From the NCBI GenBank assembly GCA_964016885.1, contig OZ024740.1, positions 18,290,001 to 18,354,000 of the forward strand: DNA of 64,000 bases. The letters are read 5' to 3'. Below the pieces are notes generated by a model that did not search any database, was not told the DNA's origin, and saw only the letters and a list, made by a program, of their open reading frames with translations. This document shows, piece by piece, positions 1-64,000 of this stretch. The translations under genes were made by a program, and so were the position numbers. This DNA is from Eledone cirrhosa. Taxonomy: Eukaryota. Position 1 is the first letter of the stretch. The number at the start of each line of letters is the position of its first letter.

Positions 1-447
1 CTTCCTACGTGTCCCGTTTGCGCTCCTATTTCCAGGATTTGCCGCCAATGGACACTAGGAAACACTGTCAAGACTGCTGTCCCGAGGGATATTGCCTCGT
101 GGACGCATGTCTTTGTAAGGAAAGATTCTGTGAAGCCCCCGCTCACACAGCCTTACACTGGACCTTACCGTGTCTTAGCGCGCTCGGCTAAGCATTTCAC
201 ATTAGATATTAAGGGGTCCAGGGAGACAGTTACAATAGACAGGCTTAAGCAGGCGCACCTTGACACGGACGCTGTGGTTCCTGATCCACGAACCCCTTCG
301 TATTTGCCTGTTGAGCGAACGCCTGTTCCTGAACCACCATCATCGCCTGTCCCTACACCACCACCATCGCCACGTTACAAGACCACGACCCGTTCAGGTC
401 GTAGGGTCCACTGGCCCCCAAAATTTTGCAGCACCGTCTATATTTAG
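1..447 (+). mobile_element. Ty3/Gypsy LTR retrotransposon, degenerate integrase C-terminus (runs off the 5' edge of the window)
   Basis: ORF 130-447 KPPLTQPYTGPYRVLARSAKHFTLDIKGSRETVTIDRLKQAHL matches the GPY/F module of Gypsy integrases and has a TRSGR tail; a PPT and LTR follow. Confidence 0.85.
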
Positions 448-673
448 ACTATGTTAGCTGCACCTTTTTTTTGGCCTCTGTGTTTCTGCTTTTTCTTTGC
501 CTTGTTTTTTATGCATGCATGTTGTTTTTTTTTTTAACATTTTTCAAATGATTATTCTGGATTCAATTTTTGGTAGAACGAATAGCTCCCCCTTGTTCCA
601 TTGTTCGCCATCTTACTCCACATGTGAGTAATGACATCGATTTTCGCTGATTTGAAAATCTGGCAGGGGATAC

Positions 674-898
674 TGTTGTAAGACGCCTCACGCCTCTTGA
701 TAGAACAACCCTAGTTATCTCCCGCTGGTTGAGAACGTGAGAAATAAAACAGACAGCCACTGGAAAGCAGACTGATCACACGCCAGAAACCAGCCTCTGT
801 ACCACACCATTGTTTCTGCTACATCAAAAATAAACATATATTTCATCTCTAATTTCTGCTGTTGAAATCATTATTATGTCACTCGTGTCTCAATAACA
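674..898 (+). mobile_element. 3' LTR of the Gypsy element
   Basis: Purine tract GGCAGGGGA (662-670) just upstream; TGTT...AACA inverted termini; AATAAA at 829-834. Confidence 0.7.
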
Positions 899-918
899 TC
901 TATAATCCATACTGCTAA

Positions 919-2720
919 ATGCCCATTGTTTTCCACACCTGGTCACTCTTATTGTTTTCCACATCTGGTCATTCTTATTGTTTTCCACACCTGGTCACTC
1001 TTATTGTTTTCCACATCTGGTCATTCTTATTGTTTTCGACACCTGGTAATTCTTATTGTTTTCCACATCTGGTCATTCTTATTGTTTTCGACACCTGGTA
1101 ATTCTTATTGTTTTCCACATCTGGTCATTCTTATTGTTTTCCACACCTGGTCACTCTTATTGTTTTCCACACCTGGTCATTCTTATTGTTTTCCACATCT
1201 GGTCATTCTTATTGTTTTCGACACCTGGTAATTCTTATTGTTTTCCACATCTGGTCATTCTTATTGTTTTCCACACCTGGTTATTCTTATTGTTTTCCAC
1301 ACCTGGTAATTCTTATTGTTTTCCACATCTGGTCATTCTTATTGTTTTCGACACCTGGTAATTCTTATTGTTTTCCACATCTGGTCATTCTTATTGTTTT
1401 CCACACCTGGTTATTCTTATTGTTTTCCACACCTGGTAATTCTTATTGTTTTCCACACCTGGTAATTCTTATTGTTTTCCACATCTGGTCATTCTTATTG
1501 TTTTCGACACCTGGTAATTCTTATTGTTTTCCACATCTGGTCATTCTTATTGTTTTCCACACCTGGTTATTCTTATTGTTTTCCACACCTGGTAATTCTT
1601 ATTGTTTTCCACATCTGGTCATTCTTATTGTTTTCCACATCTGGTCATTCTTATTGTTTTCGACACCTGGTAATTCTTATTGTTTTCCACATCTGGTCAT
1701 TCTTATTGTTTTCCACACCTGGTCACTCTTATTGTTTTCCACACCTGGTCATTCTTATTGTTTTCCACATCTGGTCATTCTTATTGTTTTCGACACCTGG
1801 TAATTCTTATTGTTTTCCACATCTGGTCATTCTTATTGTTTTCCACACCTGGTTATTCTTATTGTTTTCCACACCTGGTAATTCTTATTGTTTTCCACAT
1901 CTGGTCATTCTTATTGTTTTCGACACCTGGTAATTCTTATTGTTTTCCACATCTGGTCATTCTTATTGTTTTCCACACCTGGTTATTCTTATTGTTTTCC
2001 ACACCTGGTAATTCTTATTGTTTTCCACACCTGGTAATTCTTATTGTTTTCCACATCTGGTCATTCTTATTGTTTTCGACACCTGGTAATTCTTATTGTT
2101 TTCCACATCTGGTCATTCTTATTGTTTTCCACACCTGGTTATTCTTATTGTTTTCCACACCTGGTAATTCTTATTGTTTTCCACATCTGGTCATTCTTAT
2201 TGTTTTCCACATCTGGTCATTCTTATTGTTTTCGACACCTGGTCACTCTTATTGTTTTCCACATCTGGTCATTCTTATTGTTTTCCACACCTGGTCATTC
2301 TTATTGTTTTCCACATCTTGTCATTCTTATTGTTTTCTACACCTGGTCATTCTTATTGTTTTCCACACCTGGTCATTCTTATTGTTTTCCACATCTGGTC
2401 ATTCTTATTGTTTTTCACACCTGGTCATTCTTATTGTTTTCCACATCTGGTCATTCTTATTGTTTTCCACACCTGGTCATTATTGTTTTCCACATCTGGT
2501 CATTCTTATTGTTTTCCACACCTGGTTATTCTTATTGTTTTCCACACCTGGTCATTCCCATTGTTTTCCACATCTGGTCATTCTTATTGTTTTCCACACC
2601 TGGTCATGCCCATTGTTTTCCACATCTGGTCATTCTTATTGTTTTCCACACCTGGTCATGCCCATTGTTTTCCACAACTGGTCATGCCCATTGTTTTCCA
2701 CATCTAGTCATTCCCATTAG
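919..2720. repeat. 26-bp minisatellite (TTATTGTTTTCCACACCTGGTCATTC and variants), about 69 units
   Basis: Direct tandem repetition; the overlapping repetitive ORFs are artefacts of it. Confidence 0.97.
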
Positions 2721-2869
2721 AATAATATTTCTTTCAACATATCTATTTTCCCCAGCTTGAGCTAGTGGGGCTGGACCAAGGGACAAAAGTCAAGACAGCA
2801 TGACAATCTTCCCATTCACTATGGTAGGTTCTTCATCTGGGATGATACATGCTGAGACATCTCTAGCAG

Positions 2870-3050
2870 CAACCTGGTGCCTTTGGATACCAGCTCAGGC
2901 TTTGCTGCCTGCCAAAACGGGTAAACTGTCCAGATATTGGCTGCTAGGTTTGCAGTAGAGCCTATAGCAGTGGAGACTTCCGGCATTTGTGACCCCTGTA
3001 TTAAGTCCCTGCTCACTGAGCGGAGTTGGCTGCCCACAGGGGGAGTGACT
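2870..3050 (+). mobile_element. Degenerate CRE-like non-LTR retrotransposon C-terminal fragment
   Basis: Translation FAVEPIAVETSG resembles the PIAVETxG motif after the RLE domain; a similar GCAGTAGAGACTTCTGG occurs near 20030. Confidence 0.35.
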
Positions 3051-3683
3051 GTTTCAGTGCATCTTTCTGGCCAACCTTTTGTGCAATTTATTTTCCATTC
3101 TGTTGGTTGGGACCAAGAGGTGAAGGGTAAGGTAGTTTGAGGTGCAGGGTACTTGTATGGATGTCATACATGTACACACACATACTCAACCACTTACACT
3201 TCCTTATTATAGATGGGATTCAGTGGAAACATAGCTATGTCTAAATATAGCTGGCAGTACTTTTTTAAAATTTATTTCAAAAATCCCAAGGAATTTCCAC
3301 ATTGGTTAATCTAATAGATATAATATCTATGTATGTATATTAAGTCTTTATTGTAGTAATATAGATAGACTGACTGTAACTATCAATTATTTCTCAGTAA
3401 TGAGGATATTAAACTTTACGTTGTTAATAGGACTCATTTAATGAGGAGTTGAAAACAAATTAATGTGGTTTTTTCCAGTAGCTAATGTGGCAAAACATCA
3501 CACCTCGGTTATAGCTAACATCAACACAATATAAGTAGATCTATTCTACAGCCTACCACCATAAATGATAATGGACAGTCCATCTCATGGTGCCAAACAA
3601 CAGGATGGAGAAGACATTGTTTTCAACATCTGACCAGTCTTACTGTTTTTCATACCCAACCATTCTTGTTTTCTACATCAGCA

Positions 3684-3892
3684 TTGGTAGTATCGGTAGA
3701 GCGTTGGACACCATGCTTTGTGCTATAGTTACGGCCCTTTATGTACTGATTTCAAGTTTAGCTGAGGTTAGCTTTACCTTTCGTCCTTATGGAGATGGAT
3801 AAAATAAAGCACTAGTAACACACTGGGGAAGATTTAATTGATTTTCCCCTCCCCCAAATTGTTGGCCCTGTGCTTAAATTAGAAACTATTAT
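3684..3892 (+). mobile_element. tRNA-derived SINE, family A (Meta-domain-like core)
   Basis: A-box-like TGGTAGTATCGGTAGAGCG, degenerate B box, CCTTTCGTCCT core and TGGCCCTGTGCTTAAATTAGAAAC tail; homologous to the copies at 18-19 kb and 25.6 kb. Confidence 0.8.
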
Positions 3893-3986
3893 TTTTATTT
3901 ATGACTCATAATTCTCAGTGTTTCCATACATGACTCATCATTCTCAGAATGTCCATCATCTGATTGTTATATCTATTTATTTACAG

Positions 3987-4108
3987 GCTGGTTTCCGAGA
4001 TGGTGTTGATGGTGGAGAAGAGCAAGTTCTTCAAAGTAGCTTTGATACTGGATATACTATGGCTGCTAAGGAAGCCTGTGAACTTGGCCGTATCCAGGGT
4101 CAGATTAG
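3987..4108 (+). CDS. YAE1: YAE1-like protein, internal exon encoding the Yae1_N deca-GX3 region
   Basis: ttacag acceptor and AG|gtaagt donor; encodes AGFRDGVDGGEEQVLQSSFDTGYTMAAKEACELGRIQGQI, matching the Yae1 pattern G[YF]RDGxxxGxxxxLQxxFxxGY. The phase-2 end joins exon 7870 in frame. Confidence 0.8.
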
Positions 4109-4149
4109 GTAAGTAAACACTGTATTTATTAGATAACAAGCCTGCTTTG

Positions 4150-4480
4150 ATGGATGTGCAGTGTTAATGTGTGTGATCGATGAAGCATGGATGAACTGAG
4201 AGAAAAATTGGATATAAGAGGAATCAGATGTCAAGGGCAAGAGGAAAGACTGGGTTTATAAAGACATGAGATGTGTATGGATGATGATCACTGGGTGAAG
4301 AAGTGCCAAGAAACCATAGTAGAGGGAGACCAAAGAAGACCTGGGAGAAGGGGTTGAGAGATGATTTTAAAATACTGAAGCTCATAAAGATGATGAAGGA
4401 ACATAGTGAGTGGAGGGATGCTGTGCTGAGAAACACCTGTCCACCCCAGAAAAGCTGGAAAAGTGGATGTAAAGTAATGA
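4150..4480 (+). mobile_element. Degenerate RTE-type LINE 3' fragment
   Basis: RGRPKKTW...W...V motif typical of RTE ORF2 C-termini. Confidence 0.55.
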
Positions 4481-5019
4481 TGTTGACTGTCATATCAGGT
4501 TCCTTCCTCTCCAGGGTAGCCAGACAATTTCATATAAAGTGGCTCAAAATTTTCAATAAAATTTTGTTAGAAGATAGCGCAATATGATAAGTTCCCTAGA
4601 GTTAGTTACCTACACGATAAACACACCCAGTACATGGTGGGTGTGTTTATTGTGTATATCACCAAATGTAATTGTGTGTACCTGGGAAAAGTAACATAAT
4701 CTGCTATTTGTAGCCCAATCTGGCTATTATGTTCTTCTTGATTGGCTTTTTATGGCTAAATCAGAGGAGGAAGGGAGCACTCAAAACATTTTGTAGGGCC
4801 TCATAGACTAGATAAAAGGAAAAGTAGGAAATCCTCCACACCACATGGGGTACTACAGTAGATCAAGATATTCAGTTATGTTTAGGATAGAAATATGGTC
4901 AAAATACTTGCAAAACATGTGTTGGTGTTTAACTGAACATTGGATTAAATATGCCATCCATGAACTAGCATAGTCAATCCAATGGTCTTTTACACAATTT
5001 CCTTCTCCTTTGCCCACTT

Positions 5020-5565
5020 ATTCTTGAGACAGTCATGGGGGAAGAGTCCTCAAACACTCCTTCTAGCAGGTCTTGTCAGAAACAACTATCTTCAACTGAT
5101 CCAGGAGGAGCCACAAGTGAGACCAGCCAAGTTCATGTATGTTATCCAACCATCTTGCTCGGAGTCTACCCCTGGGTCTCCTGCCGGCTGATTTTGCGCA
5201 TAAAATCTGTCCAACGATTTTTTCCTGAGACGTTCTAACCACATGACCATAATATTGGAGTTGTGATCTCTCAATTTGGAGAAGTAGCAGCTCTACCTGG
5301 AGCAACTCTCTGATCTCTGAGTAATATTACCCTTCTGAGGAACTCCATTTCGGTTGCTTATATTCGCAATTATATTATTTCGGTCATTACTCAAGATTCA
5401 TGACCTTAGGTAAGGATGGCATGAATACCAAATTGAAGATAGCGAGTTTGGCTTTTATACCTACCTCTCTTCTTCTGATCACAGAATGCTGAAGCTGGCG
5501 CATTACTACATCAGTTCCTGCAATTCTTGCATATAATTCAGCCTCCTGACATCCATCACTTTTAC
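5020..5565 (-). mobile_element. Degenerate RTE LINE 3' fragment
   Basis: LQYYGHVVR...GRRPRGRLRARWLDNI motif; same family as 19620-19990. Confidence 0.75.
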
Positions 5566-5739
5566 ACATTTTCTGTCTACCTAATTCTACTCTAACATGC
5601 CTTGAGTCAACCAGAAACTGGTAAAAGACATTTGCCCTGAAGTACTGTAAAGTAGTCAATGGCTTGGACAGATGACATACTGTGACATTTGTTGTAGACC
5701 TATCTAACCCATTCCAGCAGAGAGAAATAGATAACAAAT

Positions 5740-7337
5740 TGATGATGATGATGATAGTGGTGGAGCTTGTGTTGATGATGATGATGATAGTGGTGGAGCT
5801 TGTGTTGTTGATGATGATGATAGTGGTGGAGCTTGTGTTGATGATGATGATGATAGTGGTGGAGCTTGTGTTGATGATGATGATGATAGTGGTGGAGCTT
5901 GTGTTGATGATGATGATGATAGTGGTGGAGCTTGTGTTGATGATGATGATGATGATAGTGGTGGAGCTTGTGTTGATGATGATGATGATGATAGTGGTGG
6001 AGCTTGTGTTGATGATGATGATGATGATAGTGGTGGAGCTTGTGTTGATGATGATGATGATGATAGTGGTGGAGCTTGTGTTGATGATGATGATGATAGT
6101 GGTGGAGCTTGTGTTGATGATGATGATGATAGTGGTGGAGCTTGTGTTGATGATGATGATGATAGTGGTGGAGCTTGTGTTGATGATGATGATGATAGTG
6201 GTGGAGCTTGTGTTGATGATGATAGTGGTGGAGCTTGTGTTGTTGATGATGATGATAGTGGTGGAGCTTGTGTTGTTGATGATGATGATAGTGGTGGAGC
6301 TTGTGTTGATGATGATAGTGGTGGAGCTTGTGTTGTTGATGATGATGATAGTGGTGGAGCTTGTGTTGATGATGATGATGATAGTGGTGGAGCTTGTGTT
6401 GATGATGATAGTGGTGGAGCTTGTGTTGTTGATGATGATGATAGTGGTGGAGCTTGTGTTGATGATGATGATGATAGTGGTGGAGCTTGTGTTGATGATG
6501 ATGATGATAGTGGTGGAGCTTGTGTTGATGATGATGATGATAGTGGTGGAGCTTGTGTTGATGATGATGATGATAGTGGTGGAGCTTGTGTTGATGATGA
6601 TAGTGGTGGAGCTTGTGTTGTTGATGATGATGATAGTGGTGGAGCTTGTGTTGATGATGATGATGATAGTGGTGGAGCTTGTGTTGATGATGATGATGAT
6701 AGTGGTGGAGCTTGTGTTGATGATGATGATGATAGTGGTGGAGCTTGTGTTGATGATGATGATGATAGTGGTGGAGCTTGTGTTGATGATGATAGTGGTG
6801 GAGCTTGTGTTGTTGATGATGATGATAGTGGTGGAGCTTGTGTTGTTGATGATGATGATAGTGGTGGAGCTTGTGTTGATGATGATAGTGGTGGAGCTTG
6901 TGTTGTTGATGATGATGATAGTGGTGGAGCTTGTGTTGATGATGATGATGATAGTGGTGGAGCTTGTGTTGATGATGATAGTGGTGGAGCTTGTGTTGTT
7001 GATGATGATGATAGTGGTGGAGCTTGTGTTGATGATGATAGTGGTGGAGCTTGTGTTGTTGATGATGATGATAGTGGTGGAGCTTGTGTTGATGATGATG
7101 ATGATAGTGGTGGAGCTTGTGTTGTTGATGATGATGATAGTGGTGGAGCTTGTGTTGATGATGATGATGATGATAGTGGTGGAGCTTGTGTTGTTGATGA
7201 TGATGATAGTGGTGGAGCTTGTGTTGATGATGATGATGATGATAGTGGTGGAGCTTGTGTTGATGATGATAGTGGTGGAGCTTGTGTTGATGATGATGAT
7301 GATGATAGTGGTGGAGCTTGTGTTGATGATGATGATA
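5740..7337. repeat. Compound minisatellite, (ATG)n alternating with ATAGTGGTGGAGCTTGTGTTG, inside the YAE1 intron
   Basis: Direct tandem units of 27-36 bp that differ in triplet number. Confidence 0.97.
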
Positions 7338-7382
7338 TGTAGGCGACACTAATGTATGAGATAATTATATATCAGGCAACAT

Positions 7383-7815
7383 CTCTCTCTGTCTCCCCCC
7401 TCTCTCTCTCTCTGACTACCCCTCCTTCTCTGTATCCCCCCCCCTCTCTGCCCCACTCCTCCATCTCTCTCTCTCCATATATATATATATATATATCTGT
7501 CTAATACTCTCTCCCCCCTCTCTCTCTCCCTATATATATATCTCTGTCTCCTACTCTCTCTCCCTATATATATATATATCTCTGTCTCCTACTCTCTCTC
7601 CCTATATATATATATATCTCTGTCTCCTACTCTCTCTCTCTCTCCCACTCCCCCTCTCTTTCCCTTTTATATATATATCTGTCTCCTACTCTCTCTCCCC
7701 CTCTCTCTCTGTCACACTCCTCCATCTCTCTCTCTCCCTATATATATATCTCTGTCTCCTACTCCCCCTCTCTCCCTATATATATCTCTGTCTCCTACTC
7801 CCCCATCTCTATACC
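7383..7815. repeat. CT/TA-rich compound microsatellite
   Basis: Repeated TCTGTCTCCTACTCTCTC...(TA)n units. Confidence 0.9.
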
Positions 7816-7869
7816 TTATCTAGTAAATATGCTGTACACAATAATCACTCTCTTTCTTTCTCTTCACAG

Positions 7870-8311
7870 TGCTTTATTGCTTTTCAACCGTCACATCAAG
7901 CATGGTCAACTGTTTAGTGAAGAAATGTCCAACCACTTCAAACAGCTTCTTTCCGAAATAAACTCCTACAAGCTAACTAACAGCCCACCAGGCATTTCTT
8001 TAACGTGTGGGGCTAAAGAGCAAATCAACGAGGCTGTATTTGCACCAGAAAAGACTTCCAACCATACACAGTCATTACAGTATAACAATGGTCCAGTCAG
8101 TGACCGTAACTTTGTTTACCAACCAAACCCACACCACAACCAGAACCAGCCATACATTGATACAAACTCAATGTATGATTTAGATTCTGGGGTCACTGTG
8201 TCAAGGCATATGCCAGTTTCTACGGCACAGAACATTACTACATTTAAGGAGCGATTCCAGCGCCTACTGCAGATGTGCGACGGTTCACTTGTCGCCAAGT
8301 TTATTTCCTGA
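7870..8311 (+). CDS. YAE1: YAE1-like protein, terminal coding exon
   Basis: Polypyrimidine tract plus cacag acceptor; splicing gives ...GQI-S-ALLLFNRH, matching the GxxSALL segment that follows the Yae1 motif; open frame to TGA at 8309-8311. Confidence 0.75.
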
Positions 8312-9654
8312 GTGGTAGCCTTTAAAAGCAATGATCTCCCTTCCCTTTGTGTTACCACCACCACCACCACCACCACTACTACTACTGCTGTCACCACCAC
8401 CACTACCATCCACTAATGCCTTCTCATTCTTTACTTCTTATATCTAACTCTGCTCCAAGCAATGTTTTCTCTAAAGCAGCAATTCATAACTTGTGGTAGT
8501 ACTGGGTGTATGTCAGTTTGAGTAAACAGAACTCTCAGAAGCCTTTGGTTTTCAGGAGAATTTATTTAAGTAAACAAGATCTTTGGTAGTGAAAAAGTTA
8601 AGAACCACCGCATAATGGGTGTGTATGTGTATGTGCATATTATGTACCTAATGCATCAAAAGAATTCTGCTGCACACAGAAAGAATATTACATCTGGTTC
8701 ATTAAGGTTTTGGTAATGAATGACCAAAATTTATTTCTAATGATGATTATATCAAACTCGTTCACTGCATCTTACTGTATATGTTTATGATATGTCATAC
8801 CATTTCCCATGAAAATACCATATGAAATACCAGCATAGGACTTCTCTACTAGACATACAAACCTCCTTAAAAAGGGGCTTCTTAATTTCTGGTGTGACAT
8901 ATACATGAATGTATACAGTAGTTTGGACATTTCTGAAAGAATACATTATATGTACACACATCTAGTTGGTGGAGGTGGAATATTACAGGGTAGGAATAGG
9001 GGAAAAAAATCTACCTTTTTTGTAATTAATGGGAAGGACGTTGTCATCACTTCCTGGTTCCCATCCTATTCAATGTCTTCTGAAGCCATCAAGGAGAGGC
9101 GTTTATGTGGCTATTTGACCTGCTACATATAATAGCAACAACAATCTCCTTCTAATTACACGAAGCTGTCTAGAAAACAAGACTTTAAGAGTACATTAGA
9201 TAAAGCAGTCCTAGATATTACACTATTATTTTATGTCTGACTGTGTTCATGGCCGGAATATCTTTGATCATAGGGCTGCTTCTGGCTCAGGCATGGCCTG
9301 GGGTTAAACAACAATAACATCAACAAATATCTTCTGCTGCTGCTGCTTTTATTCTTTTATGCAACTGAAAAATATTTAAAGAAAAAATTAAAAAAACATA
9401 AAGCACCTTTTTTTCCACAAGGCCAAAAAAAACCTCCAAAACCTGAAAAGTCACATTGGTGTGATGATCAGGTCACATGACGCAGCCATCTGACACACTC
9501 TCCCCTTCTGTTACATTGTCCTTAAGACATGTCAAACAAGTCTCAGTACTTTGAGACATTGAAAGAGAAGACAACAGAAAGTCTACCTCTCACCACTACT
9601 CTCTCTTTTTATAACCGTCTCCTCCTCCACCCCTTTGCTATACAAGAAATGCTT

Positions 9655-10020
9655 CCACTCCTACCACCACCACCACCAACAACATTACTACTACTATAAT
9701 CATTGCCACTACAGCAGCCACAACCAACACCACCACCAACACTACTACCACCACCACCACTACCACTACCACAACCACCAACACTACTAACACCACCACC
9801 GCAACCACCAACACTACTACTACCACCAACACTATCACCACCACTACTACCACTACCACCACTACTACCAACACTACCACTAACAACACCACCACTACCA
9901 CCAACACCACCACTACTACCACTACCACCAAAACCACCACTACGGCCACCACTACCACAACCACCACCACCACTACCACCAACACTACCACTACTACTAC
10001 TACTACCACCACTACCACCT
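9655..10020. repeat. (CCA/CTA)n degenerate trinucleotide repeat
   Basis: Low-complexity tandem triplets. Confidence 0.9.
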
Positions 10021-10144
10021 AACAGCCTATGTAATGAAACTAAATTTGAACCTAATGACACTCATTAAAGTTGCTCTGAATTACTTTTAACGAAGTATAA
10101 TGATTATTTGTGTGTATCAGCTGTATTGTCAATACACAAAGGTG

Positions 10145-10168
10145 TTTATATATACACATATATACACA

Positions 10169-10207
<39 letters not shown>

Positions 10208-10227
10208 ATGTATATAATATGTATGTC

Positions 10228-10269
<42 letters not shown>

Positions 10270-10324
10270 GTATGTATATGTATATATATATATATATGAT
10301 GTATGTGTATATATATATAATATG

Positions 10325-10355
<31 letters not shown>

Positions 10356-10831
10356 GATGTATGTGTATATATATATAATATGTATATATATATATATATA
10401 TATATAATATGTATGTATATGTATATATATATATATGATGTATGTGTATATATATATATAATATGTATATATATATATATATATAAATAGAATGGAAAAA
10501 GAAAAATCAGTGATGCATCGTAACTCAATTTATTGCGTGTTACAATTGTTTCCCCGGCGGACAGCTTGAGGTGCGGTGTGTGGATCTACCTGACTCTGGA
10601 TTCACAGGTTCCTAGGACACACACAATCAATAGACGTGTGTGTCCGAGGAACCTGTGAATCCAGAGTCAGGTAGATCCACACACACACCGCACCTCAAGC
10701 TGTCCACCGGGGAAACAATTGTAACACGCAATAAATTGAGTTACGATGCATCACTGAATTTTATTTTTCCATTCTATTTATATATATATATGTATGTGTA
10801 TATATATATATGTGTATATATATAATATGTA

Positions 10832-10872
<41 letters not shown>

Positions 10873-11032
10873 GAAGAAATACTCTTAGGATTGGAACTTC
10901 TGATCCCCAACTCACCAGTATAGCTTGACAGCTATATATATATATGTGTATATTTCTGTATGTATGTATCTATATATATATGTATATCTGTTGTTTATAT
11001 TTTTCTATCTGTCTATATGTTTCTGTATATAC

Positions 11033-11064
<32 letters not shown>

Positions 11065-11112
11065 ATATACACACATATATATATATATATGTGTATATAT
11101 ATATATATACAC

Positions 11113-11143
<31 letters not shown>

Positions 11144-11151
11144 CACATATA

Positions 11152-11213
<62 letters not shown>

Positions 11214-11281
11214 TATATATATATGTGTATATATATATATATACACATATATATATATGTATATATATATATACACATATA

Positions 11282-11331
<50 letters not shown>

Positions 11332-11401
11332 TATATATATATGTGTATATATATATATATACACATATATATATATATGTATATATATATATACACATAT
11401 A

Positions 11402-11474
<73 letters not shown>

Positions 11475-11479
11475 GTGTA

Positions 11480-11539
<60 letters not shown>

Positions 11540-11615
11540 GTGTATATATATATATATACATAGATAACATAAACTCAAAATCTATATATATGTGTATATA
11601 TATATATATATACAG
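10145..11615. repeat. (TA)n-rich compound microsatellite field, interrupted by the palindrome at 10485-10779
   Basis: Seen directly. Confidence 0.95.
10485..10779. mobile_element. Palindromic element with ~140-bp arms in (TA)n; probably an inverted PLE pseudo-LTR fragment pair carrying an HHR-like motif
   Basis: Arms 10485-10624 and 10636-10779 are near-perfect reverse complements. The right arm reads GTGTGT-CCGAGGA...GAAA-CAATTG-TA-ACACGC-AATAAA. Confidence 0.65.
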
Positions 11616-11917
11616 AGATGATGAGTGACATGAATGGAAGGTAAACCCAGCCAGCATGTTGCTGGAGGTTGTGAAACCACTTCTCCTGGAGTGGTTATGC
11701 TGGTGGATATGGCTTGCTACCCCCTCACCACCCTGTTATGTTTATTTCACTTCACTATTGTTGCTAATAGCCTTGAAAACAGCATTAGCATCACCATATC
11801 ATTTCTCTAAAGATTATAGAACCTAATGCACTATTGACTGAATCTTCAGGTCAAAAACCATTTTTTTCAATTCTTGCTACTATACAAAAACTAGCAAAAC
11901 AATAGACATAAAAACTA

Positions 11918-11968
<51 letters not shown>

Positions 11969-11971
<3 letters not shown>

Positions 11972-12185
11972 GGTGTTCCCCCCAAAAAATATATATACAC
12001 ACTTTGATTACCCGTACAGACGATATTTATTAGAATGCACAGCCTTTCCCCAAAATATAATTATCTACAGACATAATTCAATTGTATGTAAACACCCCAA
12101 AATGTTTACATAATTTAAATAATGTATTTATTTTAATGCATTTTTTAAAGATTGAAGTGCGTATACATTTTTGGGGAACACCCTG
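11969..12185. mobile_element. Tc1/mariner-like MITE
   Basis: TIRs CAGGGTGTTCCCC / GGGGAACACCCTG in a TA-rich context. Confidence 0.7.
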
Positions 12186-12186
12186 C

Positions 12187-12233
<47 letters not shown>

Positions 12234-12570
12234 AGAATATATATACATGCACATAAGAATATGTATATATATATATACAAAAATATGTGTATATATATAT
12301 ATATATACACACACACAAGAATATATATACATGCACATAATAATATGTATATATATATATACAAAAATATGTGTATATATATACAGGACAAGAGTCACCA
12401 GAAGATCAGGAATGAGAAACTGCATAGTGACTCACAGATTCAGTTTTGAATAAATAATATTTTTCCACTCTACATAACAGTATTGAGTACTTTTTTATAC
12501 CATTCAGTTGCATTTTACACACACACACCCTGTGGGGCCCCTTATACGTTCAAGATCTTCAGATAAATGT

Positions 12571-12607
<37 letters not shown>

Positions 12608-12615
<8 letters not shown>

Positions 12616-12811
12616 TAAAATAACAGATTAAAGTTTAAGCAAAGAATCGCTGCTTCAGAAGATCCCGTTAAGGATGAAAGCAGCAATTCTTTGCTTAAAC
12701 TTTAATCTGTTATTTTAATAAATATTTACTCTACAGTTCTTATATATTTGATATATATTTATCCTTATTGAGCCCTCTTTGGATTTTAGTCTTCAAATTT
12801 ATTATTATTAC
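12608..12811 (+). mobile_element. Miniature PLE insertion: inverted partial pLTR plus pLTR 3' end
   Basis: Inverted arms ~12608-12654 and ~12679-12726; sequence is the reverse complement of 50198-50352; flanked by (TA)n. Confidence 0.75.
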
Positions 12812-13315
12812 TATATATATATATATCATGTGCGTCAGTACTCATCTTTGTCCATTTCTTGGGGGGGTTCTAAACCCCACTGTCGGGCTATAATTTCTTT
12901 AGTCAAAAAATGCTACAATAGCTTCTATTTCTAATTTCAAAGTCGCTTGCTGTTTCAAAAACATACCTGTCATATATTACCTGTCATATATATGAATGGA
13001 AGTAATATAATGTGTGACACTTTTACTACTTGGGAGCTATTTCTCGCAGAAAAGGTAACACAAAAACACAGTATAATTAGCAGACACAGGTGTAGCTAAA
13101 CTAGAAAGGTAAGAATTATTTAATGTAAAGGAACAAATTCACAATGATAGTGGAAGAGATTAGACATTTCTTTCTTTCATTATGTGATGTAATTTCATGC
13201 AAAAGAGGACTTTAAGAATTTTATAATTAAAAAAAAAAAATCTCTAAAAGATATTTTTCAACCACTTATGTTTAAAATTTAACTATTTAAAACTATCTCA
13301 ATTTCAGGCCCACTA

Positions 13316-13360
<45 letters not shown>

Positions 13361-13400
13361 CTCTCTCTGTTTGTCTATCTATATATATAGAGAGAGAGGC

Positions 13401-13524
13401 AGGTAAAATCCTGACCACGATGCCAAGTTGTTTTGGCTTGTATTCAGCAAGCCTTTATGGAAGACTTGCTGAATACAAGCTGAAAAGGCTGAAACTGCTT
13501 GGCATTGTGGTTGGGCTTTTACCT
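13401..13524. repeat. Imperfect palindrome next to (CT)n/(TA)n
   Basis: AGGTAAAA...GCTTGTATTCAGCAAG / CTTGCTGAATACAAGC...TTTTACCT. Confidence 0.7.
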
Positions 13525-13744
13525 TCTAGACCATCCTGCCTCTTCCTATAGAGTACTCCCCCAATTTGTGGTCTCCCTGGCCTCAGCACTGCAAACTTTA
13601 TCTGTCTCTCTAAATATATATATATGTATGAGAATGGTATACATAGAACAACAAGTAATAGTGAGGGATTTATATTAAATAAATGGGTAAGTTTAGTAAT
13701 AACAATAGCAAAACATTAATAAATAGATCTAATAATACTAATAA

Positions 13745-13890
13745 TAATTGTTTCTAATATAGGGCAAGGCCATGAATATTTTTGCAGGGAGTTGATTAAA
13801 TCCCTGTAGTTGTTTACTATTATTTTATTGACCCTAAAAACACACAATGTAAAATATTGATCTTGGCAAGGATTTGAATTCAGAATGGAA
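13745..13890 (-). mobile_element. Degenerate SINE family A
   Basis: Reverse-strand tail (GTTTCTAATATAGGGCAAGGCC on +) and B-box remnant; another tail remnant at ~14145-14245. Confidence 0.5.
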
Positions 13891-14349
13891 AGAGATATTA
13901 TTCCATTATTCTATTATGTGTTCCAGCTGAGAGGCTGAGGCCATGCTGGAGCCCCCCCCCCCTGATGCTACACTTTCTATAGCCAGCCTTCTCTGGTTGG
14001 CCATTGATGTAAAAGGGAGTTTGTTGTTGCTGCTCTTATTTGTGCTTCACCTCGTGCTGTGGGATATTGGTCAACAGAATGTTGAGATGTCTCTTAAAAA
14101 CCTCTACATGTCCACCATGTAGATCTCTCAGAATTTTTTATAATAATGATTTCTAATTTAAGCACAAGGCCAACAATTTGAGAGCAATGACAGTTGCATA
14201 CACCCCAGTACATGACTGATAATTTTATTTTATAGACCCTGGAAACTGATAAGTATGAAAGCTTGTGTGTCTGTTGTGCAGGATATCTAGAATTTGGTTG
14301 TCATGGAAGTTAAACAATGCTCTGAAAAGTCACTTGATGTATGGCACAT

Positions 14350-14770
14350 CTAGAACTGCTGTGATTCTACCAGATGTCATGACACCAACTAGAACCATGA
14401 TTGTACCAGATGTCATGACACCAACCTGATATATGGCACAATTAGAACCATGATTCTACCAGATGTCATGACACCAACCTGATATATGGCATAATTAGAA
14501 CCATGATCTACCAGATGTCATGGCACCAACCTGATATATGGCATAATTAGAACCATGATTCTACCAGATGTCATGACACCAACCTGATATATGACATAAT
14601 TAGAACCATGATTCTACCAGATGTCATGACACCAATCATGCGTGACATAACTAGAACCATGATTCTACCAGATGTCATAACACCAACTAGAACCATGATT
14701 CTACCAAATGTCAGGACACCAACCTGATGTATGGCACAACTAGAGCCATGATTCTACCAGATGTAATAAC
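14350..14770. repeat. ~52-bp minisatellite (TAGAACCATGATTCTACCAGATGTCATGACACCAACCTGATATATGGCATAAT-like)
   Basis: Direct tandem copies with indels. Confidence 0.92.
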
Positions 14771-15327
14771 AATAACATAGAACTGTAGATAGATCCACAA
14801 GTTACTAGGGTCATTGTAATCAACTTTCCCCTTATTTGAATTTAATCAACTAGCCCCCCCCCCCTCTCCCCACAACATAATTTGTGGTTGGAGGTTGGAA
14901 GGAGAACAACATCAACAACAAATTCATTTCTCAGTTCTCATACTCTATTTTGGTTTGAGAATGTTGGCATAAAAAACTCCAAAGAGAGAAATAGATAACA
15001 GAACTTTTAAAAATAAATTCTGCTCATTTATGAGTGAAAGAAGCCTCTAATAACAATAATGGTTTCTTTATTTATAAGGCCAGACTTTGCTGTTCATCCT
15101 TTCAAAGTCCAGAGACAATAAATACCTGTCCAGGTGTGGTAGATTGGCAGAATTGTTATTGTCAGACTGGATGCTTTGTAATATCTGTTCTGGTTCTTTA
15201 TGATCTCTGTCCAAATTTCCACCTGTCTTCTTTTTTTTTTGTTTTTCTTCTTTTTTCTTCATTTTATTTTTTATTTTTAAAAACATTTCTGGGGATAGAC
15301 AGAATCATCGAAATGCTGTACAAAATA

Positions 15328-15505
15328 CTTTCTGGTATTTATCCCAGTTCTTTCTGGTATTTATCCCAGTTCTTTCTGGTATTTATCCCAGTTCTTTCTG
15401 GTATTTGTCCCAGTTCTTTCTGGTATTTATCCCAGTTCTTTCTGGTATTTGTCCCAATTTTTTCTGGTATTTGTCCCAATTTTTTCTGGTATTTGTCCCA
15501 ACTCT
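15328..15505. repeat. 22-bp minisatellite (TTCTGGTATTTATCCCAGTTCT)
   Basis: About 8 tandem copies. Confidence 0.92.
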
Positions 15506-15744
15506 TTATATTTTGGTTCAAATCCTACTGAGGTCAACTTTGCCAGTCATGTTTCTAGGATCAATAAAATAAAGTACTGGTCACTTAGTGGAGCTGATAT
15601 GGTTGATTGTTTCCTCATACACAAGATTTTGTAGACTTGAACCTAGAGCAAAGGTCATCTAGCTACTATTATATACGGTTGTTCAAATGTCATCAATTAT
15701 ATCTCTGTGTAACATTGTGAAGTATCATGATTTTAATAATAATA

Positions 15745-15980
15745 AAAATATATTGATAAAAGAATTTGATAAATTAAGCTAATATAAAGATATAGAGATA
15801 GATATTGAAAAGATGTGGCACCTTAAGATGAAATAAAAAGCCCTATTCACCATATGGGCCTTAGGTATAAAAACAAAATAGTGTAGGAAACATCTGAGGT
15901 TTACCATCTCTTCAGGAAATTCCAAATATAGTATTGACTAGTGTTGCATATATACTATGAAAAGCCTTCTCAATATAAAC
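15745..15980 (+). mobile_element. Degenerate RLE-type (R4-like) LINE 3' fragment
   Basis: KYKDIEIDIEKMWHLK-like coding remnant homologous to 37320-37540; a second remnant (GALGMIKK) lies at ~16310-16450. Confidence 0.55.
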
Positions 15981-17369
15981 AGGAATTCTGAAGGTGCTGT
16001 AAATTAATGTGACATATATTAGAGGGTGGCTAAAGACAAGATGGTGCAATGATACCTTTGCCCTCACATGGCTTGGAATGATAGGAAGTAGTGGAGGCCC
16101 TCGATTCAGGATTTAGGATATATATTAAGACTTACAATTCAATATTTAATACCAAGTTAAATGTATATAAACTAGACATTTTTTCTGTAAATAATGTGCA
16201 TTTGTGGCACCTCCTATCCAGGTAGTTAAAAGCTATTAATCATTTTCCGTCTCTTAGGTAATAACTCAGTAAGTGGTTGTATAGCTATAATAATAACAAC
16301 AATAATAATAGGTGCTCTGGGAATGATAAAAAAAAAAGCACAAACAGATACATAACTAAAACTCCAGGACTTATAAATATATACAACATAGAAAATATAG
16401 CAATACTAGGTACTACTCACATATAAAGAGAATTCTCAATATAATAGAAACAACACCATCAATACTGCATGTATCCAAGGTGTGCAGAGCTATGCTCAGT
16501 CATGCAGTGACGATATGCAAAATAATGAGGATGATAATAATAATTTGCCTCAGGTGTCAGGTTGACTTTTGACATGATTTGGGAAACAAGCAGAATTCAA
16601 AGGAAGTTTCAAATAATTGTTTCTACTTTTGGAACAAGGCCAGCAATTATCCCAGTGTATTACTGGTACTTTATTTTATCAGTAATATACTGGGATAATT
16701 GCTGGCCTTGTGCCAAAAGTAGAAACAATTATTTGAAACTTCCTTTGAAGTTTCAAATAATAATAATTTCTTTATTGGCCACTAGGGCCAACATATAGGG
16801 GACAATACAGTGGGGGGGGGGTACAATAATAATAATGGGTTAATTTATAGGCCACAAGGGCCGACATTAACTTTGTTTCTGTTGTCAGTCTCATTCCTGT
16901 TATTTGGGGTGGGGTTATGGTGTGTTTAGTTTACACCACCACCACCACTACTACCACCACCACTACTACCACTACTACCACCAACACCACTGCTACCACC
17001 AACACGACCCCCCCCCCCCCCCACCACAACCAGCGTTATATTATCTCATCTCCATGTAATGTTATGTTGTAAACATATATCTGTTGTTTGTTCCTGAATT
17101 AAGTGCCCTTTGAAAGAAATATTCAACTTTTGCTGACATTAGTTATCTTTCCTTTATATCTGAATTGAGAGTAAGCCTTAATAGATATGTTTATGTATAC
17201 ATAAAGTGAATATATATTTATATATGTATATAATTTTATAAATGTATTTGTGGGTGTATATGTATACAAACAGCTACACACAGGTACTGTATATATATAC
17301 ACATACACACCTATATATATTTGTGTGTGCATATATATATATATACAGCCACACCTATATATGTTTGTG

Positions 17370-17408
<39 letters not shown>

Positions 17409-18056
17409 ATGTATGTATATATATAAAGGTTTGTATATGTGAAACTAATAAGACTGCATTTTTTGCATCTCTGTGTTTGTCTTGTATATATATATGTTTG
17501 TTGTTTGTGTGTGTGTGTGTGTACTTATATATATATATATGTTTGTTGTGTGTGTATGTACTTATATATATATATATATATATATATGGAATGATACACC
17601 CACATATGTTTGGGTATTTATAGATATTTGTATATATATATATATACACCATTTCCAGAAGATACCTCCCAACATATGAGTCAGTGGATGGGCGTTAGCA
17701 TTTTAATAGGCTTTCCACCACCACCACCACCACAACATCAGCCCCATCCCATCTACCATTTACACCAACACCTTTGCGCCTTTTTATAAACATTTCCTTA
17801 ATGAGTGCCTCAGAATGTGATGTGAAAAAAATGCTCTGTCTTCTATCCCCCCCTCCCCCTCCCGTAGGTTTGTGTGTTTCCGAAACGTTTGTCAAGTATT
17901 TAATTAATATGTACAGAATAGTATGTGAAGGTCATGACTGGAGGGTATGTTTAATATAGAAAAAACTTTGTCTTTCTTTCACATTTGGCCAGTTATTGCA
18001 GTCATCATCATCATCTTCATCTTCATCATTATAATTATTATTATTATTATTATAAC

Positions 18057-18995
18057 GCCATGCTTTGACGCATAGAGTTACGGCCCTTGCCATTCTGAGT
18101 TCAAATCCTGCCAAGGTTAACTTTGCCTTTCATCCTTACAGGGTCGATAAAATAAAGTACCAGTAATACACTGATTTAATTGCTGGCCTGGTGCCAAAAG
18201 TAGAAACAATTATTATTATTATTACGCTGGTGGATTGGCAGAATTGGTAGAGCGTCGGAGAAAATGTTTTGCAGTATTTAGTTACGCCCCTTTATGTTCT
18301 GAGTTCAAATCACACCGAGGTTACAGCTTTGCCTTTCATCCTTACGGGGGTTGATAAAATAAAGTACCAGTAACATACTGGAGTCAATTTAATCGACTTT
18401 CCTCTTCCCCCAAATTGCTGGCCTTGTGTCTAAAATCAGAAACCATTATTATTAGGGCAGTGAATTGGAAGTATTGGTAGAGCATCCAACACCATGCTTT
18501 GCAGCATAGTGTTACTTCCCTTTACGTTCTGAGTTCAAATCTCATTGAGGTTAGCTTTGCCTTACATCCTTATGGGGTAAATAAAATAAAGTACCAGTAA
18601 TGCACTGGGGTCGATTTAACCGACTTTCTCCCCTTCAAATTGCTGGCCTTGTGCCTATAGTAGAACTAATTATTATCTAATGTAGTGGGATTGACTAGGT
18701 AGAGCAACAGACAAAATTCCTTGTGGTATTTAGTTAACACTCTTTTATGTTTCCAATGGCCATCTTGTTCAACTTTGACCTTCATTATTTCATAAAATAA
18801 ATAGGGCGGTGGATTGGCAGTATCGGTAGAGGGTCGGACGCCATGCTTTCCAGAATAGTTACGTCCCTTTACGATCTGAGTTCAAATCCCGCCGAGGTTG
18901 ACTTTGCCTTTCATCCTTACGGGGTCGATAAAATAAAGTACCAGTAATGCACTGAGTAATTTGCTGGCCTTGTGCCTAAAGTAGAAACAATTATT
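18057..18995 (+). mobile_element. Tandem cluster of 4-5 SINE family A copies separated by (ATT)n
   Basis: Repeated GAGTTCAAATC B box, GCCTTTCATCCTTACGGGGTCGATAAAATAAAGTACCAG core and TGGCCTTGTGCCTAAAGTAGAAAC tail; the last copy (~18803-18990) is flanked by ATTATTTCATAAAATAA direct repeats. Confidence 0.9.
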
Positions 18996-19614
18996 TCATA
19001 AAATAAAGTATTGGTCAGCTAATTAAAAGGGTATTAAATGGTATAACCCATCCCCCATTAAATGTCAGGTCTTGTGCCTATATTAACAAAAAAAAAAAAT
19101 AATAATAATAATAATAAATTCATTAATGAGACGATAAATTTTTTCTTAATTTAAAAAATGTTCTATTATATAGCTATATATTTTTTAATGATTTATTCTT
19201 TACGAAACGACACTCATTAATTATAATTTGTGTGAGTGTATATATACATACATATATATATATGTATATATACATATGTGTGTGTGTTTGTATCTGTGTG
19301 TGTAGATATGTCTGTGTGTTTTTCTCCTTAATCTCACTATGTAATAACATATCAGTATAGTTTTGTCCTTGTCATTCTCATCAATGTCTTGATTTCTTAA
19401 ATTTTTATCTCATCTATTTTTTTTTGAAATTTTTTTCGTTTTCTTTTTCTTTTCTTCTTTTATATAAAATAATAATTTGCAAATGAAACAAAATGGAGGA
19501 GTTATTTGAAAATTTACAAAAAAAACAACTGGAACTTTCAAAAATAAAAATAAAATAAAAAAATTTCAGAAATTTTGTTTTTTGTATTAAACTTCTAACC
19601 ACATGCCCATAGTA

Positions 19615-19990
19615 TATGGACATGTGGTTAGAATGTCTCAGGAAAGAATTGCTTGACAGATTTGTAGTCTGGAGATCAGAGAGTCACTCCAGGTAGAGCC
19701 ACTACTTCTCTGAATTGATAGATCACTGCTCCGGTACTATGGACATGTGGTTAGAATGTCTCAGGAAAGAATCGCTGGATAGATCTTACGAGCCAAACCA
19801 ACCGGCAGGAGACTCAGGGGTAGACCCCGGGCAGGATGGTTGGATAACATCCATGAGCTTGGCTGGTCTTGCTTGGGGATCCAGCCGGATCAGCTGGAGA
19901 CAGTTGCTTCTGACAGGATCCACTGGAAGGAATGTTTGAGGACTCTGCCCCTATGACCCTCTCAGGAATAAGTGGGCAAAGAAGAAAGAG
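19615..19990 (+). mobile_element. RTE LINE 3' end fragment with an internal duplication
   Basis: YYGHVVRMSQERIA...RRLRGRPRAGWLDNI remnant followed by a GAAGAA tail. Confidence 0.7.
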
Positions 19991-20311
19991 AAGTATTAAA
20001 CTCCAAATATAAACACTTTCTTGGCATATGGCAGTAGAGACTTCTGGTGTTTTGGGCCCCCTGGACAATATCACTTCTCACTACTATTGGGGCAGTGATG
20101 GCTACCTGCAGTAGGAAGCCGGAGTTGGTTACCTGCAGGAGGGAGCCCTACAATTTGGAATGGCTATTCTAATGCGTCTTCTTCTCTATCCTCCTGGGGC
20201 AATGTTTTCTCTGTTCTGACCACTGGGACTGCAGGGTGGCATACACATGGGTTCTTACACCAAGGGAATGCTTCCCCACTCTGATGCTAAGCTGGTCAAC
20301 TGTAAAACAAG

Positions 20312-20347
<36 letters not shown>

Positions 20348-20804
20348 TCTGTAGGAAAGGAGAGTGCTTTTTTTTTTATAAAGAAAAGCCCAAAATATCA
20401 TAGGGCTCTTACATATAAAGTTTAGCTCCATGTTTCATAACATTATATGCCTCCTTCTTCTTCTTCTTTAATCGGAAAATTTTCCCGTGCCACTACCCCC
20501 ACCCCCTGATACCAGTTAATTTTCTCCTCCTTTTCTTGCACTCTTGTGTCAAAAGGGCAAGCTACATATATAATCAAACAAGATCTTATTTCCTTGTCTA
20601 AACCCACCAGGCCAGACCTATTGTGTTTTAATTCTTTATCTGTTTGTATCCTAAAATCCCACCTTCACCTGTTTTCTCTCACTGACTCTGGCTTATGCTC
20701 ATACCATTTCTCAGAATGAGAGAATAAATTATTCAGTTTGCATAAATGCCAGTGAATCACATTTCCTATGATATCATGCCTCCATCTTTTATAGTGAGTC
20801 TGGG

Positions 20805-20975
20805 CTAGGCATTTAGTTATGGCCCTTTATGTTCTGAGTTCAAATCCTGACATAGTTAGCTTTCCCTTTCATCCTTACAGGGTTAAAATAAAGCAACAGT
20901 AACGCACTGGGGTCAATTTAATCAACTTCCTTCTCCTTGAAATTGTTGATTTTGTGCCAAAAGTAGAAACACTTA
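20805..20975 (+). mobile_element. 5'-truncated SINE family A
   Basis: B box GAGTTCAAATCC, core and tail present. Confidence 0.75.
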
Positions 20976-21368
20976 TCATTATTATTACATTTAGATCTGT
21001 TGTAACATCAATTTCATGTAGCGATAAAAAGGTAGAGGGACATCCATGAATGGCTGGTTTCCAAATACCTCAGACTAATCTGTATCACTCGAGGGTGGAT
21101 TTATAAATCATCATTGCAAATTATTGAAACACATGTGAAAGCATACAGTGCTCTTACTACTTGAAAGGGAAACCAGCTGTATCTACAATATGGTACCTAG
21201 TGAGAACATGGTGGACTCTGAGGATAAGTAGTTAAATAGTGTAGACCATAACTATATATACGCAGTTCAAGACAACTGGTAGCTAAATTGTGGTGACTAC
21301 GGCTGTATGTTATATATGTTAGGACAACCAAGAGTTAAAATGTAATTATAAAAAATCTAAAGTCTGTC

Positions 21369-21620
21369 TCAAGCCAGTGCTGATCCTGGTTTCTGTGACA
21401 GTACTGAAGAGTACAAGACTTCCTCCTGGACAGGATGCCTGTCCACTACAGGGTTAAACCACCTGCTATTGCTGGCACTCATTTTCAGCTGAGTATACTG
21501 AAGCAACATGAAATAAAGTGTTTTGCTCAAGAACACAACAGACAAACCAGTCAAGGAATCAAACTCACAACATTATGATTGTAAGTCCAATGCACTTCCT
21601 ATTAGGCCATGCGCCTCCAT
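21369..21620 (-). mobile_element. tRNA-derived SINE family B (CORE-like segment plus V-like segment)
   Basis: On -: tRNA-like head, TTCTTGAGCAAAACACTTTATTTC, then CCCTGTAGTGGACAGGCATCCTGTCCAGG. Confidence 0.65.
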
Positions 21621-21644
21621 TAAAATGTAATTATAGGTAAGCAT

Positions 21645-22200
21645 ACACCTGCCAGTCATGATACCATTTCCAACCCAGCTGTGCATACCAATCTAGTTCA
21701 TGAAAATAATGAACAGGAGAGGTGACAGTAGGCACCCTTGGCAGAGTCCAACTCCCACATTGAATGGTTTTGATGTAGCACCATTTATCTGGACACAAAT
21801 ACTTGGACATTCATATAAAGACGTCAGGGCAACAAGGATGCATACTGTCACCTTTCTTGTTCATTATTTTCGTTAACAGGATTGATATGCACAGCTGGGT
21901 TGGAAGTGGTATCACGACTGACAGATGTAAAATCAGTTTGTAGACGACATGGTGTTACTTACCTCGATAGGTGATCTCCAACTTGAACTTGGTAGGTTTG
22001 CTGCTGAGTCCTGCACGGCTGGAATGAAAATCAGTGCTGTGAAAACTGAAACACTCATCTTGCCAAAGAAGCCTGCGCAGTACACTCTACATGTGAATAG
22101 AGTTCCACTGAAGCAGGTGGAGAAGTTCAAGTATCTTGGATCTGTGTTCACTAGTGATGGAAGGCAAGAGGCTGAATTAAATGCAAGAATTGCAGGTGTG
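21645..22200. mobile_element. Degenerate RTE RT fragments in inverted arrangement
   Basis: The - strand piece (QGCLLSPLLF) and the + strand piece (DD...VEKFKYLGS) share an ~85-bp inverted duplication. Confidence 0.65.
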
Positions 22201-23313
22201 CAATCACATGGCAGCAGGAAAGAAAGTGTGTTCCAGAGAATGAATGCAGGTGGTTTCTGTTCTGTGGTATATCGTGAAATTTCCAACCTCCGAATGGATT
22301 TTCTCACAGGAAGAGTGCTGCAAAAATAAATTCTCTGGCTTGTTCTGCTGGTTTTGGTTGTTGATGAAGCTGTGTTGCTGTTGTTGTCTCGCGGAGTGAG
22401 CGTATTCGATGTTTAAATTCACAGTAAAAATATTTTTTTCAGAAAAAATGAGTTGCGCAAAGTGCTAGAAATAACAGCCGAAGTTGATGGTCGATGTTGA
22501 GAATGCGTTGACCTGGAAGGGTCAAGAAGCCAGCGACCAAAGAAATAAGCATTCTGAATAAATGCGCAGTTTTCAACGGCAAATTTACGTGGTAAATTTT
22601 TAAACCGGCAAATAGGAGAATATAGCTTAAGGCTGGAGAATCCTTATCGAGAAACGTTATCCCTGGCGTGTGGCTATCTCAGTGAATCGAGATATCTCCG
22701 TGAGTCGAGAATCCTGCTGCCTACACGTGCCAAAACAAGGTTAAGTTGAAAAAAAAAATATTTCTAATGCGCGAGAAAATGATAGTGCAACAGGTCGCTG
22801 GCAGCCATTTAAAAAAAAATGTGTGTGTGAAAGTGACAATGATGAAAAAGAAAGAAAGGCTTCACTTAGCATAACAAATATGGCGAGTTCAATTTTTTTC
22901 TCCTTTTGGTGTGAACTTTGAAAAAAACTTGAACGATGAAGAAAACGATGAAAAAAAAGGCAATGGTTGAGATTCATCGAAAATAAATGTTCATGTTGGA
23001 ATGTTTAAAAAAAAAAAAAAATCAAATTTCTTTTTTTTTTGTTTGTTTTTAAAGTGTTCGTTGTAAGAAACGAGAAACATATACATATATATATACAGTG
23101 AACTGCGAGAGTTAGTGGATGCGTGAGGGAAAAGGAGTCTGTCTGAACGAAAAATTTCACATGTGCGAGTGTGCTTTTCTTTGACTGCGTATTTTCATAG
23201 TTTGTCAATAAAATTTGCTGTGTATTCGTAATGTTACTCACACAACACCAGATTCTGCTATTTTTTTCTTTTTTCGGGGTCACCACTTATAAAAAAATAC
23301 TGGGGTGTATGAA

Positions 23314-23638
23314 TGTAACAAGGAGACGTGGTTTGTGTGTATAATATTTAATAAACAATTTGTGGATATATAGAACAGTATAGTTGACATGTCAATGAAT
23401 AGATGAGAGAATGAAACAAAGTTATTAGTTACCGTTTGGTTGCCAGGTGAACGCGCCTGGGCGACGACTCCTGGCGAAGGCCAGGAGCCGAAAAGGCGAA
23501 TGAGAGATAGGGTGCTTAACGTTATTAGTTTTATAGGGTTCTGACCGGAAGTTACAGAAAGGGTTCTACTTCCTGTCTAGAGAGCGTTAATCTATTGAGG
23601 TTGTGAGTGTCACAACAAAGGAGGCAACTCCTGCTACA
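23314..23638. mobile_element. Possible solo LTR or small TIR element
   Basis: Ends TGTAACAAGGAG / CTCCTGCTACA are imperfect inverted TG...CA termini; no TSD found. Confidence 0.35.
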
Positions 23639-23664
23639 TATGTATAAAGCTATGTAGAAGCTAA

Positions 23665-23732
<68 letters not shown>

Positions 23733-23855
23733 GTTATAGTGTGGTAGTTCACTATTTTCATTGAGATATTCTGGTTACATTGAAACGCTGGTAGATGTAT
23801 AAATAAACAATAATAATATTCATCCTTGGTCTTACTGAATATTGAATTATATATA

Positions 23856-25485
23856 CTAGCTGACGTACCCAGCTTCACCCGGGTAAACAGATGATAAGAG
23901 AAGACAGGTAAAAGAGAAAATGACTGTATTGGATGTTTGTCTGGTTACAGTATGAGGCGAGTCCCTGGTGTCTGTGTGATACAAAAAACAGAAAAAAAAT
24001 CTTCCAGATATACACACATACACACACACAGGTACACACACACACTACACACACAATACACACACACATACACACACACAGGTACACACACCCAGGTACA
24101 TACACACTATACACGCACACACACAACACACATACGTACACACACACACTACACACACATGTACAAACACACACGACACACACACACACTATACACACAC
24201 ACACTACACATACACACACACACAGGTACACACACACTATACACACACACAACGCCTTTTTCCAGTGATTCTATAGATTTTATAGCCACGAGTTTGTAAT
24301 TTAGTCCAAGGTTTCCAGCTGGTGGGCTTCCATTTGAAGGAGGGGAGAGCGAGAGAGAGGGGGGTAGTGAGAGGTGGGGAGAGGGAGAGAGAGGGGGTAG
24401 TGAGAGGTGGGGAGAGTGAGAGAGAGGGGGGTAGTGAGAGGTGGGGAGAGGGAGAGCGAGGGGGTAGTGAGAAGTGGGGAGAAGGAGGGGGTAGTGAGAG
24501 GTGGGGGAGAGAGAGGGGGTAGTGAGAGGTGGGGAGAGGGAGAGAGAGGGGGTAGTGAGAGGTGGGAGAGAGAGAGAGAAGGGGGGTAGTGAGAGGTGGG
24601 GAGAGTGAGAGAGAGGGGGTAGTGAGAGAGAGGGGTAGTGAGAGGTGGGGAGAAGGTGGGGGTAGTGAGAGGTGGGGAGAGTGAGAGAGAGAGGGGTAGT
24701 GAGAGAGAGGGGGTAGTGAGAGGTGGGGAGAGTGAGAGAGAGGGGGTAGTGAGAGGTGGGGAGAAGGAGGGGGTAGTGAGAGGTGGGGAAAGTGAGAGAG
24801 AGGGGGTAGTGAGAGGTGGGGAGAGTGAGAGAGAGGGGGTAGTGAGAGGTGGGGAGAAGGAGGGGGTAGTGAGAGGTGGGGAAAGTGAGAGAGAGGGGGG
24901 TAGTGAGAGGTGGAGACAGCGAGAGAGAGGGGGGTAGGGAGAGATGGGGAGAGGGAGAGAGAGGGGGTAGTGAGAGAGAGGGGGGTAGTGAGAGGTGGGG
25001 AGAGTGAGAGAGAGGGGGTAGTGAGAGGTGGGGAGATGGAGGGGGTAGTGAGGGGTGGGGAGAGTGAGAGAGAAAGGGGTAGTGAGAGGTGGGGAGAGTG
25101 AGAGAGAGGGGGTAGTGAGAGGTGGGGAGAATGAGAGAGAGGGGGTAGTGAGAGGTGGGGAGAGTGAGAGAGAGGGGGTAGTGAGAGGTGGGGAAAGTGA
25201 GAGAGAGGGGGGTAGTGAGAGATGAGGAGAGGGAGAGAGGGGGGGTAGTGAGAGGTGGGGAGATGGAGAAAGAGGGGAGTAGTGAGAGGTGAGGAAAGTG
25301 AGAGAGACGGGGGTAGTGAGAGAGATGGGGAGAGGGGGAGAGACGGGGGTAGTGAGAGATGGAGAGAGTGAGAGAGGCGGAGGTAGGGAGAGAAGGAGAG
25401 AGTGAGAGAGACGGAGGTAGGGAGAGATGGGGAGACAGAGAGAGCGAGAGAGACGGAGGTAGTTAGAAAGGGTTAATATTATAGA
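23856..25485 (-). mobile_element. Non-autonomous Helitron with internal CA-rich and G-rich satellites
   Basis: On -: 5' TC preceded by A at 25486; 3' hairpin ACCCGG-GTGAAG-CTGGGT shortly before the terminal CTAG, then T; no TSD. Confidence 0.75.
24340..25465. repeat. G-rich minisatellite (GGGGGTAGTGAGAGGTGGGGAGAGTGAGAGAGA-like)
   Basis: Direct tandem units of 26-34 bp. Confidence 0.92.
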
Positions 25486-25640
25486 TATTACTTATGTTAC
25501 AGTTGTTCCTCTTCTGTTCAATTTTGTTTATCTCATTTTTTTTTTTTGCCTTTTACCTGAAATAAATTATTTTGACCTGGGTAAGAGAATTTGATAAACA
25601 TTTCAAGATAGGAATACTGAACATTATTGAAATGTATAGG

Positions 25641-25823
25641 GCGGTGGATTGGCAGTATTGGTAGAGGGTTGGACGCCATGCTTTCTAGCATAGTTACGTC
25701 CCTTTACGGTTTGAGTTCAAATCCCGCCGAGGTTAACTTTGCCTTTCATCCTTACGGGGTCGATAAAATAAAGTACCAGTAATGCACTGGGTGATTGCTG
25801 GCCTTGTGCCGAAAGTAGAAGCA
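25641..25823 (+). mobile_element. Young SINE family A copy with target-site duplication
   Basis: Complete head, core and tail; flanking direct repeat ATTATTGAAATGTATAGG (25623-25640 and 25824-25841). Confidence 0.9.
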
Positions 25824-26085
25824 ATTATTGAAATGTATAGGACGATAGATTCTTCTAGGAACGACACTTTCTCGTTCAGCAAAATCCATTATAGCAGCGT
25901 TTCTTGTGGAAGCCTTGAAATAGTTTTCATGTCTCCCGCTTAAAAATTCTCATGCACCATTATTAATATCTCTCTCTTTTACAGTTTGTAACCGTTATTA
26001 CAATTTCCAACAATATGCCGTACGTGTACAGTAAAATTAGGAATTTGAAATTAAACATTACTCAAAAATACATTAACTTATTTAT

Positions 26086-26161
26086 CACTGTTTCTCGCGG
26101 AACCTCTAGCGACCTCTTGCGGAGTTCTAGTGTTCCGAGGAACACCGGTTGAGAAACATTG
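26086..26161. mobile_element. hAT-like (MER5-type) MITE remnant
   Basis: Termini CACTGTTTCTC / GAGAAACATTG; no TSD match. Confidence 0.45.
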
Positions 26162-26849
26162 CGTTATAACGCACAGAACAAGAATTGTATGGAAGCAATA
26201 CTATATTACCCTAGTAGAAGATACGTAACTCTCATATGGCTAAAATTTAGTATTGAGAAGAGTTACCTCCCTTGAATATAAATATACTTATATAAATGTT
26301 ATTCAAGATTATATTGATTCCAGATGGCCTTGTCACTCGGCCTTGAGTCTGTGATCATTACATCACGTTAGTCTCAGCTGTCACATCACATTTCTTGAAT
26401 AATTTCACAAATATCAATTTAGTAACAATAGAGGAAAAAAAATCCATATTGAAAAACATGTTTCTACGGTTCGTCTCATTTGTAAATAAACACGATGGTC
26501 GCCTGAAAAGTTCATAGGCTGACTATGAAGGAGTGATGCTAGAGCTGTGAAATCTTGTATGTCATTAATTTCAACTCTTCTTATTAATAAATGCATTGTT
26601 CCTTTCCAGGGACTATGTTAAAAAATAAACCTCATTTGGTCATTCCATGAGAGTATCTTGGTCAGCCTATATATTTTTCTGACTATGAACTTTTCAGTGT
26701 AAACACATACATCTGTTTTCAATAATTCTGTCTAACATATAAAGCAAGTCAATGTAAGAACACGGGGAGATGATTCCATCGATTATAGTGTTTCACCAGT
26801 TTATCGATCCCGGACAATTGAAAGACAAAGTTGATCTCAATCAGAATAG

Positions 26850-29800
26850 ACACCCCACCACCACCACACACAGACACACATACACGCACACACACACACA
26901 CACACAGACACACATACACGCACACACACACACAGACCCCACCACCACACACAGACACACATACACGCACACACACACACACACACAGACCCCACCACCA
27001 CACACAGACACACATACACGCACACACGCACACACACACAGACCCCACCACCACACACAGACACACATACACGCACACACACACACACACACAGACACAC
27101 ATACACGCACACACACACACAGACCCCACCACCACACACAGACACACATACACGCACACACACACACACACACAGACCCCACCACCACACACAGACACAC
27201 ATACACGTACACACACATACACACAGACCCCACCACCACACACAGACACACATACACGCACACACACACACACACAGACCCCACCACCACACACAGACAC
27301 ACATACACGCACACACACACACAGACCCCACCACCACACACAGACACACATACACGCACACACACACACAGACCCCACCACCACACACAGACACACATAC
27401 ACGCACACACACACACACACAGACCCCGCCACCACACACAGACACACATACACGCACACACACACACAGACCCCACCACCACACACAGACACACATACAC
27501 GCACACACACACACAGACCCCGCCACCACACACAGACACACATACACGCACACACACACAGACACACATACACGCACACACACACAGACACACATACACG
27601 CACACACACACACACAGACCCCACCACCACACACAGACACACATACACGCACACACACACAGACACACATACACGCACACACACACACAGACCCCACCAC
27701 CCCACACAGACACACATACACGCACACACACACACAGACCCCACCACCCCACACAGACACACATACACGCACACACACACACAGACCCCACCACCCCACA
27801 CAGACACACATACACGCACACACACACACACACAGACCCCGCCACCACACACAGACACACATACACGCACACACACACACAGACCCCGCCACCACACACA
27901 GACACACATACACGCACACACACACAGACACACATACACGCACACACACACAGACACACATACACGCACACACACACACACAGACCCCACCACCACACAC
28001 AGACACACATACACGCACACACACACAGACACACACATACACGCACACACACACACACAGACCCCACCACCACACACAGACACACATACACGCACACACA
28101 CACAGACACACATACACGCACACACACACACAGACCCCACCACCCCACACAGACACACATACACGCACACACACACACAGACCCCACCACCACACACACA
28201 CACACATACACGCACACACACACAGACACACATACACGCACACACACACACACAGACCCCACCACCACACACAGACACACATACACGCACACACACACAG
28301 ACACACACATACACGCACACACACACACACAGACCCCACCACCACACACAGACACACATACACGCACACACACACAGACACACATACACGCACACACACA
28401 CACAGACCCCACCACCCCACACAGACACACATACACGCACACACACACACACAGACCCCACCACCACACACAGACACACATACACGCACACACACACAGA
28501 CACACATACACGCACACACACACACACAGACCCCACCACCCCACACAGACACACATACACGCACACACACACACAGACCCCACCACCCCACACAGACACA
28601 CATACACGCACACACACACACACAGACCCCACCACCACACACAGACACACATACACGCACACACACACAGACACACACATACACGCACACACACACACAC
28701 AGACCCCACCACCACACACAGACACACATACACGCACACACACACAGACACACACATACACGCACACACACACACACAGACCCCACCACCACACACAGAC
28801 ACACATACACGCACACACACACACACAGACCCCACCACCCCACACAGACACACATACACGCACACACACACACACAGACCCCACCACCCCACACAGACAC
28901 ACATACACGCACACACACACACACAGACCCCACCACCCCACACAGACACACATACACGCACACACACACACAGACCCCACCACCCCACACAGACACACAT
29001 ACACGCACACACACACAGACACACATACACGCACACACACACACACAGACCCCACCACCCCACACAGACACACATACACGCACACACACACACAGACCCC
29101 ACCACCCCACACAGACACACATACACGCACACACACACAGACACACATACACGCACACACACACACACAGACCCCACCACCACACACAGACACACATACA
29201 CGCACACACACACAGACACACATACACGCACACACACACAGACACACATACACGCACACACACACACACAGACCCCACCACCCCACACAGACACACATAC
29301 ACGCACACACACACACAGACCCCACCACCCCACACAGACACACATACACGCACACACACACAGACACACATACACGCACACACACACACACAGACCCCAC
29401 CACCACACACAGACACACATACACGCACACACACACAGACACACATACACGCACACACACACACAGACCCCACCACCCCACACAGACACACATACACGCA
29501 CACACACACACAGACCCCACCACCACACACAGACACACATACACGCACACACACACAGACACACATACACGCACACACACACACACAGACCCCACCACCC
29601 CACACAGACACACATACACGCACACACACACACAGACCCCACCACCCCACACAGACACACATACACGCACACACACACACACAGACCCCACCACCACACA
29701 CAGACACACATACACGCACACACACACAGACACACACATACACGCACACACACACACACAGACCCCACCACCACACACAGACACACATACACGCACACAC

Positions 29801-31572
29801 ACACAGACACACACATACACGCACACACACACACACAGACCCCACCACCACACACAGACACACATACACGCACACACACACACACAGACCCCACCACCCC
29901 ACACAGACACACATACACGCACACACACACACAGACCCCACCACCCCACACAGACACACATACACGCACACACACACACACAGACCCCACCACCCCACAC
30001 AGACACACATACACGCACACACACACACAGACCCCACCACCACACACAGACACACATACACGCACACACACACAGACACACACATACACGCACACACACA
30101 CACACAGACCCCACCACCACACACAGACACACATACACGCACACACACACAGACACACATACACGCACACACACACACAGACCCCACCACCCCACACAGA
30201 CACACATACACGCACACACACACACAGACCCCACCACCACACACAGACACACATACACGCACACACACACAGACACACATACACGCACACACACACACAC
30301 AGACCCCACCACCCCACACAGACACACATACACGCACACACACACACAGACCCCACCACCCCACACAGACACACATACACGCACACACACACACAGACCC
30401 CACCACCCCACACAGACACACATACACGCACACACACACACAGACCCCACCACCACACACAGACACACATACACGCACACACACACAGACACACATACAC
30501 GCACACACACACACACAGACCCCACCACCACACACAGACACACATACACGCACACACACACAGACACACACATACACGCACACACACACACACAGACCCC
30601 ACCACCACACACAGACACATACACGCACACACACACAGACACACATACACGCACACACACACACAGACCCCACCACCACACACAGACACACATACACGCA
30701 CACACACACACAGACCCCACCACCACACACAGACACACATACACGCACACACACACAGACACACATACACGCACACACACACACAGACCCCACCACCATC
30801 ACACAGGCACCTCACCGCCACCACCACACACAGACACACAGACACACATACAGGCGCACACATACATGCACCCCCACCACACACACATACCACCATCCCC
30901 ACCACACACACACATACACCTCCACCATACACACACATACACCTCCACCATACACATACACCCCCACCACACACACGCATGCCCCCATCCCCACCACCAC
31001 ACAGATACACCCCCACCACATACACCCCACCACACACACACGTACCCCCGTCCCCACCACCACACAGATACCCCCCAGGCACATATACACCCCCACCACA
31101 TACACCCCCCACATACATACCCCATCCCCACCACCACACAGACACCCCTCACCACACACACATACACCCCCCCACTATACACCCCCACCCCCACCACATA
31201 CATATGCCCCCATCCCCACCACCACACAGATACACCCTCACCACACACACATACACCCCCACCACACACATACACCCCACCACACACACCTACCCCCATC
31301 CCCACCACCACACATATACACCCCCGCCACACACACATACACCCCCACCACACACACATACCCACATCCCCACCACCACACATACCCCTGTCCCCACCAC
31401 CACACAGATACACCCCCGCCACACACACATACACCCCCACCACACATACATCCCCACATCCCCACCACCACACATACCCCCGTCCCCATAACACACATAG
31501 ACACCCTCACCGCACTCCCCACACCCACAGGACACACACACCACACACAGACACCCACCCTACAGACACATA
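26850..31572. repeat. ~4.7-kb CA-rich compound minisatellite
   Basis: Units AGACCCCACCACCACACAC and AGACACACATACACGC(AC)n; degenerate after ~30800. Confidence 0.97.
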
Positions 31573-31579
31573 CATAGGT

Positions 31580-31905
31580 AAAGACCTCTTCTGTCATGAA
31601 TGACCATGGGATTTACACCTATAGAAAGTTCCCCTCCGTGGCACAAGTCCAGGCAAGGTTGTTTGTGAAAGACCAGCAGTCAGACATACCAGTCTCCCCT
31701 ATCCACGCCACCAGTGTTGTCCAAGGGAAAGGCAATGGCTGACACAGCTGGACACCAGTGACGTCACAACAGCACATTTCTACAATTAAATAAACTGGAA
31801 CAACGTGAAATAAAGTGTCTTGCTCAAGAGCCCAGTCCGAGAATTGAACTCACAACCACGCGATTGTAAGTCCGACGCTTTAACCTCTAAGCTATGCACC
31901 TTCAG
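31580..31905 (-). mobile_element. tRNA-derived CORE-like SINE (family B head) with a different 3' tail
   Basis: On -: TAGCTTAGAGGTTAAAGCG A box, GAGTTCAATTC B box, CTTGAGCAAGACACTTTATTTCAC core. Confidence 0.7.
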
Positions 31906-32490
31906 ATACATACATATATACATACATACATACATAAATACATACATAAATACATACATTAAGAAAAATATGGTAATCGGAACTCTCTGCGCACAATAAA
32001 ACAGTGTCTCACAATGTGTTTGCTGTGCCTGTCCTAACACCAACGTTTGGAATACTCGCGTGGTCGATAGACAAAATCCGAGCAATTGATGTTGGAACTC
32101 GAAAAATACTGAACAACACCGGAAACTTCCACATCAACAGTGACATAGACCGCCTCTACTTGAAACGTAAGCCGGGAGGCAGAGGCCTAACATCAGTCCA
32201 GACAGCATTTGAACGTCGCATCATATCCCTCCGACAACACTTACGAACCTCCAAACGTAGGAGCCTGTCTACTGAGCAAGTCTAACTACATGAGACAGAT
32301 AACATCATTTCAATTGGGAAGGAACTCCTTCAAAGATATTCCCTGCGTGATAATCAAAAACTCACACCCAGGGAAATTGCCGAGCAATACCGCAGTGAAT
32401 CCATGGATGAAAAACTACATGTTTATCAGTAAAAAATCATCATGCAAGGATATGTTGCCAGGAAGCTCCAGAGTGAGAGTAATATAGATA

Positions 32491-32884
32491 GATTTCTTTA
32501 TTAGCCACAAGGGCGCACAAGAAAAGGGGACAATACAAAGACATGCCGGGAATTTTACATACAGTCGTGTAAAAAATATAAAAACAAACAATTAGAACAA
32601 TCGAAATCCCCAATAGGGGGGAGGCGCCACAAATGGGTTGTTTAATACCCCGTCGATAGAACAACCCTCAACTCCAGGAGCGTGTTGTGCAAGTGCTCCT
32701 TTCTTCCTTTTGCTCTCTTCCTCAACCTACAGGCTTATAAACTGAGAAGGCCCAATCACTCGGGCCATTTTCGCTTCATTCACCCACCTTTCAGTAAATT
32801 TACTGGGGTGCAGTGCCTCTCTCTCCACCCTGATTCTCCTTCTAAAGTGATACTTAAAGAAGGGAATCAATTGTTGTCCGGAGA
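32491..32884 (-). mobile_element. Tx1-like LINE 3' fragment with 16-bp TSD
   Basis: Homologous to the 3' end at 39351-39740; GAGAGTAATATAGATA duplicated at 32475-32490 and 32885-32900. Confidence 0.85.
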
Positions 32885-33509
32885 GAGAGTAATATAGATA
32901 AACAAAGTAGTCTATCTTGGACCAACAACCGCTATATTGGCTCTCACTTTGAAGGATACGATTTTGCAATCCAAGAACAGGAGATTAACACGAAATACTT
33001 GATTCACAAAAGAGATAGGGATGCAGGCAAAACACCTAGATGTGATAACAAGTGCAGACTCTGTAGAATTAACATCGAAGATGTCACCCATGTCATAAGC
33101 AGCTGTCCAAAGATGTCATCACGGTACTATCTACCTATGAGGCATGATGTAGTGGCCAAAACACTGTACAATGCAATCCGTAGAAAAGATAGCCCCGACA
33201 ATAAACACATTAAAAGTTACAGCAATGTGTAAGACATCCATGTACATAATATGAAAGAGTTCTGGTGGAATGTTCCAGTAAAAATACAATGCAAGCATAA
33301 CAGACCAGATATTATGATATGGGACAGCGAAAAGAAGGCATGCACAGTAATGGAAGTTGGCTGCCCAGCAGATTCCAATATAATATTAAAGATTAGCGAA
33401 ATGGAGAATATTTATGCAGAACTAATGAGAAATCTGCAGATACTCCACCCTGACTATACCTTCAGATTTATGCCTGTGATTATTGGGGCACTGGGGTATA
33501 TTAGTAACT

Positions 33510-35550
33510 CAGACTCAGACTCAGAAGCTCCCGCGTCTTGCCACGCATGAGGCAATCATAGTGTTCCACCGCGTTCGGTCAGCAGCCAGTTGCACAACGT
33601 CCCGCCATTGTCTGTTTATCGCTCGCAGGTCCCTCTCAACTGTCTGGCGCCAGTTCATTTTGGGTCGCCCTCTCCGCCTGCTTCCCTGTGGGTTCCATTT
33701 AAGTACTTGGTTCGCCAGTCTCTCCGGGGTAAGTCTCAAAGCGTGCCCAAACCAGCCCATGCGTCACTTGCAGATGGCAGAAGAGACTAGCTGCTGGTTG
33801 GTGCGGTTCCTGACTTCCTGGTTTGTTACATGGTCACTCCATTTAATCCCCAGGATCTTTCGCAGACACCTGGAATCGAATGCGTCCAACTTCTTCTCTT
33901 GGCTGGTCTTAAGGTGCCATGTTTTACTTCCGTACAAGAGTGTGGACAGCACGTTACTGTTGTAGAATCTCATCTTTGTTTTGAGGGTGAACTTCCTGCT
34001 CTTCCAGATCTTGACAAGCTGGTTAAATGCTGCTGAAGCCTTTCCCATTCTACATTGCAATTCACTGACCATGGCGCCCCCATTGTCAATGGAGCTTCCT
34101 AGGTAGGTGAAGTTGTCCACTATCTCCACCTCCCCCTGTTCAATGAAAACACTAGTTGGTGATGGGTGTGTCCCAGATAACATGCTTTTGGTCTTCTTAG
34201 CACTGATATTGAGACCTAAGCTTCCTGCTTCGACATTGATATTGTTCATAATGATTTGCAGGTCAGCTGTGCTCTCTGCAAGTGTAACAATATCGTCCGC
34301 AAAGTCCAGGTCAGACAACTTTTGCTCTCCCACCCAAGATATACCCTGGTCTTTAGACGCTCTTCTTAGTACCCAGTCAATGGCTATGGCAAAGAGAACT
34401 GGAGAGAGCGAGCAACTCTGACGCACACCATTAACCACCTCAAACCAGGCTCGGTCAATTGGTGGGAGGAAATGAAGAAGACCATGGAAGCTGCAGGGGA
34501 AGAAATCCTGGGCTACAGGAAGTCCCTCAGAGAAGCTTGGGTCAGCAACAACACCTGGCAGCTGATTAATGAAAGGAAAGCCCTACACCAGCAGAGGCAT
34601 GCCACTACCCCAGAGGCCATCAAGGTATATCAGCAGTATGTTGACAAGGACAAGGAGGTGAAACGCAGCGCCCAAAAGGACAAACGAATGTGGCGTGAGG
34701 GTAAGGCAGAGGAGGCGGAAGCAGCTGCGGCACGCAATGACATGCGCTCTGTGTACCAAATTGCCAAGAAAATCACCGGCAGCTCTAGAGCTAACTCAGG
34801 CCCGGTGAAAGCGAAAGATGGTACGCTGCTTTCCAAGGGTGAAGAAAAGTTAGTCAGATGGGCTGAACATTTCAAGGAAGTCCTCAACCGACCGGAGCCA
34901 CGTGTGCCAGCAGACACTAAGGAACCTACTAGTTTGTTGCCTATCAATACTGATGACTTCACCGAGAAGGAAGTCCGCATGGCCATCAAAACCCTTAAGA
35001 ATAACAAGTCACCAGGTATGGATGGCATTTCTGCTGAAATGCTGAAGTCAGGAGGCGAAAGCATGGTCAAGGTCAAGTGGATGGGCCACTTATGTAATCT
35101 TGTGTGGAACACGGGTGAAGTCCCAGAAGACTGGAAAAACGGAGCGGTTGTCTGTATCCCCAAGAAGGGCAACCTTGCCGATTGTGACAACTGGAGGGGA
35201 GTGACACTTCTCTCCATATCAGGGAAGGTCTATTGTCTGATGATCCTGAACCGCATACGTGGTATGGTAGACCGGGAACTGCGAGAACAACAGGCAGGGT
35301 TCCGACCAAAACGTTCCTGTGCAGAGCAGATCTTTACGTTACGCCGCATCATTGAGAGGTACAACGAATTCCAGAGGCCCCTCGCTGTCAGCTTCATCGA
35401 TTTCTCCAAAGCATTCGATAGCATTCATCGACCGTCACTCTGGAGCATCATGCATGAGTATGGTCTGCCCCAGAAAGTCATTTCGGCAATCAAACAGATT
35501 TACGCAAACTCCAAGTGCTGCATACGGACAGAGGATGGTTACAGTGACTG
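33510..35550 (-). mobile_element. RTE-clade LINE with 5' inversion and 9-bp TSD
   Basis: The 3' half is on - (33510-34448: FADD, WFGHALR, short TCTGAG-repeat tail); the RT N-half is inverted on + (34449-35550); TTAGTAACT at 33501-33509 and 35551-35559. Confidence 0.9.
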
Positions 35551-35926
35551 TTAGTAACTGCCTCAATACAAATCTTGAGAAGCTGGGCTTCACAGAAACA
35601 GAAGGAACACAACTAGTTAGGAAATTACAAGTACAATCCAAACAGTAAAAATATGTAAAACATTCCAAAAATTCTGCATCTAATAACTACATGTATATTT
35701 GTACAGATACAAAGCATATGCACATGCATACATACAACTCAAAACATCCACGCCCACACATACAATAACATCCATATCTACACATGCATGCAGACATACA
35801 TATCTACCTAGTTGATGTTGTGTAAATTCCAATGAGAGAGTATTGTGTCTATGTTAGAAACCGACTCTCTCTCTATTGGCAAACCTTTGTGAAATTATAA
35901 AACCAGAAGAACATACATATATATAC

Positions 35927-36450
35927 ATGATGGCTGCCCCCTCGTTGTCGAGTATGGCCATTGCACGATATACCATTATTAATAATTATTAATTAATTCC
36001 ATAGTGCAATGGCTGTGCGTGAAGAAATTTTTTAAAGTGAGGAAAGACTGTGCACTGAGCCAATCCCACTCTCTGAGCGACAGTAGCTATAACCTGAAAA
36101 GAAGTAAAGATCAACATCATCAGTAACTACTGAGCCGCAGGTTTTATATCGGAGTTATCCCAGTTTCCTGAGTTGCCTTCTCCTAGAAGAATTCCCTGAC
36201 AAATGCTAGGAGTCCTTCACTCCCAGTGGTTTAACCGCGCGATCGGGTGTCCAACCAGATTATTTCTATGTCCCCGCGCATATACATACATATATATATT
36301 TAAACACTTTTGGATGGCCGTTGACTCTTATGAGTTCTTCTGCCCTTTGTCAGGTTTTGTTTTTTGTCCTGCAGGGTGTCTAAGATCACCCTCCTCACCA
36401 AGTAAACTTGGTGGGGTTGCCGGTTTAGTCGCCGACTACCCGATCATGCG
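35927..36450 (-). mobile_element. Non-coding repeat related to the RTE 5' UTR
   Basis: 36000-36210 is homologous to 59455-59670, immediately upstream of the RTE ORF; other pieces recur at ~36850 and 52996-53048. Confidence 0.6.
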
Positions 36451-36913
36451 ACAGGTTACATGTTACAATTAGTACTCAAGAGTGACCCGACATACATATA
36501 TACATGATAATGATGGCTACAGCATGATACTCAAGCATGAACATCACAGATGTGTCTTTTGAGTCCTGCTAGGGACTTGCCTATGGCCAGCAATGCTATG
36601 ATTCGCAGAAAATGTCACGTATCATCGATATCTGTGCTTGAAGCTTTTTTAACTAAAGAAATGTTTTGCACGGGGCCAATCCAACTCTGTGAACATCGAA
36701 TGCATTTGTCCCCAAAAGAAGAACTGTTCTACATCATTTGATGCAAACGAAGTCGCGGGTTTTATATCTTAATGAAGTCTAGGAGTCTCACGCTCCACAA
36801 AAAAACAATCCATCCATCCATCCATCCATCCATCCATCCATACATACATGCATGATGGCTGCGCCCTCGTTATCGAGTATGGCCATTGCACGAAAAAAAA
36901 CAAACAAAAAATC

Positions 36914-36969
<56 letters not shown>

Positions 36970-37034
36970 AATAATAATTATTATTATTATTTTAGAACCA
37001 GTCTGGCCTTGTGCCAAAAGTAGAAACAATTATT

Positions 37035-37715
37035 TTAGCACCAGTAGAATACAAATATAGACATGACAGAGTTGGCCAATATCTACACTGGGTAATATGT
37101 CGGCATTACAAAATCAAAGCTGAAGACAAGTGGTACAACCATCACTTTGAGGCTGTGACTGAAGGAGAAAAAGTAACAATTCTCTGGGACTTTCCTGTAC
37201 ATACTGACAGGGCCATAAAAGCAAATAGACCTGACATCATTATAAAAGATCAACATAACAAGGTCTGTTTTTTTGATAGATATGAGCATCCCATGTGATC
37301 ACAATATCGCGACAAAAGAATTTGACAAGCTACGAAAATATAAAGATCTGCTTATTGAAATTGAGAAAATGTGGCACCTCAAGGCCGTTACAATACCATG
37401 ATTGTGGGAGGACTGGGTATGATAAAGAAAGGAACAGAACAATATTTTCGAATGATTCCTGGTTTACCCTCTCTGCACGAGGTGCAAAAAATTATATTGA
37501 CTGGTACTGCACACATATTGAGAAGAGCACTATCTCTGTAAGATTGATATCACTCCTTGTATTTACATATGCATATGCACATGTGTATATATGTATACTG
37601 TGTTTTTTTTAATCAATGTGCTGTATTAACTGGCTTACCAATGCACACTGTAAATTTATTTGCCCTAGGTGTCAGGAAGACATATATCTCAGAAACAATA
37701 ATAAAAGAGAATAAA
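37035..37715 (+). mobile_element. RLE-type LINE 3' fragment (second family) ending in (TAA)n
   Basis: YKYRHDRVGQYLHW...ILWDFPVHTDRAIKANRPDII; frameshifted. Confidence 0.8.
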
Positions 37716-37774
37716 AATAATAATAATAATAATAAAATAATAATAATAATCATAATAATAAAATAATAAAAAAG

Positions 37775-39307
37775 GAGGGCTTATCATCAATCACCTCCTC
37801 TTCATGGACGATCTTAAGCTCTTCGGGAAGAGCGAGAAGGAGTTGGATATGCTTGTTGACACTGTCCGTATTTTCAGCAATGATATATGTATGCAATTTG
37901 GTATTAGTAAGTGTGGAGTCCTTGTGATGAAGAGGGGTAGGTTGAGCAGAAGTAACGGAATCCAGGTACCAACAGGTGAGATGATAAAGGAAATTGACAC
38001 TGAAGAAGGATACAAGTATTTGGGTGTTCTAGAGGCTGATGACATCAAGAACAAAAAAAATGAAGGAATTGATAAGAACTGAATACATTCGGAGAGTAAG
38101 GAGCGTATTAAAGTCGCATCTGAACAGTAGGAATGCCATAAGTGCAGTAAATTCCCGAGCTGTGTCTATTATTAGGTACAGTGCGGGAATTCTGAGATGG
38201 AATGTTGCTGAACAAAAAGAAATGGATAGGAAGACTAGGAAGCTATTGACATGTTCCACAAGAGGAGTGATGTCGATAGACTCTACTTAAGGAGATCTGA
38301 AGGTGGAAGAGGTCTTATCAGCATAGAGGACTGTGTTCAGATGGAGAAAAACAACCTACACAAATACGTGACTGATAGTAAGAAGCCATTGCTCAGAACT
38401 GTACTGAAGGAGGGGATAATAGACCAGGGGATGTCCAAGGAGGAAATAAGATCAAGGAGAAAGAGCAGCCTTCAGGGAAAATCCCTTTATAGTACCTTCT
38501 TTGAGAAAACTGAATTCAGAGATCCACAGACATGGAACTGGTTGAAAAGAGGAGACATTAAAAAGGCTACAGAAGGAATGTTAATGGCTGCGCAGGAGCA
38601 GGCCCTCAAAACGAAGTGGTTGAAACACCATATTTACAAGGAGGAGGCTAGCCCACTGTGCAGGATCTGTGGAGAGAGAGAGGAGACTGTGGCTCACATT
38701 GTATACGAGTGTAAACACCTAGCCCAGACTCACTATAAGGGCTGGAGACATGATGTGATGGGCAGGGTGATCCACTGGCACCTATGCAAAGTAAACAATT
38801 TACCACATTCTGAGAAATGGTATGAGCATAAGCCAGAGTCGGTGATAGAAAACGATCAGGTGAAGGTGCTGTGGGATTTTAGGATACAGACGGACAAGAA
38901 ACTGGAACACAATAGACCTGACCTGGTGGTTTTGGACAAGGAAAAAAGATCGTGCCTGGTTGTGGATGTGGCCTGCCCATTCGACACGAGAGTGAAAGAG
39001 AAGGAGAGGGAGAAAATTAACCGATACCAGGACTTAAAGTGGGAGGTAAAAAGGATTTGGAACTGCCATGAAGTCAAAGTGATCCCGATTGTCATAGGCG
39101 CACTAGGTACTATCTCAAAAAGTTTCCAGGGATGGTTAAAGAAAATTGGCCACTTCACGCTTTTTGGAACGCTTCAAAAGGCATGCTTGCTGGGAACAGC
39201 AAGAACCCTCCGATACGTCCTGAATATCTGAGGCTGCAGGTAGTGGCTTGATATTCATTTCAACAAACTTTCCAGTTAACTAACATCAATGACTGAGACT
39301 CAAAGAA
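37775..39307 (+). mobile_element. 5'-truncated R4/Dong-like LINE, copy 1
   Basis: [13 protein letters not shown] motif, CRIC...H...C zinc knuckle, RHD and RPD...D RLE; ends in (TAA)n. Confidence 0.92.
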
Positions 39308-39308
39308 C

Positions 39309-39343
<35 letters not shown>

Positions 39344-39559
39344 TAATAATGTTTTCTTTATTAACCACAAGGGTTTACATAAAGTAGACATTAAGGACAG
39401 TACAGGACAATACAGGACGGTACAAATGGGCATTTCTGCGTGTAAAAAAAACAGAGGTTGAAATAAAATAACAAAGAAAAATTCCCCAATAGGGGGGAGA
39501 CTTCCGAGGGACATTTGTGGAGAAAGCCCATTAAAAGACCACAGTGGCCTTGACCACCA

Positions 39560-42500
39560 GGGCAAGTGCCCTCTCCCAGTTTTCCACCTTTAATTTACAG
39601 ACACATACTCAGAGAAGGCCCATTCATTCGGGCCATACTTGCTTCTCTCACCCATCTTTCAACAAAATGCTGGGAAGAGAGCACTTCCCTCTCTACCCTG
39701 ATTTTCCTTTTCAAATGAAATTTGAAAAAGTTAATCAGGGCATCACCGAAGAGGTAAGTGCTCGTCTTCAGCCCTTTCAAACGTGTCCACCATACTATCT
39801 CTTTCGCCATGGCCACCAGACAGATAAAAACTGCCTGCCCTTCCAGGCTAAAGGAAGGGGCGGGGCAATCCTCACGATGGACTCAGCTGATAGCCGGATC
39901 CGTCCTACACGTGACAGCAGGTGTTCGACATAAACCCACAAGTCAGCAATGCTCGGACACTGGACGAGTGCGTGCAGGATGGTTTCGTCGCCCTGTGCGC
40001 ATCTCGGACATGCCCGGCTGACGGCACCTCCATGCCTGTAAAGTTTATCCCGAACTGGCAAAGCACCCCGGTAGCACTGCCAGGCCAGGGATTTCTGGAA
40101 GTTGTCCATAGGCCCCGGCCCGAAAGTCCTTCCGAAGAGATTGGCTAGTTGATTTTCGTCGACGCCTAGAGTTTCTCCAAGTACGTCGTCGCTCTTCCCC
40201 TCCACTAATCCCCTATAGAACGCCAAGGTGGAGTTTCCACCGATCACATTGCCCGATTGGTCGAGGGCTGTGAGCGCCTGAAGACATTCCAGTCTCCAAG
40301 CGCTCCCTCTCGGTCTTCGCTTGACCCAGGACTGCAGCTCCGTCAAGGAGACGAGCTGGGGAAAAACGCGGCTAGCAAACGGCGACCACACCTGATCACC
40401 GTCGAGGAAGAGGTGGAGATGTCGTAGCCTGAGCGCGTGTCTGCGCATCCTCAGCCACGGCATGCCCTGCCCTCCACGTAGCGGGTGTTGACAGCAGATG
40501 GACCGCCTGACCATCGGAGCGCGTCCCTTCCACAAGAAGCGAAAGAGCAAACGCTCCAGCGCAGTCAGGCGGGGCTTAGGACAAAGTACGACGGTCAGGC
40601 GGTAGTAGATGACGGACGCGATGTACGCGTTAGCCACCTCCGCTCGACCTTTCAGGGATAGCTTCCTCTCGGCCCATTTCTGGGTGAGAGAAGCCACCCT
40701 GCTCGTCACCTCGTCCCAGTTTTTGTCCGTCTGGAGGTCTGGACCGAACCAGACCCCTAGCAATTTAACCGGTCCGTCCGTCCAGCGCCCGACGACGCTG
40801 TTGGACGGCATGGACCTGCCTCTCCAGGTGCCGAGCTGCAGGCCCACTGACTTTTCCTGGTTGATCATTGCTCCTGTCACCGCTTCGTATTCTCTTAGTG
40901 TAGTGCCGATCGCCTCGATGTGTTTGGCGTTCGACACCACTACGGTGACATCGTCGGCATATGCTGACACGGATCTTCCGCATCCTAGTTCGCGCGGGAC
41001 CCCACTCAACGTCTCCAGTTTGTGCAGTAATGGCTCGAGAGTCAATACGTACAATAGGGACGAGAGGGGACATCCTTGGCGGACCGAGCGCATGATGTTG
41101 AACGGTTCCGAAAGGTGACCGTTCACTCTCACTACAGAGCAGATGTCGCTGTGCATGGCAGCGATCCAGCCTCTGAAGACGGGCCCAAAGCCAGCCGCCC
41201 TCAGGACTGCCGCTAGGTAACGATGGTCGACCCTATCGAAGGCTTTCGACTGATCTAAATTGATCAAAGTCCCACCCGTGCCAGGTTCCCTAGCTACCCT
41301 CTCTACGATGTATCGCATGAGGTGGAGGTTGTCGTGGATGGATCTGTCGGGAATGGTGCATGTCTGTGCCTCTCCCACCAGACCACCAACGACAAGCGCC
41401 AACCTCTTTGCTAGCACCTTGGCCAAAATCTTGAACTCTGTGTTTAGCAGAGTTATGGGCCTAAAATTATCTATGTTATCCCCCTTGTTTGGATCCTTTC
41501 TCAGCAGCGCCACCGCTCCTCGGCTCACACAGCTGGGAATTCTCCCGTTCTGTTGCCAGTTGCAGTAGACGTCCGCCAAGAGGCCTCCGAACAAGTTTGG
41601 CATTTGTACGTAAAGTTCATAGGGCAGACCATCCAAACCAGGCGATTTACCCCTTGTGCAACTAGTCATTGCATCCCGTACTTCAGCGGTTGTTATCGGC
41701 TTTTCGCAACACTCCGCCTCAGTGGCCGAAAGCCGCGGCAGTCTGTCGAGGTAGACACTAAAGTCCATCCCTCGATCCGGCCCGCCACTGCCCCCGAACA
41801 GTTGAGCGAAGTGTCGCTGAAAAGCTTCACACATTTGCCCGGGATCGAGTAGCATGCGCCCGTCGTGGTCCACCAAAGACCGGATCGTGGCTTTGTTGCC
41901 ACGACGCGCCTCCGCCACTCGGGCCCATTGAACGGCTTTCGTCCCCTCGTGTCTGAGAGCACGAACCCTAGCTCTGACAACTCAGCCTTCGTGCTTTGCA
42001 TTGAAGAATTGGTCAAGGGCCAATTTCGCCGCAAGTACGTCGGTCGCGATGCCTTTGCTAAGCGCCTCATCTAATTTTCTAACTAATTCTCCCTCTGCTC
42101 TATTTTTCTCTATTGCTAAAGTCTTACTAAACCTAATGGACTCTATTCTAATTGCTCTTTTCAGAGCAAACCACCACCTGTTGTTGACGATGGCCCCGTC
42201 AACGCCCGCTTAATTAGTTCGCTAATCCGGTCTCTGTAGGCCTTGCGCGCTGGTAAGGACGCGTTTAGCTTCCAGTAGCCGCGTCCTCGTCTATGAAGCC
42301 TATCTAAGTCAAGCACACAGATCACGAATTTGTGGTCCGTGTAGCTGACTATCTTGAATTGTGGACAGCCTATGCTAGACCTATCTATTTCCCTACAAAA
42401 TACTTTATCTAGATATGATCTGGATGACCCTATGCGATTTGTCCAAGTCCACATTGGTACATTCGGGAAATCCATTCGGTACCTGTCAGACAGTTCAAAA

Positions 42501-43012
42501 CGCCCGAGCAGGTTGGTGAGACTCTTGCACCCTCCTTCCCTATCCACTAATCCCACACAATCCCAGCGTGCATCTAAGATCCCGTTCCAGTCGCCCACTA
42601 ACACTAAAGAGCGGGACGTTCCAAGAAAGGTCTCCAAACGCCGGAAGAAATCAGGCCGCCCTGCTCCTATCGGGGCATAGACGGCCACTAACCTGAAAGC
42701 TTGCCCCTCTCCGCTGGTCACGTCCAGCACCACCAACTTACCTTCTGGGTCCAGGAAGATGGCCCGTATGGCAAGACCCAAACCTCTCCGAAAAAGCACA
42801 GCAACTCCTCCCCCCGATCCCGGACGGGTGGGAGATGCGTACACATCGTAGCCGCCGAAGATCGGTGCAAAGGCCCGTGCTTCGGAGATTCTGGTCTCGC
42901 TGATGGCCACTACATCTATGTTTAGTGACCTGAGGTCGTTGAGCAGGTGGCCCTGCTTCCATGACGAGTCCAAGCCACGCGCATTTATGCTGCCTATTCT
43001 GAGTGAGGTCAT
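39560..43012 (-). pseudogene. Tx1-like ORF2 (APE endonuclease, RT, zinc finger) with several frameshifts
   Basis: SINARGL, ISET, GDWN, LD and TDH APE motifs; KSPGLDG, QGCPLS and AYADD RT motifs; CPRC...H...C; frame changes near 42190, 41950 and 39840. Confidence 0.9.
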
Positions 43013-43046
43013 GTTGAAAAGGAGTGGAAAAGATGGGAAAGACCAC

Positions 43047-44919
43047 TTACCTTACTTCTCGAAGGGGAAGGACGGTTTTTCCATCCTTTTCACTGCTTGT
43101 GGCCTCCTCAGGAAGGATGTCCTTATAAATCCTCCTGGAGAGTGCTTGTCGGAAGTCTCCGATGTCTTTGGGGAATTTTTGTTTTAGTGTCATGTACGTT
43201 TTCTGTGTGATGCGAGTGATTTGTATGTGTGGAGGTGGTGTGAATTTTGGGGTTGTTGTGTAGTCTTTTTCTGTGATGCTGGTGTTGTGTTGGATGTAGT
43301 GTAATAATTGCTTGTTGTTCACATTTAATGCTGTGTAGTGTGTATCGTTTTGGTTGTTTTGTTTTGTTTGCGTTTGTTGTGGGTTTGTTTCTGTTTCGCA
43401 TTTTGGTGACTTTTGTGGTGTAGGTGATGGTGGTGTTGGGGTTAATGATGGTGATGGTGTTGGTGTTTGGGTTGATGGGGTTGGTGATGCTGGTGTGGAT
43501 GGTGGTATATCTGTCCTAACTTTTTTGTTTCTTAATTTATTTGTTTCCCTCTGTATTTTGTTTTTGGAGGGGGAAGGAAGAGAATTTTTTCTTTTTTGGT
43601 TTCTTTTTTTTTTTCCGGATATCGTTTCCCACTCCTCGTCGTCACAATCTGTCTCCAGTTGTGATAGGCCGGGGAGTGGAAAATCCTCCACAGGCGTTAG
43701 TTTTGGTTGTGGCGTGGTGGATGGTGTAGGCACTGGTGCTAGTTCTGAAGCGTTGGGTGGTGGTGGTGTTGGTTTTGCTGGTGGTGGTGGTGGTGTTGGT
43801 TTTGCTACTGTTGCTGGGGTTGTTGCTGTTACAGTTGCTTCTGTTGTTGCTGCTACAGTTGTTGCTGCCATCTCTGCTACTGGTGGTGTTGATGGTTGTG
43901 TCACTGGGGTGGGTAGGAGAGGTGGCCTCAACCTTTTAGCCTGAGGGCAGAAAGCGCTTAGGTGGGTTCCTTCACCACAAACGACACACCTAGATCTTCT
44001 GCCCTCGACAATTACCGTGAGGTGGCTGTCGTCAGTGAGGTCTATTACCTCTGGGATCTCCTCAATGCTTTTTTGGTCCGCTTGGATCAGGAGCTCCATC
44101 CCAGATCCGGACCAGTTCTCCTGCTTTTCTTTTGCTATTGCTATTATTTTTGTGTTGGCTTCGATGCCGGCGAGGACGGCCGCTATTAGCCAGGGAATTT
44201 CGATGGCCGGTGGAACGTGGGTCACCCTGATCTTTACGAGTCTCTGGCCACAATAGCTTGGGACGAGTGTGAAGTCGTCATTTCTTAATGGGGCCATGGT
44301 GTGTTCTCTAGCCTCCTCTGTTGTTTCAAAGAACACGTCCACGGTTCCATACTTTTGCCCACGTCTGATGTGGGTTTTTCTTGCCCACACATGTCCCAAA
44401 GCTTTTTGGATTTGGGACTCAGATGCCCGTTCCACTCGGCGCGATTTTACATTTATTGTTCTATACGACACGGTGCATAGGCGCCGATGCTCCATTTTAT
44501 TAGGTGGTGGTGGGGGGGGGGGGGGTGAGGCTGACCCTGTACCCATCTTTCTTTACCATTTGTTTGGCATTTTCTAAATCCTCCTGAGTTACCGTAAATG
44601 CTTCGAACTGTTTTGCTACTCTGGCGAAACTGAGGGTCGGTTTTATAATGTCATTGTTGTTGTTGTTGCTATCGTTATTTGTGTTAATATTAATTTTAGT
44701 TTCAGTTGTGGTGGTGGTGACGTCAGTCGTCTTTGGTGGGGAAGAGTCCATTTTGCTTGATTTCATTTCGACATCACGAGTTAATTTATTTTTTTCTTCT
44801 TTTGTTTCTGTTGTCGCGGTGGTGGTGGGGGTGGTGGTTGTCGCGGTGGTGGTAGTGGTGGAGGCTTTAACACCTGCAGTCATTGGTAATGGCGGGAAAT
44901 GAATGTCTGCCTGAGACAA
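43047..44919 (-). pseudogene. Tx1-like ORF1 (gag-like zinc knuckle), split by a frameshift at a G/C homopolymer
   Basis: ORFs 44500-44919 and 43047-44546 overlap at the poly-G run ~44512-44525; CVVCGEGTHLSAFC knuckle. Confidence 0.75.
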
Positions 44920-45260
44920 ATTTAAAATATTGCTACTGCTTATATTTTTTTTGTGTTGGCAAATGTAGTAACATTTACAATGGTGGTGTCGGTGTGAGGT
45001 GTTAATTTGTGAGGAAGGCTTTCAGCTGCTTGGTGCAGAGGTAAATTAGCCATTTTTTTTCAAAGAAATTTTTGATAATAATAAAAGTTTAAATTTTGGG
45101 CACAAGGCCCCAATCTTTTTGGGTGTCCTTTTCGGAAAACAATGTATGTGCGCTTATAAACAGTTAACAATAAAATTTTCCATAAATGACAATTTTTAAC
45201 AAACGGAAATAACAAACCTTTGCGGAGCTCACGATGATACGATTTACTACGTAGGTCGCC

Positions 45261-45325
<65 letters not shown>

Positions 45326-45327
<2 letters not shown>

Positions 45328-48300
45328 CTTATTCATTTTTGGGTTTTTTTCTGCCTGTGTGTTTGTTTGTTTAGTTGTGTTCGTCTACAGCGTGGTGATA
45401 ATGCCACACAAGAGCCAAGTGGAGCGGCGCAACCACCGGAGACGGTGAATCCACAGATGGTTATGTAACCATACATTCGCCAATCCTCGATAAGAGTGTT
45501 TAAATATCGAACCTAAACAGTTCGAATAACGGTGAAATGGAGACTAGAACGTCATGTGACAGACTCTCACCCAACAGGTGCTCCCTGGCTCAGCAGCAGG
45601 AACCTGGCTGTCAACCAAATACTTCTGGTGTCGGAGGAAGAAGAAGAAGGAAAGGGACCAGAACCAACTGGACGAAAGAATTGAATAGAACTGTTATGCA
45701 ATGTTACCTGAAAAGTAACCCCAAGGAGAGGGGCTATAGGAGACGGATGCATAACATCTGGAACGAGATTGGTCTATTTAAATTAGATGAACAAAAATTG
45801 GCCGGGCAGGCTCGGGTAATAAGAACTAATGGGTGGATAAGCGAGCTGGAACTGGAGGAACTGAGCAGAGAGATTAGCTTGGAGATGGAGGGTGGAGTAT
45901 GCCAGGCAAACGAGCCAGTGGGAAATGAAGGTGAAGAGGTCGAGAGAACGGATGAACCACCCGAAGCAGACAATGATCTGAATACTGAGATAAATAATAC
46001 CTGGAACAGGTACGGCCACTGAGGAGATGAATGCTGACGGGCTAGGACAAGATTCGGTTGACATCCTAAATTTAGTGGTAGATGAATTGAACAATGATAG
46101 TGGGAGACCTATGAACCTAAGATTTGTAGACAGGAAAAAGTTAAAAGAAACAACAGCTAAGGTAAACAAAGTCATCCCATACCTTGAGGCGAGGAGCCTT
46201 CACCAGTGCAACAATATCCTCAAAGCAACAGCAAATACGGTGAGGAAACTACTTGGTATAAAAGCGAGAGGAAACAACAGACAAGAAAGAGCAGAGCCTT
46301 GGTGGAAGAAACGACTGAGTGGTCAAATCAGGGAAATGAGAAATGACATTGGAAAGCTTGAGTCACTACTGAATGGGACACTAAAAAACATAGGCACTAA
46401 AAATAGACTGGAAATAAAGTACAAAACTAGGAGTAAAAAGCTAAATATTATCATAGAGGAACTGAAGCAACGCATTGTAGCAAAGAGTGCAAAAATCAGG
46501 CGATACGAGAACAGAGTCAGTCAGTATAAACAGAACCGCATGTTCGACAACAACCAGAAGATGCTGTTTGGACAGCTTGAGGGGAAAGAAAGAGGCAACG
46601 ACTTGATCCCTGAGGCGGAACAAACTAAAACATTCTGGAGAGGAATATGGGAGCAGGATGTTAGACATAATGACCAGGCAGGGTGGATTGAGACAGTACA
46701 GAGGGAGATCGGTGAGCAGGCACACCAACAAACTGATTTGAGTATCACAGTTGAAACTCTTAAGGGGCAGGCCAAAAAACTAACCAACTGGAAATCACCA
46801 GGCCCAGATGGTGTGCAGGGGTATTGGATTAAAAATTTAACATCCCTCCACCCGAAATGACAACCATGTTCAATGACTGCTTGATGTCAGGTGAGGTACC
46901 AGAGTGGTTGACAAATGATACCACAGTTCTGATAATGAAATACCGAATCAAGGGTAATGATGTTACCAACTATAGACCTATCACATGTCTGTCTGTAATG
47001 TGGAAACTGTTGACGAGCATTGTGTCTGAGGAAATCTACCATCACCTCCACACAAACAACTTGTTACCGGACGAACAGAAAGGATGCCGAAAGAAGTCAC
47101 GTGGTACAAAGGACCAGTTACTTATTGATAAGATGGTAATGGGGAATTGCAGGAGGAGACACACTGATCTTGCCATGGGATGGATAGACTACAGAAAGGC
47201 ATTTGACATGGTGCCTCATTCTTGGATCACCAAAAGCCTGAAGATCTTCAAGGTGGCAGATAACATCAGACAGTTGCTGGGCAGGAGTATGAGGTCCTGG
47301 GAAACAGAGTTGACATCAACTGGAGAATCCTTGGGAAGCGTGAAGATCAAGAGAGGTATCTTCCAGGGAGATAGCCTGTCCCCTCTGTTGTTTGTCCTTG
47401 CTCTGATGCCCCTGACCATTATGCTGCGAAAAGTGAGAGCAGGATACAAGTTGGGAAAGGGAGAGCTTACCATCAATCACCTCCTCTTCATGGACGATCT
47501 TAAGCTCTTCGGGAAGAGGGAGAAGGAGTTGGATGTGCTTGTTGACACTGTCCGTATTTTCAGCAGTGATATATGTATGCAGTTTGGTATTAGTAAGTGT
47601 GGAGTCATTGTGATGAGGAGGGGTAGGTTGAGCAGAAGTAACGGAATCCAGATACCAACAGGTGAGATGATAAAGGAAATTGACTCTGAGGAAGGAGACA
47701 AGTATTTGGGCGTTCTGGAGGCTGATGGCATAAAGAACAAAAAAAGGAAGGAATTGTTAAGAACTGAATACATTCGGAGAGTAAGGAGCGTATTGAAGTC
47801 ACATCTGAACAGCAGAAATGCCATAAGCGCAGTAAATTCCCGAGCTGTGTCTATTATTAGGTACAGTGCGGGAATTCTGAGATGGAATGCTGCTGAACAA
47901 AAAGAAATGGATAGGAAGACTAGGAAGCTATTGACTATCTACAACATGTTCCACAAGAGGAGTGATGTCGATTGACTCTACCTAAGGAGATCTGAGGGTG
48001 GAAGAGGTCTTATCAGCATAGAGGACTGTGTTCAGATGGAGAAAAACAACTTACACAAATACGTGACTGATAGTAAGGAGCCAATGCTCAGAACTGTACT
48101 GAAGGAGGGGACAATAGGCCAGGGGATGTCCAAGGAGGAAATAAGATCAAGGAGAAAGAGCAGCCTTCAGGGAAAATCCCTTCATAGTACCTTCTTTGAG
48201 AAAACTGAATTTAGAGATCCACAGACATGGAACTGGTTGAGAAGAGGAGACCTCAAAAAGGCTACAGAAGGAATGTTAATGGCTGCGCAGGAGCAGGCCC

Positions 48301-48998
48301 CCAAAATGAAGTGGTTGAAACACCATATTTACAAGGAGGAGGCTAGCCCACTGTGCAGGATCTGTGGAGAGAGAGAGAAGACTGTGGCTCACATTGTATC
48401 CGAGTGTAAACACCTAGCCCAGACCCACTATAAGGGCTGGAGACATGATGTGATGGGCAGGGTGATCCACTGGCACCTGTGCAAAGTAAACAATTTACCA
48501 CATTCTGAGAAATGGTATGAGCATAAGCCAGAGGCGGTGATGGAGAACGATCAGGTGAAGGTGCTGTGGGATTTTAGGATACAGACGGACAAGAAACTGG
48601 AACACAATAGACCTGACCTGGTGGTTTTGGACAAGGAAAAAAGATCGTGCCTGGTTGTGGATTGGCCTGCCCATTCGACACGAGAGTGAAAGAGAAGGAG
48701 AGGGAGAAAATTAACCGATACCAGGACTTAAAGTGGGAGGTAAAAAGGATTTGGAACTGCCATGAAGTCAAAGTGGTCCCGATTGTCATAGGCGCACTAG
48801 GTACTATCTCAAAAAGTTTCCAGGGATGGTTAAAGAAAATTGGCCACTTCACGCTTTTTGGAACGCTTCAAAAGGCATGCTTGCTGGGAACAGCAAGAAC
48901 CCTCCGATACGTCCTGAATATCTGAGGCTGCAGGTAGTGGCTTGATATTCATTCCAACGGACTTTCCAGTTAACTAACATCAATGACTGAGATTCAAG

Positions 48999-48999
<1 letters not shown>
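45326..48999 (+). mobile_element. Full-length R4/Dong-like RLE LINE, copy 2 (single ORF 45537-48925 with stops and frameshifts)
   Basis: N-terminal WTKELN...GYRRRM...W segment, [29 protein letters not shown] knuckle and RLE; bounded by (TAA)n. Confidence 0.93.
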
Positions 49000-49028
<29 letters not shown>

Positions 49029-49051
<23 letters not shown>

Positions 49052-50100
49052 TTCCACAAGAGGAGTGATGTCGATAGACTCTACCTAAGGAGATCTGAGG
49101 GTGGAAGAGGTCTTATCAGCATAGAGGACTGTGTTCAGATGGAGAAAAACAACCTATACAAATACGTGACCTATAGTAAGGAGCCAATGCTCAGAACTGT
49201 ACTGAAGGAGGGGACAGTAGGCCAGGGGATGTCCAAGGAGGAAATAACATCAAGGAGGAAGAGCAGCCTTAAGGGAAAATCCCTTCATAGTACCTTCTTT
49301 GAGAAAACTGAATTTAGAGATCCACAGACATGGAACTGGTTGAGAAGAGGAGACCTCAAAAAGGCTACAGAAGGAATGCTAATGGCCGCGCAGGAGCAGG
49401 CCCTCAAAACGAAGTGGTTGAAGCACCATATCTACAAGGAGGAGGCTAGCCCACTGTGCAGGATCTGTGGAGAGAGAGAGGAGACTACTGGCTCACATTG
49501 TGTCCGAGTGTAAACACCTAGCCCAGACCCACTATAAGGGCTGGAGACACGATGTGATGGGCAGGGTGATCCACTGGCACCTGTGCAAAGTAAACAATCT
49601 ACCACATTCTGAGAAATGGTATGAGCATAGGCCAGAGGCGGTGATGGAGAACAATCAGGTGAAGGTGCTGTGGAATTTTAGGATACAGACGGACAAAAAA
49701 CACAATAGACCTGACCTGGTGGTTGTGGACAAAGAAAAAAGATCGTGCCTGATTGTGGATGTGGCCTGCCCGTTCGACACGAGAGTGCAAGAGAAGGAGA
49801 GGGAGAAAATTAACCGATACCAGGACCTAAAGTGGGAGGTGAAAAGGATTTGGAACTGCCATGAAGTCAAAGTGATCCCGATTGTCATAGGCGCACTGGG
49901 GACTATCTCCAAAAGTTTCCAGGGATGGTTAAAGAAAATCGGCCCCTTCACGCTTTTTGGAACGCTTCAAAAGGCATGCTTGCTTGGAACAGCAAGAATC
50001 CTCCGATACGTCCTGAATATCTGAGGCTGCAGGTAGTGGCTTGATATTCAATCCAACGGACTTTCCAGTTAACCAACATCAATGACTGAGATTCAAGGAA
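49029..50100 (+). mobile_element. 5'-truncated R4/Dong-like LINE, copy 3
   Basis: Highly similar to the 3' kb of copies 1 and 2; (TAA)n on both sides. Confidence 0.93.
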
Positions 50101-50140
50101 TAACAATGACAATAATAATAATAATAATAATAATAATGAT

Positions 50141-50197
<57 letters not shown>

Positions 50198-50200
<3 letters not shown>

Positions 50201-50573
50201 ATAATAATAAATTTGAAGACTAAAATCCAAAGAGGGCTCGATAAGGATAAATATATATCAAATATATAAGAACCGTAGAGCAAATATTTATTAAAATAAC
50301 AGATTAAGTTTAAGCAAGGAATCGCTGCTTTCACCCTTAACGGGATCTTCTGAAACTAATAAAGTAAATCTGTGAACGCAGAAGTGAATATTTCAAAAAA
50401 CGTTGCAACCGGATGAAGACAGGAAGACGATACTTTGGTTCGTGGAAACGTTCCCTGGCAAAGAACGAAAAAAAAACCCGAAGATAATACGTCATTATTT
50501 GGAGCGAGGAAAACAATTACAGGCAAAGACAAAACCATGTTTATGGTATAAAAAGTCGTAGACTAATATTCTA
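50198..50573 (-). mobile_element. PLE pseudo-LTR segment with a variant HHR-like motif
   Basis: Homologous to 54460-54780 downstream of the PLE ORF and to 12608-12811; abuts (TA)n. Confidence 0.7.
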
Positions 50574-51667
50574 CCAGATAGAAAAATGCGTACAGCAAAA
50601 AAAAGTAATATTGTTGGAATATAAACCTTTAAAAATACAGGACAAGAAACTAAAATAAAACTTTAAAAGAATAGGACAAGAAACTAAGATAAAACTTTAA
50701 AAGAATAGGACAAGAAACTAAGATAAAACTTTAAAGAATTGGACAAGAAATAAAAAATTTTACAATAATATTAGTGGCAAAATTTCTTTGGGTAAAAAAT
50801 CGAGTTCCACATTCATAGGCTCTGGGTTCCACATTCAGAGGTCGTCGTCAGACCGGGGGGATCATTTGATCCTGGTTTGAACACCAATTGGGCCATAACC
50901 ATACCCCTATTTCATCATTCGGCCACACGCCTCATGTGTCATGCATAATGTGAATGGACCCATGGGCCCATGAGCACAGATCTTGAGCAGCAGCGGACGG
51001 TCTTGTCGTCCCGCTCATCCTTGATCTTGACCAACCCGTCCATCTTCTCCTTGCATCTTGTCCTTGAGTTCAAGTCCGGCAGTCCAGATGAATGCGTGCC
51101 ACAGCTTTCTGGTACAGGAAGGGGGAGCAGGAGGACTGGAGGGATGACGGGACAGAGGGAGGGAGGACCGGTGGTTGAGGGAGGTGCCGTAGTCGGTGGT
51201 CAGAGTCGACATCTTGTCCCGGTCGTCTTCTCCATTTTTGTCTGGTGTTGCGGGACCAGAAGTGCATTCTTGGAGGAGACCTGCAGCTGCATCGGCCAAT
51301 TCTTCTTGCAATGGTCATTCTGACGGAGCAGGACTGCTCAGCCAACCAACCCCAACCAGAACCAACCGCTCAGGGGCAACGCACAATGAGAGCATGACAA
51401 TTATTATGCACTAATCAAGAAGATACTGGGGCATAGCAAAGGAAACGAATAAAAAAAATTTGCCACTAATATTATTGTAAAATTTTTTATTTCTTGTCCA
51501 ATTCTTTAAAGTTTTATCTTAGTTTCTTGTCCTATTCTTTTAAAGTTTTATCTTAGTTTCTTGTCCTATTCTTTTAAAGTTTTATTTTAGTTTCTTGTCC
51601 TGTATTTTTAAAGGTTTATATTCCAACAATATTACTTTTTTTTGCTGTAAGCATTTTTCTATCTGGT
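50574..51667. repeat. ~210-bp long inverted repeat with internal ~30-bp subrepeats, enclosing a 670-bp GC-richer spacer
   Basis: 50574-50785 is the near-perfect reverse complement of 51456-51667; AGGACAAGAAACTAAGATAAAACTTTAAA-like subrepeats. Confidence 0.9.
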
Positions 51668-51944
51668 CTACTATTTTTTAAGGCAATGCAAGCAACAACT
51701 ATCTAATAATTAAATGATCATAGTGAATTACTGACAAGTGATTGATTGACATTTTAAAGTTCTTTTGAGTATAATTGCAATCTAGTTGAGGCAACTGGCT
51801 TAATGACAAAGCTAGTAAATCATGAATGCATTTGAGATGATTAGTGCATAATAGTGAATTGGTGAAACTTGTGCATTTCAATGGTGTTACAACAATAGAT
51901 GTAAGTTATATAGTAGTAATACTTTATCATTTTAACTTTTTAGA

Positions 51945-52304
51945 ATGGACAAAAACCCATGCAAAGAAATGACTTTGACTGCAGTGATTCTCTCAAATTT
52001 ACTTACAAAGCAAAACGTGGTCAAATACCTTATCATCTCTGATAAAATGCCCATTGAATCACTGAAAATCGGATGCATGGAATTCCTCATAAAATGCACC
52101 TATGAATCGGAAGCCATCACATATATCAATGGATATAGGGAGTTGTTCACACTGGAAGACCATCACTTCATTTGTGACTTCATCAGTTATCTCCACGATT
52201 ATCTCAGACACCCAATGCCATTGATGAGAGGTGATCCAATGTGTGAGCATGTAACTAATCTTATAGAAGTTGTTATCGACCACCTGGCTTTTAGTGACAT
52301 TTGA
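51945..52304 (+). CDS. Small ORF (119 aa) with a BACK/3-box-like helical segment
   Basis: NLLTKQNVVKYLIISDKMPIESLKIGCMEFL resembles the post-BTB BACK consensus (L..eNv..lL.lAd......Lk..c..fi); preceded by a candidate 43-nt GTAAGT...TTTAG intron (51901-51943). Confidence 0.4.
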   Translation: MDKNPCKEMTLTAVILSNLLTKQNVVKYLIISDKMPIESLKIGCMEFLIKCTYESEAITYINGYRELFTLEDHHFICDFISYLHDYLRHPMPLMRGDPMCEHVTNLIEVVIDHLAFSDI

Positions 52305-52484
52305 CTGATTTGACTGATAATGATGTATTTTTAAAAATTATGTGTACATTCTTGTTACTATTTTAAGGCAATGCAAGCAACAACTATTTAATAAAATTTA
52401 AATTTAAAAATGACCATTGTGCATTACTAGTATGATTACATTTTATTAAGTCACAAAATTAGTCAGTCAGCCATAGAACAAGGA

Positions 52485-53285
52485 TCAGGTGGCAAAAACA
52501 TTGGCAAAAATTTGTGTCAATTTAAGATTTCCAACATTGTTCAAATGAATCATATCTGGTTTGAAGTCAGATTTGTCAAATTTTGACCAATTTTCAATGT
52601 TGTGAAGATTGGGCAAGTTCAATTTTTGAATCATTTCTTTCATGCAGTAATTAAACTTTTCCAAACGAGAATTTCTCTTGCCCAACTCATTTTTATTTTC
52701 AATTACACTTTGTGGACGTGGAATGACACCACTGTAGAAAATGGGTGTACAGTGGTGCTTTTCCGCTATTTTCTGTAGCCTTGCAAAGAGACTCTTGCCC
52801 TGTTTTTCCGGTTTTGTGCCTCGAATGGGCACTTTGTCCTTAATTTACAAATAAATGATTAATAAAAAATACTTGGGCAAAAATTATTGTATTACTTTGC
52901 ACAGCTTTGTAGTGCCAACGGTGCGACGAGGATTCAGATCATTAGAGCCGACATGAACCACCATTACTTTCACAAAAGGACAACAGATAACAACGTTTTT
53001 TGTCCTGCAGGGTGTCCAAGATCACCCTCCTCACCAAGTAAACTTGGTAGGGTATTTTTGTTGGTATGATAAGTAAATACATTTGAATTAATATTTTTAT
53101 ACCTTCTGGTCATTCGATTTCGCCACATTTCTAATTATTGAATCACCCACAATATACTTGAATTGTGGATGATTTTTATTCAAAAGTGCACGGACGACCA
53201 TTAAACAACGGCCATGGAGATTTGTACCATTCCCATTAAATCCTCGCCCCCAAATTGGATTAGGGGTGTCATCGACCAATTGTTG
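52485..53285 (-). pseudogene. Spliced NADAR-like C-terminus + SGNH/GDSL hydrolase fusion gene, disrupted
   Basis: Exon 53285-53103: IWGRGFNGNGTNLHGRCLMVVRALL (NADAR-like) then IVGDSIIRNV (block I). Exon remnant ~52995-52896: VVHVGSND (block III). Phase-0 GT-AG intron 52895-52839. Exon 52838-52485: SGVIPR...DMIHLN (block V). Confidence 0.75.
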
Positions 53286-53329
53286 CTACAAATATTCAAG
53301 AAATGAGCTAGATTCAAATGGTTTTTCCC

Positions 53330-53487
53330 TCAAAAAACGTTTTTTTTTTACCGTTTTTTACTGGTTTTTAATGGTAAAAAAACCGTTTGTAACTTTTTTG
53401 GGAAACTTTTTCAAGTCTGGTAAAAAACGGTTTTTTAACCGTTTTTTACTGGTTTTTTAATGGTAAAAAAACCGTTTGCAACCCTAG
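53330..53487 (-). mobile_element. hAT-like transposon terminus with subterminal AAACGG/AAACCG repeats
   Basis: On - it begins TAGGGTTGCAAACGG, similar to Ac-type TIR starts; internal ~45-bp duplication; no partner end found. Confidence 0.5.
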
Positions 53488-54006
53488 TCACATGTACATA
53501 CAGTCCCCGTGTCACGAAGTTTTGATGCCAGTAGAGGATCATTTTCGAATTTCATTGACAACAGTACCACCATGAGATCAAACTGGATTGATTCCCATTT
53601 GAAATCTCTCTCTTTGCAGAAAGTTGACAATCTATCAAAAAATAGCATTGTAAACTTTAATCAAATATGTATGAAGTGAAATTTTGGTCTGGTTGTTGTC
53701 ATCGGTGTTTCGCAGAGATGCCGGCACGAACAAAGGTGTCAGTGACACAAAGTTGTCCGCTTGAACAAAGGTGTCGGTCCGACAAAGGTGTCAGTCAGAC
53801 AGACAGTCAGACAGTGTCACAGTCGGTGCGACAAAGCGATCGATGCGATTAAAAAAAATTTAACTCAAATGTTTACCTATATTTTAGCAAACTATTGATA
53901 GATTGGTACAAAAAATAGCTTTTATAATAAACATAAATTTTTAACGAAATATTTAAAAAGCATTTTAGCAGTGAAAAGTGAAGTAATGTTTCACACTGAC
54001 GCAAGT

Positions 54007-54131
54007 AGGGCCGTTCAGAAATGACGTAGTCAATTAGGAGGAGGGGATTCAGCGATTTGACTACATTTGACTAACGTAATCACAATCACAAGAGTTCCGC
54101 CGAAAAAAATTCGTCATTTCTGGATGACCCC
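54007..54131. mobile_element. Small MITE
   Basis: Imperfect TIRs GGGCCGTTCAGAAATGACG / CGTCATTTCTGGATGACCC. Confidence 0.55.
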
Positions 54132-54454
54132 GTAGAGAGAGAGAGACTCGTAATTACCCCCCCTTGTTATCTCGGGTCGATTCTCATAGATGCATCAAAT
54201 GCACACAGCGTCACGCTTACTACTGACTCACTTGAACACAAGATTTATCAGCAAACTTTGATTATAAACTTTTTCCCGCTGGACCAAATTTCTAGATTTT
54301 TAAGGCAAAAGATGCGTAATGATCTACTGTTCATGCTCATATAAGTTTTATCTCAGTTAAATAAAGTAGAGCCGCGCTGTACTGTCGTAAACAGACGATT
54401 GACAACGAAAACACGACCACAACAATATTACTAAACGGACTACCGTCCGTTTAG

Positions 54455-56145
54455 GATTAGGTGGTTCGTGGAGACGTTCTCTGGCAATGAACGGAAAAAA
54501 CGAAGATAATACGTCTTCTGCAACGTTTTTCGAAATATTTACTTCTGCGTTCACAGATTTATATTTTTAGTTTCAGAAGATCCCGTTAAGGGTGAAAGCA
54601 GCGATTCTTTGCTTAAACTTTAATCTAATATTTTACTCTCTTAGGTGATTCATAGAGACGTTCTCTGGCAATGAACGAAAAAAAAAGAAAATAAAACGTC
54701 ATATGTGGAGCGTGGAGAACAATTGCACGCAAAGACAAAACCACGCAAATGGTATAACTGAAGTCGTAGACTAAAATTCTAACAAGGAACCCGAATGATT
54801 CTCGGCTTCAGAGTTAAGAATAAAGTAAATAAAATACAGAGGTAATTGAAATTAAATAAATACATACACACAGACGCAAAACTCACGTATACACATAACC
54901 AAAAGCATATGTACCAGAATATATAAAATATACGCCATAACATATACAATCAAATATACGTACGAGAAAGTATACGTACCTTCACAAAACATACAGGTAA
55001 TATATACTTACCTATACAAATAAGTAAAGGTATAAACATAACATATACTTAGCTACCACATCAAGATGTAAAATATCCGCGTATAGATCCGTTAGGGTAT
55101 AATGTGGGGCTGTAATACAGGAAAGTTTTGTGCAATTTATGTTTACAAGCCGAAATTGCCTCAGATTTTTTGTTTAAGATGTGGTCTGTGGCGTAGAGTA
55201 TTTCCAGGGCCTCAGCGGCGCAGAGGTCACATGGTCTTTTATTTCCTTTATACGATCTAGCCCTAGCTAGGATCTCCCAGTGTAACTTATATTGGGTGTG
55301 GTTGTCTTTTAGACTCCAGATATAAGCTGAAAGTGACGTCATATTCCTTCTTAGAGGGTAACGAAAAGAATGGGTATGCATGTAAAGACGCTGCTTGAAT
55401 CTATTGGCGGTTAACCCTATGTAGGCCCTACGGGACGTGAGTGTTTCAACCTTACATTTGTAGACAATGTTACTAGAGAGGCACTTCCCGGATAGGGGCA
55501 ATCAACCCGATTCCTACAATTACAGTTAGTACTAACTACAGGGTTGCACGTGTTCCTACGGCTAGGTAGTTTAGCTAAATTAGAAGCTGTGATGTTAGGA
55601 GTCGTAGAGTAAGAAATTTTAATAGTATTTCTATTAAAAATTTTACTATATTTATGTGTAGGGGGAAAATGCTTCGTAATAAGGGATAGAAAGATCTTAG
55701 CTAATGGCGTGGCCACCTCCATATTATATGGTGGATTATACCATATAATGCGTCGGGATCTATTTCTTCTAAGTCTATTCTCGTACTCTGTATATGCTAC
55801 CTTATCGACAAATCCACTCCGAGCAAGAGCTTCATTGTAATAAGTGGAATGGTCGTTGAAAATATGCTCGTTAGTAGATAGACGGGAAAGCCTCAAAGAA
55901 ACGTTTCTTACCAGGTTCTTGGTTATGCTGGCAGGATGGTTAGAATGCTTACTTATGTAATTAAGCGTATCATTCGGCTTTCTATACGGGTAATACAAGC
56001 CATTCGATAAATTGAGGGTAACGTCGAGGTAATTAACCACCGAGAGGTTGGCCTCAACCTGTATAGAGAGGCTGAAGCCTTTAAAGAAGGCTGTGAGTTC
56101 TTTTCTGAACCTGTTGCAAGCACGTGCGCCGCACTTAGTCAGAGT
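54455..56145 (-). mobile_element. 5'-truncated Naiad-type PLE (RT C-half plus GIY-YIG) with a rearranged pLTR
   Basis: VNYLDVTL, SNHP, WYNPPY, CNCx5CP, IVYK...YIG, CDLC and CKH motifs; frameshift near 55490; duplicated and inverted pLTR pieces at 54460-54780. Confidence 0.88.
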
Positions 56146-59100
56146 CTCGCACAGACGCTGCATGTCAGCGCCATAGGAGGACCTTCGCCGTCTGGAAATG
56201 CAACAGTAATGCCCTTCCTCACATCCCGCTTTACTTTCTCGTATGCGATTCGAGATGCCCCAAAGGCAACTTTTCCCTCATATACAGTCTTTCTCCATTT
56301 ATTACGATCAGCAGCAATATTTTCCCATGTATCAACAGAGATGTTAGCGTCTTTCAAAGAGGCTTTCAACGAATCCTCATACCTCTTTTTTGGTTTATGT
56401 GGAGGTCGTTTCCCTTTAACTAACTCTCCATAAAAGAGTTGTTTTGGTATTCTAGAATCCTTCATCCTGGCAAGGTTACCACTCCAACGGAGTCTTTGCT
56501 TAAGTACAAGAGCCTCTATACTGTCACACAGAGAGATTTCCAAAATCTCGACATCACTGATGTGGTCCCTCCAGTGAACGCCATGGATCCATCTGAGACA
56601 CATCTGATGGAAACGCTCCAATTGCTTAAGGTGGTGTCGATATGTGACCCAGGTCTCGCAGGCATAAAGAAGAGAAGTGAGCACACATGCCTTGTACACC
56701 TTTACCTTTGTCTTCTTGCATATGTCTCGCCGACCCCAGAGTCGCCTCTCTAGCTTTCCGAAAGCATCACTTGCTTTCCTAATCCTGAGTGGAATTTCAT
56801 TATCAAGGTTGCTGTATCGATTGACAGTGCTTCCCAGGTAGACAAACTGATCAACCACTCCAAGTCGTTTACCATACACATACACATAGATATTTGGCTC
56901 ACCACTGTACTGCTTACCAGGGGCAGGCTGGTACATGACGACGGTTTTCTTGAGACTGACAGTCAATCCTAGGGCAGTGAAAACATCAGAAAAAGCATTC
57001 AAAATGTGTTGCATATCACTCTCTGTGTGCGCTACAAGATCGCAATCATCTGCATACAAGAAGTTTCTTATGATTGATGTAAATACTTTTGATTTTGCAG
57101 CAAAGCGCCTGATGTTAAATATGCTGCCTGAGGTTCGATATCGGATGTAAATACCATGCTCGCAATTCCTGAATGCAATATAGAAAACCATTGCAAAGTA
57201 TATGGCAAACAGGGTCGGTGCTGGAATATCTTCCTGTTTCACTCCATTTTTCACTGACATGTTACCTCTGACATTAACCCAAGCCTTCATGTCGTCATGG
57301 AAAGACCTAACCAAAGCAAGGAACTTATCAGGCCAACCAAGTTTCTGGAGAACCTTCCGTAATGCATTTCTGTTAACAATATCGAAAGCTTTTGTCAGAT
57401 CGACAAAAACCTGATACAGATCCAAACCTTGTTCCATGCACTTCTCCTGGAGCTGTCTAGCTGAGAAGATCATATCAGTAGTGCCGCGTCCAGCACGAAA
57501 ACCAAATTGACTTTCAGGAAGAATACAATCTGAAATGTGTGTCAGCAGACGGTCCAGAAGCACCCTACATAAAAGCTTTCCTACGACAGAAAGCAATGAT
57601 ATACCTCTGTAGTTCCCATAATCATTCCTGTTACCCTTTCCCTTGTACAAGACCACCATTACTGCATCTCTCCAGTCCTCAGGTACGGATTCATTAGCCC
57701 ATATCCTTCCAAACAAAGAGTGAAGACGTTGCAGAAGTCTCTCACCACCATATTGTAGGAGCTCTGCATGTATGCCATCCATACTTGGAGACCTTCCACT
57801 GTTGGGTTTCGAGATAGCTATTGCAACCTCCACAAGCGTCGGTGGTTCTGCGAGAGCTACTTTCACAGGTTTTTCAGGAATAAGATTGAGGAAATCTTCA
57901 TTGACGACAGTCGACTGATTCAAAAGTTTATGAAAGTGCTCTCGCCACCTTCGTAGAATTCCTTGTGAGTCACGAAGAAGTTCCTTACCATCCCTGCTAC
58001 AAAGCAATGTCACCAGAGAAGAAGACGTTCCATAAACTTCACGCAAGAGACTGTACAACAGCTTTGTGTTATTGGAATCTGATGCAGCTTGTATCTCATC
58101 AGCCTTTTCACTCCACCACTAATTCTTCATCTAAGAGAGCCTCCGCCTAACACGTGATTTCACATCCTTGAGTACCTTATTCAACATATTCTTCTCCTGT
58201 GGTTTTGCTGCCAAGTAGCGTGACAGAGCACGCCTCTTATCAGCCAACACGACATTTATACGTTCATCATTTTCATTAAACCAGTCTCGATGTTTTCTCT
58301 GCACCAATCCCAGAACACGCCTGCCTACACCATAAATCGACTTTTTAAGGATCGGCCAATCCTCACCAAGATCTGCAACATGCATCTCTTCTTGCAATGT
58401 CCTCTTCACATTTTTATCTCTAAGACGAGCAGCATTCAATCTTCTGGGCAGAGCAACACCAGGAGCCGGGATTTTACATTTAGTGATTAGTGTCTCTCTT
58501 TGAGCGTATCAGGCGGTGGTCCGTCCAGCACTCAGCTCCACGAAGAACACCAACACACTGCACATCCCGTCCGTCAAGCATCCTGACAAGGACGTAGTCC
58601 AAAATATGCCATTCCTTAGATGCAGTATGCATCTATGTGGTCTTAAATTTGTTCTTTTGCTAGAACATGGTGTTAGTAACACACAGATCCAGCTCCTCAC
58701 ACATCTGCAGCAGGAGCATACCATTGTTGTTACACTTTCCCACCTCATGCCTTCCGATTACATTCCATGTGTTAAAATCCCTACCCACTCTAGCATTAAA
58801 GTCACCAAGTACGATAACCTTGTCTACCTGAGGGATATTTCTAATAACACCTTTCAGAGCATGGTAAAAAGACACTTTTTCTTCACCGACAGAATTCATA
58901 GTTGGAGTATACACACTCACCAGGGTCGCATATCTTCCTTTGTCCAGCGGAATTCTCATGGACATAAGACGCTCACTAATCCCCACTCGGAATTCTTCTA
59001 ATTTACCCACAATAGCAGTCTTAACAGCAAATGCTACCCCAGCCTCTCTTCTGGTTCCTTCATCTCTTCCTTTCCAGGAGAATGTATATTCTCCACAAAA

Positions 59101-59670
59101 TTCTGTAAGATGACCATCTCCAGCTAACCTCGTCTCAGCTAAAGCTACGATGTCAAGATCGTAACGTCGAAGCTCCTTTGCAACAAGAGCGGTCCTTCGT
59201 TCAGGACGCTCCAAGGAATCCCTGTCAAACAGCGTCCGTACGTTCCAGCAGCCAATATTAAAGGCCTTGTTTGGCTCTATTACAGTGGCACGATGATGAG
59301 CGAGCCCAGGCTGTGATACCCTGCGCCCCCTGCCCTTATTGCAAATTATCTCTTTTGTTCCAGAACCCTTATTGCTAATTATCTCTTTTATATTGTTTTG
59401 GAAAATCATTGATCTGGGAAAAGAAGTAATAATAATAATAATATTATTAATTAATGCACTCGTGCAATGCCTGTGTGTGAAGAATATTTTTAAAGTGAGG
59501 AAAGACTGTGCACTGAGCCAATCCCACTTTCTGAGCGACAGTAGCTATAACCCGAAAAGAAGAAAAGATCAACATCATCGGTAACTACTGAGCCGCAGGT
59601 TTTATGTCGGTGTTAACCAAGTTTCCTGAGATGCCTTCTCCTAGAAGAATACCCTGAGAAGGGCTAGGGC
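56139..59670 (-). mobile_element. RTE/BovB-like LINE with 5' UTR, APE and RT; 3' end missing
   Basis: CWNVRTL, LAETR and GDFNARVG APE motifs; FVDLTKAFD, LYADD and YLGS RT motifs; several stops and frameshifts; ends inside the C-terminal CxxC at the PLE junction. Confidence 0.92.
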
Positions 59671-59928
59671 TTACATTTACACAAGTCATTACCCTATCTA
59701 GACTAAAGTCACTGACCTGTTGCCAAACTCTCTACTCTGTGTTGAATGTATGTGTGTATATATATATGTATGTATGTGTGTATATATATATCACTCAGTC
59801 AAAACGACCAAATTTCAACCCCAACATCTACAACAACAACATACATACATACGTGCATGCGTGTATATATATATATATACATATATATGATATTAAATAA
59901 ATGGAAACTATATTTATAAAACCATATT

Positions 59929-59994
59929 TATTTCGTTATATATATTTCAGGGATATCATATTAACAATATGTTATGCCTTCTTCAGACAAAATA
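59929..59994 (-). ncRNA. Inverted copy of the pLTR hammerhead ribozyme
   Basis: Reverse complement of 60836-60901. Confidence 0.75.
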
Positions 59995-60487
59995 CAATAT
60001 AAACAGTCTTATAAATAAATAGATAAATAAATCTGTTCTCTATTTCTGCTTGATCGACAATCATGTAGAATAAAGACAAGAATAGTATTGTTAAAATTAA
60101 TATAGACTCTATATATATGTGTATATATACACACATATATGTATACTTGAATTTTTATAGCACAATGAGAATGTTTTCGTGTGAATTGGGAGTTTGTTTA
60201 TAATTATGATATAAACATATGAATTTTTAAAAACTAGACATAAGATCATTACTTTTCACACATTATAGATACATGTCTCATTCATGAATACTGGTATTTA
60301 CATTATAATGCCTGTTTTATACGAACTAATATTTTCTACGGGATAAAACATAGCGGTTTCAAATTCTGCATCGTTTATGTCTGGTTACGTTTCATTTTCT
60401 CTTTTTCATTTTCTCTTTTTTTCTCTCTATATAACGGCTATTTTCTCTCTTAACTACATACATCTCTCTTTACATTAATACTAGAGC

Positions 60488-60530
<43 letters not shown>

Positions 60531-60835
60531 ATGTATCAACCGATACTCAACTTCCTAGTTTCTCTATCTATCTCTATCTATCTCTTTCTTTTTTCCTCTC
60601 TCTATATATATTTCTCTCTGTTTCTTTACATGAAGTTCTTCTCTTTATCTATCTTTCTATATCTCTCTATTTTGTCACATGCATTTCTTCTTTTTCTTCG
60701 TTTCTCTTTCTTTCTCTCTTTATCTCTTTCTTTTTACAACTGTCCACAATATTTTTTACTGCCAAATCAACCTCCCAAATGCAAGGTGATTGAAAGGTAT
60801 GTCGTATCTATTTATTTATAAGACTGTTTATATTG

Positions 60836-60901
60836 TATTTTGTCTGAAGAAGGCATAACATATTGTTAATATGATATCCCTGAAATATATATAACGAAAT
60901 A
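60836..60901 (+). ncRNA. Type I hammerhead ribozyme in the PLE pLTR
   Basis: Stem I TATTTTGT/ACGAAATA; core CTGAAGA (60844-60850); long stem II AGG..CATATT/AATATG..CCT; GAAA (60882-60885); palindromic stem III ATATATAT; AUA cleavage triplet. Confidence 0.8.
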
Positions 60902-61080
60902 AATATGGTTTTATAAATATAGTTTCCATTTATTTAATATCATAAATATACTCCAAATACTTGTTGAGTGCTTTTATATCAGTTATAAATATTTACTCGT
61001 TGTTAACCCAACAATTTAAATATAACTTTCCATGTATCTTGCTCCAATACTGTTGAGCGCTTTATATTATAACTGAAAAA

Positions 61081-63298
61081 ATGGAATTCTTTAAGATTAC
61101 TTCCTCTTTAAAAGACATACCTCTACCTAGAAACAAAGACTTTATAAAACAATTAATAGATAAATCTGACTCTTTTATAAGGAGAATCAGGTGGCGAGCA
61201 TTCCACTTTGATAAATCTAATATAAATGAAAATGTCTCGGACTTAAACAAAGTTTTCAAATCCAAAAGAAATCCACCCCCCAACAAACTTTTATCTGACT
61301 TTGAAAACGATATAATTTCTATCATACAAGGAGTCAAATTTAAGAGAAACTTCAAAGGCCAGGAATATCTGAAAGGCATTAGGGATAATATTGAGAACTT
61401 GGAGAAAACTGAGAAGATCTTGGTAAAATCTGACAAGACCAACAACCTCTATGGAGTGCAGAAAGACATGTATAATGGCCTCATACTAAAAGAACTGAGG
61501 AAAAAGTACAAGGTAGCAGATAAGGCCGAGCTAGGGAAAATGAATGTTGAGGCATCTTGTATAATGCACGAGTTGGAAATCGAGAACAGAACACAACCTT
61601 TCGTGCCCAGGAAACCGAAGATCAATATGAAAGATCATAAGAGAAATTTCGAGAATGACTTGCCAGTCAGATTGATTGCACCATCAAAATCGGACCTGGG
61701 TAAACTAAGCAAAAACATTCTTGACAGGGTGATACAGCAAATTAAAAACTTGAGTTGTCTACCTAACCTGAGCTTGTGGAAGGGAACTGGTGAGGTTGTT
61801 GAGTGGTTTAAGCAAATTAAATATAACAATAATAATAAGTTTATTCAACTTGATATTGCTAACTATTATTCTTCCATTACCCCTAATCTACTAAATAAGG
61901 CACTAAATTACGCATTCAAACATACAGACCTAACTAGCAATGAAATGCACATTATATTATCGGCTAGGAAAACATTGATAGAATTTAATGACCAACTATG
62001 GACCCGAGCAGATAGAGATAACAATTTTGACATTACTATGGGATCATCCGACTCAGCTCAGGTAACTGACCTTGTGGGCTTATTTTTAATCAATTTGCTG
62101 CATAGGAAAATACCTGGTACTACCGGAGGTTTATATAGAGATGACATGCTTTTACTTATTGATAATAATAACTCTGAACTAAATAGAAAAAGAAAACAAA
62201 TTACACAATTTTTTAATCACTTTAATCTAAAAATAGAAATTGAGAATAACCATAGAATAGTCAACTTCCTAGATATAACATTAAATCTCAACACATGTCT
62301 TCACTATCCATTTCACAAGTTGAATGAAAACTTAAACTATGTCAGCTTTAACTCTAACCACCCCAAATCTGTTAAAAATACTATAGTAAACTCTGTTCAA
62401 TCACGTATCTCTAGAATCTCATCTAATAAAAAGATTTTCGACGAAAAAGCCCATTATTACAATGAAGCGTTAGCTAGAGCAGGATATAGTGATAAAATTA
62501 TGTACATAGATAATGATAAACAAATTAAACAAAATAACAACTATTTTAATTATGGCCACAACCTTAACAACTATAATAGAAAGCATTACAATAATTCCAA
62601 AAGCCATAAAAGAAATAGAACTAGGAATATAATATGGTTTGCCCCCCCCCCCTTTCTCACTAAACATTAAAACCCACATTGCTAAACTATTTTTTAAAGC
62701 TCTCGATAATCGCTTCCCTAGAACACATAGGTATCACTCAATTTTCAATAGACATACTATAAAACTAACCTACTCATCCACCAAAAATTTAGCGCAAAAT
62801 ATTAATAGAATAAATAACAGGAACTTAAAACCTAGCGATAATAGCATAAATAATATCCAAGTTAACAAATGTAACTGTAGAGATAGATCTAAATGTCCGT
62901 TAAATAACAACTGCTTAGTTAAAAATATAATATACAACTGTAATGTTAAAACGGGCGTTAATTCTTTTAACTACGTTGGTTCTACATCGACGGAATTTAA
63001 ACTTCGCTATAACAACCACAAGAATTCTTTCACAGATCCATCCAAAAAATCTTCAACAGCACTATCAGGCGTACTCTGGCAACTTAGGCATGATAACGTT
63101 AGATATTCGACGACTTGGAATATAGTTTCAAGGGGGATTCCTTTTAATTCATCCTCTGAGACATGTGACCTCTGTGCGGAGGAGATATTCTTTATACTAA
63201 AATCTAAAAATTCCCTTAATCTACGGACAAATTTATTCAGTTGCTGCAGACATAGATTGAACTCAACGTTTAAATATAAATTTAAATTTAAAATGTAG
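61081..63298 (+). CDS. PLE polyprotein (RT plus C-terminal GIY-YIG endonuclease), one frameshift at a C11 run
   Basis: KSDKT, QLDI, MGS, YRDD, VNFLDI, SNHP; second frame CNCRDRSKCP, IIY...YVG, CDLC, CRH; frames switch at 62642-62652. Confidence 0.9.
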
Positions 63299-64000
63299 TT
63301 ATGTTTGATTTGATTTGTAATTATTTATGAAACTAGCCGATAAATCTTTCGATTTCTTCTTTTTATTAAAACATTCTTTTTATTAAAACATTCTTCATGA
63401 ATAATTAAACTACCCTAAAAGCTGATGCTCCAAATATATCGAATTAAATTTTAAACTAGATAAACTTCTATATTAAATATAAGAACATATGTAAACCAAA
63501 TGGGTATCCTAAACTTTTGGAATGATTTCTGCTAGACAGGATTTGGTAAACAATTTTTGTTTTATCTGTTTCGACTCTGATGCTTATGATGATCTTGGCA
63601 ATATATTGTCAATTAACTTTGAAAGGCTGATCTCTGTGTTTTATTTGTACTATTTTTTAATATTTTTTAATATTTTGTAATATTTTTTATTTTTAATATT
63701 AAATGTTTTAGTTTTCTGTTTATTTATTTATTTTCTTGTCTCTGATATTTTTATTTTTATTTTTATTAATATATTGAAATCTGTTCTCTATTTCTGCTTG
63801 ATCGACAATCATGTAGAATAAAGACAAGAATAGTATTGTTAAAATTAATATAGACTCTATATATATGTGTATATATACACACATATATGTATACTTGAAT
63901 TTTTATAGCACAATGAGAATGTTTTCGTGTGAATTGGGAGTTTGTTTATAATTATGATATAAACATATGAATTTTTAAAAACTAGACATAAGATCATTAC

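Follow-up and report, generated by a model that had tools for sequence, protein, structure and literature searches.

The question raised by this locus, which lies in an analysed stretch of 64,000 nucleotides (hereafter the window), is what kind of gene joins a NADAR domain to an SGNH hydrolase, what carried it, and what purpose it may have served. An initial annotation read it as the dead relic of an intron-containing NADAR–SGNH gene on a mobile element, and our data bear this out; the genomic matches to its NADAR exon fall without exception (7/7) within element copies. The proposed carrier, an undescribed element or an endogenous virus, has to be replaced: the ends, the empty sites and a RepHel-encoding parent identify it as a Helitron-like rolling-circle transposon.

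Six-frame translation of the minus strand placed the motifs at the annotated sites. Specifically, the fusion of the NADAR C-terminus to SGNH block I within a single exon was confirmed (window 53103-53285, Pfam NADAR E=0.0092, under the cut-off), as were block III, the 57-nt phase-0 intron that follows it and the last exon with its DxxH motif. The replacement of block II by a repeat fragment was equally recovered, as 54 bp of a high-copy repeat. Two boundaries were redrawn. Where a 39-nt intron with a non-canonical acceptor had been postulated, sibling copies have a GT-AG intron, 54-56 nt long, and then a block II exon; in the window copy the acceptor has been overwritten. The hAT-like sequence near which the upstream exons had been thought to end lies inside a 216-nt GT-AG intron, a further NADAR exon is found beyond it, and the true break maps to 53671. 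Table 1 reports the coordinates.

Table 1. Features of the window copy, with positions in the window, strand and basis or remark.
Feature	Position	Strand	Basis or remark
Non-autonomous Helitron-like element, 3,883 bp	50574..54456	-	Internal deletion of the 12,628-bp parent; TC...CTGG ends, preceded by A and followed by T
5' end: TC, 10-bp stem with 4-nt loop (54431-54454), left 13-bp subterminal inverted repeat (54420-54432)	54420..54456	-	
Deletion junction, short microhomology	53671..53672	-	Removed RepHel-UCH and gene exon 1, about 8.8 kb
Exon 2 (NADAR middle)	53502..53631	-	Sibling exon matches NADAR profile 81-116; splice model
Intron 2, 216 nt, GT-AG; contains the "hAT-like" A/T-rich duplicated sequence	53286..53501	-	
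Exon 3: NADAR C-terminus fused to SGNH block I; catalytic Glu changed to Asp in the window copy	53103..53285	-	
Intron 3 remnant (53052-53102) and 54-bp foreign fragment (52998-53051) overwriting the acceptor and block II	52998..53102	-	
Exon 4 remainder (SGNH block III)	52896..52997	-	
Intron 4, 57 nt, phase 0, GT-AG, GC 18%	52839..52895	-	
Exon 5 (SGNH C-terminus, DxxH, stop)	52485..52838	-	Pfam Lipase_GDSL_3 below cut-off; Atlas
119-codon ORF, convergent with the NADAR–SGNH gene; possible second cargo gene	51945..52304	+	
Internal inverted copy of the 3' end, 225 nt, 97%	51451..51675	.	Other arm 50565-50789
3' end: terminal CTGG; right 13-bp subterminal repeat 30 nt inside the end	50574..50616	-	

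The predicted gene consists of five exons with 335 codons (335 aa), the NADAR part being joined to the SGNH part, and its introns 1 to 4, all of the GT-AG type, measure 54-55, 213-217, 54-56 and 57 nt. In a splice test of the NADAR part, every open one- or two-intron GT-AG model was scored against a profile built from YbiA together with 120 relatives, and the same intron pair came out on top in each of three copies, out of 408, 244 and 129 models. Since one and the same pair wins in three copies, the NADAR gene model lies beyond chance. In addition, the GC content is 18-29% in the introns versus 38% in the exons. A fifth intron, of 46 nt and inside exon 4, was rejected, because the frame would be lost and the sequence read through aligns with 4C1B. 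On these comparisons, we consider it very probable that the exon model is correct and that, while the family was multiplying, its source element had an intact gene.

The 54-bp fragment belongs to another high-copy repeat (40 scored matches at 97-98%, among 227 candidates). The block II exon stretch that it displaced is kept in 27 of the 28 copies examined and is absent in the window copy only. The fragment also matches a repeat at window 36359-36417, 16.6 kb off, at 97%, with short matches at both joints; the overwriting looks like templated repair.

The window copy corresponds to the first 0.8 kb of the parent element fused at the junction to its last 3 kb, and a paralogous empty site of 95% identity indicates that it inserted with no target duplication. 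A 33-base word taken from the element 5' end has 300 exact matches in the genome, against 0 for a control word, and the 5' stem of the sister family A2 carries a compensatory G-C/C-G change. All 30 sampled 5' ends begin with TC, preceded by A in 29 of them. Among 17 end-to-end element calls, TC follows A at the start in 17/17 and CTRR precedes T at the end in 15/17: CTGG followed by T in 11, CTAG followed by T in 4, with deviations in 2, one 3' end being common to two calls. No 3' hairpin was found, the last 60 nt of the element folding at only -2.7 kcal/mol.

The inverted 3'-end arm layout recurs in families A2 and B. The two arms (50565-50789 and 51451-51675) are 97-99% alike inside each family and different between families, which suggests that they undergo repeated correction within families. 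Some element copies stop short, at the inner arm. A parvovirus-like flip-flop of the 3' loop was discarded: of 51 rows, some of which represent the same copy, 29 show one orientation, 1 is inverted and 21 are unclassified. The 119-codon ORF, which has no Pfam family match, is open in most copies and occupies a block of 600 bp bounded by a duplicated 26-bp motif of the element; an attempt to date the cargo from the 45-bp repeat that flanks it was abandoned, the repeat cores being identical. A second copy with the identical deletion, in opposite orientation, lies about 12 kb off, just outside the window (G000:C1:18356.4-18359.4 kb), and likely arose by a local jump. The surrounding part of the window (32858-63298) is dense in what we take, from their motifs, to be retrotransposon relics, with frames of RTE/L2-like, Tx1-like, Dong/R4-like and Penelope GIY-YIG type. 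As for the window copy, it is a dead derivative of an ordinary sort.

A parent element of 12,628 bp, delimited from the stretches around 7 copies, was found on the minus strand at G000:C28:42936072-42948699. It encodes a DUF6570-Rep-PIF1 helicase-UCH peptidase protein in frames broken by several frameshifts (Pfam Helitron_like_N 5.7e-28, DUF6570 6.6e-16, PIF1 9.5e-26, UCH 6e-7), and the NADAR–SGNH gene is located behind RepHel-UCH. No capsid, reverse transcriptase or DDE transposase match appeared among the 11 parent frames scanned.

Membership in the Helitron-like superfamily follows from the HUH Rep and PIF1 helicase of the parent and from the lack of a target-site duplication in the window copy and in a nested A2-type copy. 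As for the variant, the ends carry the 5' TC, the 3' CTRR and the insertion between A and T of HLE1; the short hairpin that HLE1 has some 11 nt from the 3' end is absent, the hairpin of the present element being at the 5' end, and the transposase differs from the HLE1 type, which has no DUF6570 and a Leu in RG-L-P-H. DUF6570 and F/Y-w-R before Rep motif 2 are markers of HLE2 (the Helitron2/Helentron clade), and the 13-bp subterminal inverted repeats fall within the 11-18 nt of that clade. The RG-S-P-H position holds Ala in families A, A2 and B, i.e., neither the Ser of HLE2 nor the Leu of HLE1. The canonical HLE2 ends, with insertion between T and T and a 3' stem-loop, are absent, and so is the AP endonuclease that strict Helentrons have fused to RepHel, UCH coming after the helicase.

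Proto-Helentrons are described with a 5' TT, a 3' CTAG and A-T sites (Thomas 2014, PMC4067079), and 5' hairpins with asymmetric repeats have been reported as well (Chellapan 2016, PMC5148889). The present families share with proto-Helentrons the HLE2 transposase without endonuclease, the 5' stem-loop, the CTAG end and the A-T site; the 3' terminus is CTGG in family A and CTAG in A2 and B, and the 5' end is TC rather than TT. As judged from its sequence, the carrier belongs to the Helitron-like superfamily and to none of the named variants, with a transposase of HLE2 type and ends resembling those of proto-Helentrons.

The region is repeated in the 3.0-Gb genome (40 scored matches among 505 candidates), and most matches begin at SGNH block I. 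The NADAR C-terminal exon occurs at only 7 places and exon 1 at 5 in the genome search. The search for intact copies that had been envisaged yielded none, all seven NADAR-bearing copies being damaged. The window copy has lost exon 1, has acceptor 3 and block II overwritten by the 54 bp, and carries Asp at the E125 equivalent; its neighbour, at a distance of 15 kb, has the same deletion. The C28 parent and the C4 copy have frameshifts, the latter also being without the catalytic Ser, and the C12 copy has a frameshift in block II. The C2 copy retains an open frame and all splice sites, with alterations of the block V Asp and of the Gly after the conserved Trp. A second C28 copy (G000:C28:136.460-136.468 Mb) is interrupted by two nested insertions of related elements. 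One is derived from family B and has an additional TC start of canonical appearance, the other is a derivative of A2 type, and each sits at an A-T site; the families insert into one another.

No stop or frameshift is common to the copies and, the frame breaks all being unshared, the source element most likely had the whole gene. The copies deviate by just 0.6-1.0% from the commonest state of each column, so that the burst of the family was recent. Their private changes (57 non-synonymous and 23 synonymous, omega 0.67) look near-neutral, as expected of dead copies.

Profile searches had been expected to return both NADAR and SGNH; NADAR came out above the Pfam cut-off in the parent, SGNH below it. 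With introns read through as X, the parent NADAR scores 42.8 bits against a Pfam cut-off of 35.1, the truncated window copy reaching 24.4. Residues are numbered as in the P. nicotianae NADAR (PMC11543638), mapped through YbiA to PDB 8BAU. Equivalents of E43, K50, E125, W89 and W133 are present in the NADAR half: those of E43 and K50 in 5/5 copies with exon 1, that of W133 in 7/7, and that of E125 in 5/7, the two exceptions being Asp (window copy) and Gly (one further copy). The pocket is changed, the D130 equivalent being lost, R93 replaced by Gln and K75 by Ser, with four residues fewer before W89. The phosphate-binding positions R79, R93 and D130 read Lys (in an uncertain alignment), Gln and a loss. 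The predicted fold ranks 8BAU and 2B3W at the top (E 0.018 and 0.094), a partly circular result given that the model was built on a NADAR alignment, and a PDB sequence search with the NADAR read-through gave 0 matches.

On the SGNH side, Pfam values of 0.0035-0.08 stayed under the cut-off in every scan (Lipase_GDSL_3 E=0.0035 for window 52488-52838). Blocks I, II, III and V appear in the order S, G, N, DxxH and at the usual spacing, at positions 9, 28, 56 and 168 of a sibling copy. The alignment to another SGNH protein of the genome scored 54, a value reached by 1 of 2000 shuffles, and Lipase_GDSL clusters are found among the Atlas neighbours, at 0.92 (16% of members) and 0.91 (40%). Among five weak PDB matches, the sole SGNH protein was the zebrafish LINE ORF1 esterase 4C1B (E=0.13), aligning over blocks II, III and V; a single-sequence fold model, at pLDDT 43, was too low to be informative. 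Elsewhere in the genome (G000:C18:42.43 Mb, L141:1414-2814, minus strand) a 466-codon intronless frame combines a Cys cluster, a coiled coil and SGNH in a LINE-ORF1-like manner; there is no long frame in the 1.4 kb behind it, and it is possibly a domesticated ORF1.

Two related families bear on whether the element needed this gene. In the sister family A2, which differs from A by a RepHel dS of 0.30-0.52 (omega 0.13-0.17; UCH omega 0.24-0.51), the 2.2-kb cargo is absent in both copies examined. In family B, whose Rep is 56% identical, NADAR–SGNH is absent in 3/3 copies examined. The existence of A2 and B without it indicates that the gene was optional and dispensable for transposition. Six further family-A copies with RepHel were inspected, and 5/6 hold differing remnants of the cargo region; by its distribution, the gene appears to have belonged to the family-A source element. 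Family B is a 12.8-kb relative with many intact 2230-codon RepHel-UCH frames in copies about 99% alike (G000:C1:200.487-200.500 Mb, C5:5.367-5.379 Mb, C3:255.629-255.642 Mb). It has TC, a long 5' hairpin, CTAG followed by T and a 220-bp internal inverted arm, as in the family A layout, and is possibly still active.

Relatives of the cargo outside these elements were sought in several ways. A phmmer search of the last exon in 1.84 billion representatives gave 1 match, to a repetitive protein judged spurious; word-based protein searches, which are weak tests, gave 0/541 and 0/249 candidates. No SGNH family stood among the Pfam labels of the best 120 of 236 long YbiA relatives, metagenome and viral scans returned short, weak matches only, and two weak genomic matches (C4:176.67 Mb and C1:360.42 Mb) were set aside as noise-like. 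Four contig runs from one study contained no splice joints, at a depth of about 30 on the NADAR exons and 600-1500 on SGNH; as this depth tracks copy number, the run set says nothing on expression. A genome search for a guanine ADP-ribosyltransferase of the Pierisin/Scabin family found no match, the control being silent too.

What the gene may have done can be framed by known biochemistry. RepHel transfers one strand through a circular intermediate (PMC6431247). NADARs reverse guanine ADP-ribosylation, which DarT1 places on single-stranded DNA and pierisins and the shellfish CARP-1 on double-stranded DNA or nucleosides (PMC11543638); orphan NADARs of phages act in counter-defence (PMC11825919), and NADARs have been noted in molluscs and other animals, their roles being open (PMC11125620). 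The NADAR–SGNH gene on the Helitron-like transposon would have served it as an optional helper enzyme. While RepHel moved one strand via a circular intermediate, single-stranded element DNA would be exposed, and the NADAR half would strip ADP-ribose off its bases. The SGNH half would act as an acyl or lipid esterase, on acyl groups or membranes, as the LINE ORF1 esterase does.

To the overall explanation, a broken copy of a Helitron-borne gene that was likely an optional helper, we give an even chance, and the narrower claim that the gene aided the element instead of merely riding along appears to us just as finely balanced. A helping role would be favoured by the conservation of the main catalytic residues and by the recurrence of both domains as accessories of other mobile elements; A2 and B multiplying without the gene, the altered NADAR pocket and an SGNH half under the Pfam cut-off would argue against it. 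By analogy, the substrate might be the ADP-ribosylated DNA of the rolling-circle intermediate, a proposal that we make tentatively and hold to be rather unlikely, and a counter-defence role would be plausible at a similarly low probability. Distinctly unlikely, in our judgement, is that an animal proto-Helentron-like lineage evolved its own spliced NADAR-esterase gene against host ADP-ribosylation of bases in the single-stranded intermediate. If true, it would be a eukaryotic counterpart of the phage AdfN, and base ADP-ribosylation would be an unrecognised animal defence against DNA transposons.

A passenger origin, in which family A recently acquired, from a different mobile element or organism, a complete gene that stayed intact through recency and had no use in transposition, is a real possibility that falls short of even. 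Its absence from A2 and B suits such an origin, as does the junction: A2 is colinear with A until about 15 bp before the exon-1 acceptor, which on sequence would fit gain in A and loss in A2 alike. Between their 3' inverted arms, A, A2 and B each have a loop of different DNA that looks captured, the intron 2 sequence is found nowhere else in the genome (7/7 matches being element copies), and gene capture by Helentrons is on record (PMC4067079). Against capture, exon searches of the genome return element copies only and thus no host donor gene. The captures described in PMC4067079 are broken fragments, whereas the gene is complete here, none of its eight splice sites missing, and the compact introns together with two domains typical of mobile elements suggest a long residence in some element.

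The changed equivalents of D130, R93 and K75 also invite the improbable reading that the gene was a remodelled accessory. Its NADAR half would bind or trim another nucleotide or ADP-ribose metabolite (compare YbiA and riboflavin intermediates), and the esterase would be the main activity, for instance in membrane targeting. Stand-alone NADARs may have other physiological targets (PMC11125620, PMC11543638), the LINE esterase ZfL2-1 is active and binds phospholipids (PMC3905857), and texim SGNH genes travel on fish Helitrons with no NADAR reported in PMC4021074; on the other side, the kept equivalents of E43, K50 and E125 correspond to the three residues whose catalytic role was tested in PMC11543638. 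We attach hardly any probability to an endogenous virus, a LINE ORF1 relic, a hAT cargo or an ordinary host gene. The SGNH half does resemble LINE ORF1 esterases, and NADAR in oyster Tx1 ORF1s (PMC12477816) leaves room for the coding sequence to descend remotely from a LINE. As present carriers, all four are refuted by the RepHel parent, the Helitron ends and the empty sites. The long parent ORFs are RepHel-UCH, the hAT-like sequence is intronic, and the outcome named beforehand as contrary, a single-copy host gene or an intronless LINE ORF1, was not encountered: four GT-AG introns interrupt the gene.

The optional helper on a Helitron-like element can be compared with known systems. The closest carriers are the Phytophthora infestans proto-Helentron and the HLE2-reverse elements FoHeli3-5, which, as described, have a DUF6570 HLE2-type transposase without AP endonuclease, a 5' stem-loop before a short left inverted repeat, a CTAG-type 3' end and A-T insertion without duplication (PMC4067079, PMC11417382, PMC5148889). 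The present families differ from them in the animal host, the TC instead of TT start, the UCH tail, the 220-bp internal inverted 3'-end copy and a NADAR–SGNH cargo in place of SET/TIR. HELIANO (PMC11417382) counts 20 captured domains including UCH, uses DUF6570 as an HLE2 marker and reports the proto-Helentron from Phytophthora only. Its HLE2 subgroups c/d resemble our elements in domain content, having DUF6570 and UCH (C19) with RepHel. A word search of its text and supplement gave 0 occurrences of NADAR, PF08719 and SGNH, a count that may miss the term Lipase_GDSL.

A spliced SGNH gene on a Helitron has a precedent in texim (PMC4021074; via PMC12273014), likewise an optional multi-exon hydrolase gene related to CR1 esterases; by its description, to which the comparison is confined, texim differs in having 15 exons, demonstrated testis expression and no reported NADAR. 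YbiA-type NADARs on eukaryotic transposons are described in Ectocarpus Gypsy Pol and oyster Tx1 ORF1 (PMC12477816), there as intronless parts of Pol or ORF1 in retrotransposons, here as a separate spliced gene, fused to SGNH, on a DNA element. The NADARs of the YbiA subfamily (8BAU, 2B3W) and the phage AdfN (PMC11543638, PMC11825919) share the predicted fold, the E43/K50/E125/W133 equivalents and a selfish-replicon carrier; the altered phosphate-binding pocket, the SGNH fusion and the lack of a known opposing transferase in this genome set our gene apart. The literature searched contained no NADAR on a Helitron and no NADAR–SGNH fusion, with an entry in Repbase, Dfam, subscription journals, the 2015 Helitron review or de Souza and Aravind 2012 being possible. 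By its predicted domains, the cargo combines known parts in a new way; every copy seen is dead, and the function of the gene is a prediction only.

In conclusion, the three families combine an HLE2-type transposase with TC/CTRR ends and A-T sites, a layout that HELIANO has from Phytophthora only (PMC11417382), and annotation tools in which the type of end is tied to the transposase clade would assign families A, A2 and B wrongly. In addition, a Helitron-borne NADAR beside a deubiquitinase-like tail offers a test case for DNA-base ADP-ribosylation in the conflict between transposons and their animal hosts, and from the gene one might suspect that a transposon in an animal can shield its own DNA much like some phages.
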